From positions 347,932 to 411,931 of the forward strand of contig CAVZQN010000003.1 in the NCBI GenBank assembly GCA_963777505.1: a DNA stretch of 64,000 bases. Reading direction: 5' to 3'. The number at the start of each line of letters is the position of its first letter. Position 1 is the first letter of the stretch. A program made the translations under genes and the position numbers. The DNA is from an uncultured bacterium. Lineage in GTDB: Bacteria > Acidobacteriota > HRBIN11 > JAKEFK01. Below, in pieces: positions 1 to 64,000 of the stretch. Under the pieces are notes generated by a model. That model ran no database searches. It was given only the letters and a program-made list of their open reading frames with translations, and was not told where the DNA came from.

Positions 1-1
1 A

Positions 2-1081
2 GCAGACCGCCAGCCCGAATTCACGCAAATCGATATCGAAATGTCATTTGTTGAAATGGACAATGTAATTGCACTCGTAGAGCCATTGATTCAGCGTATT
101 TTCTCGGCTGCCGGTTATGACATCAGCATTCCATTTCGAAGAATTCCTTACGATGAAGCGATGAACCGATTTGGTTCGGATAAACCGGACCTCCGTTTCG
201 GCGCGGAAATTCAAGATGTAAGTAATTGGGCATCACAAACAGCATTCCGTATATTTCAACAAGCGGAACGCGTAAAGGCGATTGTTGCGCCTCAGCTTGG
301 CCGGTATTCGCGAAAAGATCTGGATCAATTGGATGTAAAAGGCAAGGAGTTTGGAGCTGCCGGTCTGATCTGGATCAAGAAAACGCAGGAAGGATTTCAG
401 TCATCAATCTTAAAAGCGGTCGGAGAAGAAAAAATTGCCGAAGTGTGGAAGCAAGTCGCTGCGGCCGATTCCGATCTTGTATTACTGGTGGCAGGCGGCA
501 ACGACGTTGTGAATTCTGCTCTAGGCCAAATGCGGATTTATCTCTCGAGACAGGAAAAATGGTTACGACCTGAGGATTATCAATTTGCATGGATTTATCA
601 GTTCCCCCTCTTTGAATTTGATAAAGAAGACAACAGATATGTGTCGTGCCATCATCCATTTACGTCCCCTATGCCCGAATGGAAAGAAAAGCTTGAGGAG
701 AGTCCAGAAAAAGCTATTGCACAAGCCTATGATGTAGTGTGTAATGGATATGAAATTGGGGGAGGGAGTATTAGGATACACGATCCCGCCGTTCAGTCGC
801 GTGTTTTTAAAACACTCAGTTTAAGCCGAGAAGAAGCACAGCAGAAGTTTGGATTTTTGCTGGATGCACTTTCTTTTGGAGCTCCTCCTCATGGAGGAAT
901 CGCTCTTGGTATGGATCGTCTTGCAATGTTACTTGCAGGCGAAGAGTCAATTCGCGAAGTCATCGCTTTTCCAAAAACCAGCAGTGCAGTTGACCTAATG
1001 TCAGATTCTCCTTCTGAGGTCTCACCTCGACAATTGAAAGATCTGCATATCTCCATTAAAAAAGATGAAAGTAAGCAATAA
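2..1081 (+). CDS. aspS: Aspartate--tRNA ligase, C-terminal catalytic part (5' end lies outside the window)
   Basis: The reading frame is open from base 2 (..PEFTQIDIEMSFVEMD..). Class II aaRS motifs are present: FRIFQQAER, GGSIRIHD, GMDRLAMLL. Confidence 0.9.
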   Translation, partial: ADRQPEFTQIDIEMSFVEMDNVIALVEPLIQRIFSAAGYDISIPFRRIPYDEAMNRFGSDKPDLRFGAEIQDVSNWASQTAFRIFQQAERVKAIVAPQLGRYSRKDLDQLDVKGKEFGAAGLIWIKKTQEGFQSSILKAVGEEKIAEVWKQVAAADSDLVLLVAGGNDVVNSALGQMRIYLSRQEKWLRPEDYQFAWIYQFPLFEFDKEDNRYVSCHHPFTSPMPEWKEKLEESPEKAIAQAYDVVCNGYEIGGGSIRIHDPAVQSRVFKTLSLSREEAQQKFGFLLDALSFGAPPHGGIALGMDRLAMLLAGEESIREVIAFPKTSSAVDLMSDSPSEVSPRQLKDLHISIKKDESKQ

Positions 1082-2036
1082 CACACGCGTCGAGGCCTTA
1101 TATCTTGACCGCATCAGCCGATTATCTTCATCGATGGCAAGTGTCATCCGCGGAAAACACGAGGCAATTCAGTTGACACTGACCACTCTTCTTTCAGGAG
1201 GACATCTTCTGATTGAAGATGTTCCAGGAATCGGGAAAACAATGCTAGCGCAAACTCTTGCGCGATCTATTTCGTGCGATTTTCATCGGATTCAGTTCAC
1301 TTCAGACTTAATGCCTTCTGATATTACAGGCGTATCAATTTGGAATTCGCGGGATCAGGAATTCGTTTTTAAAGCCGGTCCGATTTTTTCAAACATTGTG
1401 CTGGCAGATGAAATTAATCGCGGCTCTCCGAAAACTCAAAGCGCTTTGCTTGAAGCAATGAGTGAATTTCAGGTAACAGTTGACAACCTTACATATGAGC
1501 TGTCACGGCCATATATGGTAATCGCTACTCAAAATCCTGCCGAACATTATGGAACATATCCATTACCCGAGTCTCAGTTAGACCGGTTCTTGATGCGGAT
1601 CCGGATTGGATATCCTGATGAGATGCGCGAAAAGGAGATTATTCGAAGTCAGGAATTTGAGCATCCATTAAATAAAGTACAGCATGTTCTTGAGCGAAAT
1701 GAAGTGATCATGTTTCAAGAACAGGTGAAGAATGTACTTGTTGAGGATACTGTTCTTTCTTACTTACTGAGCATTGTCACTGCAACCCGGAACTCACCGC
1801 TGATCTCGGTCGGGTGCAGCCCTCGCGGTTCGCTTTATTATTTCCGTGCAGCACAGGCTCATGCATTCTTAAAAGGCCGCGACTATGTCATTCCCGATGA
1901 TATTAAAAGTTTGTCGATCCCATTGCTTGCACATCGGATCCTGTTAAAATCATCAACTGTATTCCAGGACCAACGTTCTGAAGAGGCTGAAAGGGTTATC
2001 CGTCAGATTGTGGATACCGTGTCTGTGCCGCTTTGA
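1065..2036 (+). CDS. MoxR-family AAA+ ATPase
   Basis: Walker A DVPGIGKT, SDITG and ADEINR motifs are typical of MoxR/RavA. The start overlaps the aspS stop. Confidence 0.85.
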   Translation: MKVSNNTRVEALYLDRISRLSSSMASVIRGKHEAIQLTLTTLLSGGHLLIEDVPGIGKTMLAQTLARSISCDFHRIQFTSDLMPSDITGVSIWNSRDQEFVFKAGPIFSNIVLADEINRGSPKTQSALLEAMSEFQVTVDNLTYELSRPYMVIATQNPAEHYGTYPLPESQLDRFLMRIRIGYPDEMREKEIIRSQEFEHPLNKVQHVLERNEVIMFQEQVKNVLVEDTVLSYLLSIVTATRNSPLISVGCSPRGSLYYFRAAQAHAFLKGRDYVIPDDIKSLSIPLLAHRILLKSSTVFQDQRSEEAERVIRQIVDTVSVPL

Positions 2037-2063
2037 TCTTCCGTTTCTAAGAGGTAAAAATAT

Positions 2064-2868
2064 ATGGGACAAATTGGGGATACTGCATTCGCAGAAGCAG
2101 TCGTTGCTACAAAGAAAGATGCAAAACTAGTCGCTGCCGCAAAGAATGACCGGACAAACTCTCCTTCATCGCTGTATCGTGAATTTGAAAAACTACCGGT
2201 AGAAAGAAGACGGGATATCATTGCCCAGATTTCTGCTGAGAATTTTGTAGCAGCTCAATGGAAAATTGTTTTTCCTTTGAACAATTTTTCCGCCGAAGCT
2301 CTGCCGCATGCACTCCTTGCCGCCGGCAAAGGCGTTGTTTTTTACGCGCGATGAAGATTCTGTGCGAGAAACAGTTCGAGCAATCAAAATTTATGAGCGA
2401 AGTCCTTATTTGAAAAATATTGCCTCAAATTTGGCTCATGCTGCTGAAACGGGAAGTGATTTAGGAAAAGTTGGTCCAATTTTGACCGAGCCATCTTTGT
2501 ATGGACTGCTTAAAGATCTCGAACCATCCAACCCAAACTCAGAACGTATCGTGGATGCTGTTTGCAGAATCGCAGGCTACACACGCAGCTTGGACAGCGC
2601 CCTTGCTGCCACAAAATTCTTATTCGCACGCAGACATTTTGCTTATCTTCCCGAGCTTGCTTCCCTTGTCGAAAATGCAATTTTTCTTGCTCGTGACCAA
2701 CGAAGCGTCAAACAGATTCTGGATGGATTCACCGCAGGTTCAATCGATGTGGTGATGCAACGGCAAACGGGCAATAAGAGTGCACTTTCTGCCATTAGCG
2801 ATATCGCCTGGAAATCACGAAACTGGAAAACGATCCGCGATCATCTTCAAGAATATCTGGCGAGTTAA
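2064..2868 (+). CDS. Hypothetical alpha-helical protein of about 270 aa, apparently split by a +1 frameshift at the T6 run near 2336-2354
   Basis: Two overlapping ORFs (2064-2354 in frame 0, 2308-2868 in frame 1) read as one continuous helical protein. It lies immediately downstream of the MoxR ATPase. Confidence 0.4.
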
Positions 2869-2875
2869 CACTCAA

Positions 2876-3667
2876 TTATTCAGGTTTCATCGCGAAGAAT
2901 ACTTTTCTGTAGTTAGTCGCAAGTGGATGCGTGGAAAGAATTGGCGGAAACAAAACATTCTTCAGCACCATTGACTCTTCGAAACTCTTTTCATCAATGA
3001 CGGTTACTTGAAACCCTGCAGCTTGAACAATCTCCGAAAAATTAGCGCCGTAAATTCGCAAATGATCTGACTGGCCAAAGACTCGTTCGCGATCTGCAGG
3101 ATCAGTAATAGTCGAATCCTCATAGGTATCGGCTAGTCCATCTTTTTGAGGTACCGTAAGGATTGCATAACCTTGCGGACGCAAAATGCGGAATATTTCT
3201 TGTAAGGCCAGATGATCATTTGAAACGTGCTCCAATACATCGCACGCAACCACAGTGTCGTACTTTTCTTCCTTCAATTGCTTCATGTTTGTAATGTCCA
3301 ATTTCAGGTCAGCCGAATCGTCCACATTCGCGGTGACATAACTCGCTGAAGATTTTCTAATTAATTTTGCGAGTACTGTTTCCGGAGCAAAATGTAGCAC
3401 ATCTTTACCACGGATTAACTTTTCCATGGAAAGGCTTTGATTTTTTTGTAAAGCCGCTGCCAGCAGGCGATGCCTTATCTCTGAACGGCATTTCCAGCAA
3501 ATTGTGTATGGATGCCAGTTATCGCTATCAAAATGCCGGCCTGTCCATCCGCAGATGTTACATTCAACCTTTTTAGGAAAACTGATTTGAGCCGCAAACG
3601 CGGCGGACTTTAACTTTCGGATAACACGGTCGACTAAATTCAGACTCACCCTCGCTATTGAGTTCAA
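2876..3667 (-). CDS. Class I SAM-dependent methyltransferase with an N-terminal Cys4 zinc ribbon
   Basis: The CNICGW..CWKC ribbon is followed by a Methyltransf_11-like core (VLHFAPE.., DTVVACDVLEHV). Confidence 0.75.
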   Translation of the reverse strand: MNSIARVSLNLVDRVIRKLKSAAFAAQISFPKKVECNICGWTGRHFDSDNWHPYTICWKCRSEIRHRLLAAALQKNQSLSMEKLIRGKDVLHFAPETVLAKLIRKSSASYVTANVDDSADLKLDITNMKQLKEEKYDTVVACDVLEHVSNDHLALQEIFRILRPQGYAILTVPQKDGLADTYEDSTITDPADRERVFGQSDHLRIYGANFSEIVQAAGFQVTVIDEKSFEESMVLKNVLFPPILSTHPLATNYRKVFFAMKPE

Positions 3668-3787
3668 CTCCGTGACTGTACGATACCGAATAAGCGCAGC
3701 TTAAACAAGCATCGCACGCTGAGACAAGGATGATTCGTAAAATTCGTCTATAACCACTATCGAATGTTAGAATTATGATTCAAGCCT

Positions 3788-5218
3788 ATGGAAACCGCAC
3801 GTATTCTGATTATTGAAGATGATCCTGATTTTGGCAGGACTGCAAAATCACTTCTTGAGCAAGAAGGGATGGAAGTTGAAACTGCCAAAACCAGTGCAGA
3901 AGCATTTGAGCGTTTATTGTATTCACCCTTTGATGTTGTTTTGCTTGATCTGGTTCTTGGTGAAGAATCCGGATTGAGTATTCTGCGCGAATTAAATACA
4001 TCAGGCAGCACAATTCCAATCATAATCATGACTGCTCATGCTTCGATCGAAACAGTTACAGAAGCAATGCGGATCAACGCATTCGATTACATACGGAAGC
4101 CATTTGCACGTGAGGAAATTCGAGAGGTTTTGCGAAGAGCCATTTCGGCGGGTGCAAGGTCTGATGAGGAAATAAAGCGAGAGAAGACGGGGAAGACGCT
4201 GCCAATAATCGGCCAGAGTTTCGGCATGGTCGAAGTGTACAAAGCAATTGCGCGTGTTGCTCAAACGGATTCGACAGTTTTAATTACAGGTGAAAGCGGC
4301 ACAGGAAAAGAACTTGTTGCGCGCGCGATCCATGAAAATTCGCTGCGTGCTTCAAAACCATTTGTCGCTGTCAATTGTGGCGCTTTAACCGATACGCTGC
4401 TAGAAAGTGAATTATTTGGTCACATGAAAGGAGCATTTACCGATGCTAAGACTTCGCACCGTGGAATTTTCGAAAGTGCAACCGGCGGTACAGTTTTTCT
4501 TGATGAAATCAGTGAGACTTCTGCAGTTTTTCAAGTCAAACTCCTGCGTGTATTACAACAGCGGACAATCCGTCCAGTTGGAAGCAGTGAAGAACGTCCA
4601 ATCGATGTACGAGTTATTGCAGCTACAAACCGTCCAGTCGATCATTTATTGGCTTCATCGTTCCGGAAAGATTTGTTGTACCGGTTGAGTGTAATCAATA
4701 TTCATATACCAGCACTTCGTGCGCGAATTGATGATATCCCTTTGCTGGCTACAAATTTCTTGCGGAGGTTTAATAAGAGGCAAGGGAAGTCTGTCGTGAT
4801 GGCTCCAGCAACAATCGAATGGATGAAAACACTTCCATGGTCCGGCAATGTCCGCGAGTTAGAAAATGCGATTGAGCGTGCAGTTACGATGAAAGGAACG
4901 GGAGAAATTTTGCCGGAAGATCTTTTACAATTCGGTTTGATTTCACATACTCCTGATGGTGTTATTTTGCCGGAGCCTCAGCACGCAAGACCTGTTGAGC
5001 CGGTTTTAGAACCAGGCCCCCCTTCGTCACTCAAAGATGTGATCCGCAAACATATTTTGGATGTTTTAACGTATACCGGGGGCAACAAACTTCAGGCTGC
5101 AAAAATCCTGGGTGTGGGACGCTATACGCTTTATCGTATGGCGGAACGGTTTGGAATTGATCCTGCAGAGCTTGGGCTATCGCGCGTTAAAAAACGGAAG
5201 ACCGGCAGCGATAAATAG
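3788..5218 (+). CDS. Sigma-54-dependent Fis-family response regulator (NtrC-like)
   Basis: Receiver domain (ILIIEDD..LLDLVL), AAA+ sigma-54 interaction domain (GESGTGKELVARAIH, GAFTDA, ESELFGH), and a C-terminal Fis-type HTH. Confidence 0.9.
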   Translation: METARILIIEDDPDFGRTAKSLLEQEGMEVETAKTSAEAFERLLYSPFDVVLLDLVLGEESGLSILRELNTSGSTIPIIIMTAHASIETVTEAMRINAFDYIRKPFAREEIREVLRRAISAGARSDEEIKREKTGKTLPIIGQSFGMVEVYKAIARVAQTDSTVLITGESGTGKELVARAIHENSLRASKPFVAVNCGALTDTLLESELFGHMKGAFTDAKTSHRGIFESATGGTVFLDEISETSAVFQVKLLRVLQQRTIRPVGSSEERPIDVRVIAATNRPVDHLLASSFRKDLLYRLSVINIHIPALRARIDDIPLLATNFLRRFNKRQGKSVVMAPATIEWMKTLPWSGNVRELENAIERAVTMKGTGEILPEDLLQFGLISHTPDGVILPEPQHARPVEPVLEPGPPSSLKDVIRKHILDVLTYTGGNKLQAAKILGVGRYTLYRMAERFGIDPAELGLSRVKKRKTGSDK

Positions 5219-5284
5219 CCGGGAGTTTGACATCTCGGGAGTGCTCCAATAAGCTTTTCCAATTACGGTATCGAGGGGCGTGGG

Positions 5285-6652
5285 ATGAAATCGTTGACTC
5301 CGGGGACACATCTCGGCCGTTTTAAGCTCAGCAACCTTTTAGGCCGGGGCGGGATGGGAGAAGTTTGGAAGGCGCAAGACGTGCGTCTCGGGCGTGAAGT
5401 TGCAATTAAGATTCTTCCCCCTGAGCTGGCAACCAATCCGGAATTACAAATCAGATTCGATCGCGAAAGTAAAATTCTTGCCGCTCTCAATCACCCTGGA
5501 ATCGCTCAAATTTATGAAGCAAACGAAGAATATCCAGAAGCCCCGGATCATTCAAAGTCGACGACCAAAATCTCATTCCTTGTTATGGAATTTGTTGAAG
5601 GAAGAAGTTTATCTGAAATTTTGGCCAATGGTTCGTTGCCTGTCTTAACGTCAGTCCGGTTGGGACGGCAAATTTCAAAGGCTCTCCACGCAGCACATGA
5701 AGCGGGAATTATTCACCGCGATCTCAAACCTGCAAATATCATGGTTACGACACGCAATCAAGTGAAAGTGCTCGATTTCGGATTGGCGCGGCCCCTGATG
5801 CAGCAGACTCACAGCACGAAGCAAGCTCTTCCGGAAGTAACTACGTCCGGAATGGTTTTGGGTACTGCGGCTTATCTAGCGCCTGAACAAATCAAAGGAA
5901 TGTCAGCAAACATACGCAGCGACATCTGGTCACTCGGCTGCGTTTTATATCAAATGACATCAGGAAAAAGGCCTTTTCCTGCAGATTCAATTCCGGAAGT
6001 TCTTGCCTCTGTATTGCGCGATGAACCTTCAGACGTTTCCACCTTAAATTCATCTGTAACTCCACCTTTAAAAACCCTCATAGAGAAATGTCTGGATAAG
6101 GACCCTGAGAGAAGACCAAAGGATGCCAAAGAAGTGAGTATCGCCTTAAAAGAAATTCTTCAGGAAATGCGTAATGGTCAGCCTTCATCGCCTTCAATGG
6201 AACCAGTGCCACTCTCTGAACTTTCAATAAGCCCATCGATTCAATTGATAAACCGCTACTTGCATATGATTGATTCCACTTTCCCCCAAATTACTGGCAA
6301 AGATGGCAAAGTTGGTTCGATTGAGCTGCAACATCACGGTACGAAGATGGGGCTTCTTGTAGTGCCAAAACCATCAGGGGATAAAGTTATGATCGTGGCT
6401 CCGCTTTGCGGTTTGCCTGAAGGAAACTTGCTGCGCGCCTTTGCAAAACTTCTTTCATTGAATAACGGACACACCGATGTAGCTCGATTTTCAATTGATC
6501 AAGAAACCCGAACAATAAATCTGATTTGCATTCGAAATTGTTCTTCGCTAGACACACGTCAATTGAGAGCGGTGCTCGATACGATGAGCACGTCAGCGCA
6601 GCGCCTGGGAATTCCTTTCATGAATGAATTCGGTCTGAAAGAGGAGAATTAG
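5285..6652 (+). CDS. Ser/Thr protein kinase with a C-terminal YbjN-like (T3SS-chaperone-like) domain
   Basis: Kinase motifs GRGGMGEVW, VAIK, HRDLKPANIM, DFGLAR, APE. The C-terminal ~130 aa are paralogous to the next ORF. Confidence 0.85.
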   Translation: MKSLTPGTHLGRFKLSNLLGRGGMGEVWKAQDVRLGREVAIKILPPELATNPELQIRFDRESKILAALNHPGIAQIYEANEEYPEAPDHSKSTTKISFLVMEFVEGRSLSEILANGSLPVLTSVRLGRQISKALHAAHEAGIIHRDLKPANIMVTTRNQVKVLDFGLARPLMQQTHSTKQALPEVTTSGMVLGTAAYLAPEQIKGMSANIRSDIWSLGCVLYQMTSGKRPFPADSIPEVLASVLRDEPSDVSTLNSSVTPPLKTLIEKCLDKDPERRPKDAKEVSIALKEILQEMRNGQPSSPSMEPVPLSELSISPSIQLINRYLHMIDSTFPQITGKDGKVGSIELQHHGTKMGLLVVPKPSGDKVMIVAPLCGLPEGNLLRAFAKLLSLNNGHTDVARFSIDQETRTINLICIRNCSSLDTRQLRAVLDTMSTSAQRLGIPFMNEFGLKEEN

Positions 6653-6654
6653 AA

Positions 6655-7119
6655 ATGCCCAGGTATGAATCCAACCAGGCAATCATTGGACATCTTCGGC
6701 GTACGAAGGCAACGTTTGATGGATTCACTCCTCAGTCTGTTTCGATGGGTGGACAATCCGTCTCCATGCTTCACGGAAAAGTTGAGTATCGTAATTCAAA
6801 AGTTCATCTTGCACTGCTTACAAGACCTGGCGAAACACATGACACTCTCATTTTTTCACTTCCTACTTTTCGTGTGAATGTTTCAACGGCTGCTGAGATA
6901 TTTGAGCAACTGCTTTCCTGGAATAACGGATCAACAGGCTCGGCACATTTTGCACTGGATGAGTTACTGAACTCGATTAACCTAGTTTGTGTACGAGCTG
7001 TTGAAGGTTTGGATCTTCATGAATTTCAGAATTGCATGGATCAAATGCTGAACGTCCGCTTGAATGCATTGAGTCAGCTGCGAAAGAACTTTGCGGCTTC
7101 TTCATTGGAGGAGTTATGA
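6655..7119 (+). CDS. YbjN-like domain protein, a paralog of the kinase C-terminal domain
   Basis: Shared pattern L.S.NNG.TG.A.F.LD....INL.C.R.....LD...L with the kinase tail, and similarity to E. coli YbjN (LSAINASSLTVKAFLDMQDDNLPKLVVCQSL). Confidence 0.5.
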   Translation: MPRYESNQAIIGHLRRTKATFDGFTPQSVSMGGQSVSMLHGKVEYRNSKVHLALLTRPGETHDTLIFSLPTFRVNVSTAAEIFEQLLSWNNGSTGSAHFALDELLNSINLVCVRAVEGLDLHEFQNCMDQMLNVRLNALSQLRKNFAASSLEEL

Positions 7120-7898
7120 AGAAAGCCCTTCTGTTCGCTATCATTCTTTCCATTTGTTCAATCGCATTCGCTGAGATGACTGTCTTTTTCAAAGACGGCA
7201 CATCAGTTACTGTAACGAAAATCGTATTCAAGGGAAATGTAGCTGAACTTTTTCTCATGAATGGAAAGACCCGCAATGTTGCAGCAGACAAAATTGATTT
7301 GAAAGCGAGCGGTATTCCTAAAGCTGAAGGAAGTTATGGACAGGCAGGCCTTTCTTCCAATGCACGCGAAACGCGTACTGCAACCCCGCCACTTATTGGA
7401 GATTCAAAACAACGGCAACTCGCGTTAAAAGAAGAATGGGACAAAGCTGAACAATCGGCTGTGGCCTTAAAAACAATTGGTTCAATACGACAAGGAGACA
7501 TTGTCAGGATCGTTAACCGGGCCGCTTCAGGCTCGACTCCTGCTCCTCCTCCTTCTGATTATGAATCTCTTGAGGATTTTGATGTAGAGTCGCTTCAAGA
7601 AGGTACCTTCATGCAAACGAAGGATGAACCCTTCCTGGTAATCTTCAAAACTGCGGAAGGAATTTATGGCAAGAAACTCTTTGACACGGCAACCTTCCAT
7701 TCCAACTTTAGTATCAATGAAAAGGCCACTGAACCTCCGCCTGCGATCGTTAAAGTTCCTGAACCGACAATAAAGATTCCGAATCCAGAAGAAACTCCTG
7801 TTAAGACTGAACCTTTGCCCTCACCGGAGCCATCGATACAAGAAGAAGAGGCAGCAACAACGGTGCCTGAAGAAACAGAAACACTCAAACAAAAGTGA
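7117..7898 (+). CDS. Secreted hypothetical protein with a Pro/Glu/Thr-rich C-terminal tail
   Basis: GGAGG RBS then ATG. Signal peptide MKKALLFAIILSICSIAFA. Low-complexity PEPTIKIPNPEETPVKTEPLPSPEPS. The start overlaps the upstream stop. Confidence 0.55.
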
Positions 7899-8509
7899 CG
7901 ACGCGCAGTTTCTCGATTGCTCCGCTTTTAATTGGTATTGCAGGGATCGTTCTTGCAGGCGGTGCATTGTTCGTATATTCGAGAAATCGGAAAAAGCCTT
8001 TTGTGAACACTTCACAATTTAAACAATATGAAAACGAACTGCGTGATTTTGAGTTGGAGGTCTGGCTGAAGCACGGACGTACATTGGATCAACTTATCGA
8101 AATTTGTCTGAAGAAGTTTTATCAAGACCAACCTGCCGCGCTGGGGGTTGCTATTAAAATTCAAAAAGGTGCTGATCGTTCAAGTGTCATCCAGTCAATT
8201 GCCAGACAAAGTGGTCTGACCATTGGTTCTGCTGAAGATATTTACTCCGAAATGTTTCACAGAATTAATTGGATTCGTGAAATGATACGCCAGGTTTCTG
8301 AAAAAGTCGGGAAACAACCTCTGACGCATCCTGAAAGTGTATCTGCACCTGCGCAACCGGTTTCACATCCAAAACCTGAGACATCTACTCCGAAAGTGTC
8401 AGATCCTAAACCAGAAACCTCCGCAAAGCCATCTCAGGCCGTCGCCACAACCGGCTTACCTGTCTATCTCCGCAATGCCCTCAAACAGCTCGGCGAGCTA
8501 TCGGATTGA
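7895..8509 (+). CDS. Membrane-anchored hypothetical protein with a Pro/Thr-rich C-terminus
   Basis: GTG start overlapping the upstream TGA (GTGA). N-terminal TM helix IAPLLIGIAGIVLAGGALFVY. PKPETSTPKVSDPKPETSAKP repeats. Confidence 0.5.
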   Translation: MTTRSFSIAPLLIGIAGIVLAGGALFVYSRNRKKPFVNTSQFKQYENELRDFELEVWLKHGRTLDQLIEICLKKFYQDQPAALGVAIKIQKGADRSSVIQSIARQSGLTIGSAEDIYSEMFHRINWIREMIRQVSEKVGKQPLTHPESVSAPAQPVSHPKPETSTPKVSDPKPETSAKPSQAVATTGLPVYLRNALKQLGELSD

Positions 8510-8536
8510 TTCTTTGCGTTTTGTAGTTAAAGGTTC

Positions 8537-11059
8537 TCACAAGATTTTCAGCTGATGATCTTTTTGTTTCAACGCAAAACCGCTCGCAACTAGAAATACG
8601 ACTGTAAATAGAACGAGAACGACCTGATCCCTTATTTTGGAATCTGGATGGTCGATCCATACGAAGAGCCGCGCATTATTCCTCAATCGTCTTTCAGATC
8701 GTTGCAATTCATCGCGAGCGTCTTCCATGTTCTGCTGTTCGTGTTTCAAGTCTCTTGAAATTCTGTCGGCATCGTATCTCAGCGTATTCAGTTCCACAAA
8801 GTCGGCGACATCACCCATCTTCTCAAGAATTTCATCTAATTCATTTTGCAATGAGCTGATCCGCTCTTGTGCTTCTTCCATTTCGTTTTGGCTCAGATCG
8901 ATTGATTGCTCAAGGCTGTCTTTTAGTTGCAAGGAAGGAAGTTCAAATTGCTTCTTCATGAGGTTATAAGACCATTTGCTGATCATGACTTCGCCAAATA
9001 TTTTTTGAGTTCCTTTCAGTTCGCCGAATATTCCGGAAAACAAGACCTGAGGAATCAGGAGAATCGGAACAAGAGCAATCGCTTTGTCAGGCGAATTTAC
9101 AATTGAGCTAACCAGGAGACCCAGCGAGACGCCAGCTACTCCACAAAGAAGCAGAGGCCAGTATGCATGAAGGAATTTATCCGGTGTTAGTAATGCAAGA
9201 ACAACACATTGCAATGCGAGCAAAATCGAGAGCACAACAAATTTTGAACTCAGATATGGAACAATCCCCAGGTTCACCATTCGTTCTCGCCGATACAGCG
9301 GAAGTTCTTTGCAGATTTCACGAGCCGAGTTATTGCAACCAAACCAAAGAGCGGCAAGCGCCATCATGAACAACCGGCTGCTGAGATTTGTTGTGGCTAT
9401 ATAAATAAAAAACGTAATTAATGGTGCTTGAGCAAGCAACAAGCCTGTATTCTTGCGATCTCTCAGTATGATTTCCAGATATCGTTTTGCCAGAGTTATG
9501 CCCTGATGAACAGGATGTGATGGAGCTTCAGGCAGCCGTTCTGTCGATTGGGATGTTGAGCGCTTTGATGGAAGTATCTGATCGCGCGCAAGATTGATGT
9601 CATTGCGATGAGTTTCGGTCTTTTGAAATTCATCCTGCCATTCTTCTGCAGGACGGTTTTTGATTCGCGAATAAAGCGCGCTCAGTGTATTAACTTGAAA
9701 AAAGTTCATTGCGTCTTGAGGGCTGCCAAAAAAGATGACACGTCCGGAATGCATCAGAACAATTCGTGAAAACATCATTGCATGTTCAAGAAGGTGAGTT
9801 GTTAGAATCGTAATTCTTCCATCCTGAGAAAGCTTTTTGAAAAGCACCATTAGCTTTTCATCCAATGCCGGATCCAACCCGGAAGTCGGTTCATCAAGGA
9901 AAAGAATTCCAGGTTTTGTAAGAAGCTCAATTGCAATATTGACCCGCTTGCGTTGTCCGCCGCTCAATCGATGAACGGGTAAACGTTCCTGATCTTCAAG
10001 TTCGAGTTCGATCAAGGTTTCCTTCACCCGGATCTTGCGTTCTTTTTCCGACATATCAAGAGGCAGCCGCAACTTCGCCGCATAACGAAGCGTTTGCTCA
10101 ACTGTTAGTTCGCGATGAATAATGTCGTCTTGAGGTACAAATCCAATATTTCTTTTGAAGAGATCGAAGTGTGTGAATACATCCAATCCGTTTAGTTGAA
10201 CTCTACCTGCTGATGGCAAAATCTGTCCGCTTAAACATTTCATCAACGTCGTTTTTCCTGATCCACTTGGACCGATCAGGCCGATCAGTTCATTGGAATT
10301 ACAGACAAGCGTTCCACGATCGATGATTCTTTTTTCGCCGGCAGATACGCTGATTTGCCATCCGATCAACTGGCTTTGCTGCTGCAGTGTATAAATGTTG
10401 AGGAATTCGCCGGTGAATAGCAGCATGTAAGGCATGATCAAAACAGATTCCCCAGGTGAAAGTGGAGTCCGATGAATGAGCCTATCGTTTACATATGTAC
10501 CGTTGGAACTTCGTAGATCTTCCAGGTAGAGGATGCCGTTATTTCGTTCCAACCTTGCATGCATAGAAGAAACCTGCGGATGATTGAGCACAACGTCACA
10601 GCCTTCATTTCTTCCGATAAGGAGTGGAAAACGGGTCAGAAGTTTTTGGCTGACAAATCCTGAAACCTGCATTTCACCAAGACTTGGTGCCTGGGCAGCA
10701 TTAGATTTTTGGGCTTTTTCTGCTGTGAGATGACGTCCGAATGAACCAAGTTCAGTTCGTTCAGAAGACGGAATTCGTCGACACAAGAATTCAATCCCAT
10801 CGATTGAAAAAGTTTCACCATTTTGCAGGAGAGCTTGATGGCATAGATTTTCGCGATATTTGAACAGAATGTCGGGTTGAGCTGAACGCACCGAGAGACC
10901 TTCACCGGAAGGTTCTATATTCAAATGGTGTGAACGCACATGGGGTGAACTAATTCGAATGTGGCTCTGAGGGCCACTTCCAAGGACGTTAATGCCTGTT
11001 GTTAAAGGAATAACCCGTTCTTCAGACTTGCCGGGAGCCTGGACCAGAACAAGATCCAT
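8537..11059 (-). CDS. ABC exporter with two N-terminal FHA domains, an ABC ATPase, an ABC-2 transmembrane domain and a C-terminal coiled coil (Rv1747-like architecture)
   Basis: FHA1 (~res 10-100) and FHA2 (LLIGRNEGCDVVL..SSMHARLE..LEDLRSSNGTYVN). Walker A GPSGSGKTT, signature LSGGQRKRV, Walker B ILFLDEPTSGLD. Multi-TM region, then a coiled coil and one more TM helix. Confidence 0.85.
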   Translation of the reverse strand: MDLVLVQAPGKSEERVIPLTTGINVLGSGPQSHIRISSPHVRSHHLNIEPSGEGLSVRSAQPDILFKYRENLCHQALLQNGETFSIDGIEFLCRRIPSSERTELGSFGRHLTAEKAQKSNAAQAPSLGEMQVSGFVSQKLLTRFPLLIGRNEGCDVVLNHPQVSSMHARLERNNGILYLEDLRSSNGTYVNDRLIHRTPLSPGESVLIMPYMLLFTGEFLNIYTLQQQSQLIGWQISVSAGEKRIIDRGTLVCNSNELIGLIGPSGSGKTTLMKCLSGQILPSAGRVQLNGLDVFTHFDLFKRNIGFVPQDDIIHRELTVEQTLRYAAKLRLPLDMSEKERKIRVKETLIELELEDQERLPVHRLSGGQRKRVNIAIELLTKPGILFLDEPTSGLDPALDEKLMVLFKKLSQDGRITILTTHLLEHAMMFSRIVLMHSGRVIFFGSPQDAMNFFQVNTLSALYSRIKNRPAEEWQDEFQKTETHRNDINLARDQILPSKRSTSQSTERLPEAPSHPVHQGITLAKRYLEIILRDRKNTGLLLAQAPLITFFIYIATTNLSSRLFMMALAALWFGCNNSAREICKELPLYRRERMVNLGIVPYLSSKFVVLSILLALQCVVLALLTPDKFLHAYWPLLLCGVAGVSLGLLVSSIVNSPDKAIALVPILLIPQVLFSGIFGELKGTQKIFGEVMISKWSYNLMKKQFELPSLQLKDSLEQSIDLSQNEMEEAQERISSLQNELDEILEKMGDVADFVELNTLRYDADRISRDLKHEQQNMEDARDELQRSERRLRNNARLFVWIDHPDSKIRDQVVLVLFTVVFLVASGFALKQKDHQLKIL

Positions 11060-11155
11060 GGATGTATTATAGCTCGATACACGATTCAGGATACAGGATT
11101 CAGGTCGGTTTCACGAGCGATAAAACTGGCTATGGCAATCCGTGTCAATGTTTTC

Positions 11156-11175
11156 TCTGTGTCTTTGTGGTTAAA
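11156..11175. repeat. Family 1 repeat copy (reverse orientation)
   Basis: CTCTGTGTCTTTGTGGTTAA, in the divergent promoter region between the FHA-ABC gene and the ECF sigma gene. Confidence 0.5.
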
Positions 11176-11223
11176 TAATTGTAAACGTTCAGGACCACTC
11201 CCACGTCCCATTATCGAGCAAGT

Positions 11224-11820
11224 ATGGTCGGCGATGAGAAAGAACTGTTATATCGAGCGCAACAAGGGGATGAAACTGCATTCCAACAGATTGTCGAGAA
11301 GTATAAGCGGCAAATGTACTACCTCGCCCTCGATCTTACAGGAAATCATTATGATGCCGAGGATTTGTCTCAGGAGGCTTTCGTGAAGGCGTATACATCG
11401 ATTCAAGGTTTTCGTGGGGATGCGAAAATTAGTTCCTGGCTTCATCGGATTGTGGTCAATGCCCATCTTGATGAACGCCGGAAAAAATCACTTACACTCC
11501 TGCGAACGAGCGATGAATTAAATGAAAGCCTGACTTTGCATTCAGCTGGCGGAAGCGGATTTGAAACCAATCCGGAAAAGAAGATGGAACAATCCAAAAT
11601 GCAGGAGCACATCGAAGAAGCCCTCAAAACGTTAACACCAAGAGAGCGTTCCATTTTTGTTTTACGTCATTATCAGGAACATGCTCTAAAGGAAATTGCG
11701 GAGATGCTGGAACTCAGTGAAGGAACTGTAAAGAGTTTCTTATTTCGTGCGATTAAGAAGCTTCAAAAGGCCCTTTCCAAATATGAATTCCGATTTGAAG
11801 CGAGGAGTTCCAATGAATAA
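11224..11820 (+). CDS. ECF-family RNA polymerase sigma-70 factor
   Basis: Sigma-70 region 2 (AFQQIVEKYKRQMYYLA, SWLHRIVVNAHLD) and region 4 (RERSIFVLRHYQEHALKEIAEMLELSEGTVKSFL). Confidence 0.85.
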   Translation: MVGDEKELLYRAQQGDETAFQQIVEKYKRQMYYLALDLTGNHYDAEDLSQEAFVKAYTSIQGFRGDAKISSWLHRIVVNAHLDERRKKSLTLLRTSDELNESLTLHSAGGSGFETNPEKKMEQSKMQEHIEEALKTLTPRERSIFVLRHYQEHALKEIAEMLELSEGTVKSFLFRAIKKLQKALSKYEFRFEARSSNE

Positions 11821-12631
11821 CTGCGAGAAATTTGAAGATCAATTCGTTGATGCTTTGTATGACGAACTAAAATCTCAGCCAAAGGAAGATTTCGATTCAC
11901 ATTTAAAGGAATGTGCACAATGCAGAGCTCTTTATCAGACAATGCAAAAGACGCTTAACGTGATGGATGAAAGGATTCATCCGGAACTTTCACCAGAATA
12001 TTGGCAGCAATATGATGCGTCATTGCAGAATCGTCTCTCTGAGGTGAAGTCGAAAGATAAAGACAAAGGGAAAGTCATATCATTCAATAAAATTCCTGGT
12101 TGGGCTCTTAAAGCGGCAGCAGCATTCATTCTTGTAGGGCTTGGAATATTGATCGGACGTTATTATATGGCGCCTGAACCAGCGAAGATCGTAGTTAAAG
12201 ATGCACAGCCGGCACTTCCAGTACACAGGGCTTCATTGGATCCTGAAACAAGACGGTTTTTGGAACGATCTGAAATCTTACTTGTAGGGATTGTGAATTT
12301 AGAACCAGAGGAAGATAGCACTTATTCAACAGATTTAACAGCTCAAAAGAAAATGTCACGGGAATTGATTCAGCAAGCCCCGGTAATTCGAGCAAATCTA
12401 AAAGGCCCGGAACGCCGGCGTCTTACACAATTGGTTTCCGATCTTGAATTGATCATGCTTCAAATTGCAAATCTTGAAGCTGAAAGTGATGTGCCTGAAA
12501 TTGAGCTTGTGAAAAGCGGCGTAGACCGCAAAGGGGTCTTGTTCAAAATTAATGTGGAACAAATGCGTATGTCGGGTGCCGCCGAAAGTAAACCGGATCA
12601 AAACAAAACATCCGGTGAGAAGAAACTATAG
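11813..12631 (+). CDS. Anti-sigma factor, zinc-finger (ZAS) type, single-pass membrane protein
   Basis: RBS AGGAG then ATG. HLKECAQC is an H-x3-C-x2-C motif. TM helix ALKAAAAFILVGLGILIG. Overlaps the ECF sigma stop. Confidence 0.65.
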   Translation: MNNCEKFEDQFVDALYDELKSQPKEDFDSHLKECAQCRALYQTMQKTLNVMDERIHPELSPEYWQQYDASLQNRLSEVKSKDKDKGKVISFNKIPGWALKAAAAFILVGLGILIGRYYMAPEPAKIVVKDAQPALPVHRASLDPETRRFLERSEILLVGIVNLEPEEDSTYSTDLTAQKKMSRELIQQAPVIRANLKGPERRRLTQLVSDLELIMLQIANLEAESDVPEIELVKSGVDRKGVLFKINVEQMRMSGAAESKPDQNKTSGEKKL

Positions 12632-12647
12632 TGGAGGAAATGAGACT

Positions 12648-14240
12648 ATGAAAGGTGGAGGAAAGAAAATAATGGCCATTGCGTTAGCATTTTTCGCGAT
12701 GGTTTTGGCGGCTCAACTAAATGCAACAACGATAGCGTATTATGCCGATGGTACTCCCGGCGGTAAGGACGAAGCATCAAAAGCTTATAGAGTTGCCTAC
12801 GATTTGTTTTTAAATGAAGAATGGGACAAGGCAATTCCAGCTTTGCAGGGAGTAGAAAAACAGTTTCCAAAAAGTTCAGTTGCAGATGACGCTGCATTTC
12901 ATGCCTGTTATGCATTGGACATGTCTGGCAAATCACGAGAAAAAACATTCGCATGCTATGACCAGTTTGTAAAAAAGTATACGAGCAGTAATTTTCTCGG
13001 TGATGCAACTCAAAATATGATCCGGCTTGGTAATGATTTGGCGGGAACTGATCCAAAGTACAAAGCAATGATTGAAGGATTCAATAACAGCAAAAACATA
13101 GAATTGAAATTGCTTGCGTTACAGGCATTGTTGGATTCTGAGGGAGATGAGCAAGCTCTTCCCATGATCATCAATTTGTACGACAAACTTGAGAAACCGG
13201 CAGATCGTGAAAAAGTTTTATGGATCATGAATGATATTGAAGATCCAAAGGTTATCGTTAAGATGTCAACAATCATTCAAACAGATCCATCTGTAGAGAT
13301 CCGCAAGAAAGCAGTCTATGCACTTGGGGATCGTGGGCCAGAGGCTACACCAGAATTGAAGAAGGTTCTGGCTTCTAAGAATGATCTTGAAGTTCGTAAG
13401 GCTGCATTACATGCGCTTTCGAACACAGAGGATCCAGGCGTGGTCAAAATTTTAGGAGATGTTGCATCAACAGAATCGAATGAAGAACTCGCCAAGGCTG
13501 CAACGTATGCTCTTGCTGACGTGGAAAATCCTGACGCAATAGTTGCCTTGCAATCGATCTTAAAATCTCAAATCAGTGTTGAAGTTCGAAAAGCAGCGCT
13601 TCATGCGCTGGCTGATCATGGTGGTGGAACGTCTGTCGCCACGTTGAAGCAAGTCGCATTAAATGATTCGACTGGAGAGTTACGCAAGACCGCCACATAT
13701 GCGATTGCCGATGATGATACAAAGGAATCATTCGAAGCATTAAAAGAAATTTTGGCGACAAGCAAAGATCCTGAAGTGCAGAAGGCCTCCTTATACGCAA
13801 TTGCCGACAATGTAGGGCCAGGAGCGGCAGACATATTAATGCAAACTGCAATTAACAATCCGCAAGAGGAACTTGCAAAAGCGGCAGTTCATGCACTTGC
13901 AGAAGCAACGGAAGGCGATACGGCTCTACTGCTTCAGGTATTTCAGAAAGGGAAATTTCCTGACGTAAAAAAAGTTGCTCTCTATGCAATTGGCGAGCGC
14001 AAAGGAAAAAGTGCCATTGATTCACTTTCTAAGATTTTGAAAGAAGAAAAAGAAGAAGAATTTCGTGTTGTCGCTTTGTATGCTCTAGGAGAAGTTGGCG
14101 ATGCTGCAGTGCCAATCTTGTTGCATACAGCAACCAATGATCCAAGTACTAGAATCCGTACGACTGCTGTTCAGATGCTTGGAAACATTGGAACACCTGC
14201 AGCGAAAGATGCATTGATGAAAATTCTGGAAAAAGAATAA
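12648..14240 (+). CDS. Secreted HEAT-repeat (PBS-lyase type) protein with an N-terminal TPR-like region
   Basis: GGAGG RBS. Signal peptide MKGGGKKIMAIALAFFAMVLAAQLNA. At least nine E(V/L)RK(A)A..AL(A/G)D repeats. Confidence 0.75.
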   Translation: MKGGGKKIMAIALAFFAMVLAAQLNATTIAYYADGTPGGKDEASKAYRVAYDLFLNEEWDKAIPALQGVEKQFPKSSVADDAAFHACYALDMSGKSREKTFACYDQFVKKYTSSNFLGDATQNMIRLGNDLAGTDPKYKAMIEGFNNSKNIELKLLALQALLDSEGDEQALPMIINLYDKLEKPADREKVLWIMNDIEDPKVIVKMSTIIQTDPSVEIRKKAVYALGDRGPEATPELKKVLASKNDLEVRKAALHALSNTEDPGVVKILGDVASTESNEELAKAATYALADVENPDAIVALQSILKSQISVEVRKAALHALADHGGGTSVATLKQVALNDSTGELRKTATYAIADDDTKESFEALKEILATSKDPEVQKASLYAIADNVGPGAADILMQTAINNPQEELAKAAVHALAEATEGDTALLLQVFQKGKFPDVKKVALYAIGERKGKSAIDSLSKILKEEKEEEFRVVALYALGEVGDAAVPILLHTATNDPSTRIRTTAVQMLGNIGTPAAKDALMKILEKE

Positions 14241-14257
14241 CCAGATACGCAGCAGAA

Positions 14258-14313
14258 AACGCCGAGGCGCTTGGAATTTCTAGAATTCCTGGCGTACTCG
14301 GCGTTTAGAATTT
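14258..14313. terminator. Long hairpin between convergent genes, probably a bidirectional terminator
   Basis: AACGCCGAG...CTCGGCGTT stem enclosing a GGAATTTCTAGAATTCC near-palindrome, followed by TTAGAATTTT. Confidence 0.35.
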
Positions 14314-14314
14314 T

Positions 14315-14344
14315 AACCGCAAAGACTCTGAGCCTCTGCGGTAA
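14315..14344. repeat. Dispersed palindromic repeat, family 1 (TAACCGCAAAGACNCAAAG-type)
   Basis: TAACCGCAAAGACTCTGAGCCTCTGCGGTA. ACCGCA/TGCGGT arms form a hairpin. Confidence 0.6.
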
Positions 14345-14351
14345 GAAAACT

Positions 14352-15092
14352 CTACCGTAAGCCGAATTTTGGGTTCAGTTCGACACGATCGGTACCATTT
14401 CCATAATAAATACCCCAGCGGATATCGCCATTGATGTGTCGAATTTTTACAGGCGCATAGTGACGTCGTTGTGGAAGATTCAATTCTTTTTCAATTCTAT
14501 TAATGAAAGAAACAGTATCACCTTTCACAAGACTATTTTTTTCAATTGCCTTTTTGTTCGGATCTTTCAATTCGAGATGACGATGTGCGAGTTCATGCAA
14601 AAATATCATCCCAATATCGAACGCCTCTCGTGGAAGATCGCGGAATACAATTTCTCCGAGATCACTAAAATCAAGTTCGATGTAATCGGTTGAAGTCACA
14701 CGTCCTAAATCAGCATTCCGGTTTTCTCGCACCTTATAAACACTCGAGTTCCGCAAGGCACTCAGTAGTAATTCTTTTCCAGTTGACGAGCATCGCCGAT
14801 CTGCAGGAATAGCTCTTTCAAGTCTGTAAACTGATGCCAGACTTGCATACAACGATCTTGGAGGTTCATACAATCTCAGATAATGATTCTTGACCTCTAG
14901 AGAAAGACAAGTAATCCTTTCAAGAGATTGAATTAATTCTGAGGATCTTGACTGCGTGCTGGCAACAGCCACGACACCGGTATTATTTGCTTCTGTGGTT
15001 TCGAAATAAATGAAGCCTTCTAAGGTATCATTTATGAAGAGGAATGAGATTGCGACTAAAGCAATAAGGCCTGAACTTACTTTTAGGTTCAT
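14352..15092 (-). CDS. Secreted hypothetical protein with a HExxH motif (putative zinc metallopeptidase)
   Basis: N-terminal signal/TM segment. FLHELAHRH motif. No other recognisable family. Confidence 0.45.
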   Translation of the reverse strand: MNLKVSSGLIALVAISFLFINDTLEGFIYFETTEANNTGVVAVASTQSRSSELIQSLERITCLSLEVKNHYLRLYEPPRSLYASLASVYRLERAIPADRRCSSTGKELLLSALRNSSVYKVRENRNADLGRVTSTDYIELDFSDLGEIVFRDLPREAFDIGMIFLHELAHRHLELKDPNKKAIEKNSLVKGDTVSFINRIEKELNLPQRRHYAPVKIRHINGDIRWGIYYGNGTDRVELNPKFGLR

Positions 15093-15239
15093 AGCAAAAC
15101 TCTCCTGAATGTTGCATGGTTTGCTATTACGTGCCGTTTGATTTACTCAAATCAACACGCGGTGAACCGTAAAAGAGAGCTGCTATAATTAGAGTTTGTC
15201 TTTCGTAAAAAAGTTTACATATTAAATAAACGAGGTAAC

Positions 15240-15722
15240 ATGGCAAATCGTTCCGCAGTTATTGAAACCAACAAAGGAAATATCAAATTCGAACTTCTGG
15301 AGCAGGATGCTCCCAAGACGACTGAGAATTTTATTCGTCTTGCAGAAAAGGGTTACTACAATGGGATCATTTTCCATCGGGTCATCAAGGGGTTTATGAT
15401 TCAGGGTGGTGATCCAACGGGTACCGGCCGCGGCGGCGAATCCGCATGGGGTGGACGATTTGACGATGAAATCAATTCAAAGTCAGATGTCTATGTCCGG
15501 GGATACAAAGCAGGAACTGTCGCGATGGCGAACGCTGGTCCGAATACGAACGGTTCGCAGTTTTTCATCATGCATAACGACTATCCCTTGCCTCCCAGTT
15601 ACACAATCTTCGGCCGCGTTACCGAAGGTCAACAAGTAGTTGATGAAATCGCGAATACACCTATAGGGCCAAATGATCGGCCACAAGCTCCTATAACAAT
15701 GGCCCGTGTAACGATAGAGTAA
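15240..15722 (+). CDS. ppiB: Peptidyl-prolyl cis-trans isomerase, cyclophilin type
   Basis: FHRVIKGFMIQGGDP, GGESAWG, GSQFFIMH motifs. Confidence 0.9.
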   Translation: MANRSAVIETNKGNIKFELLEQDAPKTTENFIRLAEKGYYNGIIFHRVIKGFMIQGGDPTGTGRGGESAWGGRFDDEINSKSDVYVRGYKAGTVAMANAGPNTNGSQFFIMHNDYPLPPSYTIFGRVTEGQQVVDEIANTPIGPNDRPQAPITMARVTIE

Positions 15723-15726
15723 TTTT

Positions 15727-15746
15727 TACCGCAAAGACTCAAAGCC
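15727..15746. repeat. Family 1 repeat copy
   Basis: TACCGCAAAGACTCAAAGCC, directly after the ppiB stop. Confidence 0.55.
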
Positions 15747-15869
15747 TTTCTTGTAAACGCGTTCCGTCCTGAGACTCGTCTAATCTGCAGGTAGGGGATA
15801 AACCTTTTCGTGACAAAAGGCGGTCTACTGGGACGATCCCGCATATTTGGGATGCCATAAGGAAGAGAC

Positions 15870-18518
15870 ATGAAACGCGTACCGTTCACATTTATGATCC
15901 TGGTCTTTGGATTTACAGGAGCACTTTTTTCTGAAGAATCACCATCAACTGAACTGCAGGTACTGGCAGTGCGCTCAATTCAAAAAATAGAGCTTGATGG
16001 AAAACTGAATGAACCATCCTGGAAAGATGTATATGCCATCTCACGGTTTGTTCAAAGGGATCCAAAAGAAGGATCAGAAGCGTCTGAAAAAACATTAGTA
16101 GATGTTCAGTATGATGATGATGCCATTTATATCGGCGCCCGGATGTACGATTCCGATCCAGCCAAAATTGAAGCACGATTAGGTCGCAAAGATGGAGTGC
16201 TTTCTTCTGATTCATTCTATGTTTACATCGATCCGTTCCACGACAAGAGAACAGGCTATTACTTCGGCATTAATGCAGCAGGGACTCACTACGATGGCAC
16301 ATTGATGAATGATAGCTGGAACGACAGTTCATGGGATGGAGTTTGGGAAGGCAAAGCATCAATCGATGAAAAAGGCTGGACTGCCGAAATACGGGTTCCT
16401 TATTCACAATTGAGATTCAAAAAAAATAACCAGTACGTTTGGGGAATTAATTTTAAGCGCGAAATTTCACGAAAAAATGAAATTGATTATCTTGTCTATA
16501 CTCCAAAAAACGGCAGCGGTTTTGTTTCAAGATTCCCAGATCTTGTTGGCATTGAAAAAATTGAACCAAAACAAAGCATTGAAGTCATTCCCTATGTCAC
16601 TTCTCGCGGCGATTTTTTAGATTATGAGCAAGGAGATCCATTCAATGATGGAACAGGTTATGACATGGGAGTCGGAGGCGATGCACGAATTAGTCTCGGC
16701 ACAAACTTAACGCTGAACGCAACCGTGAATCCCGATTTCGGACAAGTTGAAGTCGATCCCGCAGTAGTCAATTTAAGTGACGTTGAAACGTTTTATCCCG
16801 AAAAACGTCCATTTTTCGTTGAAGGTTCCAACAATTTTGCTTTTGGGGAGGGCGGGGCTACGAATTATTGGGGATTTAACTGGATGGGTCCAGATATTTT
16901 TTATAGCCGCCGTATCGGACGCGCTCCTCAAGGAACGGTCGATGAATACGATTATCAGGAGTTTCCGGATGGCACTCAAATTTTGGGCGCGGCGAAACTG
17001 ACCGGCCAGGTTGTTAATGGATGGAACCTCGGAACTCTACACGCTCTAACTGGAAGCGAAACGGCACAGCTGGCTAGCTCTGACACGATCTTTGAACAAG
17101 AAGTAGAACCATTGAGTTACTACTCTGTTTCACGCATGCAAAAAGAATTCAATGGCGGCCGTCAGGGAATGGGATTTATCAACACAATTACAAGCCGTAG
17201 TTTCAAAGATCAAGTATTAGAGGACCAAATCGCAACCAATGCAGTGGTTCTTGGATTGGATGGCTGGACATTTCTGGATGAGGAAAAGAAATGGGTTGTT
17301 ACTGGATTTACGGCAGCATCTCGTGTAGGTGGAAACGAATCAGCAATGACAGCTCTTCAAGAGAGCTCACGTCATTACTTTCAACGGCCGGATCAAAATT
17401 ATCTGAGCGTAGATGAAGATGCAACATCGATTAATGGTGGAATCGGCCGCGTTTGGTTAAATAAAGAAAAGGGCAATTTCATTTTTAATTCTGCAGTCGG
17501 TTTTATTTCTCCCGGCTTCGATGTCAACGATCTCGGATTCATGTTTCGCGCAGATCAAATCAATGGCCATGTTGGTGGCGGCTATAAATGGACCACACCT
17601 GGAAAGTACTTCCGATACGCTGAGGTGATCGGTTCCGTTTTCAGAAGCTATGATTTCGATTTGAACGATACCTGGAATGGTTTATGGAATCTTGTTTATC
17701 TGGAATTCCCGAATTATTACACATTGGAAACAACATTTGCTGTAAATCCTGAAGAGACAATCAACAATTCTCGCACGCGGGGCGGGCCATCAAGTCTTAA
17801 CCTTCCAGGTTTCGAAGTCGGAATGATATTGAAATCCGATCTTCGTAAGAAATGGGTCTTTGGCGGAACATTCAATTCTTATGAGGCAGATACCGAACGG
17901 TACCGCGCGATTGGCGGAAGCGTTGAATGGAAGCCGGTAGCAAATGTCTTAATCAGTGCCGCACCAAGGTATGAATATGCCCTGAATCCAGCCCAATATA
18001 TCGATACATTTGAAGATTCATCTGCATCTTTTACCTATGGGAGCAGATATGTTTTCGGCGAATTAGATCAAAAGACATTTTCAGCCGGTTTGCGGCTGAA
18101 TTGGACGTTTTCGCCAACGCTGAGCCTGCAACTTTATGGGCAGCCTCTTGTTTCAGCCGGAAAATATACCGATTTTAAAGAACTCGCCATCCCACGAAGT
18201 TTTACATTCAATCACTATTCCGAAACCGGACACATTCAATTCGATGGCGAAAAGTATCTTATTGATCCGGATGGACCTGGACCAGGATTACCGGTCGAAT
18301 TCGATAATCCTGACTTTAATTTCAAGTCTCTGAGAGGAAATGCAGTTTTACGATGGGAATATCGTCCTGGTTCGACACTTTACTTCGTTTGGACTCAAAC
18401 CCGTGAGGAAGATGTCCCGGTTGGAGATTTTCAATTCTCACGCTCTGTAGGAAAGATTTGGAATATCCCTGCAGATAATATTTTTATGGTGAAATTTACA
18501 TATTACTGGAATTTTTAG
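15870..18518 (+). CDS. Secreted CBM9-like / DUF5916-type large beta-rich protein
   Basis: Signal peptide, then ELDGKLNEPSWKD..DDDAIYIGARMYD (CBM9-like), then a long Gly/aromatic-rich region ending YYWNF. Confidence 0.55.
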   Translation: MKRVPFTFMILVFGFTGALFSEESPSTELQVLAVRSIQKIELDGKLNEPSWKDVYAISRFVQRDPKEGSEASEKTLVDVQYDDDAIYIGARMYDSDPAKIEARLGRKDGVLSSDSFYVYIDPFHDKRTGYYFGINAAGTHYDGTLMNDSWNDSSWDGVWEGKASIDEKGWTAEIRVPYSQLRFKKNNQYVWGINFKREISRKNEIDYLVYTPKNGSGFVSRFPDLVGIEKIEPKQSIEVIPYVTSRGDFLDYEQGDPFNDGTGYDMGVGGDARISLGTNLTLNATVNPDFGQVEVDPAVVNLSDVETFYPEKRPFFVEGSNNFAFGEGGATNYWGFNWMGPDIFYSRRIGRAPQGTVDEYDYQEFPDGTQILGAAKLTGQVVNGWNLGTLHALTGSETAQLASSDTIFEQEVEPLSYYSVSRMQKEFNGGRQGMGFINTITSRSFKDQVLEDQIATNAVVLGLDGWTFLDEEKKWVVTGFTAASRVGGNESAMTALQESSRHYFQRPDQNYLSVDEDATSINGGIGRVWLNKEKGNFIFNSAVGFISPGFDVNDLGFMFRADQINGHVGGGYKWTTPGKYFRYAEVIGSVFRSYDFDLNDTWNGLWNLVYLEFPNYYTLETTFAVNPEETINNSRTRGGPSSLNLPGFEVGMILKSDLRKKWVFGGTFNSYEADTERYRAIGGSVEWKPVANVLISAAPRYEYALNPAQYIDTFEDSSASFTYGSRYVFGELDQKTFSAGLRLNWTFSPTLSLQLYGQPLVSAGKYTDFKELAIPRSFTFNHYSETGHIQFDGEKYLIDPDGPGPGLPVEFDNPDFNFKSLRGNAVLRWEYRPGSTLYFVWTQTREEDVPVGDFQFSRSVGKIWNIPADNIFMVKFTYYWNF

Positions 18519-18646
18519 TGGGATCAGGAGTCTAACTAATTGGAGACAAGTGTTAGGAACTTTTGTCCCGTCTTTTGCGTATTTAGTTTGTTCACCCAAA
18601 AACTAAATCTCTTAACTTCGTTAAGGTTAACCTCAACGGGGAGGGA

Positions 18647-19444
18647 ATGTTGATGGTTCCGTTGAGTGTGTTGAGTGGTGATACGGGATTGCTGGACAAG
18701 GATAGCCGGGAACGCATCAGGGTATTAATCATTGATGCTGAACGCGTCGAACGTGAACGTGTTGGCGAAATGCTTAAAGAAGACCCGGGTGTAGAAGTTA
18801 TTGGTGAATATGACAACGGTATCGAAGCTCTAGCTGCAATCCGAAATCTTCATCCTGATCTGATCATTCTGGATATCCATATTCCAGGAATTGACGGATT
18901 TTCACTTCTTGAATCTATTCCAAGGGATCGTCTTCCCGCTGTCATTTTTGTCACCGCTTTCGACCGGTATGCCCTTCGAGCATTTGAAGTTTCTGCTCTT
19001 GATTATCTTTTGAAACCGTTTGGTATCGATCGATTCCGTAAAGCAATGCGTCGAGCAAAAGTTCAAATGAAAAGGGGAAAAGTTGAAGAAGAAAAGAGAG
19101 AAATTGACCGAATTGCAATCAGAACAGGTAAGAAGGTCTTTTTTCTAAAGTCGGAAGAAATTGATTGGATTGAAGCTGAAGGGAATAGCGTCAGGTTACA
19201 TAGTGGACAACAATCTCACGTGATTCGCACTTCTATCAGTTTGTTGGAATCGGAACTAGATTCCGAAAAATTCGTAAGAATACATAGATCAACAATTGTA
19301 AATGTGGATCGAGTTCGATGGCTTGAACCATCAGCTCATGGAAACTACCGCGTAATCCTGCACGATGGTACTCAGTTGGTTCTAAGCAGGAAGGACAAGC
19401 TTTCTCAAGTAACGGGCAATTCGCTTCGGGATCATGCAAGATGA
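18647..19444 (+). CDS. LytTR-family two-component response regulator (orphan)
   Basis: Receiver domain (RVLIIDAE..LIILDIHIPGIDGF) and a C-terminal LytTR domain (FVRIHRSTIVNVDRV). No histidine kinase is adjacent. Confidence 0.85.
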   Translation: MLMVPLSVLSGDTGLLDKDSRERIRVLIIDAERVERERVGEMLKEDPGVEVIGEYDNGIEALAAIRNLHPDLIILDIHIPGIDGFSLLESIPRDRLPAVIFVTAFDRYALRAFEVSALDYLLKPFGIDRFRKAMRRAKVQMKRGKVEEEKREIDRIAIRTGKKVFFLKSEEIDWIEAEGNSVRLHSGQQSHVIRTSISLLESELDSEKFVRIHRSTIVNVDRVRWLEPSAHGNYRVILHDGTQLVLSRKDKLSQVTGNSLRDHAR

Positions 19445-19512
19445 AAAGGATTGAATTGCATCTTCCATGATCCGGGAGCCTCATGGCTCTTTCTTAGAAG
19501 AGAGAAATTTTA

Positions 19513-19543
19513 GCGGCGGTCCGAATGGGCCGCCGTTTTTTTT
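19513..19543. terminator. Rho-independent terminator
   Basis: GCGGCGGTCC-GAAT-GGGCCGCCG hairpin followed by T8. It sits between convergent genes. Confidence 0.6.
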
Positions 19544-19572
19544 ACCGCAGAGACTTTGAGTCTTTAGGCGGG
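19543..19572. repeat. Family 1 repeat copy (hairpin form)
   Basis: TACCGCAGAGACTTTGAGTCTTTAGGCGGG. Overlaps the stop codon of the minus-strand O-methyltransferase. Confidence 0.55.
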
Positions 19573-20601
19573 TTCAGCTTCAACGATACTATATGGTGAT
19601 TTTGTCGGAACTATTCTTGTTAGACTGAAACCGGATGTTGCAAGCAAGTTGCTGTACTCACTTGCGGTGCGTTCTTTTCCGCCCTCCATGACAAGCATCA
19701 GAAGGTCAAGTGCTTTAGCCGGACTAGGCTGGTTGTCTTCAGGAACGACCATTTCAATAATTAAGACTTTACCCTTTCCACTGATAGCAGCACGGATATT
19801 CTGAAGGATTTTGATGCTTTGTTCGTCGTCCCAGTCATGGATTATGTGTTTCATCATATAGGCATCCGCACCTGCCGGAATTGTTTTGAAAAAGTCACCT
19901 GATGCGAGTTCAACGCGCTTGCTAACACCTTCCTTGTTGAGCAATTCCTTAGCTGCGTCAATGACATGAGGCAAATCAAATAAGATTCCATTCATGTGGG
20001 GATTCATTTTCAAGATTCTGGCTAGGAGGAGTCCATGACCGCCAGCTATATCAACGAGTTTATGAACGTCAGAAAAATTGTAGGCTTCGACAATGGCAGG
20101 CATTACATTTTGCGATATATTTGTCATCGCGCGATAAAAAATCTGTCCGGCTTCCGCGTTTTGTTTGAAATACTCAAAAGAACTCATGCCCTGAACTTTA
20201 TCGTGTGCAATGCCGCCAGTTCTCACGCTATACATCAGCTCGCCCCAGGCACTCCAAAGCCAATGTTCGTCTATCATAATCGCAAAGTCGCGCATTGAAT
20301 TAGGTACATCACTTCGCAACAATGTAGCAACCGGTGTCAATTCAAACTTCTGTTTGGAGGTTTCCGAAAAGATGCCGACGCTTGCCAAAGTACGAAGGAG
20401 GCGGTACAAAGACGGTTCGTGTGCTTCTGTTGTGGCTGCGAGTTCCGCGATGGTTTGAGGGCCTTCGGCGAGTAAATCGGCAATCCTGAGTTTTGCAGCA
20501 ACACAAATGCTTTTCTGCATTAACGCTCCAAAGAGCAGTTGCATCAAGATCGCGTCAGGCGGTGGCGCATTTACATCACTATTTTGATTCTGATCAATCA
20601 T
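19564..20601 (-). CDS. Class I SAM-dependent O-methyltransferase (family 2, with a dimerisation domain)
   Basis: LVDIAGGHG, FDLPHV, GDFF, MKHIIHDWDDEQ motifs. Confidence 0.8.
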   Translation of the reverse strand: MIDQNQNSDVNAPPPDAILMQLLFGALMQKSICVAAKLRIADLLAEGPQTIAELAATTEAHEPSLYRLLRTLASVGIFSETSKQKFELTPVATLLRSDVPNSMRDFAIMIDEHWLWSAWGELMYSVRTGGIAHDKVQGMSSFEYFKQNAEAGQIFYRAMTNISQNVMPAIVEAYNFSDVHKLVDIAGGHGLLLARILKMNPHMNGILFDLPHVIDAAKELLNKEGVSKRVELASGDFFKTIPAGADAYMMKHIIHDWDDEQSIKILQNIRAAISGKGKVLIIEMVVPEDNQPSPAKALDLLMLVMEGGKERTASEYSNLLATSGFSLTRIVPTKSPYSIVEAEPA

Positions 20602-20629
20602 GTCTTACCCCCACATTTGAATATTATTT

Positions 20630-20657
20630 TACCGCAGAGACTTTGAGTCTTAGCGGT
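20630..20657. repeat. Family 1 repeat copy (hairpin form)
   Basis: TACCGCAGAGACTTTGAGTCTTAGCGGT. Includes the stop codon of the sulfatase-TPR gene. Confidence 0.55.
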
Positions 20658-22725
20658 TGAGTTTTTGACGGGCGGATTCGATTCGTGCTGCATGAATATT
20701 CGGATCGGCATAAGTAATGAAATTTTGATATGCCTGTTTAGATTCATCAGTTCTTCCCATGCGTTCCAAAATAATTCCAAGATTGTAATAAGCTTCAGCA
20801 AAATTAGGATTTTTTTCCAGCGCTTTTCGCAGTAATTCTTCCGCTCCACTCAAATCACCTTGTTGGCCTTTTAATATTGCCAGCGAGTAATATGGGTGTG
20901 CCAGGGATGGATTAAACTGAATTGCACGTTCAAATTGTTCGGATGCGCCTACAAGGTTCCCCAAATTCCGGTATGTATTTCCCAGTTCGTACGCTGCAGC
21001 CGCATTTCTAGGGTCCAGTTCCAAACTCTTTTGTAAATATGGAATCGCTTCTTGTGGCCTTCCGGATACTGTTAAGGTTTCACCCAAATTTACAAGTGCT
21101 TCTTGCATTTCCGGATCAATTTGTAACGCAAGTTTTTCTTCCACTATCGATTTTTCAATATCACCGATTCGTTTAAAGCCAAGAGCTAACCTGTGATGGA
21201 TTTTGTTATCTTCTGGTGTGAGCTGAAGCGCCTTCTGCCAATATTGAACCGCTTTTTCGGGATTTTCTTTAATTACAAATTGACCCAGCGTATCGAGTAA
21301 AACTGGATTACTGGCATCCATTTGCGAGGCTCGCTCCAAAAGTTCAATTGCCTCATTCTGTTTTCCTTCCATACTCAGAAACGTTGAACGTTCGTATAAC
21401 TTCCACACCTCAATTTTACTTTTCGGATCAGGAAGATTCTCCAGGTTCTTTGGCTTAGTTGTGCCAGACAAATATCCCAGGCTGCGAAGGTTTTCTTCAA
21501 GTGCTGGATCCATCTTTGTATCCTGGGCCGGCGGCTGGATCTTTTTGTACTTTTGCAATTTATCCGCAATGCTTCGCACAGCTTGATTATTTATTTCTTG
21601 AATGTTGGTTTTTTCATGAGGATCTGCTTTGAGGTTGTACACTTCAGGCTGTGGAGCATCAATCACTTTCCATTCTGTTGTTCTTGCCGAATGCAAAGGA
21701 CTCCAACCAATTCCAAGCGGATAATGCGTTTCAAGAATAGCGGGAACTTCACCCAGGGATTTTCCTGAAAGCATAGGCACTAATGATCTTCCATCAAGAC
21801 CTTGAGGCTTTTCACTTCCAGCAAGTTCCAGGAGTGTTGGTGCAACATCAATCAATTGAACTTGCTGAAGTATTTCTTTGCCCGAGGTTATGCTTGGACC
21901 CGCCATTACAAATGGAATCTGAATTGTAGAATCATACAAAAAAAGGCCATGACCTAGTTCATCATGATCTCCCAATCCTTCCCCATGATCGGCAGTGATG
22001 AGAATGATTGTTCTATTTCGAACAGCGTCCAGCGATTTGATAATCTTGCCGATTTGTTCATCGACATATGCAATTTCACCCAGATACTGATTCGAATAAT
22101 TCGAACGGTATGGCTCAGGAGGGTTATATCTTGCATGAGGATCATAAAAATGAATGAACAGAAAAAAAGAGGATTGCTGATTGGAAGACAGCCAGTTTAT
22201 TGCTTCCGAAGCTGTCGTATCAGCAAGGCGTTCATTTTGTGGATTGTTTGAATCCTGCGCGCCGTACTGAATGAAGTCGTCGTAAAATTCAAATCCGTTA
22301 GAAAGTCCAAACCTGTGATCCAGCACGATGCTGCTTACAAATCCGGCAGTCTTGTAGCCTTTCGACTGTAACAATGAAGGCAAGGTTGCAACAGTTGGAT
22401 TTAAGCGGTAGCCATGGTTGTCGCGAATTCCATGTTTTGCTGGTAACAGTCCAGTCAGCAGTGATGCATGTGATGGAAGAGTTAATGGTACGTGTGCTAT
22501 GGCATTTTTGAAAACGATTCCGGATCGACCTAATGCATCAATGTTTGGAGTTCGAACTTGCTGATTGCCATAAATTCCAATCGAGTCGGCTCGCGTCGTG
22601 TCGATTGAAATGAGTACAAAATTCAGTTTTGGATTTTCGGCAGCAGGCTGTGGCTTTTTCCAATAAAACAAAACCGCAAAGACGGCAATCAGAATAAAAA
22701 GAATTAGCGCAATCTTATTTCGCAA
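20650..22725 (-). CDS. Sulfatase-family hydrolase fused to C-terminal TPR repeats
   Basis: N-terminal TM helix. Sulfatase signature LISIDTTRADS..GIRDNHG, TADHGE. The C-terminal ~300 aa are TPR repeats. Confidence 0.8.
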   Translation of the reverse strand: MRNKIALILFILIAVFAVLFYWKKPQPAAENPKLNFVLISIDTTRADSIGIYGNQQVRTPNIDALGRSGIVFKNAIAHVPLTLPSHASLLTGLLPAKHGIRDNHGYRLNPTVATLPSLLQSKGYKTAGFVSSIVLDHRFGLSNGFEFYDDFIQYGAQDSNNPQNERLADTTASEAINWLSSNQQSSFFLFIHFYDPHARYNPPEPYRSNYSNQYLGEIAYVDEQIGKIIKSLDAVRNRTIILITADHGEGLGDHDELGHGLFLYDSTIQIPFVMAGPSITSGKEILQQVQLIDVAPTLLELAGSEKPQGLDGRSLVPMLSGKSLGEVPAILETHYPLGIGWSPLHSARTTEWKVIDAPQPEVYNLKADPHEKTNIQEINNQAVRSIADKLQKYKKIQPPAQDTKMDPALEENLRSLGYLSGTTKPKNLENLPDPKSKIEVWKLYERSTFLSMEGKQNEAIELLERASQMDASNPVLLDTLGQFVIKENPEKAVQYWQKALQLTPEDNKIHHRLALGFKRIGDIEKSIVEEKLALQIDPEMQEALVNLGETLTVSGRPQEAIPYLQKSLELDPRNAAAAYELGNTYRNLGNLVGASEQFERAIQFNPSLAHPYYSLAILKGQQGDLSGAEELLRKALEKNPNFAEAYYNLGIILERMGRTDESKQAYQNFITYADPNIHAARIESARQKLNR

Positions 22726-22757
22726 ATCTAAAGCTTAAGTCAAAGATGCCATAGGTG

Positions 22758-22830
22758 GTAGGGGCGACCCTTGTGGTCGCCCGTGTGCTCGTGTACATAT
22801 CTTAAGGGCGGCCACAAGGGCCGCCCCTAC
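22758..22830. repeat. Inverted pair of family 2 GC-hairpin repeats (GTAGGGGCG-stem-loop-CGCCC) flanking a 23-nt spacer
   Basis: GTAGGGGCGACCCTTGTGGTCGCCC ...23 nt... GGGCGGCCACAAGGGCCGCCCCTAC. Confidence 0.6.
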
Positions 22831-22842
22831 GAGTGCGGTAAT

Positions 22843-22874
22843 AAAAAAAGGGCGATCTAGAAGATCGCCCTTAG
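22843..22874 (-). terminator. Rho-independent terminator of the TonB receptor gene
   Basis: On the minus strand: GGGCGATCTTCTAGATCGCCC hairpin followed by T7. Confidence 0.55.
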
Positions 22875-22991
22875 TCTCTCTTTTACGTTGGAGCCATGAG
22901 GCTCCTGAGACATACAACCCTGTATGCCTCAGGTGCTTCGTGGTTTTAAGAAGCGGGAGCACCTGGCGCGATGCTCCCGCCCAAAAACAAC

Positions 22992-25907
22992 TTAGAAGCT
23001 GTAACGCAAACCAACGCGCAGTGCGCGCGGTGAAATTAATTCGTCGATACGGTTCAAGTTCTGTGAAGTAACTGTCCGTGTGCGTCGAATAATTGTGTTG
23101 GTGTTCGTTACGTTAAATAAATTGGCCGAAAGAGCTAAACGCCCGTAGTTACCAAATTCGAATCCTTTTTCAAACTGTAAATCCAGAGTGAAAATATTTT
23201 CGAAACGGCGGCTGCCGAACGGTTCGACAAGAATCAAATGAGTTTGGGTGCCAAGCGAAGGCAAAGTTGGATCGCCAATAGGTGCCATCAGCACGAATGG
23301 ATAACCTTGCTGGTACCGTCCGAAAGCGCCCGCTGTAATATCCCAGCCGAACTGATACACACCACTCAATTTAAATTGCCATTCTGAATATGGATATACG
23401 CCCGATTTACCGCTGCCACCTGGAGCAAACGCATAAGCTTGATCATTCAGGAAAGGCAAATTTGTTGGATCAAACGGGAAGACCTGGCCATTCAATCCGC
23501 CATCTCCGATGTAGAAGGCGAGGGAATCGCCGCCATCGTAATTCGCTTTTTGTCGTTGCAGAGTAACTCCACCATTGAGCATGAAGTTATTGCTCATGCG
23601 TTTGCGAACTGCGATGTCAACTCCATCATATTTTGTCTTGTAGTCGTTTGCGTTTGTCAGGAGAAGATCCCCATTGTCAACGCCGCCATAAACAAAATAT
23701 GGAACGTTAAATGATCCGAGAGTTGTATCGGCCGTAAAAACTCCTCCTGGTACAAAATCAGCAGCTGATACTCCATTCGAAACGATAGTCGTTGCATCAC
23801 GATAGTCACGATGTGTGTATGTCGCGCTTACCGAAATATCCTGCGCGAGCTGTCGTTCGAATCCCACCAAGTATTCCCAGGAACTGGAATTCTTAAAATC
23901 TGAGTCGATTACGTTGTTATCTACAAACGATTGGAGGTCAAAGATCGGTCCGTTTAAACCACCGAAATACCTGGGTGCGCTAGTAATTTCATCAGGAGTA
24001 ATGACACGATCACCATTTAGGTTTACGAAATCCATAATCGCGCCGTTATACACATAGGTCGGATTTTGAAGTTGCACAAAAGCCGGATTAAATCCATCGT
24101 AATAACGTGCGAAATTTCCGCGAACAATTGTCTTTCCATCGCCAGACATATCATAGGTCGCACCGATGCGTGGAGAGAAATCGTTGAAGGAGATTCCTGG
24201 ATCTCCACCTGGATATTCCAGAGGGCCGACTATGTTTTCAAATCCTGGTACTCCAGGAATTGATGATGCTATGTTCGATCCTGTTTGGTTATCAAAGCGG
24301 AAACCAAGATTTAAGGTCAAACGGTCTTTACGGAAAGTATCCGTAACATAGAAACTTGTGTGATTCAGATCCACACGTCCATCAATTGCGTGTTGAGCTT
24401 TCACATACCCAGAAGTTAGAGGACCACGCGGAGAAGTCTGGTTGTAATCAACGATCAATACACCATTACCGTAAGAGCTAAAAGTGTGAAGTTCGGACGT
24501 TTTGTATTCGAATCCAAACCTGAATTCATGATCACCACCCATAACATTTTCTGAGAAGTAGTTTGCGTCTACAACAAAGTCATGTGATGGACGATCGATC
24601 GGCGCAACATAAAACAGGGTGTCTTCATAACGTGGAATGGACGCTAAATACACCATCGGGATGTCCTTTCCGCCAACCGGCTTCAAAGTAAATCCGAGAC
24701 CGATATACCCATAACGTCCGGTTACGATCGTATGATCGTTGGGAATCCATGTATGCTGACCGGTCCAAATTCCTGGTGTAATGGTATCTGTCCCAGCCTG
24801 ATCCCATAATGTTTCAGGAGCTTGCAAGGAGATTGCAATTCCTGCGCGACCGGTCTTTGATTTTTCACCCTGGAAGTAACCAAATTGCGATTCATGCGCA
24901 GTTCCCCAGTTCGCATTCGCTTTGAAGTTGAAATCTTCAAGTTCGGTGAAATCAAATGTATTTGCAGTAGTAATCAATCCGATTTCGTTTTTGCGATACG
25001 CGCCCCAGACAAATAATTTGTCTTTGATGATTGGACCACCGATATCGAAACCATAGTCTTTTACCTCATCGAGGCGATTCGACCTGGCGCCGATTGCAGC
25101 GAGTTCATCAGGAGTGTTGTCACCCTGCAGGCTATCGCCAGCGTAAAAATAGGAGGCGGCGCCTTCCCATTTATTGCTTCCGCGCTTGGTGACAATATTG
25201 ACAATTACACCGCCTGTCGGTGCTGATGCATCATTACCGCCTGTAGAGATTTGCAATTCCTCAAATGCATCGAAATCGAAATAGGTTGGCGATGCTCCTA
25301 ATGCGCCTGGATCGGTTGCATTAACACCGTCATAGTTCCATACGGTGTTGTCGTCGTTTCCACCACGCGCAATAAAAGATGCTTGCTGACCCGATTCGGA
25401 ACCTGCTACGTTGTAACGATCCGAATCGACTCCTGTGGTTTGATCGATGATCGTCCACGGATCACGTGCACTTGGTACATCTTCCAGATAATCACGATTA
25501 AATGATTCTGACGTTCCTGTCTTTTTTGTGTCCACTACCGGTGTTTCACCGATAACTGTGAACTCTTCAGCCAGCGAAGGTCTCATCGTGATTTCGAGTT
25601 GTACCTGACTGCCGGTACTAACTCGAACTTCTTCCTGGCGTACTTCTGTGAAACCTTCAATTGCAAAATTCACAGAATAAATTCCAGGAGGTAAGTTAGC
25701 GAAACGGAAACTGCCGGAAGCTCCAGACGTCGCGCTTTGCGGTGGCAGTGACGTCGATTCCAGCGTGATGCTTACACCAGGTAATGGGCCGCCTTTATCA
25801 TCAATCGTCTTTCCATAGATTGACCCTGTTTTCATCGACACTTGCGCGAAAACAGGGATTGTAAAGGCGAGGACCAGAACGAGAGCAAGCAGAAGCTTAT
25901 TTCTCAT
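22992..25907 (-). CDS. TonB-dependent outer-membrane receptor with an N-terminal CarboxypepD_reg-like domain
   Basis: Signal peptide. SGSFRFANLPPGIYSV (Cna B/CarboxypepD_reg). Plug domain and long beta-barrel region. C-terminal LRYSF. Confidence 0.8.
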   Translation of the reverse strand: MRNKLLLALVLVLAFTIPVFAQVSMKTGSIYGKTIDDKGGPLPGVSITLESTSLPPQSATSGASGSFRFANLPPGIYSVNFAIEGFTEVRQEEVRVSTGSQVQLEITMRPSLAEEFTVIGETPVVDTKKTGTSESFNRDYLEDVPSARDPWTIIDQTTGVDSDRYNVAGSESGQQASFIARGGNDDNTVWNYDGVNATDPGALGASPTYFDFDAFEELQISTGGNDASAPTGGVIVNIVTKRGSNKWEGAASYFYAGDSLQGDNTPDELAAIGARSNRLDEVKDYGFDIGGPIIKDKLFVWGAYRKNEIGLITTANTFDFTELEDFNFKANANWGTAHESQFGYFQGEKSKTGRAGIAISLQAPETLWDQAGTDTITPGIWTGQHTWIPNDHTIVTGRYGYIGLGFTLKPVGGKDIPMVYLASIPRYEDTLFYVAPIDRPSHDFVVDANYFSENVMGGDHEFRFGFEYKTSELHTFSSYGNGVLIVDYNQTSPRGPLTSGYVKAQHAIDGRVDLNHTSFYVTDTFRKDRLTLNLGFRFDNQTGSNIASSIPGVPGFENIVGPLEYPGGDPGISFNDFSPRIGATYDMSGDGKTIVRGNFARYYDGFNPAFVQLQNPTYVYNGAIMDFVNLNGDRVITPDEITSAPRYFGGLNGPIFDLQSFVDNNVIDSDFKNSSSWEYLVGFERQLAQDISVSATYTHRDYRDATTIVSNGVSAADFVPGGVFTADTTLGSFNVPYFVYGGVDNGDLLLTNANDYKTKYDGVDIAVRKRMSNNFMLNGGVTLQRQKANYDGGDSLAFYIGDGGLNGQVFPFDPTNLPFLNDQAYAFAPGGSGKSGVYPYSEWQFKLSGVYQFGWDITAGAFGRYQQGYPFVLMAPIGDPTLPSLGTQTHLILVEPFGSRRFENIFTLDLQFEKGFEFGNYGRLALSANLFNVTNTNTIIRRTRTVTSQNLNRIDELISPRALRVGLRYSF

Positions 25908-26256
25908 GGCTCCTCCATAAAAGGATTATTGGTTAAATACAGTTCAAATTTTTCCGGGTTTAGCTGATTCACCTTGTGACGGTTGGGCTGAATCATCCGG
26001 AATTCGGAACAAACGTTACCGTTTGGAGCAAGAGATATGCCACTGAGGACAATTAGATTTAAGTCGTTTATTTCGTGGTAGTTACTGGTATTCGGTTTCG
26101 TTTAGCAGAATGGCTGCACGAAATTTTCGTATAGGTGAATTTGGGGCATTGAAGTGCAAAAACGGAGATTCATTGCTGATACGTACGTATTAGTGCCATA
26201 AACATACAGTTTCATCACAGGTACGAAAATTTGAAGTGAGGAATGAAATCGACGAA

Positions 26257-28593
26257 TTACGGGATCGAAATACGGTAAATTGGGTGGATTCCGAGAAGCG
26301 GATCACGAATTCGAATTTGTCTGTTAAACCAACCTCCATTTTGAGGCGTAAACGGGATATCCAGACGCGTAAAAATCCAGAAACTTAATTCATAATCGCC
26401 GGCCAATTCGTTTGTCGTTAATGGTATTTCAATCGGGATCTCGTGTCCTGCTTCTACAACAAATTCCTGCATATCACTTCCGATTTGATATGACTTCCAG
26501 GGCTGAGATTCGCCAACATCGCTCAAGAATGCTTCAACGTGACCGGTAACTTTCCGTTTGCTGCGGTTGATGAGCTCGCATTTCACTTTCAAAGGAGCTT
26601 CCTTGTCGAACAAAACAAAGGGTTGAAATTGTTCAGCACGCGTTATTTCTCTTTCCATTCTGACACTAAGAATTTCTAGAGGCGGACGAATTTCCGCTAC
26701 CTGAACTCCATCAGGAATTCCTTTCCATTCAAACTGAACATGTTGATTTGGTGTGATATCTGTCTGTGCGCGGCTGAACAAAGAAAATCTTGAATCTAAC
26801 CGCACAGGTAAAATTGCAAATGGAAAATATTCAGAATTTTTTTCCGCGGCAGATAAAGCGCTCATGCTGGATTTTTCCAGAATTGTTTCATTTAATTTCA
26901 AGTTTCGTACCTGTACATAAAACGAAGCATTCCTTTTTTCCGGAATTTTTAACGAATAGTATCCCGGCGGAAGCGACAGAGCACTGCCTGATTTCGTGAG
27001 GCGATATTCATCGTTTTGATCTTCTTTGATGACTGCCTGTTTAAATCCCGGTCTCACATGTAAACGATTCGTAGAAAAAACTTTGATTCTGTAATCAGGA
27101 ATGAGTGTAGGGTGGGTGACTAAATCTAAAATGAGAGCTCCTTCTGCCGGAGCCTGCTGAAAGAATGTCTCGAAATAGTCTTTGAATTTTTTAGCTTGCG
27201 GACCTTCAGTGTAATAACGCATGTATTGTCCGCTTGAAACAACAACATAATCAAATCCCTCTTTAACAAACCATTGAAAATCTTTCTTGCCGACATAATC
27301 TCGCGGCGCAAAACTTTCAATTTCAAAATAAGAAGGATCAAGTTCTATTTGATGAAATTGAAGTAGAGCGACTTTTGATCCTTGCGGAAGATGATTCACC
27401 ATCCACAATTCTGCCTTGCTCCGGTTGTCTTCTTTTGAGTATAAGTAAGCCCTTGTTAGTGCCCGCTGATATGGGAAAAATAAAGCTGCAAAGATTGCGA
27501 GTGCATATCCAATCGTTACGATCTGTGATCTTCGCGTTTGCCAGCCAGCATTCCAAATTAGATCGAATAAGATTCCAGACCACAATCCTATAAAGGGATG
27601 TAAAGGAAGTAATTCATGAACGCGCCGAACATCATATGAACAAAGCCAAACAAAGATGAAGATTGGATAGACTGAAAGCAGCAAGCCTTTAGATCTAAAA
27701 CGCCACAATGTAAATACAAAACCTGCAATACCCGAAATCGTGAGCGGCAGATGATAGTTGTATCGCGTTAAGTATTCTGCGTAGAAGTAAGCAACATTTT
27801 TTCCGTAATAATCCTCTGCCGGAGAATAGAAGGCATCCATTTTACGAACCCAGTGAAATAGACTTGAAGGGTCACTGATGAGGGAAATATTCGTTGCAAA
27901 AAAGATGAGAAAAAAACCGGCAGGAGCAGCTAGGAAAGCCGAGATGGGCAAAGCTTTCCGGTTTAACCAGAGCGCGAATCCTAACGTAAATAAAAATGGT
28001 AGTCCAATGTTGTACTTAATTGAAAATGCAGCTCCCGCCAGCAATCCGGCAATAAGAGCTCTCCGTGCTGTTGGCGTTTTGCTTAGAGAAAATGCTGCAC
28101 AATGTGCAGCAACAACAAAGAACAGGGCAGGGACTTCAGGCCGGAGCATATGACTGAATTCAATATGTTGAGGCACTGTAGCAAGAATTGCCATTCCGAT
28201 GAGCGCAGCTACTTTCCCAAAATGAAGTCCGAGTTTGTAGATGAGTACAACTGTGCCCGTTCCCAGCATCGCGCACATAAAGCGTCCAATAAAAATGAAA
28301 GAGGATTGTGGGATTGAGGTAACTTCATTGAAATATCCGGTCCAAACTCCAATCCAATAAAAAGCGTACAGAAAAGGCAAATGAATGTAATAAGAAAGGC
28401 CTGGATAAATAAATTGTTGCGGAATTAAGTTCCCTGTGTACAACATACGTTGAAGGACAAGAAGAGTATCGTTTTCGCCGTAAAGTGTGTGCAGGGGAAG
28501 TCCGGATGAAAGTCCTTTCAAACGTACCACTGCAGCAAAAGTCAGGATGATCCAAAATGCAAATCGGTGAAGGTCGGGCCGTTCACTGTTCAT
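26257..28593 (-). CDS. Polytopic membrane protein, GT39/PMT_2 (ArnT-like) glycosyltransferase family, with a large C-terminal soluble domain
   Basis: About 12 N-terminal TM helices with the ArnT/PMT-like pattern (RLKGLS.., YPGLSYY..). Its start overlaps the sensor kinase stop (ATGA). Confidence 0.5.
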   Translation of the reverse strand: MNSERPDLHRFAFWIILTFAAVVRLKGLSSGLPLHTLYGENDTLLVLQRMLYTGNLIPQQFIYPGLSYYIHLPFLYAFYWIGVWTGYFNEVTSIPQSSFIFIGRFMCAMLGTGTVVLIYKLGLHFGKVAALIGMAILATVPQHIEFSHMLRPEVPALFFVVAAHCAAFSLSKTPTARRALIAGLLAGAAFSIKYNIGLPFLFTLGFALWLNRKALPISAFLAAPAGFFLIFFATNISLISDPSSLFHWVRKMDAFYSPAEDYYGKNVAYFYAEYLTRYNYHLPLTISGIAGFVFTLWRFRSKGLLLSVYPIFIFVWLCSYDVRRVHELLPLHPFIGLWSGILFDLIWNAGWQTRRSQIVTIGYALAIFAALFFPYQRALTRAYLYSKEDNRSKAELWMVNHLPQGSKVALLQFHQIELDPSYFEIESFAPRDYVGKKDFQWFVKEGFDYVVVSSGQYMRYYTEGPQAKKFKDYFETFFQQAPAEGALILDLVTHPTLIPDYRIKVFSTNRLHVRPGFKQAVIKEDQNDEYRLTKSGSALSLPPGYYSLKIPEKRNASFYVQVRNLKLNETILEKSSMSALSAAEKNSEYFPFAILPVRLDSRFSLFSRAQTDITPNQHVQFEWKGIPDGVQVAEIRPPLEILSVRMEREITRAEQFQPFVLFDKEAPLKVKCELINRSKRKVTGHVEAFLSDVGESQPWKSYQIGSDMQEFVVEAGHEIPIEIPLTTNELAGDYELSFWIFTRLDIPFTPQNGGWFNRQIRIRDPLLGIHPIYRISIP

Positions 28594-30248
28594 CAGGAAA
28601 TACTCTTTGCATCTTTGTGGTTAGATTCTACCGCAGGCAGATGAACCTCGAATCGTGTCCCTTTCCCAGGGTGAGAATTGACGCGGATGCTGCCTTGATG
28701 TTCGGTGATGATTCTCTGGACAATTGCGAGCCCCAGGCCAGTGCCTGTAGGTTTTGTCGTGAAATACGGAGTAAAAATATGGCGTTGAACCTGTGCATCC
28801 ATTCCAGGTCCATTGTCTTCGATACTTAGAATTGCTTCTAGTGGTTCATTTGTTCCAAGCGAAGTACTCACTCGAACACTCCCTTCACTGCCGGCAGCTT
28901 CCACTGCATTTCGAACGAGATTGTGGATGACTTGCGAAATCTGTTCGTGATCAAATTCTATAGAAGGCAAATTTCCAGCATTAAATTGAACAGTTGCGGA
29001 ACCATTCGCCTGATACAGCAACAAACACTTTTGTATAACCGCATTGAGATCGCCTGATTTTCTTGATGGAGATGGAAGTCTGGCAAATCCGGAAAATTCA
29101 TCTGCAAGATGCCGGAGTTTTTCGACTTCTTCCAAGATGCTCTCACTTGATTCTTGAAAGACTTCATTAAACCGCGAAGGGACTTTTTCAAGACAAACCC
29201 GTAGATTCATGATGGACGTCTTGATCGGGGTTAATGGATTTTTGATTTCGTGTGCAAGATGGCGCGCAATTTCCTGCCATGCAGCAACTCGCTCAGCTTG
29301 CAACAACAAACGTTGCTTTTCTTGCAGCTCGCTGGTCATTCTGTTAAATGCGCGAATTAAGTCTTGAACTTCTTCACCGCCACGTTCCTCGAGTTGCATT
29401 TGCGAAGCACCTGAACCCATTCGATTCGCTGCTTCTGTCAGTTCCGCAAGCGGCGCGGTGATCCAGCGAGAAAGAAGGTGGCCGGCAGCCACGGATATCA
29501 AAAGAAATAGTACTATGAATATAGTACTATAAAAAATCAAATCCCGTTTCTCCTTTTCCATTGTCCCTGCGGATGTGGCTACAGAGACCCATGCAATGGG
29601 AACGCCATTGAAGTCTTTGACGTCGATGACCTCAGCGAGCATTTTTGGAGCCGTATTGTTCACCGGAGGACGCGACTTGAGTACTGCGATTTTTGTTCCC
29701 GGATATGGAATCCGCGTTATTTCGTCCGCAAGAAAGTAGCCGCCTTGCAGGAATACTTTTCGGTTTCCAAACTGTGCTGCGCGTCGAAATTGCAGAGTCA
29801 ATTCTGGAATCGCAACAACAACCGGTTCACCTTCTTTAATTGCCGGTTGTGAAAGAGGCTTTCCGAATAAAGCAGGCTGGCGGCTATCGCTTAAAATGAT
29901 TCCTTCAGGCGAAACAATCATTAAGAAACCTAACGGAGTTCTTCGCTTAATCCGTTCTGCAAATGCGATAACTTCTCGGTTGAATTGAGGCGGCTGCGAC
30001 AGCATGGCTGCAAGAACAGGTTCCTGTTCAATAAACAAACCGGCGGCCAACTGATCCATTTCAAGCTTTAAACTGCGGCGCAATGATTCCAATCGGAAAT
30101 TCAACAACTCTATACTTTGCTGCAACCGCTCTTTCGCTTGCCTTTCATAACTCGCGCTGATTCTGTCGTAGAGAAAAATAGCTGTGCCGGCTATGAATAT
30201 GGAAACAGTGATAGCAAGCAGCAGAGTAATTTTTACGGGTAGTCTCAT
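28593..30248 (-). CDS. Sensor histidine kinase (TM-periplasmic-TM, HAMP, HisKA, HATPase_c)
   Basis: H-box HEIKNPLTPI. N/G boxes NLVRNAVEA, DNGPGM, GTGLGLAIV. Confidence 0.85.
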   Translation of the reverse strand: MRLPVKITLLLAITVSIFIAGTAIFLYDRISASYERQAKERLQQSIELLNFRLESLRRSLKLEMDQLAAGLFIEQEPVLAAMLSQPPQFNREVIAFAERIKRRTPLGFLMIVSPEGIILSDSRQPALFGKPLSQPAIKEGEPVVVAIPELTLQFRRAAQFGNRKVFLQGGYFLADEITRIPYPGTKIAVLKSRPPVNNTAPKMLAEVIDVKDFNGVPIAWVSVATSAGTMEKEKRDLIFYSTIFIVLFLLISVAAGHLLSRWITAPLAELTEAANRMGSGASQMQLEERGGEEVQDLIRAFNRMTSELQEKQRLLLQAERVAAWQEIARHLAHEIKNPLTPIKTSIMNLRVCLEKVPSRFNEVFQESSESILEEVEKLRHLADEFSGFARLPSPSRKSGDLNAVIQKCLLLYQANGSATVQFNAGNLPSIEFDHEQISQVIHNLVRNAVEAAGSEGSVRVSTSLGTNEPLEAILSIEDNGPGMDAQVQRHIFTPYFTTKPTGTGLGLAIVQRIITEHQGSIRVNSHPGKGTRFEVHLPAVESNHKDAKSIS

Positions 30249-31432
30249 TTTTGTTCAGGTATGATCCAGGTGTCAGCCAAATCCAGAGAATCTCCATTCA
30301 CTCCCAAATTGACTACATTTTTGCGAGCAGCAATTCGTGTTGTATGGATCAATACAGGTACAAGTTTTCCTGAAGCTTCCATTTCATCCCAAATTTCAAA
30401 CCAGGGTCGCGAGCCACGTGGATGAAATTTTGTACGAAGCAAGTTGTATCGAAATAAATCCTGATCTTTTTCTGAAACTTTCTGAGCAGCGATCTCAATT
30501 TTAGGATTTCCGGAAGCGCCTGATGCTGCAGCAGTGAATCCCAGTTCCTGCCATTCCAAAACCAGGCGCTCCCCAAGAAGGCGGTATGGATCTTCGTCCG
30601 GCACCTTAAACTCCACAGCTTTTTGGGCACCGGAATGATTTGAAGATTGCTGAGCCATCATGACTTCCGCGTGGTCATTCAAAACAGCTTTTGCGATTTC
30701 TCCAACGCTGGTTTCTAGAGTGAGTCTTGCAATTTCTTCAGGCTGTAATCCTGAAGTGATGAGATAAACAAAATACGAAGGCCCCTGAACGACATTCAAT
30801 TCCGAGTCGGAATTAATTTGCTGAAATCTTTCTTCAGGCACAGGCAGCACATCCACATCATTAAGTTTGAACGATAAGTATGGATTGGCAGGATCCACAG
30901 GTGTGGGCGTAATTGAATCCAGAAAAGGTCTCCCTGAAATGCAGTTTGCATTTGCCTCAAATCCAAATTGAGTTTTTCGATAAGCTTGAAAGGGTTCAAT
31001 ATCTGAAGGAGGCAAACATGGAGAAGTGAGAATTGCCTGAAGATACTCTGCTTCCTCGCTCTGGATTATTAAGATTCCAGATTCCATTTGGAATTGATTG
31101 GGATGGCGATGATCGAAAAACGGGTAGTCTAAAATCCAGTGGCAGGAATTTTCGTGATCCTGAATGGAAGCAACAGACTTTTCAATATCAATAAGCCATT
31201 CTGGATTCAAGCCAGAAAAGTCCAAGCGGACTTCTTTATCGCGAATTTCGGTTGGAACAGGAATCAACGCTTTGATTTCTTCACCGTTAACGTTAAAAAT
31301 CGCTCGCCTGTTTATTGTCTCGATGAGTGTATCTGCGATACGAAGATTTCCACCGAAATGTGGCTTTCGCAGTGAATAAACAGGAGAGGCTAAAAGCAGA
31401 ATAAGAAGAATCAGCAGGAAGCGTTTCATCAA
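30245..31432 (-). CDS. Periplasmic solute-binding-protein-like (SBP family 5-like) protein
   Basis: Signal peptide MMKRFLLILLILLLASPVYS. Degenerate SBP_bac_5-like sequence. Overlaps both neighbouring genes by 4 nt. Confidence 0.4.
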   Translation of the reverse strand: MMKRFLLILLILLLASPVYSLRKPHFGGNLRIADTLIETINRRAIFNVNGEEIKALIPVPTEIRDKEVRLDFSGLNPEWLIDIEKSVASIQDHENSCHWILDYPFFDHRHPNQFQMESGILIIQSEEAEYLQAILTSPCLPPSDIEPFQAYRKTQFGFEANANCISGRPFLDSITPTPVDPANPYLSFKLNDVDVLPVPEERFQQINSDSELNVVQGPSYFVYLITSGLQPEEIARLTLETSVGEIAKAVLNDHAEVMMAQQSSNHSGAQKAVEFKVPDEDPYRLLGERLVLEWQELGFTAAASGASGNPKIEIAAQKVSEKDQDLFRYNLLRTKFHPRGSRPWFEIWDEMEASGKLVPVLIHTTRIAARKNVVNLGVNGDSLDLADTWIIPEQK

Positions 31433-32601
31433 AATAATTCCAGAACGTCGATGTAAATTTGATCCTTGGTTCGAATTGTAACCAGAAGTTCTGAAGTACC
31501 ATCTTGATTAAGATCCGTTAGGGCAAGATCCAGAATCTCTCCAGCAACCTCCTTTCTGGAAGCCAGGGTAAGAGACGAGTTTTGGTGGACGAACTTCAAT
31601 ACTGAATCAGGTTGATCGGGCAGCGACGCAGAAGATGTGTAAATCGCAGGCCAGTTCACTGCAAGTGAACATCCAACAATTTCATTCGCTGTAGTTAATG
31701 TGCCTGCACCGATGCTGAGCGTTTGATTGTCTTGAACAACAGCCATTCCTTTGGGGATTAAGAGTTCGAAGTCATAAAATCGTCCGTTCATCAGCATGAA
31801 AGTATTCAAGCCTGGTGCAGGTTTCGGAATATATGTTGCGTGTTCCGTGGGAGATGATTGATCGAAGTTTGAATCATATTTCAATGGATAATTGAGGTTG
31901 TTACTAAGAATCAAAAACTCGCCGCTTAATGCAAGTATTTTTCCGGAGGGTGCTCTCGAACGAACATTTAAGAAATGTTCGGCTGCGATCGAGACTTTTT
32001 TCTTGTTGCCGGTTTTCCAATCAATCCTCTCCACTGCGTCATCATATAGGACAATAATTTCGCAAGACTCCTGATTTTCAGGGCAGACTTGATTTACATC
32101 CAGCGGTGCTGATTGTAAGAACGCAACAGGTGTTGGAATTGCGACTTCTTTATGATGATGCATCGATGAATGATCAGTTTCTTCAGGAACTTTTGGTGAT
32201 TCTTTCGGAGGTTGAGTCCACAAAATTGCAGTCATACCTGTGAGCTGTCCTTGAGAGGGATCTGTTGTTTCCCATAAGAACTGTAACTGTCCATCTGCGT
32301 ATAGAAGGACTCCGTTCACGGTCAGTGGGATGGAATCAGGAGTTTTGCTTTTCCAGATTTCATTTTCAAGGGCACCGCGGAAATAGTGTAAGGAAGAATC
32401 GGGTAAAGATGCTTGATTTTCTATTTTGCCAATTTTTGCTGCAGCATTTCCGATTCGGGAGTTGATCTGTCGGACGGCATCCCATGCCAGGCGCTGTAAA
32501 GGATCTTCGGGTTGCGACAGAGCTACTTTAATAGGCTCTGGCTTTTTCTGACACGAGAGGCATGTCAGCACAAGAATGGCGACCCAAATTGTTCGTTTCA
32601 T
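31429..32601 (-). CDS. Putative lipoprotein or secreted hypothetical protein
   Basis: N-terminal MKRTIWVAILVLTCLSCQ. No recognisable domain. It is the first gene of the four-gene overlapping operon. Confidence 0.4.
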   Translation of the reverse strand: MKRTIWVAILVLTCLSCQKKPEPIKVALSQPEDPLQRLAWDAVRQINSRIGNAAAKIGKIENQASLPDSSLHYFRGALENEIWKSKTPDSIPLTVNGVLLYADGQLQFLWETTDPSQGQLTGMTAILWTQPPKESPKVPEETDHSSMHHHKEVAIPTPVAFLQSAPLDVNQVCPENQESCEIIVLYDDAVERIDWKTGNKKKVSIAAEHFLNVRSRAPSGKILALSGEFLILSNNLNYPLKYDSNFDQSSPTEHATYIPKPAPGLNTFMLMNGRFYDFELLIPKGMAVVQDNQTLSIGAGTLTTANEIVGCSLAVNWPAIYTSSASLPDQPDSVLKFVHQNSSLTLASRKEVAGEILDLALTDLNQDGTSELLVTIRTKDQIYIDVLELF

Positions 32602-32659
32602 AAAATAAGGAGGCCTTCAATTCGAGGTTGCAAAGTTCCTACCTTATATAATACAGCGT

Positions 32660-33994
32660 ATGTTATTTCGAAGTACCACAGGTAAAACGGAGCCGGTTTC
32701 ATTTCGGGAAGCGATGATGAGCGGTCTTGCTCCTGATGGCGGGTTGTATTTGCCTCAGTCAATTCCCAGGTTGGCAGAGAACAAGATAGACGCTCTGCAG
32801 AGTTTAACCTTTCAGGAACTTAGTTTTGAGATAGCATCCCTCTGGCTTCAACATGAGGTTTCAATCCAATCACTTCATAAAATTATTGACACAGCATTCT
32901 CATTTGATGTTCCGCTTGTACACGTAAAAGACGGTATATATTCGCTTGAATTATTTCATGGTCCAACTCTGGCATTTAAAGATTTTGGCGCGCGGTTTAT
33001 GGCCCAGCTCATGGGCCATTTCAGCAGCGCGTCTGCGCGTGAACGAACGATCCTGGTCGCAACTTCGGGCGATACAGGAAGCGCAGTTGCGAACGGCTTT
33101 CATAAAGTTGAAGGAACCAGAGTGATTCTGCTTTTTCCAGCAGGAAAAATCAGCGAGATTCAGCGCAAACAAATGACAACTCTGGGCGAAAATATCACCG
33201 CCCTTGCTATTGAAGGATCGTTCGACGATTGTCAAAAACTTGTAAAACAGGCATTTTCGGACGCTTCGATCCGGCAAGTTGTGAACCTAACTTCCGCGAA
33301 TTCAATCAATATTGCTAGGCTATTACCGCAATCGTTTTACTACTTTTATGGTGTAGGACAATTGGGCGATTCAGAACTTCCAGTTGTCGCTGTGCCTTCT
33401 GGAAATTTTGGAAACTTAACCGCAGGTTTGCTTGCAAAACGGATGGGATTGCCCGTGGCTCGTTTCATTGCAGCGACAAATCGCAATGATGTCATTCCAG
33501 AATATTTGAATACTGGAATTTTTAAGGCTCGTTCATCTGTGCAAACCATTTCCAATGCGATGGACGTCGGGAATCCGAGCAATTTTGAGAGAATGCTGAC
33601 ATTGTATGAGGATCACACCTCTATGCAGCAAGATATTTTTGGCGCGAGTTTTGACGATAATCAAACACGAAATAGTATTCGTGAAGTCTACAGGGATACT
33701 CATTACGTGATGGATCCTCATGGTGCCGTAGCTTTTTTGGGCATTCAGCAATATCAGAAAGACCATCCGGACTCAAAGAGCGATCCAGCCATTTTTCTTG
33801 AGACCGCACATCCTGCAAAATTTCCAGAAGTCGTTGAAGCTGAAATCGGTAGAAGTTTAGAAGTGCCTCCCAATCTGGCATCGTGTCTGAGTCTCAAAGA
33901 AAGCTGGATTTCCATGAGTTCAGATTTCCAGGAATTTAAGTCGTTTTTGTTAAGCAATACTGGCGGGTCTAAGACCCACCCTACTACACTTTGA
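32660..33994 (+). CDS. thrC: Threonine synthase
   Basis: PLP-lysine motif HGPTLAFKDFGARF, ATSGDTGSA, and overall length. The 3' end runs into a GC-hairpin repeat copy. Confidence 0.85.
   Translation: MLFRSTTGKTEPVSFREAMMSGLAPDGGLYLPQSIPRLAENKIDALQSLTFQELSFEIASLWLQHEVSIQSLHKIIDTAFSFDVPLVHVKDGIYSLELFHGPTLAFKDFGARFMAQLMGHFSSASARERTILVATSGDTGSAVANGFHKVEGTRVILLFPAGKISEIQRKQMTTLGENITALAIEGSFDDCQKLVKQAFSDASIRQVVNLTSANSINIARLLPQSFYYFYGVGQLGDSELPVVAVPSGNFGNLTAGLLAKRMGLPVARFIAATNRNDVIPEYLNTGIFKARSSVQTISNAMDVGNPSNFERMLTLYEDHTSMQQDIFGASFDDNQTRNSIREVYRDTHYVMDPHGAVAFLGIQQYQKDHPDSKSDPAIFLETAHPAKFPEVVEAEIGRSLEVPPNLASCLSLKESWISMSSDFQEFKSFLLSNTGGSKTHPTTL
33962..33984. repeat. Family 2 GC-hairpin repeat copy (degenerate, reverse orientation), embedded in the thrC 3' end
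   Basis: GGCGGGTCTAAGACCCACCCTAC. It encodes the last ~8 codons of thrC. Confidence 0.45.
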
Positions 33995-34009
33995 TAGAAT
34001 AAGGAGCTT

Positions 34010-34558
34010 ATGAAGGAACTGATCGAAGAGCTGCTTCGCAGGTTAGGAGAAGATCCGAATCGGGAGGGGTTGGCGCGTACGCCAGAACGCGTAGAGAAGG
34101 CACTCAAATTCTTTACGAAAGGTTATCAAGATGACCCTGCCGAAATTCTGAATAACGCCCTTTTTGTAGAAGATTATGATGAGATGGTCATCGTGAAGGA
34201 CATTGATCTATTTAGCCTTTGCGAACATCATCTGCTTCCATTTTTTGGAAGATGTCATGTTGCATATATACCGCGCAATAAAATTATCGGTCTGAGCAAG
34301 ATTGTGCGGATTGTGGAAGTCTACAGCCGGCGATTGCAAGTTCAGGAACGTCTAACATCGCAAATTGCCGAATTTATATCCAAGTCCTTGAACCCGTATG
34401 GAGTAGGAGTTGTGATTGAAGCTCAACATCTTTGTATGATGATGAGAGGTGTTGAAAAACAAAATTCTCTTGCAATTACATCTTCGATGTTAGGTTCATT
34501 TCGAACCGATGTTGAAACGCGCATGGAGTTCATGGAATTAATCAAAGGAAAACGATAA
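34010..34558 (+). CDS. folE: GTP cyclohydrolase I
   Basis: [26 protein letters not shown] motifs. Confidence 0.9.
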
Positions 34559-34634
34559 GGGAGCGCGGACGTCTCGTCCGCATAAGGGAACGCAGGCGTC
34601 TGCCTGCTATAAAATGAATTGATGGTGGGGTGGG

Positions 34635-34988
34635 ATGGATTTTCCGGGACCTGATGATCTGAGTGAGAACCAGGACGGCATCGAGCGCAGCGATGACGAT
34701 CTGTATGAGCCTTATTCTAAGCTGATCCCCATTTATTATCAGGGAAAAGAATATATGGTCCCTGAAAACAATACTCTTCTTCGAGTGCTGCAATATTTGA
34801 ATCCTGAAGTTGCATACGGAAATTATTGTTGGAATGGGGACTGCCGCAACTGCATGATCACAATCAGACGAAGTGATGATAGTCAGGAAGTAACAGCCGT
34901 AGGGTGCCTTACGAAAGCTGTTCCTGGTTTGCAGATTGTTCGTTTACCTCTTGGAGTTAAGATCAGCAAAGCTCCGAGATTGTATTAG
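34635..34988 (+). CDS. Small [2Fe-2S]-binding domain protein (NuoG/HoxU N-terminal-like)
   Basis: YCWNGDCRNCMITI matches the C-x-x-G-x-C-R-x-C cluster motif of the Fer2_4 domain. Confidence 0.45.
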   Translation: MDFPGPDDLSENQDGIERSDDDLYEPYSKLIPIYYQGKEYMVPENNTLLRVLQYLNPEVAYGNYCWNGDCRNCMITIRRSDDSQEVTAVGCLTKAVPGLQIVRLPLGVKISKAPRLY

Positions 34989-35002
34989 CGAATCAAATAC
35001 AA

Positions 35003-35536
35003 TCAATGCTGATGTTCGTCGTATTCTTTCTCTAGTCTTTCCTCAATTTCTTCAATATCCAGTGGCTTCATCATTTCAGCAATTTCAGGATCTTCTTTGG
35101 CGTCTTTCTTTAGAGTTCGATAAATTGCAGAACACATCTGCATAATCTTTGTAATTTCTTCTTCAGACACCATGTTAATTTGAAGATCAATTTCTTGACG
35201 TAAGTCCGCAATTTTTGCTTGCCTGTTTTGGCTGATCAAAACAAAAATGGCAAGGAAGATTGCTTCTAAGGATACGGCTGTCGTTAACAGCGGAAATGGG
35301 AAAGGATCAAAGGGCTTTATTCCGGGAAAAAATCCAACATTAATAATGATCCACGAGAAAAACCAAAGCACGTTCGCAATCAGAAAGCCGATACTGCCGC
35401 TAATTGCGGTCACACGATCGGCGACTTTTTCAGACGCTGTCATCCGTTGATTGTGCTTCGCTTGAAAACTATGAAACCTCTTGAGTCTCTGAGTATAACG
35501 AGAAGCCATAACCTTATTCCTCCTAAGTCGTGTCAT
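35003..35536 (-). CDS. DUF1003-family membrane protein
   Basis: FDPFPFPLLTTAVSLEAIFLAIFVLISQNRQ is a hallmark of DUF1003. Confidence 0.65.
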   Translation of the reverse strand: MTRLRRNKVMASRYTQRLKRFHSFQAKHNQRMTASEKVADRVTAISGSIGFLIANVLWFFSWIIINVGFFPGIKPFDPFPFPLLTTAVSLEAIFLAIFVLISQNRQAKIADLRQEIDLQINMVSEEEITKIMQMCSAIYRTLKKDAKEDPEIAEMMKPLDIEEIEERLEKEYDEHQH

Positions 35537-35608
35537 TAAAAGATATACCGTTAATTCGAAAATTGAATTCCCCTCTATTTCGAATAGTTTCTAGTCAGGA
35601 GAACTCAG

Positions 35609-36169
35609 ATGAATGTAAATGACTTACTCATGACAGTTGTGCGCAGTATTGGTCTCTACGTAATAATGCTGGTGGTAATTCGTTTACTCGGTAAAAAGAC
35701 CATTGGTAACTTCACAGCCTTTGATCTTCTTGTTGCATTGATGCTTGGCGAAGTGGTTGACGAAGTGATCTATGGAGATGTGAGTTTCATTGAAGGTACT
35801 GTGGCAATCATTGTTATCGCGGTGGCTAAATACTTCACTACATACCTTTCTTTCGCATCACCAAGACTCGCTAAAATTCTGGAAGGCACACCTACAATCC
35901 TGGTCAAAGAAGGTCAGCTCAATGAAAAAGTGATGAAAAGTGAATTAATGAGTAAAGGAGAGGTCCATGCTGCGCTCAGGTTGAGGGAGATTGAAGACAT
36001 GAGGGAAGTGAAACTCGCAACACTCGAAGTGGACGGAGAAATCAGCGTTATTAAAGAAGATTGGGCTGAACCACTGCAGAAAATGGATCTGGATCGCAAG
36101 AGTACTAAAGAAATTATTCCGCCGGATAAGAATACGATGGCTGAACTGATGCCGGGTTTCGAGTCTTAA
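35609..36169 (+). CDS. DUF421 (YetF-like) membrane protein
   Basis: RLLGKKTIGNFTAFDLLVALMLGE pattern. Confidence 0.7.
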   Translation: MNVNDLLMTVVRSIGLYVIMLVVIRLLGKKTIGNFTAFDLLVALMLGEVVDEVIYGDVSFIEGTVAIIVIAVAKYFTTYLSFASPRLAKILEGTPTILVKEGQLNEKVMKSELMSKGEVHAALRLREIEDMREVKLATLEVDGEISVIKEDWAEPLQKMDLDRKSTKEIIPPDKNTMAELMPGFES

Positions 36170-36171
36170 CA

Positions 36172-36660
36172 ATGGACGTTTCCATCATAGCGGTTCGAGT
36201 ATTTTTTACGTTTGTTGTTTTATTGGTGTTACTCCGTTTATCCGGAAAACGGATTGTTGCCGAAAGTACGGTTTTTGATTTCATTCTTGCACTGATTGTT
36301 GGTGATCTGGTTGATGATGTGTTTTTTGGAGAGCAGCCTGTGAGCATGTTCATTGCTGCCTTAGGGACTCTAATCGTTCTTGAGGTTGTCATGAGATTGT
36401 TTTCTCTTGCCTATCCGAAATGCGCAAATTTGTTAGAAGGTAAACCGGTTCTTATCTTGAAAGATGGCGTTCCGAACCGTGCAAATTTGAAGAAGACACT
36501 TCTGGCACACAAGGAATTACGCGCTATGCTTCGCCTGGATGGGTTTCTCGTCCGTTGCTGGAAGGAAATCAGAGTCGCTTTTCTGGAACAAAATGGTCAT
36601 GCGTCTCTGTTTCTAAAGGATCAATACAAAAAAGCGCAGAAAGGTGATTTAGAAAAATGA
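36172..36660 (+). CDS. DUF421 (YetF-like) membrane protein, tandem paralog
   Basis: RLSGKRIVAESTVFDFILALIVGDL is paralogous to the upstream gene. Confidence 0.7.
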   Translation: MDVSIIAVRVFFTFVVLLVLLRLSGKRIVAESTVFDFILALIVGDLVDDVFFGEQPVSMFIAALGTLIVLEVVMRLFSLAYPKCANLLEGKPVLILKDGVPNRANLKKTLLAHKELRAMLRLDGFLVRCWKEIRVAFLEQNGHASLFLKDQYKKAQKGDLEK

Positions 36661-37055
36661 AGCGGTTAGCCTGGCTTTTAATCGTCGTGGCAGTCATATC
36701 AATTTTTTTGTTTGTGGATGTTTATTATTTAAAGGACAAAAGAGTATTTGTTCCATCGCCTGGTAATGTTGCGGCATCTTTTTTTGAATTCTTGTATTCA
36801 GGTCATTTCAACCAGGCGCGTCATCTTCTTTCCAGCAATCTGCAACAAAAGACCAGTGTTGAGGACTTAAGGGAATTTAAGAAAACGCTTGAATTAAGAT
36901 GGGGAAAAATCCAAAGAATTACGGATAAAAAATCGGAGTACAATTTGTCTCAAGCTTTAGCGACGGTAAAGTTAAGGACGGATAGGGGAAGATTCCAATT
37001 GCAGTTGCCTGCAGTGCGAGAGAGTGGCCTCTGGCGCATCTCAGGTTTACAATAA
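36657..37055 (+). CDS. Membrane-anchored hypothetical protein
   Basis: N-terminal TM helix. The start overlaps the upstream stop. Confidence 0.4.
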   Translation: MKRLAWLLIVVAVISIFLFVDVYYLKDKRVFVPSPGNVAASFFEFLYSGHFNQARHLLSSNLQQKTSVEDLREFKKTLELRWGKIQRITDKKSEYNLSQALATVKLRTDRGRFQLQLPAVRESGLWRISGLQ

Positions 37056-37070
37056 AACCTTCACAAATCA

Positions 37071-37094
37071 GTAGGGACGGGTCTAAGACCCGCC
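37071..37094. repeat. Family 2 GC-hairpin repeat copy
   Basis: GTAGGGACGGGTCTAAGACCCGCC. Confidence 0.55.
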
Positions 37095-37124
37095 TGGACC
37101 ACGGATTGGGTGGGGAGTGGTTAA

Positions 37125-40100
37125 TTGAATCAGGATCAAGAAACAATCCTATTGACGCTTGCTTTGAAGAAAGGCCTTTTGAACGAAAAGGATGTTCAAA
37201 ATGCTGAGGGTCAGGAAAATGCTGGGCAACGTGTTGATTGGCTTGTTAAACAAGGACGAATCGATCGTTCTACAATCGACCTCTTGCTGAATTCTGGCGA
37301 ATTTAAGGCAGAAACAAAGCAGCCTTCAGCCGGCGCAATTTCAATCGAAAATTTTCGGGAACCGGGTGCGCCAGCTTTCCCTGTATCAAATTGGGATCGA
37401 TATGAATTCGAAAAATATCTGGGCGAAGGAGGTATGGGACGTGTCTTTAAAGCAGTCGATCTACGTCTGAAACGGAATGTCGCACTGAAGTTCATGATGA
37501 GCACTGCTGGTGGAAGAACGAAACGATTGATCCGCGAAGCACAAGCTCTTGCGCGAATTCATCACGATAATGTGTGCCAGGTTTATGAAATTGGTGAAGT
37601 TGAGGGCAACCTTTACATCGCCATGCAATATGTCGAAGGTGTGACTCTGGATCATGCAGATGTCGATTCATTTTCACTGCAAGAAAAAGTGCGGATCATG
37701 TTGGAGACAGCAGAAGGGTTACATGCAGCTCATCAAACCGGAATCATTCATCGCGACATCAAACCAGCAAACATCATGATTCGAAAAAGTGAAGAAGGCA
37801 CATGGCATCCTGTGTTGATGGATTTCGGATTAGCCCGCGAAACAGAAGATGAAGGAATTACGGGGACTGGTTTTATCGTAGGTACGCCTGCATACATGGC
37901 CCCCGAACAAGCAACACTTGAAAGCGAACAACTCGATCGTAGAACTGATATTTACAGTCTTGGCGCGACCATGTACAACCTTTTCACCGGGCAGGCTCCA
38001 TTTTCAGGGACAACTCCATTGGAGATCATCCGTAAAGTCAATGAAAAAGATCCTGAACCGCTTAGCAATTTAAATCCACAAATTCCTGCAGATCTTCAGC
38101 GCGTTGTAATGAAGTGTTTGGAGAAGCAAAGGGAACGCCGTTATCAATCTGCTAAAGAATTAGCAGAAGATCTGCAACGTTTTCTCCAGGGTGAGCCTGT
38201 TCTTGCACGCCCGATGCATTCGATTCACAGAAAATTTCGTCGAGTTGTACGGAATAAGATTGCAACCGCTGCGCTCATTGTGCTTGCGGCTGCTGTGTTG
38301 ATTTATCTTGTTGTCACAATCCGTAGCCGCGCGGAAATTCAAAATCGTTTGCGTCTCGCCAATGAATTTGTTCAAGAAGTACGATACGTCGACGAATTTA
38401 TGCGTCATGCACTGACAGCTCCATTGCATGACATTCGCCCGGAACGACAAAACGTCAGGGAAAGATTGAAGCAATTTGAAAAACGTGTCATTGAATCCGG
38501 TGCCGCGGGAGCCGGACCTGGTGCTTACGTAATGGGAAGAGGTCATCTTGCATTGAAAGAGCCGGAAACGGCACGGAAATGGTTAGAAAAAGCGATCGCT
38601 GCCAATTATAAAGTTCCTGAAGTTGACTACGCGCTTGGCTTAACACTTGGCGAATTGTTTCAAAAAGAATCAGAAGAAGCCGATCGAATTCCGAATAAGC
38701 AACTTCGAGAATCACGAAAAAAGGAATTGGAAAAAGAATTCAAGGAGCCTGCAATTGCGTTGCTGAGATCAACTCAAAAACTTCAAGTGGAATCTCCGGA
38801 ATATGCAGAAGCGTTGATCTTGTTTTACGACCGGCAATATTCAAAAGCTTTAACGAAACTTTCGGAAGCCCTTATTCGCGTGCCATGGTTATATGAAGCG
38901 CAAGTTTTGCAAGGCAAAATCTATTCCGCTCAAGCTCAGGATGCGCGGGATCGCGGATCGAACGATACTGCTATGGAACTTTTCTTAAAGGCAGATGAAT
39001 CCTATCGCAATGCGATGGGGCTCGGACGCAGTGATCCATCTCCATATTCTGCAGCCTGCGGATTGTGGGTGCAGGTGATGAACTTGAATTTGTATGGAGC
39101 CGGAGGCGAACTCGAACCTCATCTTCAAAAAGTAAGAAAGAATTGCGGGCTTGCATTAAAAGCAGATCCTGATCTTGAACTTGCGTACCTCGAACAATCA
39201 CATGCGTTGAAGTTGATCAGTGAGTCTCGAATCGGACGCGGCCTCGATCCATCGGAGTATCTCAAGGAATCTGAAGATCTTGCGCAGAAAGCTCTAAAGT
39301 TGTCACCGCGAAATGCAAGAGCTTACAATCAAATCGGAATGACTCTGACAATGCGCGGACTTTATGAATATGAAATTGGAAGCGATCCGACAGAATCTTT
39401 AAAAAAGGCGCGAAACTATTTGCAATCTTCGATTTCTGTGAACCCTACATATGTGTATGCGCACAATAATCTTGGCATCTGCAATCTATATTATGGGGAC
39501 TATCTTCTTTCGCGCAGCGAGGATCCATCACCGCCTATTAAAGATGCCATTCATGCGTTTGAGCAAGCAATTCAAATTAAGCCTGATTACAGCGGTGCTT
39601 TCAACAATATGGGCAATGCCTATTTATCGCTTGCTGAATGGGATTTCACGCATGGAAAGGATCCATTTCCGTATGCACAGAAAGCTGTCAGTAGTTATCA
39701 GAATGCTGTAAAAGCAAATCCTGCAGAATCATACACACTGCAGAACCTGGGTCTTGCTTACACTCAGCTTGCCAGTTATGAAATCGAAAAGAATATTGAT
39801 CCGACTCCGCACACGACACAAGCGATTGATGCATACGAGCAGGCAATTCAAATCAATCCAGAAAATACAGGCGGTTATGTAAATCTGGCGGTAACATTTT
39901 TGTATCGTGCTGAATATGACATGGAACATGGAAAGAATCCGGAAACAGATTTAAACTCAGCAATCAAGAGTTCACTTAAAGCAGTTGAGATCAATCCATC
40001 TGAATTCCGCTCACTGACAAACATCGGCAGCGCATATAAGAATCGCGCAGAATATTTTTTGATGACTGGGAAATATTCCAGTGAAGATTTCAGCCAGGCT

Positions 40101-40529
40101 GAAAAATATTATCGAAAAGCTCTTTCAGTACGGCAAGGACAAGGTTCAGCCCAGAGAAGATTAGGCCATCTTTATATTCTGCAAGCTCAGCATGAACTTG
40201 AATCCGGAGGCGATCCGCGCGGCGCGATCCGCAAAGCTGAAGAAGCTTTAAAGAAAGCTGCAGAAATTGAACCGGATGAATATGAAGTGCTGGTATCTAA
40301 AGCTCAAACTGAAGTGCTGAAAGCTCGTGATGCAATCATTCGAGGCAGCAATCCCAATAAATATTTTGCTCAAGCCGACAAATTCTTTGAAGAGGCGTTG
40401 AAAATAAATCCAGATTATCCCCAAATCTTGCTGGCAAGATCTCAACGCGATTTTTTTGAAGCGGAATGGAAACTGAAGGCGGGTAAGGATGCAACAGAGA
40501 ATGTTGTATCGCGGACTCACCACAACTGA
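37125..40529 (+). CDS. Ser/Thr protein kinase with one TM helix and a C-terminal TPR-like repeat region of about 750 aa
   Basis: GEGGMGRVF, VALK, HRDIKPANIM, DFGLAR, APE motifs, then a TM helix (IATAALIVLAAAVLIYLVV), then more than 12 repeats. Confidence 0.85.
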   Translation: MNQDQETILLTLALKKGLLNEKDVQNAEGQENAGQRVDWLVKQGRIDRSTIDLLLNSGEFKAETKQPSAGAISIENFREPGAPAFPVSNWDRYEFEKYLGEGGMGRVFKAVDLRLKRNVALKFMMSTAGGRTKRLIREAQALARIHHDNVCQVYEIGEVEGNLYIAMQYVEGVTLDHADVDSFSLQEKVRIMLETAEGLHAAHQTGIIHRDIKPANIMIRKSEEGTWHPVLMDFGLARETEDEGITGTGFIVGTPAYMAPEQATLESEQLDRRTDIYSLGATMYNLFTGQAPFSGTTPLEIIRKVNEKDPEPLSNLNPQIPADLQRVVMKCLEKQRERRYQSAKELAEDLQRFLQGEPVLARPMHSIHRKFRRVVRNKIATAALIVLAAAVLIYLVVTIRSRAEIQNRLRLANEFVQEVRYVDEFMRHALTAPLHDIRPERQNVRERLKQFEKRVIESGAAGAGPGAYVMGRGHLALKEPETARKWLEKAIAANYKVPEVDYALGLTLGELFQKESEEADRIPNKQLRESRKKELEKEFKEPAIALLRSTQKLQVESPEYAEALILFYDRQYSKALTKLSEALIRVPWLYEAQVLQGKIYSAQAQDARDRGSNDTAMELFLKADESYRNAMGLGRSDPSPYSAACGLWVQVMNLNLYGAGGELEPHLQKVRKNCGLALKADPDLELAYLEQSHALKLISESRIGRGLDPSEYLKESEDLAQKALKLSPRNARAYNQIGMTLTMRGLYEYEIGSDPTESLKKARNYLQSSISVNPTYVYAHNNLGICNLYYGDYLLSRSEDPSPPIKDAIHAFEQAIQIKPDYSGAFNNMGNAYLSLAEWDFTHGKDPFPYAQKAVSSYQNAVKANPAESYTLQNLGLAYTQLASYEIEKNIDPTPHTTQAIDAYEQAIQINPENTGGYVNLAVTFLYRAEYDMEHGKNPETDLNSAIKSSLKAVEINPSEFRSLTNIGSAYKNRAEYFLMTGKYSSEDFSQAEKYYRKALSVRQGQGSAQRRLGHLYILQAQHELESGGDPRGAIRKAEEALKKAAEIEPDEYEVLVSKAQTEVLKARDAIIRGSNPNKYFAQADKFFEEALKINPDYPQILLARSQRDFFEAEWKLKAGKDATENVVSRTHHN

Positions 40530-40740
40530 AAACGTGCTGAATAAGGTCGGTGGCTCAGCTCAGGCGTTTTTGATTAAAGGTAAACTCTTGCTGATCAAAG
40601 CCCAAGCTTCCCAAAATCCAAAAGAGCGTTCTGAATTCGCACAAAGTGCTGTTGAATCTTTAGAAAAAGCTGTATCCGTGAACTCGAATCTCAAAAACGA
40701 GTGTGGCCCGTTGATTGTGAAATCACAGGGCTTGCTTTGA
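40489..40740 (+). other. +1-frame ORF continuing the TPR-like repeat pattern of the kinase (putative frameshifted tail)
   Basis: The translation ..TENVLNKVGGSAQAFLIKGKLLLIKA..QNPKERSEFAQSAVESLEKAV matches the upstream repeat pattern G.(D/N)P......A..S...A...NP. Confidence 0.3.
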
Positions 40741-40744
40741 TGAA

Positions 40745-42811
40745 TTATGTTGTCGTGGGTGGCGGGTGGTTAAGCCAGTCTTTGTGGACAACGAATCTTC
40801 GAAATTCAGAAGACGTCATTAATCGAACTATGTAGCGGATCTTTTCCAGGGTGTAACTTACCCACATAATTCTATGAACGGATAAAGGATCACGCTGGTG
40901 TGAGTGTCGTATCCAGATATAGAACATTTTAGGGAATCCTGAAAGTAACTTTATCAAATCAACGAACAACTGCATTTTCCCCGGCATGTGTTGCGAATAC
41001 TTCGTATATGAATCCGAAGCGCCCCAATTGCGAGACCAGTGTTTGAGATAAGCAATACTCATTCTGCGTTTTGGAATATTGTGGTGAACTCTTGCATCGT
41101 GTATGAAGCCGACATGCTTTCCATTTTGCCAAAGCTTGCGAAGTAAACCGGATTCTCCATCGCCAAGCCATGTATCGCCAAAGGATTCAGGATTAAATCC
41201 CCCTAGTTCAAACAGCAATTTTTTTTCTATCGCCAGATTTACGCCAAAGAAAAAACAATCAGGAGTTAAACGAAAGGTATTAAACGGCTTCATCAAACCA
41301 AGTGCCGGAAAGAATTTGCCATCTGAAATCAGGTTTGATAACCATTCCTCAGGATTTTCCTCCCACAGTGGTTCTACCGGTCCTCCCGCTGCATTCATCA
41401 ATGGATGACTTTGGAAAGCATGCAGATAAGACTGAATCCAATTGGGATCGACACTCGCATCATCATCAGTGAATAAAACGATTTCGCCTTTTGCAGCCCT
41501 GGCGCCGGCATGTCTTGCGTTGTGCAATCCTAAATTCTTTTCGTATACATATCTGAGCTGCGGATTATTTGCAGACAGACTTGAAATGTATTCATGAGTC
41601 CGGTCAGTTGAGGCATTGTCCACCAAAATAATTTCATATGAATCAGGCGGGGCAGTCTGTTTAAAGTGCGATGGCAAAGTCGTTTTCAATCTCGGTTCGC
41701 CATTATGGGTGGAAATAATGACAGAAATTAATGGATGAGTTGAGTAAAATTTTTGCCTTTTTTTTAAAAATTCCTGAACATTGGAATCTGTCGGCTGATC
41801 GACCTCATTTACTTTCGCAATTTTCCAATTTCCCCGATGCTGAAATAGTCTCTTTCTCAAAAGACGTCTGAAAGGATAAACAAGGAATCGATAGACCACT
41901 CCAGAAAAGCTGATTGCGCTTATGAACGAGGATAGGAATCTCATTTCTACGCTACGCGAATATTTCGATGCCTGATCAAAAGCGCGGTGCGCTTCTTTCT
42001 TGAATCCTCGTTCCATTAATGTATCTGCGCTGAACAACATGAGACCAGCTAACGCATCGCTTCGATTTACGGAGTTGAGGTTGTTTTCGTTGAGGTGATT
42101 CCAAACAAGTTCTGCGGCGTAACGTTTTGATTCTTCAAGGCGTGGTGTTGCGCCTAAATTAAAACTTCTTGGAAGATCATGATCCCGCATAAATTGGAGG
42201 ATCAATGGAACAAAAACGTAATTGATCTCCTTACAGATTGCGCGAATATGAAATTCCCAATCATCGTAGCCAATTCCAAGATCCGTTTTCCAACCTCCTA
42301 AAGCTTCCAACGTTGAACGCCGCCAGAAGGCTGAGCCTGTATGCCAAACTGGATCGTCCCAAAGAAAACGATCTAGATGAAATTCCGGTAATGGTGAATT
42401 CCATAAAACTCCGAAGTCTCCTGGAATGTTTTTGAAATACTCATCCAGGCTATAGCACATGTCCACCGCCGGATCAGAATCCAGTACCTCCTTACAGACT
42501 TCGATTTTTTTGGGATGCAATAAGTCATCTGAATCCAGGAATTGAATGTATTTGCCTAGAGCTTCCTGCACACCTCGATTTCTAGCAATACAAACTCCAG
42601 CATGATCTTGCTTGATGAGGCGCGCACGGTCTTGAACATCCGGATGATTTATGATGGCTTCTATTTCAGTGAGTGTTTTCTGATCCGAACCGTCATCAAC
42701 GATGATTACTTCTATCGCGGAATAGGATTGCTTTACTGCTGAGAGTACCGCTTCTAATACAAATTCGGATCGTTGATAGGTTGGAATAATGATGGAAACG
42801 TCGGGCTTCAT
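40745..42811 (-). CDS. Family 2 glycosyltransferase with two GT2 domains
   Basis: Two separate GT-A signatures (VSIIIPTYQR..VIIVDDGSD and ISVIISTHNGE..IILVDNASTD). Confidence 0.8.
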   Translation of the reverse strand: MKPDVSIIIPTYQRSEFVLEAVLSAVKQSYSAIEVIIVDDGSDQKTLTEIEAIINHPDVQDRARLIKQDHAGVCIARNRGVQEALGKYIQFLDSDDLLHPKKIEVCKEVLDSDPAVDMCYSLDEYFKNIPGDFGVLWNSPLPEFHLDRFLWDDPVWHTGSAFWRRSTLEALGGWKTDLGIGYDDWEFHIRAICKEINYVFVPLILQFMRDHDLPRSFNLGATPRLEESKRYAAELVWNHLNENNLNSVNRSDALAGLMLFSADTLMERGFKKEAHRAFDQASKYSRSVEMRFLSSFISAISFSGVVYRFLVYPFRRLLRKRLFQHRGNWKIAKVNEVDQPTDSNVQEFLKKRQKFYSTHPLISVIISTHNGEPRLKTTLPSHFKQTAPPDSYEIILVDNASTDRTHEYISSLSANNPQLRYVYEKNLGLHNARHAGARAAKGEIVLFTDDDASVDPNWIQSYLHAFQSHPLMNAAGGPVEPLWEENPEEWLSNLISDGKFFPALGLMKPFNTFRLTPDCFFFGVNLAIEKKLLFELGGFNPESFGDTWLGDGESGLLRKLWQNGKHVGFIHDARVHHNIPKRRMSIAYLKHWSRNWGASDSYTKYSQHMPGKMQLFVDLIKLLSGFPKMFYIWIRHSHQRDPLSVHRIMWVSYTLEKIRYIVRLMTSSEFRRFVVHKDWLNHPPPTTT

Positions 42812-43719
42812 TCAGACTTAGCGGTGCCGGCCATGATTAACGAACGAAGAGGTTTTGTAATACGAAGCAAAAATCGGATTATTGCCACGATCGGCGTTGT
42901 CCATGGTTTGATGCGTGGCATCATATCAAGCTGCCGGATCATGACTTCTCGATTGAATGGACGCTTCAAACCTCCAGAAGTCAAAGTGTGTGTTGCATCT
43001 TTCAGTGAAATTTCCCGCGCAGCCGCGCCTGCTAATTTTATGTTGTGATCTGCTTCCGGACCATCCCACGTTTTGCCTGTTCCTTTTGGAATATGCTTGT
43101 AATCATGATTTTGATGCACGATTGAAATCGAAGACGTGGCATCAATGAGCGGATAGCCATCAGCTCTTGCAGAATATAAGAACCAGTTATCCCATGCAGG
43201 CCTTCCAATAATAAATGGCGGCATCCGCGTTCCGACTTTTTGAGTAAACACAAAGTAATCGATAGCCCAGGCTTCTTCAAGTATTCCAGATGCCTGAATC
43301 TCTTTTCTTAAACGATCCTGCCAGCCTTCTGAAAAATCAAGTGGTTCTACAATGTCAAGATTCCACCTTTGTCCGCAAAGCAAAAATTGTTTCTTCAGGT
43401 TCTGGGTTTGTTGAATCGACTTGACAAAATCAGCCATCAAAATGATATCGGAATTGATGTAACAGAGCAGCGGATCAGTAGACATTTTTCGCGCTTTTTG
43501 AAAAACATCTTGAATGATCGGAGTACCATATTCACTTGTTGCAACTTCCGGAACGTGTTCAAGATTCATTTCTGCTGCAATCTCTTTAGTCCCTTCATCA
43601 CTTCCAAAAAGGATCAATCGTGGCCGCGGCTGCAGTAATGTCCAGCTTCGAATAGCGTTCCGTTGGATGATGTTAATGTGTCCACGAAAAGCTTTTGGAA
43701 TTGCGAAGAGGGTTAACAT
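42808..43719 (-). CDS. Hypothetical protein, possibly a GT-A-fold glycosyltransferase
   Basis: No strong motif. It overlaps and is co-oriented with the GT2 gene and the sulfatase-like gene. Confidence 0.3.
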   Translation of the reverse strand: MLTLFAIPKAFRGHINIIQRNAIRSWTLLQPRPRLILFGSDEGTKEIAAEMNLEHVPEVATSEYGTPIIQDVFQKARKMSTDPLLCYINSDIILMADFVKSIQQTQNLKKQFLLCGQRWNLDIVEPLDFSEGWQDRLRKEIQASGILEEAWAIDYFVFTQKVGTRMPPFIIGRPAWDNWFLYSARADGYPLIDATSSISIVHQNHDYKHIPKGTGKTWDGPEADHNIKLAGAAAREISLKDATHTLTSGGLKRPFNREVMIRQLDMMPRIKPWTTPIVAIIRFLLRITKPLRSLIMAGTAKSE

Positions 43720-45822
43720 TTATGGTGTCTCAACTCTTGCAATCTCTGGCTCTGAAGATTTCAACAGCACATATTTGCCATTCGAATTTCGCAAAAAGAT
43801 TTGTACGTCATTGTGTCCTTTGACAAATGCTGATTCAGGTAACATCACGCGAAAACTATGAATTCCTTTTTTTCGCAAAGGGCGGGTTTGTCCTGTGGAT
43901 TGGAATGTTCCATTTAATGCGACAGCAATATTCCTTTTTTCTGCACCAAGCTCTGTGGATTCAATTGTGCCTGATAACAAAGCTGGAATGAAGGTGGATT
44001 CCGGATCAACATTTCCTAAGCGTTCCTTTTTATGAATCTGGATCCGAGCGTTGGAGGTTGAAATGTTTGTAGTCGCTGGTTGGCGAATCAGCCATTGATC
44101 CGGACCTGCATAAAACAAATTTGCAGAATTCTCTTCTCCGAACCAGATAATCTTCCGGTCAACTGATCGTTGAATTTGTTTCAAATCAGAGGAGAAAGTC
44201 CTTCGGACTTTTTCGCCTGAAAGAAATGAGCGTTTATTTTGTCTTGAAGGTTCCTTTTTCACCAAGGAAAATCCATCTACTTGCCATGGAATCGAAAAAT
44301 CCAAAACTTCAGCAATCGTTGGAAGTATATCGACCGTTTCCGTATTCCAGTCAACAATTTGTCCAGTCTTTTGATCCGGATATTTTATGAATAGAGGCAC
44401 CCATAACATTTCAGGATAATTTTTCTTCTGAACTTTGCGGAGCTCAGCTCCTTCTGTTAAGCCAAGTCCGTGATCTCCCACAAAAACGATCATGGATGAA
44501 TCATACAGGTTTTCTTCTTTTAACTTGTGAACTAATTCCCCGATTAATCCATCAAGAAATTGAACTTGAAGCAAAAGCCTTTGGTACGATTCCTTCACTA
44601 CAGTTTCACTTTCCCAGGATGTCGTTTGAACCAGTGCGATATTTTCGATTTCAAATGGATCATATGTTCGCCCCGAAGGAAGAAATTCCCAAATTCTGTG
44701 CGGCAACAGGATATGTAGATATCGAAGTATTGGTTTGTTTTCGGATTCAAGCGAACTCAGAAAATCGTCAAACGTTTTTCTTCTTCCGTTTCGATGATTG
44801 GGAGAGCGAATCTGATTTTGTCGTACTTTAAAATTACCCCAATTGTTTTGAATCGAAGGTAAATTGCGGCTCAATGCTGATGGAAGCACCACATGCCCGT
44901 AAATGATCGATAAATCAGAAATAATTTCAGCAATATTGCTCGAGCTCTTCGAATGCGGGTCTTTGAGCTTTTCCGGAAAGAGTTGAGTCGCGAACTCAGT
45001 TGCTTGCATTGAATACGAATTTTGTAACAACGTGAAAAGGGTATTCGGGTAATCCAGGGGAACCGGGACCGCTCCAGCATTCGCATAACGGCCTGTAAGC
45101 ATCGTTGGAATCGAATAAGTAGTTTGATCTGCAGAGGTAGTTGTATTTCGGTAGAAGGAAGCTTTTTGAGAAAGGCTGTGAAAGTTTGGAAAAAGATGAG
45201 AATCAATTTTCAAGTCTTTATTCAAAAGAGCAACAAGCGGGAATTCGTCAAATACGACAACTATAAGGGGAGCCGGATTTTTCGGAACAACTGTTGTGCT
45301 GATGGGCGTCTCAGAGCTATAGAGTTTTTTGATTTGAGGATTGAGCAGAAGCAATGTTGGGACTATCAGAATCGCCGGAGACAAAAATAGTAAGTATGAA
45401 GAAATTACTTTTTTGTACCCAATCGAAAATAGAATCAGACTGAAAAAAAAGATACAAACCATGACGAGGATTCCAATTGAAGGGCTTAATCCTCGCGCTA
45501 TTTGCATCAAAATTGAAGTGAGCAGAACAGCAAAAACAAAAGCACGATAGCCTTGTTGAAAATGTTTCCCAACTTTTCCTGCGAGTAGATATAAAACAAA
45601 AAGTAAAAGAGGCGCAAGAAAACTGAGACAGAAAACAAAAAGCAGAAGTGATGTATTCCTTATGTCATGGAAAACAAAAAACTCTGGCGCTTTTACAAGG
45701 GTTGAATACAAAGATTGCAGTGCAAGGTTGAACAGCGCAAAAAACGGTAAAGCTTCTTTTATTTTGTTCGGGTTCGTTGGATGTTCTCCCAATTTAATAT
45801 TGTTTCTTACCACGAAGTTCAC
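43720..45822 (-). CDS. Membrane-anchored sulfatase-family (LtaS/phosphoglycerol-transferase-like) enzyme
   Basis: About 5 N-terminal TM helices. Alkaline-phosphatase-superfamily motif MIVFVGDHGLGL. The annotated start is a GTG inside the hairpin array, so the true start is uncertain. Confidence 0.5.
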   Translation of the reverse strand: MNFVVRNNIKLGEHPTNPNKIKEALPFFALFNLALQSLYSTLVKAPEFFVFHDIRNTSLLLFVFCLSFLAPLLLFVLYLLAGKVGKHFQQGYRAFVFAVLLTSILMQIARGLSPSIGILVMVCIFFFSLILFSIGYKKVISSYLLFLSPAILIVPTLLLLNPQIKKLYSSETPISTTVVPKNPAPLIVVVFDEFPLVALLNKDLKIDSHLFPNFHSLSQKASFYRNTTTSADQTTYSIPTMLTGRYANAGAVPVPLDYPNTLFTLLQNSYSMQATEFATQLFPEKLKDPHSKSSSNIAEIISDLSIIYGHVVLPSALSRNLPSIQNNWGNFKVRQNQIRSPNHRNGRRKTFDDFLSSLESENKPILRYLHILLPHRIWEFLPSGRTYDPFEIENIALVQTTSWESETVVKESYQRLLLQVQFLDGLIGELVHKLKEENLYDSSMIVFVGDHGLGLTEGAELRKVQKKNYPEMLWVPLFIKYPDQKTGQIVDWNTETVDILPTIAEVLDFSIPWQVDGFSLVKKEPSRQNKRSFLSGEKVRRTFSSDLKQIQRSVDRKIIWFGEENSANLFYAGPDQWLIRQPATTNISTSNARIQIHKKERLGNVDPESTFIPALLSGTIESTELGAEKRNIAVALNGTFQSTGQTRPLRKKGIHSFRVMLPESAFVKGHNDVQIFLRNSNGKYVLLKSSEPEIARVETP

Positions 45823-45886
45823 GAAGTATCACGAAGTCGGTTTCTACAGCAATTGTATCTTCGTGCTTCTTCGTGATCTTCGTGGT
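45810..45886. promoter_or_regulatory. Symmetric heptamer array: 3x CACGAAG, a 17-nt spacer, then 3x CTTCGTG (candidate operator or terminator hairpin)
   Basis: CACGAAGTTCACGAAGTATCACGAAGTCGG..TCTTCGTGCTTCTTCGTGATCTTCGTGG. It lies between the LuxR regulator stop and the sulfatase-like gene start. Confidence 0.55.
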
Positions 45887-45892
45887 TTCATC

Positions 45893-46522
45893 TTATTCTT
45901 CCAGATGAACAAGGCCGCGTTGAAGAGCGGTAGTCGCTGCTTGAGTCCTGTCACTGACACCCAATTTTGTAAATATGATGTTGATGTAACTCTTGACTGT
46001 TCCCTCTGAAATATGAAGGGTTGCGGCAATTTCCTTATTGCTCATTCCTTTAACAATCAATTTTAGAACATCCATCTCGCGCGCAGTTAATTCAACTCCC
46101 GGAATTCTTGCTGCTAGTTTTTCTGCAACTTCAGGCGGAATCCTTCGGTGACCTGCATGCACGGCTCGAATTGCTTCGAGCAATTCTTTTCTAGGTATAT
46201 CTTTCAACAAATAGGCTCGTGCTCCGGCTTGAAGTACACGATAGATTTCCTCATCTGCATGGAATGTTGTCAGTACGATCACTTTTGCATTTGGAAAATC
46301 TTTGCGGATAGCAATGATGGCTTGCACTGCATCCATTTCGGGCATCCGTAAATCGAGGAGTGCAATGTCCGGACGATGCTTGCGATACGATTCTACTGCT
46401 TCGCGGCCATTCGAGGCTTCAGCCACAACAACCATATCCGGTTGAGTCTGAATAATTGCAGAAAGACCGTCGCGTACAACAGGATGGTCATCCGCGACGA
46501 GAATTCGAATTTGATTCTCCAT
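45893..46522 (-). CDS. NarL/FixJ-family response regulator (receiver plus LuxR-type HTH)
   Basis: ILVADDHPVVR..LLDLRMP receiver domain. LTAREMDVLKLIVKGMSNKEIAATLHISEGTVKSY HTH. Confidence 0.9.
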   Translation of the reverse strand: MENQIRILVADDHPVVRDGLSAIIQTQPDMVVVAEASNGREAVESYRKHRPDIALLDLRMPEMDAVQAIIAIRKDFPNAKVIVLTTFHADEEIYRVLQAGARAYLLKDIPRKELLEAIRAVHAGHRRIPPEVAEKLAARIPGVELTAREMDVLKLIVKGMSNKEIAATLHISEGTVKSYINIIFTKLGVSDRTQAATTALQRGLVHLEE

Positions 46523-46556
46523 CGGCCTACAACAGAGTCGACAATCTAGTTAAGAG

Positions 46557-46588
46557 CAATCAGCTCTCAGCACTCATTGCTCAGCACT
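46557..46588. repeat. 3x CTCAGCACT direct repeat upstream of the LuxR regulator
   Basis: CTCAGCACTcattgCTCAGCACTCAGCACT. On the minus strand this lies between the TMTC-like stop and the regulator start. Confidence 0.5.
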
Positions 46589-46606
46589 CAGCACTTTTAT
46601 TATAGT

Positions 46607-48226
46607 CTACTCGGACGATCCAAATTCTTCCGCTATATTTTGGTGTTTCCTGGCTTCTTCGAGCCGTCCAAGTTGTCGAAGCACATCAGCAAGGTTTCGA
46701 TGAGCGGGGGGTGAGTTGTAGTTGCATCGAATTGCTTCTTTAAATTCGTTTGCAGCCTTTTCAAGCTGTCCCGATCTCTGATAAAAAATTCCAAGATTGA
46801 AGTGTGCGGTGTAATAGTCAGGGTTTATCGCGAGTGCTTGCTGGTAAAGTTTTTCAACATCTTCAGAAATGTTTTTCGCCTGTTTTACTGTTGCCAGGTG
46901 AGCGTACAAAGCTGCGGCAATCGTGTTGTTCTTGTTAGGCTGAGAGAGTGCACTTTTGAACTCTGTTTCTGCTTGATCCAGGTCACCTGCTTGAAGATGA
47001 GCAACGCCAAGCCTGAAGAGAACTTTGCTGTCGTTCGGATTCGTCTCGGCGGCAGCGCTCCATAAGCTAAGATCATTTTGCCAATATAGTTGCCGGACAA
47101 TCAGCACCGGTGAATAAATAAGCAGCACCAGGATTGCAAGGGTCCAAATTTGTTTTGAGTTTGGTGCCTCACCATGATTTCTATTTCGTAAATATCGTAT
47201 AAGACAACCGGCCATCAACAAGCAAAAACTAACCGATGGAAAGTACAAGAATCGCTCGTCAAGTGTAGTTTCGATTTGAATGAAACCGAGCACCGGAATC
47301 AAAGTGATAAGCCATATTAAGGACCAGGACCGGATCTTTTTGTCCTGAACGAACCACAACCCGGCTCCGAACAGAATTGTCGCAAGTACAGTCAGCCAGA
47401 CTGGAAGAATAGATGGTGGCGGTTCCAAATAGAGTGCGATCGGAGGCAAGATCATCAATCGTAAGTACGAAGGGATCAAGCTCAATCCAGATATGAACTT
47501 TTCAAAACTGAAAGAGGTGGGTCCAACGGTACCCAACGCGAAGTGGCGTATCAAAACGATGGATGCAAGTACGATTGCAAAAGGAATCATCCAAAGGAAA
47601 GCGGAGCGCCAGCTTTTTTCGCGTTCTTTCCAGAAAATTAATGCTGGTGTTGTTACGCTGATTTCTTTTGCAAGCAAGGCAAGGAAATATAACGGAGGCG
47701 CCAATACTTTGCGGACCGTAAAGGCAAGTAAACAAGAGAGTGCGAATAGAGTAGCAATTGCGTCTACACGTCCGGAAACGAATGTTACTGAACTGACATG
47801 TGATGGGTGAACAGCAAAAATCGCCGCGGTTAAGAGTGCGAGGGCGATGTTGTCGAAAAGTTTGAGAACGAGAAAGTAGAGAACGATCACAACTGTCACA
47901 TGAATCATAAGGCTTGTAAGGTGATGACCGAAAGCGGTCCGTTCCCAGATTTGCCAATCAGTCCAATGTGTTAGCAAAGAAATTGGCCGATAGTATCCAA
48001 GTGAATATTGTGGATTTCCCTGGCCGTAATAATCTTCGGTGAAGCCTTCCAGGATTCCTTTTGCTGATCGCAAATGAAAGTTGTTCAGGATCAGGTAGTG
48101 ATCATCAAAAACAAAGTCTGCGAAAAGGGAAGGAAGATAAATGAAGAAAGTACCGAAGATGAGAAATAAGACGTATTTTGAATGACCCTGTGACGGATGC
48201 ATGATCCAGGGTACAGGATACATCAA
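46607..48226 (-). CDS. TMTC-like membrane protein (PMT_2/DUF1736-type N-terminal polytopic domain plus C-terminal TPR repeats)
   Basis: The FDDHYLILNN..YYRP motif region is followed by about 10 TM helices, then TPR repeats (AHFNLGIFYQRSGQLEKA). Confidence 0.5.
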   Translation of the reverse strand: MMYPVPWIMHPSQGHSKYVLFLIFGTFFIYLPSLFADFVFDDHYLILNNFHLRSAKGILEGFTEDYYGQGNPQYSLGYYRPISLLTHWTDWQIWERTAFGHHLTSLMIHVTVVIVLYFLVLKLFDNIALALLTAAIFAVHPSHVSSVTFVSGRVDAIATLFALSCLLAFTVRKVLAPPLYFLALLAKEISVTTPALIFWKEREKSWRSAFLWMIPFAIVLASIVLIRHFALGTVGPTSFSFEKFISGLSLIPSYLRLMILPPIALYLEPPPSILPVWLTVLATILFGAGLWFVQDKKIRSWSLIWLITLIPVLGFIQIETTLDERFLYFPSVSFCLLMAGCLIRYLRNRNHGEAPNSKQIWTLAILVLLIYSPVLIVRQLYWQNDLSLWSAAAETNPNDSKVLFRLGVAHLQAGDLDQAETEFKSALSQPNKNNTIAAALYAHLATVKQAKNISEDVEKLYQQALAINPDYYTAHFNLGIFYQRSGQLEKAANEFKEAIRCNYNSPPAHRNLADVLRQLGRLEEARKHQNIAEEFGSSE

Positions 48227-48230
48227 GAAC

Positions 48231-48255
48231 GTAGGGGCGGGTCTAAGACCCGCCC
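48231..48255. repeat. Family 2 GC-hairpin repeat copy
   Basis: GTAGGGGCGGGTCTAAGACCCGCCC. Confidence 0.6.
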
Positions 48256-48266
48256 GGTGATTAAAA

Positions 48267-49091
48267 TTAACTTGCGGTACGGAAGCCGATTCCTGCGAGC
48301 CGATCTAGGCGTGAAAGACGTGCGCGATATGTTGTACGCATACGCCAATGGATCGACGAATAATCTCCACCGCGAATGATCCCGAGTGTTTCACGACTGC
48401 GGCGTGAAGGCTCAAAAGGTGCATTCGGATACGGAGCCCAGGAATCTGCAACCCATTCAGCAACATTGCGTGCCATATCCATCACACCAAAAGGGCTTCT
48501 ATCTTCTGGAATTGCGCCAACCGGTGTTGATGTTGAAGCTTGTTTGTCACCCCAGTTATCAATGACTTCGAGATTATTTCCCCATGGAAACATCCGGCCA
48601 TCATTTCCGCGAGCGGAATATTCCCATTCGGCTTCGGTTGGCAATCGTAACTTTTTCCATCTGCAGTATGCAGATGCTTCAAACCAGGAAATTCCTTCGA
48701 CCGGGTGTGCATCTTTCCCTTCCGGGAATTTACAATTGCGCCACAACGCAGGGGATAGATGTGAAGTTTGATCGACAAATAATTCAATTCGATCAAATCC
48801 AACAAGATCTGTGTCTAAATCAGAAGTCAGGATTAATTCCTTCCACAATTCCTTCGTTCTGTATGCGCCGGAATCCACAAATTCTTTATATTCCGCATTC
48901 GTTACCTGATGCTTTGAAATGCGAAACGCCGGAACTCTTACATTATGTGCTGGAACTTCCGGATACAAGATGTATGGATTGACATCAGCCTCTCGCGGAA
49001 AAAAATCACGGAAAAGGCGGTCTGCCGTTTCCCGAGAAAGTCCCATTTCGAATTCACCTGATGGTACAAAAAGCATTTCTTTGCTATTCAT
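48267..49091 (-). CDS. Formylglycine-generating enzyme family protein (FGE-sulfatase / SUMF1 domain)
   Basis: KHQVTNAEYKEF, GISWFEASAYCRWKKLRLPTEAEWEYSARG, IRGGDYSS motifs. Confidence 0.8.
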   Translation of the reverse strand: MNSKEMLFVPSGEFEMGLSRETADRLFRDFFPREADVNPYILYPEVPAHNVRVPAFRISKHQVTNAEYKEFVDSGAYRTKELWKELILTSDLDTDLVGFDRIELFVDQTSHLSPALWRNCKFPEGKDAHPVEGISWFEASAYCRWKKLRLPTEAEWEYSARGNDGRMFPWGNNLEVIDNWGDKQASTSTPVGAIPEDRSPFGVMDMARNVAEWVADSWAPYPNAPFEPSRRSRETLGIIRGGDYSSIHWRMRTTYRARLSRLDRLAGIGFRTAS

Positions 49092-49103
49092 TGTTCACCT
49101 TCC

Positions 49104-50963
49104 TCACTGTTTTTCCACGATTATGTCTTTCGCAAGCGCGTTGTAGTCTTCCATTCGCATTGATTCAATTCCGTTAGCTCCATCTTCTACACGACGCGGT
49201 GGTTTACGATCCAATCCTGCAACATCTGCAGCATCTGTCTTGCCTACACCATCTGGTCCCCATGGATTGCGATAATAGACACGGCCATTTTCGATTTTTG
49301 TAATTTCAACTGCATGCATTCCGCCATCCCATGCAACGCCAGTGAATACAGGACCACGTCCGGCATCGATTTCTTTTTTCGTGCGATTCAACAAGTCATC
49401 TGTGTGCCGGTTGAAATCTTTTCCGTGAAGACCTTTGAGCACTTTCATGTTGTCATCATATGTAAGGCCACCACCGTTAGGAGGATATCCATCTAAACTT
49501 CGTGACGATGGATTTGTAGGATCCGCAAAGCCATCATCAGGCGTACCCCGCTTTCCATCTTTTCCAGGATTCCAGTTTTGATAGCCTTCTCCGGGACGCG
49601 CATAATTCATCAACGCTGATTGAAGCAAACGTTCACTTGCCGTTCTACCGCCACGATCTTCCATGAATCCATCAGCAGGCGGCTTGATTGTGTCGCCATT
49701 TGTTAGTTTGGCTTCACCTTTCGTTGCAAGATCCGTGACAAGGCGCGAATATTCGCCGGGATTTTTATCGGCAACTCGGTGTGTCATGCTTGTCACCGTA
49801 CATGTGCCGCGATCGCCTTGATTGATCGTTTGTGCAGGCGCATTCATTTCTTGCAATAAACCGGAGAGTACTTTTGATTTATCTTCCGGTTTTCCAAAGG
49901 AAGTCAGCCGCTTATCGAGATTTGAATTTGCAAAACGATCTAAGTTATCGAGTGCAGTTGTGCCGTCTTTCGCTTTATCTAATAGGGCGGATTTCCCATT
50001 GATTTCTTTATCAAGCAATCCATTCAGCGCGGTTCTGCCTTCCGGAGTTGCTGTCCCGTAAACATTCAAAGTTTTTTGGCGCTCTTCCGGCGAAAGTTTT
50101 TCGAATTTTGGATTGTTACTTAGGCCATGTAAATCGGCCATGAATTCAGGACTCTTTCCTTTTGCTGCTGCCAGCTCCAACATTTTGCTTTTCGTGGCAT
50201 CATCCAATTTCTTATTGGAAACCATGTCATTTACAAGAACGCCTTGTGCTTCACCTGGATTTTTTCCGTAGGCTCTGAGTGCATCTTGTTGTGCATCCGA
50301 AGACAATTTTTGAAGATCTGGATTCGTTGCAACCTCTTTCAAATGCTTCCGGCCTTCCTCACTATTTCCTACATGATTGAGTTGTTCACCGTATTGCAAT
50401 TGAGCTTCGGGTGTTAATTTCTTGAAGTTAGGATCCTGTTCGAGTTTCAATCGCTCTTGAACGGCAGGGCTTGCGACACCATCTGCATTCATTGCATTCA
50501 GTTTTTGGAAATCGCGAACTGCGCCAGCTGTTTCAGGTCCATATTTACCATCTTGCTGAATTGCCGGTAACTTTTGATCGCCGCGCCATCCATTGAGATC
50601 TTTTTGCAACGTCTCAACTTCTTCACCTTTGCTGCCTGGTTTTAAAGGCGCATTAAAGGTGGTCTCTGGTTGAGCTGTTTTTTCTGGTGCTTTTCCATCA
50701 ATTTTTTGTTGAAGTTCCTTCGCTTGAGCTTGTTCGGCCATGGAATGTTCAGCTTTTTGCGATGCGCCATCCGTTCGCGGTGCTGCAGGTGTTTCCACAA
50801 CGGGCGGAGTCTGCTTCATTGTTTCTGTTTCTTTCGGTTTTGAAACGTCTTCTGCGGTTTGCGGCATAACCGCTGCTGCCGTGCCGCCATTGACTTTACT
50901 TACCATCGGAATCCTCCAGGTGTTTGATCGAGCACTAGAATATGCCGTCCTGACTTCGCACAC
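49104..50963 (-). CDS. Leaderless protein with a peptidoglycan-binding (PG_binding_1) domain, internal repeats and a C-terminal papain-like Cys-peptidase-like domain
   Basis: PG_binding_1 is VETLQKDLNGW..DGKYGPETAGAVRDFQ. There are three NP.F.KL(S/T).E.Q....YG repeats. C-terminal GDRGTCTVTS...GGMHAVEI..YYRNPWG give a Cys-His-NxWG arrangement. Confidence 0.45.
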   Translation of the reverse strand: MCEVRTAYSSARSNTWRIPMVSKVNGGTAAAVMPQTAEDVSKPKETETMKQTPPVVETPAAPRTDGASQKAEHSMAEQAQAKELQQKIDGKAPEKTAQPETTFNAPLKPGSKGEEVETLQKDLNGWRGDQKLPAIQQDGKYGPETAGAVRDFQKLNAMNADGVASPAVQERLKLEQDPNFKKLTPEAQLQYGEQLNHVGNSEEGRKHLKEVATNPDLQKLSSDAQQDALRAYGKNPGEAQGVLVNDMVSNKKLDDATKSKMLELAAAKGKSPEFMADLHGLSNNPKFEKLSPEERQKTLNVYGTATPEGRTALNGLLDKEINGKSALLDKAKDGTTALDNLDRFANSNLDKRLTSFGKPEDKSKVLSGLLQEMNAPAQTINQGDRGTCTVTSMTHRVADKNPGEYSRLVTDLATKGEAKLTNGDTIKPPADGFMEDRGGRTASERLLQSALMNYARPGEGYQNWNPGKDGKRGTPDDGFADPTNPSSRSLDGYPPNGGGLTYDDNMKVLKGLHGKDFNRHTDDLLNRTKKEIDAGRGPVFTGVAWDGGMHAVEITKIENGRVYYRNPWGPDGVGKTDAADVAGLDRKPPRRVEDGANGIESMRMEDYNALAKDIIVEKQ

Positions 50964-51242
50964 CTGTATCCTGAGTATTGATTTGAACTAGGCCAGTGGT
51001 TGGCTGCAGTCTCTAACTTAAGTTAGAGAGACTTTTGACGTCTTATCTCTCGAGAGGTTTTACATCTGCTGTCGGCCGCTCCCAGCGTATAGCTTGGCTT
51101 CGAAAAAAGCGGGGAAATTCTGATGCCTTTACCCTGATCCGTCGGGGCGAGAACTCCATATTTGAGTTATACTTATGTAAGCAGAAATCTGGATGCCCAT
51201 CCAGTCTGTGAACATATAAAATCATTTCTGGAGAATCTCTGA

Positions 51243-53078
51243 ATGTCTGTAAAGGAAAAGAAAGACCTACAGGAAGTAACGATCCGGTTTGCTGGGGACT
51301 CTGGCGACGGAATGCAGGTTACTGGAACGCAATTTACGAATACTTCTGCCGTTTTCGGCAATGATATCAGTACTTTACCTGATTTTCCCGCTGAAATCCG
51401 GGCACCTGCAGGATCGCTTCCTGGCGTAAGCGGTTTTCAACTTCATTTCAGCAGCCGCGACATCCGAACACCAGGTGATGAACCGAACGTTCTGGTTGCG
51501 ATGAACCCAGCAGCGCTCCGTGTCAATCTTGCGGATCTCGAATCAGGCGGGATCCTGATCGTAAATTCGGACGCATTTTCTGCGAACAATTTGAAGAAAG
51601 CAGGTTATACAGGCAATCCAATCGAAGATGGAAGCCTTTCAGGCTATCGATTATTTTCTTTGCCGATTACCAGTCTGAATGCGAATGCGCTAACAGAAAC
51701 AACGCTCGCGAAAAAAGAAATAGATCGATGCAAGAATTTCTTTGCCCTTGGAATTTTGTACTGGCTTTACGATCGTCCAATGAAAGTCACTTTGGATTGG
51801 ATCGATATGCGTTTCAAAAAGTCGCCGGAAATCGCAAAGGCGAATGCGCTTTCTTTGAAAGCTGGATATTACTATGGCGAAACGACCGAACTTTTCACAA
51901 CACATTATCGAGTTGAAAAGGCAAAGCTGGCGCCGGGTAAATATAGAAACATTACAGGCAATGAAGCGACTGCGATCGGACTGATTACAGCATCGCAGCT
52001 TGCTGGACGTCCGTTATTTTATGCAAGTTATCCGATCACACCGGCGAGTGACATCCTTCATGAATTATCGAAGCATCAAAACTTCGGTGTAAAAAGTTTC
52101 CAGGCGGAAGATGAAATTGCTGCAATGGGAGCTGCAATAGGCGCTTCATTCTCCGGTTACTTGGGATTGACTGGAACGAGCGGTCCTGGATTGTGTTTGA
52201 AATCGGAAGGGTTGAATCTTGCTGTGATGACGGAACTTCCGGTTGTTGTTGTTGACGTTCAGCGAGGCGGTCCAAGCACAGGTCTTCCAACCAAGACAGA
52301 ACAAGCTGATCTTCTGCAAGCGATGTATGGACGCAATAGCGAATCACCTGTCGCAATTGTCGCGCCTTCAACTCCAAGCGATTGTTTCACGATGGCGATT
52401 GAAGCATGGCGGATTGCAATTAAGTATATGACCCCCGTTCTCTATCTTTCTGATGGATATCTCGCGAATGGTTCGGAGCCATGGCAAATTCCAATAGTGG
52501 AGAATCTGCCCAAGATTGAAGTGAATTTCCGCACTGACCCCGAAGGATTTTTTCCATATTCACGTGATGAACAAACGTTAGCACGTCCGTGGGCAATTCC
52601 TGGAACTCCTGGTCTTGAGCATCGGATTGGCGGATTGGAAAAGCAAAACATAACGGGAAATGTAAGTTATGATCCTGAAAATCACGATCTTATGGTTCGA
52701 TTGCGAGCTGAAAAGATTGCCAGGATTGCAAACGATATTCCGGATATCGAAGTGCTCGGTGAACGTGAAGGCGAAGTTCTGGTTGTTGGTTGGGGAGGAA
52801 CTTATGGCGCTCTGACTGCAGCAGTTGAAGAATGTCGTGGAAGGAATCTCTCCGTTTCAAGTATCCATTTACGTCATTTGAATCCGTTCCCAAAAAATCT
52901 TGGAGATATTCTTGGAAGGTTCGAAAAGATTCTGATTCCTGAATTGAATCTCGGCCAACTTGCACTGTTATTGCGTGCAAAATTCCTTGTGCCTGCAATC
53001 AGTTTTACTAAAGTCAAAGGCAAGCCATTCAAAATTTCTGAAATTATCGATCAGATCGAAGAAACACTGGAGAAATAA
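51243..53078 (+). CDS. korA: 2-oxoacid:ferredoxin oxidoreductase subunit alpha (KorA-type, fused alpha/gamma)
   Basis: The N-terminus [13 protein letters not shown] and overall architecture match the actinobacterial-type KorA. Confidence 0.8.
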
Positions 53079-53080
53079 AT

Positions 53081-54103
53081 ATGAGTACGACAGCTGCGCC
53101 GCAGCCATTAACCCGAAAAGATTTTGAATCCGATCAGGAAATTCGTTGGTGTCCTGGTTGTGGTGATTATTCAATTCTGGCTCAAACCCAGAAAGTACTT
53201 CCGGAGCTTGATGTGCCTCGCGAAAATTTCGTGTTTGTCTCCGGAATCGGTTGTTCAAGCCGCTTTCCGTATTATGTGAACACATACGGCTTTCACAGCA
53301 TTCATGGCCGCGCTCCCGCGATTGCAACCGGAGTTAAAGCAAGCCGTCCAGATTTATACGTGTGGGTTGTTACCGGTGACGGCGATGGCTTAAGCATCGG
53401 TGGAAACCATTTAATCCACTGTATCCGGCGAAACGTGGATCTCAAGATCATCCTTTTTAACAACCGGATTTACGGTTTAACAAAAGGGCAATATTCTCCG
53501 ACTTCCGAATTCGGCAAAAAAACAAAATCAACACCAATGGGTTCGATTGACTATCCGGTGAATCCACTTCATCTTGCAATTGCTGCCGAAGCTACATTTG
53601 TCGCTCGCTCTTTCGATATCGACACAAAACATCTTCAAGAGATTTTAGTCCGTGCTGCAAAACACAAAGGAACGGCATTCGTTGAAGTATTTCAGAATTG
53701 CAACATCTTCAATGATGGTGCGTTCAAAGGATTTACTGATAAAGACGTTCGCGATGACCGTGTCGTTTACGTTCAACATGGCAAACCACTCGTATTCGGT
53801 AAGAATCACGATAAGGGGCTAAGGTTGAATGGAACAGACCTTGAAGTCGTAACTTTAGGTAACGGCGTTAGCGAAGCAGACCTGCTTGTCTATAATGAAG
53901 AAGATCCAAGTCCTGTCATGTCTTATCTTGTTTCAGGACTCGAATTTCCACATTTTCCTGTGCCAGTTGGAGTGTTCCGCAGTATCCTTAAACCAACTTA
54001 CGATCAATTGATGGAAGCTCAAGTTCAAAGATCAATTGAAATGCACGGGAAGGGAGATCTGGAAAAATTGTTCAACGCTGGCGATACCTGGACTGTAGAA
54101 TAG
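53081..54103 (+). CDS. korB: 2-oxoacid:ferredoxin oxidoreductase subunit beta (TPP-binding)
   Basis: CPGCGDY, GIGCSSR and the TPP motif GDGDGLSIGGNH. Confidence 0.8.
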   Translation: MSTTAAPQPLTRKDFESDQEIRWCPGCGDYSILAQTQKVLPELDVPRENFVFVSGIGCSSRFPYYVNTYGFHSIHGRAPAIATGVKASRPDLYVWVVTGDGDGLSIGGNHLIHCIRRNVDLKIILFNNRIYGLTKGQYSPTSEFGKKTKSTPMGSIDYPVNPLHLAIAAEATFVARSFDIDTKHLQEILVRAAKHKGTAFVEVFQNCNIFNDGAFKGFTDKDVRDDRVVYVQHGKPLVFGKNHDKGLRLNGTDLEVVTLGNGVSEADLLVYNEEDPSPVMSYLVSGLEFPHFPVPVGVFRSILKPTYDQLMEAQVQRSIEMHGKGDLEKLFNAGDTWTVE

Positions 54104-54117
54104 CTTTCGTTTTTTGA

Positions 54118-55305
54118 ATGAAACAATTCGCAATTGCAAGCCTGATCTTTTTTCTCTTTACAGGTTTTTTACACGCCACTATCCACGAGATTTCTTCTCC
54201 TTCTGGAAAAGACAGTCAGACTCCTTTTCTATTTGCGTCAGAAAAAAGCTTGTATATGACCTGGCTCGAAAAAACATCGAATGGTCATGCGCTGAAGTTT
54301 TCAAAATATGATGGCAAGAGTTGGAGTCAGCCATCTGTAATTGCATCCGACATTCCATTCTTTGTTAATTGGGCTGATTTTCCGTCTTTGCTGGCTCTAG
54401 ATGGGGGCATGCTCGCTGCACATTGGTTACAACAGAGTGGAAAAGGGAAATATGCATACGATGTCATGATCAGTGTTTCAAAAGACGATGGAAAGACGTG
54501 GAGCAAGGGGATTTGTCCGCATCGTGACGGAGTGCAAGGAGAGCATGGATTTGTTTCTTTGATTCCTGCGCCGGCCGGTGGTTTTGAAGCGATCTGGCTG
54601 GATTCACGAAAGTTTAATCAAAGTGACACACATTCAATGGGAAATGAAATGCAGCTTATGAGTTCAATTTATTCGAATGGCGCATTTCAATCTGAGTCTG
54701 TATTAGACGCCCGTGTTTGTGATTGCTGTCAGACAGCGGCAGCAATTACCGATCAAGGTCCAATCGTAATGTATCGGGACCGATCGGATACTGAAGTTCG
54801 CGATATCTCGTACGTACGGCGTGAAGGTGGTAAGTGGACTTCCCCCACGAGTGTGCATTCTGATCAATGGAAAATTGCAGCATGTCCTGTGAATGGTCCG
54901 GCAGTCGCTGCAAACGGAAAAAATGTTGCCGCTACATGGTTTACAGCCTCCGGAGATAAGCCGCAAGTATATGTAAGCTTTTCATCAAATGCCGGTGCGA
55001 CATTCGGAACACCGATCCGGATCGACAGCGGAAATCCAGGCGGCCGTGTTGATGTGAAATGGACTCAAAACGGAAATGCATTCGTAACCTGGCTGGAAAA
55101 CAAGAGCGGAAGCGGCGCGGATATTATGGTTCGAAAATTTATTGGCGAAAAGGCCGAGCGTTCTATTGTTGTTGCTCCTTCATCTTCAGCGCGGGCTAGC
55201 GGTTTTCCGAGACTCGCAGCATGGGGAAACGGCGTAATCGTTGCCTGGACTTATGTTGGTGATAACACAACATCCATAAAATTGGCGCTAATCTCTGTGC
55301 CTTAG
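54118..55305 (+). CDS. Secreted BNR/sialidase-like beta-propeller protein
   Basis: Signal peptide. Repeated S.DGG.TW-like BNR motifs (SKDDGKTWS, YDGKSWSQ, EGGKWTSP). Confidence 0.5.
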   Translation: MKQFAIASLIFFLFTGFLHATIHEISSPSGKDSQTPFLFASEKSLYMTWLEKTSNGHALKFSKYDGKSWSQPSVIASDIPFFVNWADFPSLLALDGGMLAAHWLQQSGKGKYAYDVMISVSKDDGKTWSKGICPHRDGVQGEHGFVSLIPAPAGGFEAIWLDSRKFNQSDTHSMGNEMQLMSSIYSNGAFQSESVLDARVCDCCQTAAAITDQGPIVMYRDRSDTEVRDISYVRREGGKWTSPTSVHSDQWKIAACPVNGPAVAANGKNVAATWFTASGDKPQVYVSFSSNAGATFGTPIRIDSGNPGGRVDVKWTQNGNAFVTWLENKSGSGADIMVRKFIGEKAERSIVVAPSSSARASGFPRLAAWGNGVIVAWTYVGDNTTSIKLALISVP

Positions 55306-55316
55306 CGGTAAAAAAA

Positions 55317-55775
55317 ATGAAATTCGTAGCAGACGCTATGTTGGGCCGTCTTGCACGCTTTATGCGTTTTGCAGGGTATGACGTTGAATACGATTCAAAA
55401 GCGACCGACGATTTCCTGTTCAACCGCGCCCGCTATAGAATGCTTTTAACGCGAGACCGCGAACTTGCAACGCGTGCTGCAAAAAGAAAGATATATTTCG
55501 TTGAAACTACAGGCGCAGAAAATCAACTCCAAGAAATTCAGGATCAATTTCCGCTGCGAAATGCCAGCCCTCGCTGCCTGATTTGCAATCACCCTATTCT
55601 GCGAATCTCAAAGGAAAAGGTCAGCCATCTGGTTCCTCCATTTGTATATCGAACTCAGCAGCAATTCTTTCGCTGCAGGCAATGCAATCGAATCTATTGG
55701 AAAGGAACGCATTTTGAACGCCTCTCACGTGTGATACAATTCGATCCGAAGCGCAAAGTCCAGCTCCATGAATGA
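55317..55775 (+). CDS. Mut7-C RNase domain (DUF82, PIN-like) protein with a C-terminal zinc ribbon
   Basis: MKFVADAMLGRLARFMRFAGYD start. C-terminal CLICN..CRQCN. Confidence 0.7.
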   Translation: MKFVADAMLGRLARFMRFAGYDVEYDSKATDDFLFNRARYRMLLTRDRELATRAAKRKIYFVETTGAENQLQEIQDQFPLRNASPRCLICNHPILRISKEKVSHLVPPFVYRTQQQFFRCRQCNRIYWKGTHFERLSRVIQFDPKRKVQLHE

Positions 55776-55804
55776 CTTTGAGCGGGGGAACTCAGATCTG
55801 AGAG

Positions 55805-57076
55805 ATGGCTCGCATCATACCGGTATCATCCGGAAAAGGTGGCGTTGGAAAAACGACGTTCGCAATCCACTACGCTCTCGTTCTCGCCCGTTTCGGGCGC
55901 ACAATCCTGATCGATCTTGATTTTGGCACATCCAGCGTTCGAAATAGTATCGACGTTCCCGTTCCAAACGACCTTTATCATTTCTTCCGAAAAAATGTTC
56001 CGCTTCAAGATTGCATTACACCACTGAATTCTCGTCTGGATCCTCAGCAGCGTTATAGCAATTTTGGATTCATCGCCTCGCCCAAAGGATTGATCGAAGA
56101 CTTAATGAACTTTGATGAGTTCCAAAAAGGACGCTTGATCCGGGCAATTAACTCTCTTCAAGCCGACTATATCGTGCTTGATTTAAAAGCGGGGGTCGAT
56201 GCACGCGTTCTGGACTTCCTGCCACATGCAAATACAGGGGTGATCGTATTTACGCCGTTGGTGCCATCGGCAATCTATGCTGCTTCTGAAATGGTAAAGC
56301 ATTTAATTTTGCGCAAACTAAAAGCACTTTTTAACTACGAATCATTTTTATTACGCAGCGGAATCTCGCAGCATCAAATTGCAAAATACTTGCATCACAT
56401 TGAATCGATGGAAGACATCTATGAGGCGAAAGAACAAAACTTAGAGGAATTCCTTTCTCTTTTGCAGGTTGAAATAGACAATGAAACAGTTCTTGCCATG
56501 CTTGGAAATGTAATTCGTGATTTCAAAATCTATTACGTCCTGAATCGGTTCAATAGCGTCACCGACAGCGTTGAAAAAATTATTAGACCTTTTACAAAAT
56601 CGATTCATGATGCAATTTCGCCCCATTTAAAGATGATCAACCTCGGTTGGATCATAGAGGACGATCGGTTTTTAAAATCAGCCACCCAACGTATTCCACT
56701 ATTACTTCAGCAACCGGCAGAAGCTGCTCAGAAACCAGATGCTCGAAAAATGGAATTGACTATGCTGAATCAATGGATGGCAGAACTTAAAAAAGAATTT
56801 GCACCACTTCCCAAACCGGCACGTTCAGGTTCCGGAACATCAGTCGTTGCAGCACAAAAAATAGCAGTTTCAAAGGATCCTCTGGAACAACAGTTGAATC
56901 TATTGAAAACGATGTTTGCAAATCAGGATCGAAAGGATTTTAAAATAAATTTTGACTACATTACCCAGAGGAGTCTCCATTTAATGCGGCATGGACGTTT
57001 TGATGATTTTGGCGATGTAAAACTATTTGCAACTCTTCAGGATCGTGCCGAGGCAATCTCCACCCGCTGGCACTAA
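55805..57076 (+). CDS. MinD/ParA/Mrp-family P-loop ATPase with a C-terminal extension of about 170 aa
   Basis: Deviant Walker A SGKGGVGKTT. The ATPase core is ~250 aa and is followed by an extra domain of unknown type. Confidence 0.7.
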   Translation: MARIIPVSSGKGGVGKTTFAIHYALVLARFGRTILIDLDFGTSSVRNSIDVPVPNDLYHFFRKNVPLQDCITPLNSRLDPQQRYSNFGFIASPKGLIEDLMNFDEFQKGRLIRAINSLQADYIVLDLKAGVDARVLDFLPHANTGVIVFTPLVPSAIYAASEMVKHLILRKLKALFNYESFLLRSGISQHQIAKYLHHIESMEDIYEAKEQNLEEFLSLLQVEIDNETVLAMLGNVIRDFKIYYVLNRFNSVTDSVEKIIRPFTKSIHDAISPHLKMINLGWIIEDDRFLKSATQRIPLLLQQPAEAAQKPDARKMELTMLNQWMAELKKEFAPLPKPARSGSGTSVVAAQKIAVSKDPLEQQLNLLKTMFANQDRKDFKINFDYITQRSLHLMRHGRFDDFGDVKLFATLQDRAEAISTRWH

Positions 57077-57080
57077 CAAT

Positions 57081-57103
57081 CCTTTGTGTCTTTGTGGTAA
57101 AAA
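57081..57103. repeat. Family 1 repeat copy (reverse orientation)
   Basis: CCTTTGTGTCTTTGTGGTAAAAA. Confidence 0.5.
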
Positions 57104-57164
57104 GTTTGTAGCAATCTTTGAATAACGTATGACCTTGAGGGTAAGTAGTTTGTTATGCAAAGAT

Positions 57165-57189
57165 GTAGGGGCGGGTCTAAGACCCGCCC
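57165..57189. repeat. Family 2 GC-hairpin repeat copy
   Basis: GTAGGGGCGGGTCTAAGACCCGCCC, identical to the copy at 48231. Confidence 0.6.
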
Positions 57190-57195
57190 AAAGAA

Positions 57196-58293
57196 TTACG
57201 GATTCTCGATCAAGCCGAATGAAGTTTCATTAGAAGACTGTTCTTGATGTCGTTCTAGACCAAGCTCCAATAAACGATCGAGCAACTCTGCGAATGAAAG
57301 ACCGCTCACTTCCCAGAGCTTCGGATACATGCTTATATTTGTAAATCCTGGAATCGTATTAATTTCATTCAGATAAAACTTACCAGTGCCTCGTTCCAGA
57401 AATAAATCGACACGACCCATTCCTGAGCAACCAATTGCGCGAAAGGAACGGATCGATAGTTCTTGTACTTTTGCGATTTGTTCTTCACTTAACTTCGCCG
57501 GAACAAATAATTCAGTGCTGTCTTCAATATATTTGGCAACATAATCGTAGAATTCTCTTTTCGGCGCGATTTCGCCTGGCAGTGATGCTTTCGGTTGTTC
57601 GTTGCCCAATACAGAGCATTCAATTTCTCTCGCATCAATCCCTTGCTCAACAATGATTTTTGAATCATAACGTGCAGCATCTTGAATTGCCCCATTCAGT
57701 TCTTCACGGTTATGAGCTTTTGTAATTCCTACACTCGATCCAAGGTTGACAGGTTTTGTAAAAACCGGGTAGGTTAAACTTTTTTCAATTGTATTGATGC
57801 AGTTCTCGGGAGATTGTTTCCAGTCACTTCTGTAAAACCACACGTAAGCTGCAACAGGCAAATCATTTTGCACGAAAAGCGCCTTCATTATGGTTTTATC
57901 CATTCCTGCAGCCGAGGCAGAGACATTCGCTCCAACATATGGAATCCCGGTACTTTCAAGAAGTCCCTGAATAATTCCGTCTTCACCAAACGTTCCATGA
58001 AGAATTGGAAATGCGATATCGATCTGAAGTTGAGCTTTTAATGTGCTCAGAGCCGGACGATCTATACCAGGATACAAAAAGACACGTTCTTGCGTCTTTA
58101 CTGTGTTAGGCAGGGATTCAGTATGTTCGTCAACTCGCCACCAAAACCCTTGTTTATCAATGAAAATTGGAAACACACTGTGTGTCTTTCTCAACACAGC
58201 ATGAATCGACCGTGCAGATCGGACTGAGATTTCATGTTCTCCTGATCTGCCACCATATAACAAAGCAACTCGTAAAGGCTTCATTTGAAACAT
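57196..58293 (-). CDS. ddl: D-alanine--D-alanine ligase
   Basis: LRVALLYGGRSGEHEISVRSA, ATP-grasp motifs, EINTIPGFT. Confidence 0.9.
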   Translation of the reverse strand: MFQMKPLRVALLYGGRSGEHEISVRSARSIHAVLRKTHSVFPIFIDKQGFWWRVDEHTESLPNTVKTQERVFLYPGIDRPALSTLKAQLQIDIAFPILHGTFGEDGIIQGLLESTGIPYVGANVSASAAGMDKTIMKALFVQNDLPVAAYVWFYRSDWKQSPENCINTIEKSLTYPVFTKPVNLGSSVGITKAHNREELNGAIQDAARYDSKIIVEQGIDAREIECSVLGNEQPKASLPGEIAPKREFYDYVAKYIEDSTELFVPAKLSEEQIAKVQELSIRSFRAIGCSGMGRVDLFLERGTGKFYLNEINTIPGFTNISMYPKLWEVSGLSFAELLDRLLELGLERHQEQSSNETSFGLIENP

Positions 58294-58317
58294 CCTCTCA
58301 GCAAAAACATTGCCAGA

Positions 58318-58338
58318 ACTTTGCGTCTTTGTGGTTAG
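58318..58338. repeat. Family 1 repeat copy (reverse orientation)
   Basis: ACTTTGCGTCTTTGTGGTTAG, between accA and ddl. Confidence 0.5.
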
Positions 58339-58340
58339 TT

Positions 58341-59288
58341 TTAGCTTTCCTGGTAGTAGCCCATTTTACGAAATTTTTCGTATCGTATATGAGTTCGATC
58401 GTTCCACGGCAAAACGCTCACTTCATTTAAATGTCTGCTTAAACTTTGCTGAATCAGACTGGCGGCTTGATCATAATCTGCATGAGCGGCACCAAGTGGT
58501 TCAGGAATAATTTCATCGATTAAACCCAGATTTTTCAAATCGATAGCTGTCAGGTGAAGATTGTGTGCAGCTTCTTCCGCTTTCCCTGCATCCTTCCATA
58601 AGATGGATGCGCACCCTTCGGGCGAAATTACTGAATAGATGGAATACTGTAGCATGAGCACACGATCTGTAACTCCGAGCGCCAGCGCACCGCCGCTTCC
58701 GCCTTCACCGATCACAACGGCGACTGAAGGGATTTTTAAACGTGCCATTTCACGCAGATTCAGTGCGATTGCTTCTGATTGTCCACGTTCTTCGGCGCCG
58801 ATTCCTGGATATGCTCCGGGAGTATCAATGAACGTAACCACAGGTTTTTTGTATTTTTCTGCCAGTTTCATAAGTCGTAATGCCTTACGATACCCTTCAG
58901 GATTTGCCATTCCGAAGTTTCTGATAATCCGTTGCTTAGAATCGCGCCCTTTTTGATGTCCGATCACCATGACAGTTTGATCCTGAAACGTTGCGAATCC
59001 ACCGACAATTGCATGATCATCCGCAAAACGTCGATCACCATGAAGTTCCATGAAATCGGGAAAGAGCCGCTGAAGATAATCCAACGTATGAGGACGCTGC
59101 GGATGGCGCGCGACCATTGTAATTTCCCAGGGATTTAGATTTGAATAGATTTCACGTCTAAATCGGGCAAGCTTAGTCTTAAGCTTTTCTAGACGCTCAG
59201 CCGTGTCGGGTCTGTCGGAAAAAATGCTAAGTTGCTCGATTTCTTTGAGCAAATCGACAATTGGAGCTTCAAAATTATAATTACCCAT
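58341..59288 (-). CDS. accA: Acetyl-CoA carboxylase carboxyltransferase subunit alpha
   Basis: Near-identical conserved blocks: IRRNFGMANPEGYRKALRLM, FIDTPGAYPGIGAEERGQSEAIA, YSVISPEGCASILWK. Confidence 0.9.
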   Translation of the reverse strand: MGNYNFEAPIVDLLKEIEQLSIFSDRPDTAERLEKLKTKLARFRREIYSNLNPWEITMVARHPQRPHTLDYLQRLFPDFMELHGDRRFADDHAIVGGFATFQDQTVMVIGHQKGRDSKQRIIRNFGMANPEGYRKALRLMKLAEKYKKPVVTFIDTPGAYPGIGAEERGQSEAIALNLREMARLKIPSVAVVIGEGGSGGALALGVTDRVLMLQYSIYSVISPEGCASILWKDAGKAEEAAHNLHLTAIDLKNLGLIDEIIPEPLGAAHADYDQAASLIQQSLSRHLNEVSVLPWNDRTHIRYEKFRKMGYYQES

Positions 59289-59373
59289 AGATTAAGAAAC
59301 CGCAGAAAACGCCGAGTAGATCTGCGTTCTCTGCGGTTTCAACCTATTTTACATCAACTGAGAGGGGGGACGT

Positions 59374-62300
59374 TTAGAACTCAAAACAGCCAGGTCCCAG
59401 AAGCTCCTCGAGTGCAAACAGAAATTCACGCGTAGGAGATATCCGGAAAGTTGGACCTGCCTGCAGATTTGCGACAAATTCAGGCTTTTTGAGAATAAAA
59501 GTAAGGTTACATTCACCGCGATGCTGCTCAACTATATTCCTGAGCCGCTCAATCTTTTCATTTTCCATACCTGGAAGATAAACATTGATCTTAAGCTGCT
59601 GCGAGAGCTTTTCTCTGGCATCTTTTAAGAGAATAATATCGGACGCAATCAGGTTCATTGAGTCTTCTTTTAAATCTAATCGGCCTTTCACTACCAATTC
59701 CGCCTCTTCTTCTATAAACATCATATTATTCTTATAGAGTTCAGGGAAAATAATGGTCTCAATCATTCCAGTTAGATCTTCGAGTTCAACATATGCCATG
59801 AGATCCCCTTTGCGGGTTCTAACCTGTTTGATATGACCTACGATTCCACCAACAAGGGCTTCACGGCCGTCCCATGTGTTATCAATCGATTCGATTGAAG
59901 TCGTAAATGTGTCAAGTGTCTCGCGATATTTATGCAGTGGATGTCCGGAAATGTAGAACCCCAGAGTTTCTTTTTCATGAGCCAGCTTTTCTTGTGGATC
60001 AAAATCATCAATTCCATAATTTACGGCTGAGCCTGAACCGATATCATCCATATCAAACAGGAAAGCCTGATTTGCATTCCTTTCCTTTCTCGCAATATTT
60101 TCAAGAATGCGATCCAATTGTTGAGACATCCCTTTTCGTGGAGCTTTGAAACCATCCATTGCGCCGCAACGAATCAAACTTTCAACTACACGTTTATTTA
60201 CTGTGCGTGAATCTACACGTTCATAAAATTCTTCGAGTGATCGGAAGGATGCAGTGGAACGCGCTCTAATAATGGATTGAATTGCTGAACTCCCTACATT
60301 TTTTACTGCAGCAAGCCCAAATCGAACTGCATCTTGCTCAACCGAAAATTTTTCCCCGCTATCATTAATATCAGGTGGAAGGATTTTGATGCCCATTAGC
60401 CGGCATTCGTTAAAGTACTTCACGATTTCCTGGCGCTTTTCAATCTGGCTCGATAGAAGTGCTGCAATGAAAGGAAGTGGATAATATGTTTTCAAATATG
60501 CAGTTTGATATGCGACGAGTGCATAGGCTGTTGAATGCGACTTGTTAAATCCATATTGGGCAAACTTTTCCATTAAATCGAACAACTCGCCTGCTTTTGC
60601 TGTATTGAGGTTTCTTTCCGCAGCTCCTTTTATGAACTTTGCGCGTTGAGCTTGCATTACATCCATCTTCTTTTTTCCCATTGCGCGGCGAAGAAGATCG
60701 GCTTCACCCAGGCTGAATCCGCCAATTTTGCTGGCAATTTGCATAACCTGTTCCTGGTACACAATGATTCCGTATGTTTCTTTCAGGATCGGTTCAAGTT
60801 CTGGAAGTAAATATTGAATTCGCACTTTGCCGTGTTTTCGAGCAATACAATCTTCAAGCATTTGCATTGGGCCAGGCCTGAAGAGGGCATTCAGCATGAT
60901 TAAGTCTTCAAAACGTTCGGGCTTAAACTTCCGTAGAAGATTTTTCATTCCCGAACTTTCAAACTGGAACACTCCGTTTGTTTTACCTTCCGTAAAAATT
61001 TGATAAACCTTCGGATCGTCTAAAGGAATATCGAGGATTTTTATTTCCTGGCCTGTGATTTCACGGATGAGCTGCAGAGCGTCATCGATGATTGTGAAGG
61101 TTGCAACGCCCAGAAAATCCATTTTGAGAAGTCCGAGCCGCTCAAGGACTTTCATGTCGTATTGAGTTGTGATGACATCTTCCTTGCTGCGGAATAATGG
61201 AACAAGCTCCATCAGAGGTTTTGGAGCGATCACAACACCACCGGCATGGATCGATGCATTGCGCACAAGGCCTTCTAGTTTTCGTGCTGTATCCATCCAA
61301 TCCAATACTTTTTCATCTTTCATGGCATCTTGAAGTTGAGGTGTGTTATGAATGGCAGATTCGAGATTGATATGCAGTTCGTTTGGAATCATTTTCGCAA
61401 TGCGGTCACATTGTGTATATGGATATTCCATCGCGCGCCCAACATCTCGCGTCACAACACGTGCTGCAAGTGTGTTGAAGGTTATGATTTGAGCGACGTT
61501 TTCGCGGCCGTATCTTTGCGTAACGTAATCGATCACTTCGCCACGGCGTCTTCCGCAGAAGTCGATATCGATATCAGGCATGCTAATGCGTTCCGGATTC
61601 AAAAAGCGTTCAAAGATGAGATCGTATTGTAATGGATCGATGTCGGTAATTTGCAGACAATAGGCGACTAATGATCCTGCAGCCGAACCGCGTCCAGGTC
61701 CAACGGGAATGCCATGCTCTTTTGCATACTTAATGAAGTCCCAGACGATCATGAAATAGCCTTCGAACCCCATTTGCTTGATCATGTTGATTTCGATAGA
61801 TCAAACGTTGCTCATATTCCCAGATTGCATGCCGCAATTTATTTGCGGCAGAGGTTTTTGCCAATTCAGCTTTTCGAAATTCAAATCCATCGCGAACTGT
61901 GTGTTCGAAATAATCCGAGAGTGACAAGCCTTCTGGTACGGGAAACAAGGGCAGATGATAGCCAGTGCTGCGAAGATCTACATGACATCGTTTCCCGATC
62001 TCAGCGGCTGTCATTAAGGCTTGTGGCAGATCTTTAAAGACACGCGCCATTTCTTCGGGCGACTTAATGTAAAAACCTTCGGAACCAAACTTCATCCGGT
62101 TTTGTTCATTAATCGTCCGGTTCGTTTGAATGCAAAGCAGGATGTCATGCGCGCGATGATCTTCTTTATTGATGTAGTGAGAATCGTTGGTTGCCACCAA
62201 CGGAATCTCAAGCTTGGAAGACATTTCTAAGAGGCTTGTATTAATTCTGGTTTGATCGGCTAATCCGTGATCCTGAATTTCAAGAAAATAATTTCCGACA

Positions 62301-62806
62301 CCAAATATTTCTTGATATTGACCGGCAACCTTCATCGCATTTTTGACGTTGCCGGCAAGAAGATTCACCGCAACTTCACCGCTCAAGCATGCGCTGAGTA
62401 CAACGAGACCTTTGCTGTGCTCTGCAAGTAATTCTTTATCGACGCGGGGTTTGTAGTAATAGCCTTCTAAATTCGCTTTCGATACTAGCTTTAGAAGATT
62501 GTGATATCCCTCGTTATTTTCGGCAAGGACCACAAGATGATAATTGTTTTCTTCCGTATCACTTGGCTTTCCGGTTTTATCAAAACGCGACACGGGTGCA
62601 ACATACATTTCGCAGCCAATAATCGGTTTAACGCCTTTCTTGATTGCGAGATCATGAAATTCAACAGCACCAAACATGTTGCCATGATCGGTGACGGCGA
62701 CAGATGTCATACCTAGAGATGCGACCTTATCAATCAAGCGTTCAATTTTGCAGGCGCCATCTAGCAAGCTGTAATCAGAATGAAGGTGAAGGTGAGTGTA
62801 ATCCAA
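59374..62806 (-). pseudogene. dnaE: DNA polymerase III alpha subunit (DnaE), split into two ORFs by a single-nucleotide frameshift near 61795
   Basis: N-terminal PHP domain (HLHLHSDYSLLDG) in ORF 61730-62806, TTG start. The remaining ~800 aa are in ORF 59374-61785. Removing one base gives ..EYEQRLIYEINMIKQMGFEGYF.., which matches the DnaE consensus. Confidence 0.75.
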
Positions 62807-62815
62807 TCTCTATCT

Positions 62816-62838
62816 CTCTTTGTGTCTTTGCGGTTAAC
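62816..62838. repeat. Family 1 repeat copy (reverse orientation)
   Basis: CTCTTTGTGTCTTTGCGGTTAAC, between guaA and dnaE. Confidence 0.5.
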
Positions 62839-64000
62839 TTATTCCCATTCAATTGTACCGGGTGGTTTTGATGTGATGTCATATACCACACGGTTGATTC
62901 CGGGAATTTCATTCACAATGCGGCTGGAAATTGTTGCCAGTACATCATATGGCAAACGCACCCAATCGGCTGTCATTCCATCCTGACTCTGAACTGCACG
63001 CAATGCAACTACATTGCTATACGTTCGATTGTCTCCCATCACTCCAACACTTCGCACTGGAAGCAGCACTGCAAAAGATTGCCATAATTGCCGATATAAA
63101 CCGGCTTTCACGATTTCTTCTTTTACGACTGCATCCGCTTTTTGAAGCAGATCTAAACGATCGCGAGTGATCGGTCCTAGCAAGCGTACAGCCAAGCCGG
63201 GTCCAGGGAACGGCTGTCGATATAAAATTTCATCAGGTAAACCCATTTCCAGGCCGATCCGTCGCACTTCATCTTTGAAGATTTCACGGAACGGTTCAAT
63301 TAATTCAAGCTTCATTTTCTTAATCACATCTATTAAATTGTGATGTGTTTTGATGACTTGTGCTGTGCCTCTAAATCCGCCGCTTTCAATTACGTCCGGG
63401 TACAATGTTCCTTGAGCAAGATAATGAATTCCATCAGTTTCTGCTGCAATTTTTTCGAATATTTCCACGAAGGCACGTCCGATGATTTTGCGTTTATCTT
63501 CGGGATTCTCAACGTTTTCTAATCGTGAAAGGAAATATTCGGAGGCATCGTAGTATCGAACATTTAATCCGGCAGCTTGCAGCCGTTTGGTAACCTGCTC
63601 GCCTTCATTGAGCCGCAACAAACCGTTATCAATGAAGACTGGCACTAATGCGTCACCGGCGGCTTTCTTTAATAAAAATGCCATGACGGTGCTGTCGACT
63701 CCGCCGCTTAAAGCACATAAGATTTTGCCTTTTTTCACCTTCTCACGAACAGCATCACAGGTCTCTTCTATAAATGAAGCAGGAGTCCAATCTCCTTTGC
63801 AGCCGCAAATTTCAAATACGAAATTCCGCAAAATTTCTTTACCATGTTTTGTATGGACAACTTCAGGATGGAACTGAATTCCATAGAGAATGCCGCGTTC
63901 ATCACAAATTGCTGCGACAGGTGAATTGGCCGTTGCCGCAATCGACTTAAATCCATGCGGACTCTCCAGAATTCGATCTCCGTGACTCATCCAAACATCT
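62839..64000 (-). CDS. guaA: GMP synthase (glutamine-hydrolysing), C-terminal part; the 5' end lies outside the window
   Basis: ATP-PPase motif [11 protein letters not shown]-terminal PGTIEWE, and the end of the GATase domain (GIQFHPEV). Confidence 0.9.

Follow-up and report, generated by a model that had tools for sequence, protein, structure and literature searches.

The heptamer array between a NarL/LuxR-type response regulator gene and a sulfatase/LtaS-like gene of this Acidobacteriota species probably belongs, as a copy without an ORF, to a widespread family of small and apparently selfish palindromic elements, and is not a private operator. Such elements have arms of three heptamers each, spaced at 9-10 bp and reading here ACCACGAAG-nn-CACGAAG-nnn-CACGAAG. 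In full-length members the space between the arms is filled by a 123-aa GxxExxY ORF of PD-(D/E)XK fold (PF13366/TIGR04256), while most copies, including the present one, possess a short or non-coding interior. We interpret the array accordingly as a selfish or neutral insertion rather than as a site for the adjacent regulator. For the locus, an attractive but mistaken regulatory model can be set aside, and the sulfatase-like gene receives a corrected start; the insertion split two genes that overlap or lie nearly end to end in related genomes and added a stem-loop of -37 kcal/mol to the operon.

Structure and folding of the array

The window, i.e. the whole stretch of 64 kb analysed here, contains one visible copy of the element (Table 1). 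A repeat search recovered a single inverted repeat at the array, with 28-nt arms that are 89% complementary and lie 22 nt apart, 78 nt in total. Start-to-start spacings of the heptamers are 9/10 in arm 1 and 10/9 in arm 2. The heptamer positions and the inverted repeat confirm the long imperfect palindrome of three CACGAAG and three CTTCGTG, with spacings of 9 and 10 bp, of a preliminary description of this DNA; the gap between the two triplets, given there as 17 nt, is actually 22 nt. Complementarity is found in the heptamers and the outer AC/GT, and in the spacers at only 2 of 5 positions.

Table 1. Positions of the array and of the neighbouring genes in the window
Feature	Position	Strand	Remarks
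Sulfatase/LtaS-like gene	43720..45792	-	revised start TTG 45792-45790, 16 nt beyond the array
Spacer	45793..45808	-	16 nt, AAGAAACAATATTAAA on the - strand, from hairpin base to TTG start
Arm 1	45809..45836	.	AC + CACGAAG-tt-CACGAAG-tat-CACGAAG; heptamers at 45811, 45820, 45830; 3' arm on the transcribed - strand
Interior (loop)	45837..45858	.	22 nt; - strand reads ATACAATTGCTGTAGAAACCGA
Arm 2	45859..45886	.	CTTCGTG-ctt-CTTCGTG-at-CTTCGTG + GT; heptamers at 45859, 45869, 45878; 5' arm on the - strand, 6 nt past the regulator stop
NarL/LuxR-type response regulator gene (Response_reg + GerE)	45893..46522	-	TAA stop 45895-45893

Outside the array, CACGAAG occurs as six single copies, and paired or clustered copies are absent elsewhere in the 64-kb window. 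The total of 12 (shuffles: 7.45 +/- 2.83) is no excess over chance. Likewise, no other triple array of 6-mers with an 8-11-nt period is present in the 64 kb, shuffles yielding 0-1.

RNA of the - strand folds into a stem-loop of three 7-9-bp helices separated by internal loops of 1-3 nt, with a free energy of -36.6 kcal/mol (z = -6.6) that was equalled by none of 200 shuffles; the corresponding value for DNA is -25.7 kcal/mol (z = -8.8). A search of positions 44000-48000 against Rfam 15 (E <= 1) returned nothing relevant, the best match being mir-982 with 25.9 bits against a gathering score of 70 (E = 0.16).

Insertion between the regulator and sulfatase genes

The array is kept in three genomes of the same species, the present one and two others (L133 and L134, 98-99% nucleotide identity), where the array of L134 differs from that of the window by a single G-to-T substitution in the loop. 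It is absent from three more distant orthologous regulator-sulfatase loci. In L135, whose regulator is 91% identical at the amino acid and 79% at the nucleotide level, direct reading of the spacer gives the stop codon, 18 nt and TTG; the two genes are separated by 1 nt in the P0002 contig and overlap by 4 nt in the P0003 contig. As the array is missing from distant orthologous loci in which the genes overlap or nearly touch, it is a 78-nt insertion. Judged by these comparisons, a copy landed in the spacer of about 20 nt between the regulator stop and the sulfatase TTG in the ancestor of the Acidobacteriota species, and thereby separated two genes that overlap or almost abut in related genomes. 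Together, the 16-nt spacer and the 6 nt at 45887-45892 make 22 nt, about the size of the ancestral intergenic spacer; the corresponding spacer of L135 measures 18 nt.

The sequences flanking the array, GATGAA and AAGAAA, have only AA in common, and the empty site of L135 is too diverged for alignment; neither a target-site duplication nor another transposition signature was found. A metagenome scan for closer orthologues yielded relatives of at most 57% identity, none with the regulator upstream. In the P0005, P0010 and P0012 contigs the operon of sulfatase, 302-aa and GT2 genes is kept, with no regulator upstream. An exact-sequence look-up of the regulator and of P0001 returned no record.

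The array overlaps the GTG at 45822-45820 that starts the longest sulfatase ORF, and the earlier suspicion that the true start lies further in is borne out by alignment: the orthologues begin at the column of TTG 45792, 30 nt inward of the GTG. The TTG is therefore the likely true start of the gene, and the GTG an artefact of choosing the longest ORF.

Distribution of CACGAAG arrays

The pattern CACGAAG-N2-3-CACGAAG-N2-3-CACGAAG is matched in at least 120 stretches of genome contigs and at least 120 stretches of viral contigs, and the matches listed come from more than 15 phyla. With 21 fixed bases, about one match in 596 Gb is expected by chance according to our own arithmetic. Among the matches listed, an inverted partner arm is located within 350 nt in 77 of 133 elements; their loops are most often 17-25 nt long, and distances between paired arms range from 5 to 258 bp. 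The arms of the window copy share the design of these 77 paired elements and of 19 fully perfect ones, namely a length of about 28 nt, three identical heptamers at a 9-10-nt period, a purine-rich arm followed by its complement, and an outer AC...GT. Its 9+10 spacing and T-rich second spacer are those of an Acidobacteriota subfamily. Throughout, the heptamers are invariant, the spacers are complementary at 35 of 80 positions, which is no more than composition predicts, and the interiors are free, being unrelated even between copies within one genome.

Most arrays are intergenic, between co-directional (61), convergent (13) or divergent (7) genes, and several copies per contig are common (six in 13.8 kb in L182, five in 11.7 kb in L189, three in 8 kb in L094). 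No recurrent neighbouring gene family was detected around the 120 arrays listed, where clustering gave generic two-component systems, ABC ATPases and TPR proteins. Among near-identical viral contigs, no polymorphism for presence or absence of the arrays was found. ORF-less triple-heptamer palindromes are also abundant in intergenic spacers of Acidobacteriota, Planctomycetota, Verrucomicrobiota, Desulfobacterota, Chloroflexota and others.

A GxxExxY reading frame between the arms

In at least ten lineages, full-length elements carry the 123-aa GxxExxY ORF exactly between the arms. The order in L056 is arm, 1 nt, ORF, 3 nt, arm (PF13366, E = 1.7e-43; TIGR04256, E = 7e-45), and in L112 the ATG of the ORF follows 0 nt past the arm. 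Two gene-centred samples, P0196 (L256-L265) and P0217 (L266-L275), display the same arms, and in P0139, P0165, P0170, P0186, P0236, P0264 and P0287 the arm is translated as part of an over-called N-terminus. A decayed 5' fragment of the ORF lies between the two arms of L016, which is clearly an internal-deletion derivative. Other GxxExxY subfamilies appear to possess arms of other heptamers.

A recognisable 5' remnant of the ORF accompanies 9 of 305 arms, and tblastn searches of the retrieved loci for divergent GxxExxY genes detected none beyond L017, L056 and L112. No GxxExxY gene is present in the 64-kb window, and no GxxExxY relatives were found in viral contigs. The loop of the window copy weakly resembles the 5' end of the ORF (ATGGAATT) fused to its 3' end (CTGTGA), a likeness that we infer from short strings. 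The hairpins could descend from elements with the gene, or the gene may have entered hairpin loops at a later stage.

The GxxExxY (PDDEXK_3) family comprises 27,890 representatives at 50% identity. Literature searches for 'GxxExxY' and PF13366 recovered only passing mentions, with function unknown; the papers retrieved for the literal arrays were all unrelated, most of them eukaryotic or clinical studies.

Possible effects on the host and a broader picture

On the host side, the insertion would place a strong intercistronic stem-loop into the operon mRNA and break the tight juxtaposition of stop and start. By analogy to REP elements and rRNA intervening sequences, the stem could act as an RNase III site or as a barrier to exonucleases, and so shift the ratio of regulator to sulfatase. 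The invariance of the heptamers may further hint at recognition sites for a sequence-specific factor, for which the element-encoded GxxExxY protein, acting in trans, would be the obvious candidate.

A more general scheme is tentative, and we regard it as rather doubtful in its full extent. GxxExxY proteins would be the nucleases of undescribed hairpin-ended selfish elements, each subfamily reading its own heptamer code three times per arm; ORF-less palindromes would be their non-autonomous derivatives, and rRNA intervening sequences would be elements of the same kind inside rRNA. The codes envisaged include CACGAAG, CACGGAG, CACAGAG, CGCAGAG, CACCAGG and others. The results tie together three loose observations, i.e. 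the paired triple repeats reported from Geobacter in 2009, the heptamer stems of rRNA intervening sequences and the orphan GxxExxY family, and suggest that these fit a single, testable model of a hairpin element spread across phyla.

Alternative explanations

It is unlikely, although it is the strongest of the alternatives, that the array binds a chromosome-wide DNA-binding protein (a 'global regulator', or IHF/HU sites), in which case six helically phased heptamers would be bound on the duplex and would alter topology or transcription. The same heptamer would then demand a factor of conserved specificity across more than 15 phyla, and we know of no candidate chromosome-wide protein for it. 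Such binding would suit the invariance of the heptamers against drifting spacers and loops, the 9-10-bp phasing along one helix face, the variable distance between arms and the absence of a strand bias in RNA stability, and was proposed for the class 2 sites of Geobacter metallireducens (Aklujkar et al. 2009, PMC2700814). However, the tight bracketing of one small ORF and the sporadic presence at orthologous loci seem more typical of a mobile unit than of a regulon. This explanation is compatible with the selfish-element interpretation if the binder is the GxxExxY product itself.

Still less probable is an RNA element selected by the host, either an intercistronic hairpin that adjusts the ratio of regulator to sulfatase by stabilising the mRNA, by offering a processing site or by attenuation (a REP-like domestication) or an intrinsic terminator. 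In its favour, the transcribed strand forms a very stable hairpin 6 nt past a stop codon, and Liang, Rudd and Deutscher are said to have found in 2015 that E. coli REPs near a stop codon affect the upstream gene. The array is also retained in the three genomes of the species, which is uninformative at 98-99% identity; it is not conserved outside the species and belongs to no Rfam family. Across co-directional contexts, hairpin stability displays no bias to the strand of the flanking genes (17 vs 20, p = 0.89), so that positive support for selection at the RNA level is lacking. The large terminator hairpin considered in the preliminary description is real as a hairpin, but on the - strand the array stem is followed by GUAAGAAACAAUAUU, which contains no U-tract, and a terminator scan was silent at the array; a terminator role fails on the U-tract.

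We regard as very improbable the explanation put forward initially, in which the array is the operator of the adjacent NarL/LuxR-type regulator, whose phosphorylated form would bind the heptamers and control the sulfatase, hypothetical and glycosyltransferase genes. NarL-family proteins bind heptamers, with the consensus TACYYMT. The array resembles NarL operators in its seven-base units in both orientations beside a NarL-family gene with a GerE-type HTH, and it was correctly placed directly downstream of this gene, beginning 6 nt after the TAA stop. In L084, a CACGAAG array likewise lies 27-39 nt past a regulator of 45% identity, which is accounted for by the approximately one adjacent case estimated by chance. 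Unlike NarL operators, however, the array has heptamers that mismatch the consensus and no head-to-head 7-2-7 pair: adjacent heptamers are direct repeats with 2-3-bp spacers, and at least 22 bp lie between inverted copies. It is also intercistronic, the preceding stop and the following start being 6 and 16 nt away, rather than promoter-located. A scan of 45500-46700, with the sigma-70 consensus only, detected no promoter-like site. Outside the array, the window lacks pairs or clusters of CACGAAG.

Absence of the array from orthologous loci had been named at the outset as evidence against an operator, and this is what the P0002 and P0003 contigs and L135 display, the last despite its 91%-identical regulator. 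Identical arrays are spread over more than 15 phyla in unrelated contexts, and only 6 of the 120 loci listed have a NarL-like regulator within 8 kb. An operator that couples the regulator to the downstream operon is therefore not supported, given the lack of co-inheritance, the cross-phylum spread and the missing 7-2-7 pair and promoter. The regulator gene is a neighbour of the insertion and at most a putative partner of it.

Other identities were dropped as lacking support: an integron attC site (an outer AAC...GTT exists only in a subset, the window has TAC, and arrays lie inside ordinary operons), the flanks of split parS or DnaA boxes (only in some subfamilies), telomerase-like healing of double-strand breaks (the arms lie beside intact ORFs and extended palindromic flanks) and a coding repeat (the 9/10-nt period disrupts the reading frame).

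Comparison with known systems

Among characterised systems, the 23S rRNA intervening sequence (IVS) comes closest. In Coxiella burnetii, the IVS of helix 45 forms a stem of 28-bp terminal repeats that is cut by RNase III, and carries three tandem heptamers (2-3 copies among strains) directly before an S23p ORF; rRNA IVSs are sporadic and horizontally transferred, their ORFs decay, and they are regarded as selfish (PMC4990558). Both systems share an inverted-repeat stem of about 28 bp with tandem heptamers, and the IVS loop holds a small ORF of unknown function. By contrast, IVSs reside inside rRNA helices and are excised by RNase III, whereas the array lies in an intercistronic spacer of an mRNA with only putative processing; the GACAGAT heptamers of the IVS are contiguous, those of the array 2-3 nt apart; and the IVS ORF encodes a four-helix-bundle S23p protein, while the full-length relatives of the ORF-less window copy encode the PD-(D/E)XK protein GxxExxY. 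Because it is located between protein-coding genes, the array is at most IVS-like and not a member of this class.

The 'class 2 predicted global regulator binding sites' of Geobacter metallireducens, (TCTCCGTS[Y])x3, form 21 intergenic pairs (Aklujkar et al. 2009, PMC2700814). Each site consists of three tandem 9-mers (the reverse complement of RCACGGAGA), and the sites are multicopy and paired on opposite strands at variable distance. Their heptamer core CACGGAG differs from CACGAAG by one base within the same architecture. The sites differ in having been described in one genome, with neither a link to GxxExxY nor a cross-phylum distribution, and in having been read as predicted sites of the IHF/HU type.

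REP/BIME/REPIN elements are likewise short extragenic palindromic repeats, present in many copies per genome and frequent in the spacers of co-directional or convergent genes; they form mRNA hairpins and are associated with assembly breaks. A REP unit, however, is an imperfect palindrome of 20-40 nt with a GTAG or CGTC tag, occurs in species-specific families and is linked to an HUH RAYT. The arm of the array is instead a non-palindromic triple direct repeat without GTAG or CGTC at its ends, the heptamer is shared across phyla, and the relatives carry a PD-(D/E)XK ORF. MITEs resemble the family in their terminal inverted repeats, their size of 50-500 bp and their numerical excess over the gene-carrying form, and one derivative (L016) was seen; no target-site duplication was seen, though, and the gene-carrying form has no recognisable transposase. 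The unrelated interiors within one genome also set the family apart from classic copy-and-paste MITEs.

Arrays produce over-called N-termini (recognisable as HEGHEG, TKDTK or RRARR strings) as well as contig breaks, and their recognition would therefore improve annotation. Among 20 whole contigs, five had an array within 150 nt of the contig end, compared to 1.2 expected (p = 0.006).

Structure and genomic setting of the array

Read on the plus strand, the array has the form ttAC-CACGAAG-tt-CACGAAG-tat-CACGAAG-(22 nt)-CTTCGTG-ctt-CTTCGTG-at-CTTCGTG-GTtt. This direct reading of the window confirms the three CACGAAG and three CTTCGTG heptamers of the preliminary description, with a measured gap of 22 nt between the arms in place of the 17 nt given there. 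The six other copies of CACGAAG in the 64 kb are all single and at chance level, and no second triple array of 6-mers with an 8-11-nt period occurs in the window. RNA of the transcribed (minus) strand folds into helices of 9, 8 and 7 bp with internal loops of 1 and 3 nt between them (-36.6 kcal/mol, z = -6.6); the corresponding values for the DNA fold are -25.7 kcal/mol and z = -8.8. An Rfam search returned nothing at the array, and a scan reported no promoter-like or terminator-like site there.

Features of the array and of the surrounding genes, all of which lie on the minus strand
Feature	Position	Strand	Remarks
CACGAAG heptamers	starts 45811, 45820, 45830	+ (reading)	
CTTCGTG heptamers	starts 45859, 45869, 45878	+ (reading)	
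Inverted-repeat arms	45809-45836 and 45859-45886		28 nt each, 89% complementary, 22 nt apart (repeat search)
TPR protein	46607-48226	-	
Response_reg+GerE regulator	45893-46522	-	
Sulfatase/LtaS-like protein	43720-45822	-	as longest ORF
303-aa protein		-	after the sulfatase/LtaS-like gene; without Pfam match
Double GT2 glycosyltransferase		-	after the 303-aa protein

The array begins 6 nt after the TAA of the regulator and contains the GTG (45822) that opens the longest sulfatase ORF. The earlier suspicion that this GTG is overlapped by the array and that the real start lies further in is borne out by an alignment with 12 orthologues (A1), in which homology runs from residue 21 (IKEALPFF) onward and 10 of the 12 proteins start at the column of window residue 11, the TTG at 45792-45790. 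Because the orthologue starts align there and the sulfatase gene of the related locus L135 also begins with TTG (context TTAAATTG), the true start, as judged from these sequences, is most likely 45792, 16 nt past the array, giving a protein of 690 instead of 700 aa.

Window 37125-45822 holds the operon of sulfatase, 302-303-aa protein and double GT2 together with a convergent Ser/Thr kinase-TPR gene downstream of it, and this set is kept in two further loci, L123 and L124, at 53-55% identity. Both loci lack a response regulator upstream of the operon, and the linkage of regulator and sulfatase is therefore confined to a closer clade. The regulator is called 4 aa longer (213 aa) in the same-species contigs L133 and L134. 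In L134 (638-2276) two ORF calls (240 + 289 aa) stand in place of the single TPR gene (539/584 aa), which suggests a frameshift or an assembly error.

A lineage-specific insertion

L133 and L134, two ENA contigs from the same species at 98-99% nucleotide identity, have the array with one loop substitution. More distant loci keep the order TPR-regulator-sulfatase and are free of the array: on the contig of the homologue P0002 (76% amino acid identity) the last position of the regulator is 3234 and the first of the sulfatase 3236, on that of P0003 (61%) there is a 4-nt overlap between the two genes, and in L135, an Acidobacteriota MAG whose regulator is 91% identical in amino acids and 79% in nucleotides, 18 nt separate the stop from the TTG. 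The regulator-sulfatase spacer of the window minus 78 nt amounts to 22 nt. Taken together, the absence of the array from the distant orthologous loci and this residual spacer show, by locus comparison, that the array is a lineage-specific insertion.

The array had been proposed as a NarL-type operator of the adjacent regulator, and its absence from orthologous regulator-sulfatase loci, named beforehand as the refuting outcome, is what the distant relatives display. Among the matches listed, a NarL-like regulator lies inside the 8-kb locus at 6 of 120 array loci; the array is not associated with the regulator, and the operator interpretation is not supported.

A repeat family across bacterial phyla

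The search pattern CACGAAG-N2-3-CACGAAG-N2-3-CACGAAG has 21 fixed bases and is expected by chance, by our own arithmetic, about once in 596 Gb. It matched at least 120 times in the species-representative genome collection and at least 120 times in IMG/VR. Carriers among the matches listed include Acidobacteriota, Desulfobacterota, Planctomycetota, Verrucomicrobiota, Kiritimatiellota, Lentisphaerota, Chloroflexota (with the complete genome of Herpetosiphon aurantiacus), heliobacteria, Alpha-, Beta- and Gammaproteobacteria, Nitrospirota, Gemmatimonadota, Methylomirabilota, Binatia, Bacteroidota, Thermotogota and several candidate phyla. The array is thus a member of a cross-phylum repeat family.

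An inverted partner arm (at least two heptamers with at most one mismatch) lies within 350 nt in 77 of the 133 elements from genome loci among the matches listed. CACGAAG precedes CTTCGTG in nearly all paired elements, the reverse order being found in one locus (L073), and their loops measure 5-258 nt with a mode of 17-25 nt, so that the 22 nt of the window are typical. Flanking genes in the 133-element set run in the same direction in 61 cases, converge in 13 and diverge in 7, and no protein family recurs among the neighbours in the genome loci listed. Many contigs carry several copies. Of 20 whole contigs, 5 have an array at an end where chance predicts 1.2 (p = 0.006), the behaviour expected of assembly-breaking repeats. 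Triple arrays of other heptamers (among them CACAGAG, CACGGAG, CACAAAG, CGCGAAG, CACGAAT, ACAGGAT and GCACTTT) abound in the fetched loci, with 1222 arrays (both strands counted) in 1.88 Mb compared with about 0.1 per 64 kb in shuffles.

A full-length form with a GxxExxY ORF

A Desulfobacteraceae locus (L056) has the layout ttcACCACGAAGagCACGAAGggaCACGAAG, 1 nt, an ORF of 123 aa, 3 nt, CTTCGTGctCTTCGTGctCTTCGTGGTGaa. The ORF encodes a GxxExxY protein (PF13366 PDDEXK_3, E = 1.7e-43; TIGR04256, E = 7e-45). In a Planctomycetaceae locus (L112) the ATG of a PF13366 ORF follows the arm at 0 nt, and the element of a Thermotogae MAG (L016), in which a decayed 5' fragment of the ORF follows one arm and the other arm comes after about 125 nt, is an internal-deletion derivative. 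At E <= 1e-10 the homologues of the 123-aa ORF number at least 8000. The best 120 of these match it at 80-95% identity and have, with few exceptions, exactly its length of 123 aa; most lie on contigs under 2 kb, and those with a named source come from different phyla.

The same arms bracket these ORFs. Around P0196 and P0217 (20 places) one arm immediately precedes the start and the other follows the stop at a distance of 3 nt, and the arms appear in translation in over-called N-termini: PRRARRTRR-M (P0186), PRRARRARR-M (P0236), HHEEHEGTRR-M (P0165, P0170), TTKGTKQHEG (P0139), TTKDTKSTK-M (P0287) and TTKNTK-M (P0264). As a control of this reading, the P0225 extension LPRRTRRTLRRQKM agrees with the DNA of L256. 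At 50% identity the family comprises 27,890 representatives (E <= 0.001), and a dipeptide with a 3-residue period just before the domain was found in 16 of 48 N-terminally extended representatives versus none of 48 control windows. Protein strings, rather than DNA, are consistent with arms of CACGGAG (TTEGTEDTE, TTEDTEVHGG, HHGDTEARS), CACAGAG (NHRGTEITE, and C-terminal LCLCASVV, compare CTCTGTG), CGCAGAG (GAEDAEG) and CACCAGG (HQAHQGHQA).

The 64-kb window holds no GxxExxY gene. Its loop, read on the minus strand as ATACAATT-GCTGTAG-aaaccga, resembles the first 8 nt (ATGGAATT) and the last 6-7 nt (TCTGTGA) of the P0196 ORF, short strings that hint at an internal deletion of such an ORF. Only 9 of 305 arms keep a GGAATT-type remnant, versus 1 of 294 control windows.

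A dCTP deaminase gene and a YfhO gene flank the P0196 element. In L259 and L264, unlike in L256 and L257, this element is preceded by a further CTTCGTGGT arm fragment together with about 170 nt of extra sequence, a sign of insertions that lie side by side or nested at a single site. The best-scoring GxxExxY representatives (P0256-P0260 and other proteins of 265-295 aa) carry two GxxExxY domains in tandem; these seem to be true fusions, since the linker of about 30-40 aa is unlike translated arms.

Constraint, nature and possible mechanism

Nineteen elements have all six heptamers perfect, and 30 of their 38 arms have AC as outer flank. Taken in the CACGAAG orientation, their spacers are rich in purines (A 50%, G 30%); spacer complementarity (35 of 80 positions) does not exceed the prediction from composition. 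Four elements of one genome share a common arm design around unrelated interiors of 19, 93, 129 and 172 nt. Acidobacteriota copies (L047, L049, L063, L076, L088, L037 and others) have the 9+10 spacing and T-rich 3-nt second spacer of the window, with loops unrelated among them. The heptamers, and neither pairing in itself nor the interior, are the conserved part as far as these comparisons indicate, and this points to their sequence-specific recognition. For 37 elements between co-directional genes the more stable hairpin was the sense one in 17 and the antisense one in 20 (p = 0.89), a comparison that gave no positive sign of selection on the RNA form.

The array probably represents a variant of the small palindromic selfish elements of the IVS (intervening sequence), REP or MITE type, and the window has an ORF-less copy that is probably non-autonomous and selfish or neutral. 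In the operon mRNA it would form a strong stem-loop between regulator stop and sulfatase start, and would thereby keep apart two genes that overlap or nearly abut in relatives. REPs and intervening sequences offer an analogy by which the stem-loop may be an RNase III or exonuclease-barrier site. More speculatively, the heptamers are candidate binding sites of the GxxExxY protein, which would mobilise the element. No target duplication was seen at the element, and the interiors of copies are unrelated.

The 21 paired "class 2" sites of Geobacter metallireducens (Aklujkar et al. 2009, PMC2700814) have the same architecture with a sister heptamer: three tandem TCTCCGTS[Y], the reverse complement of RCACGGAGA, paired on opposite strands at variable distance, for which those authors guessed an unidentified global regulator or IHF/HU as the binder. 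The literature searched contained no follow-up of these sites. The Coxiella 23S rRNA IVS, viewed as selfish and horizontally acquired, combines a terminal-inverted-repeat stem of 28 bp, cut by RNase III at the first repeat, with three tandem GACAGAT heptamers (strains have 2-3 copies) that immediately precede the S23p ORF within its loop (PMC4990558). For PF13366 the function is listed as unknown, with "multiple transfers" (PMC3424549). The link of the hairpin element to this very large orphan family seems undescribed, the search having found no paper on CACGAAG arrays or a GxxExxY-arm link; subscription journals lay outside it, so that novelty is not proven.

Other arrangements of heptamer arrays

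In L083 (4-160) and L119 (3395-3480), several triple arrays that are rich in purines and differ in their heptamer (CACGAAG, CGCGAAC, CACAGAG/CACGGAG) stand head-to-tail within 150 nt, with no complementary arms nearby. Unbroken runs of 8-9 CACGAAG units with a 9- or 10-nt period and no inverted partner (L031 7193-7271, L080 4608-4677, L071 9-85) resemble a minisatellite that has expanded from this unit, in some cases perhaps within ORFs. In L189 (700-9585) and L146 (2060-2370; IMGVR_UViG_3300038701_003367) intergenic regions are chains of modules (A2), each a triple 9-mer array of differing type with a GC-rich hairpin and then a conserved CCTTGCTCCTGGTGGG tail behind it; the array types run from CACGAAG through CACAGAG/CGCAGAG to ACAGGAT/CGGGAT, and all modules have the same orientation rather than forming inverted pairs. 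Whole heptamer-arm elements are repeated seven times in tandem in a Vicinamibacterales MAG (L092 6474-7800, units of about 155 nt) and in a Bacteroidales MAG (L066 5227-5833, units of about 85 nt). In the latter, CACGAAG arms pair with G-U-compatible CTTTGTG arms, and the two strands therefore differ widely in folding energy (-117 versus -71 kcal/mol).
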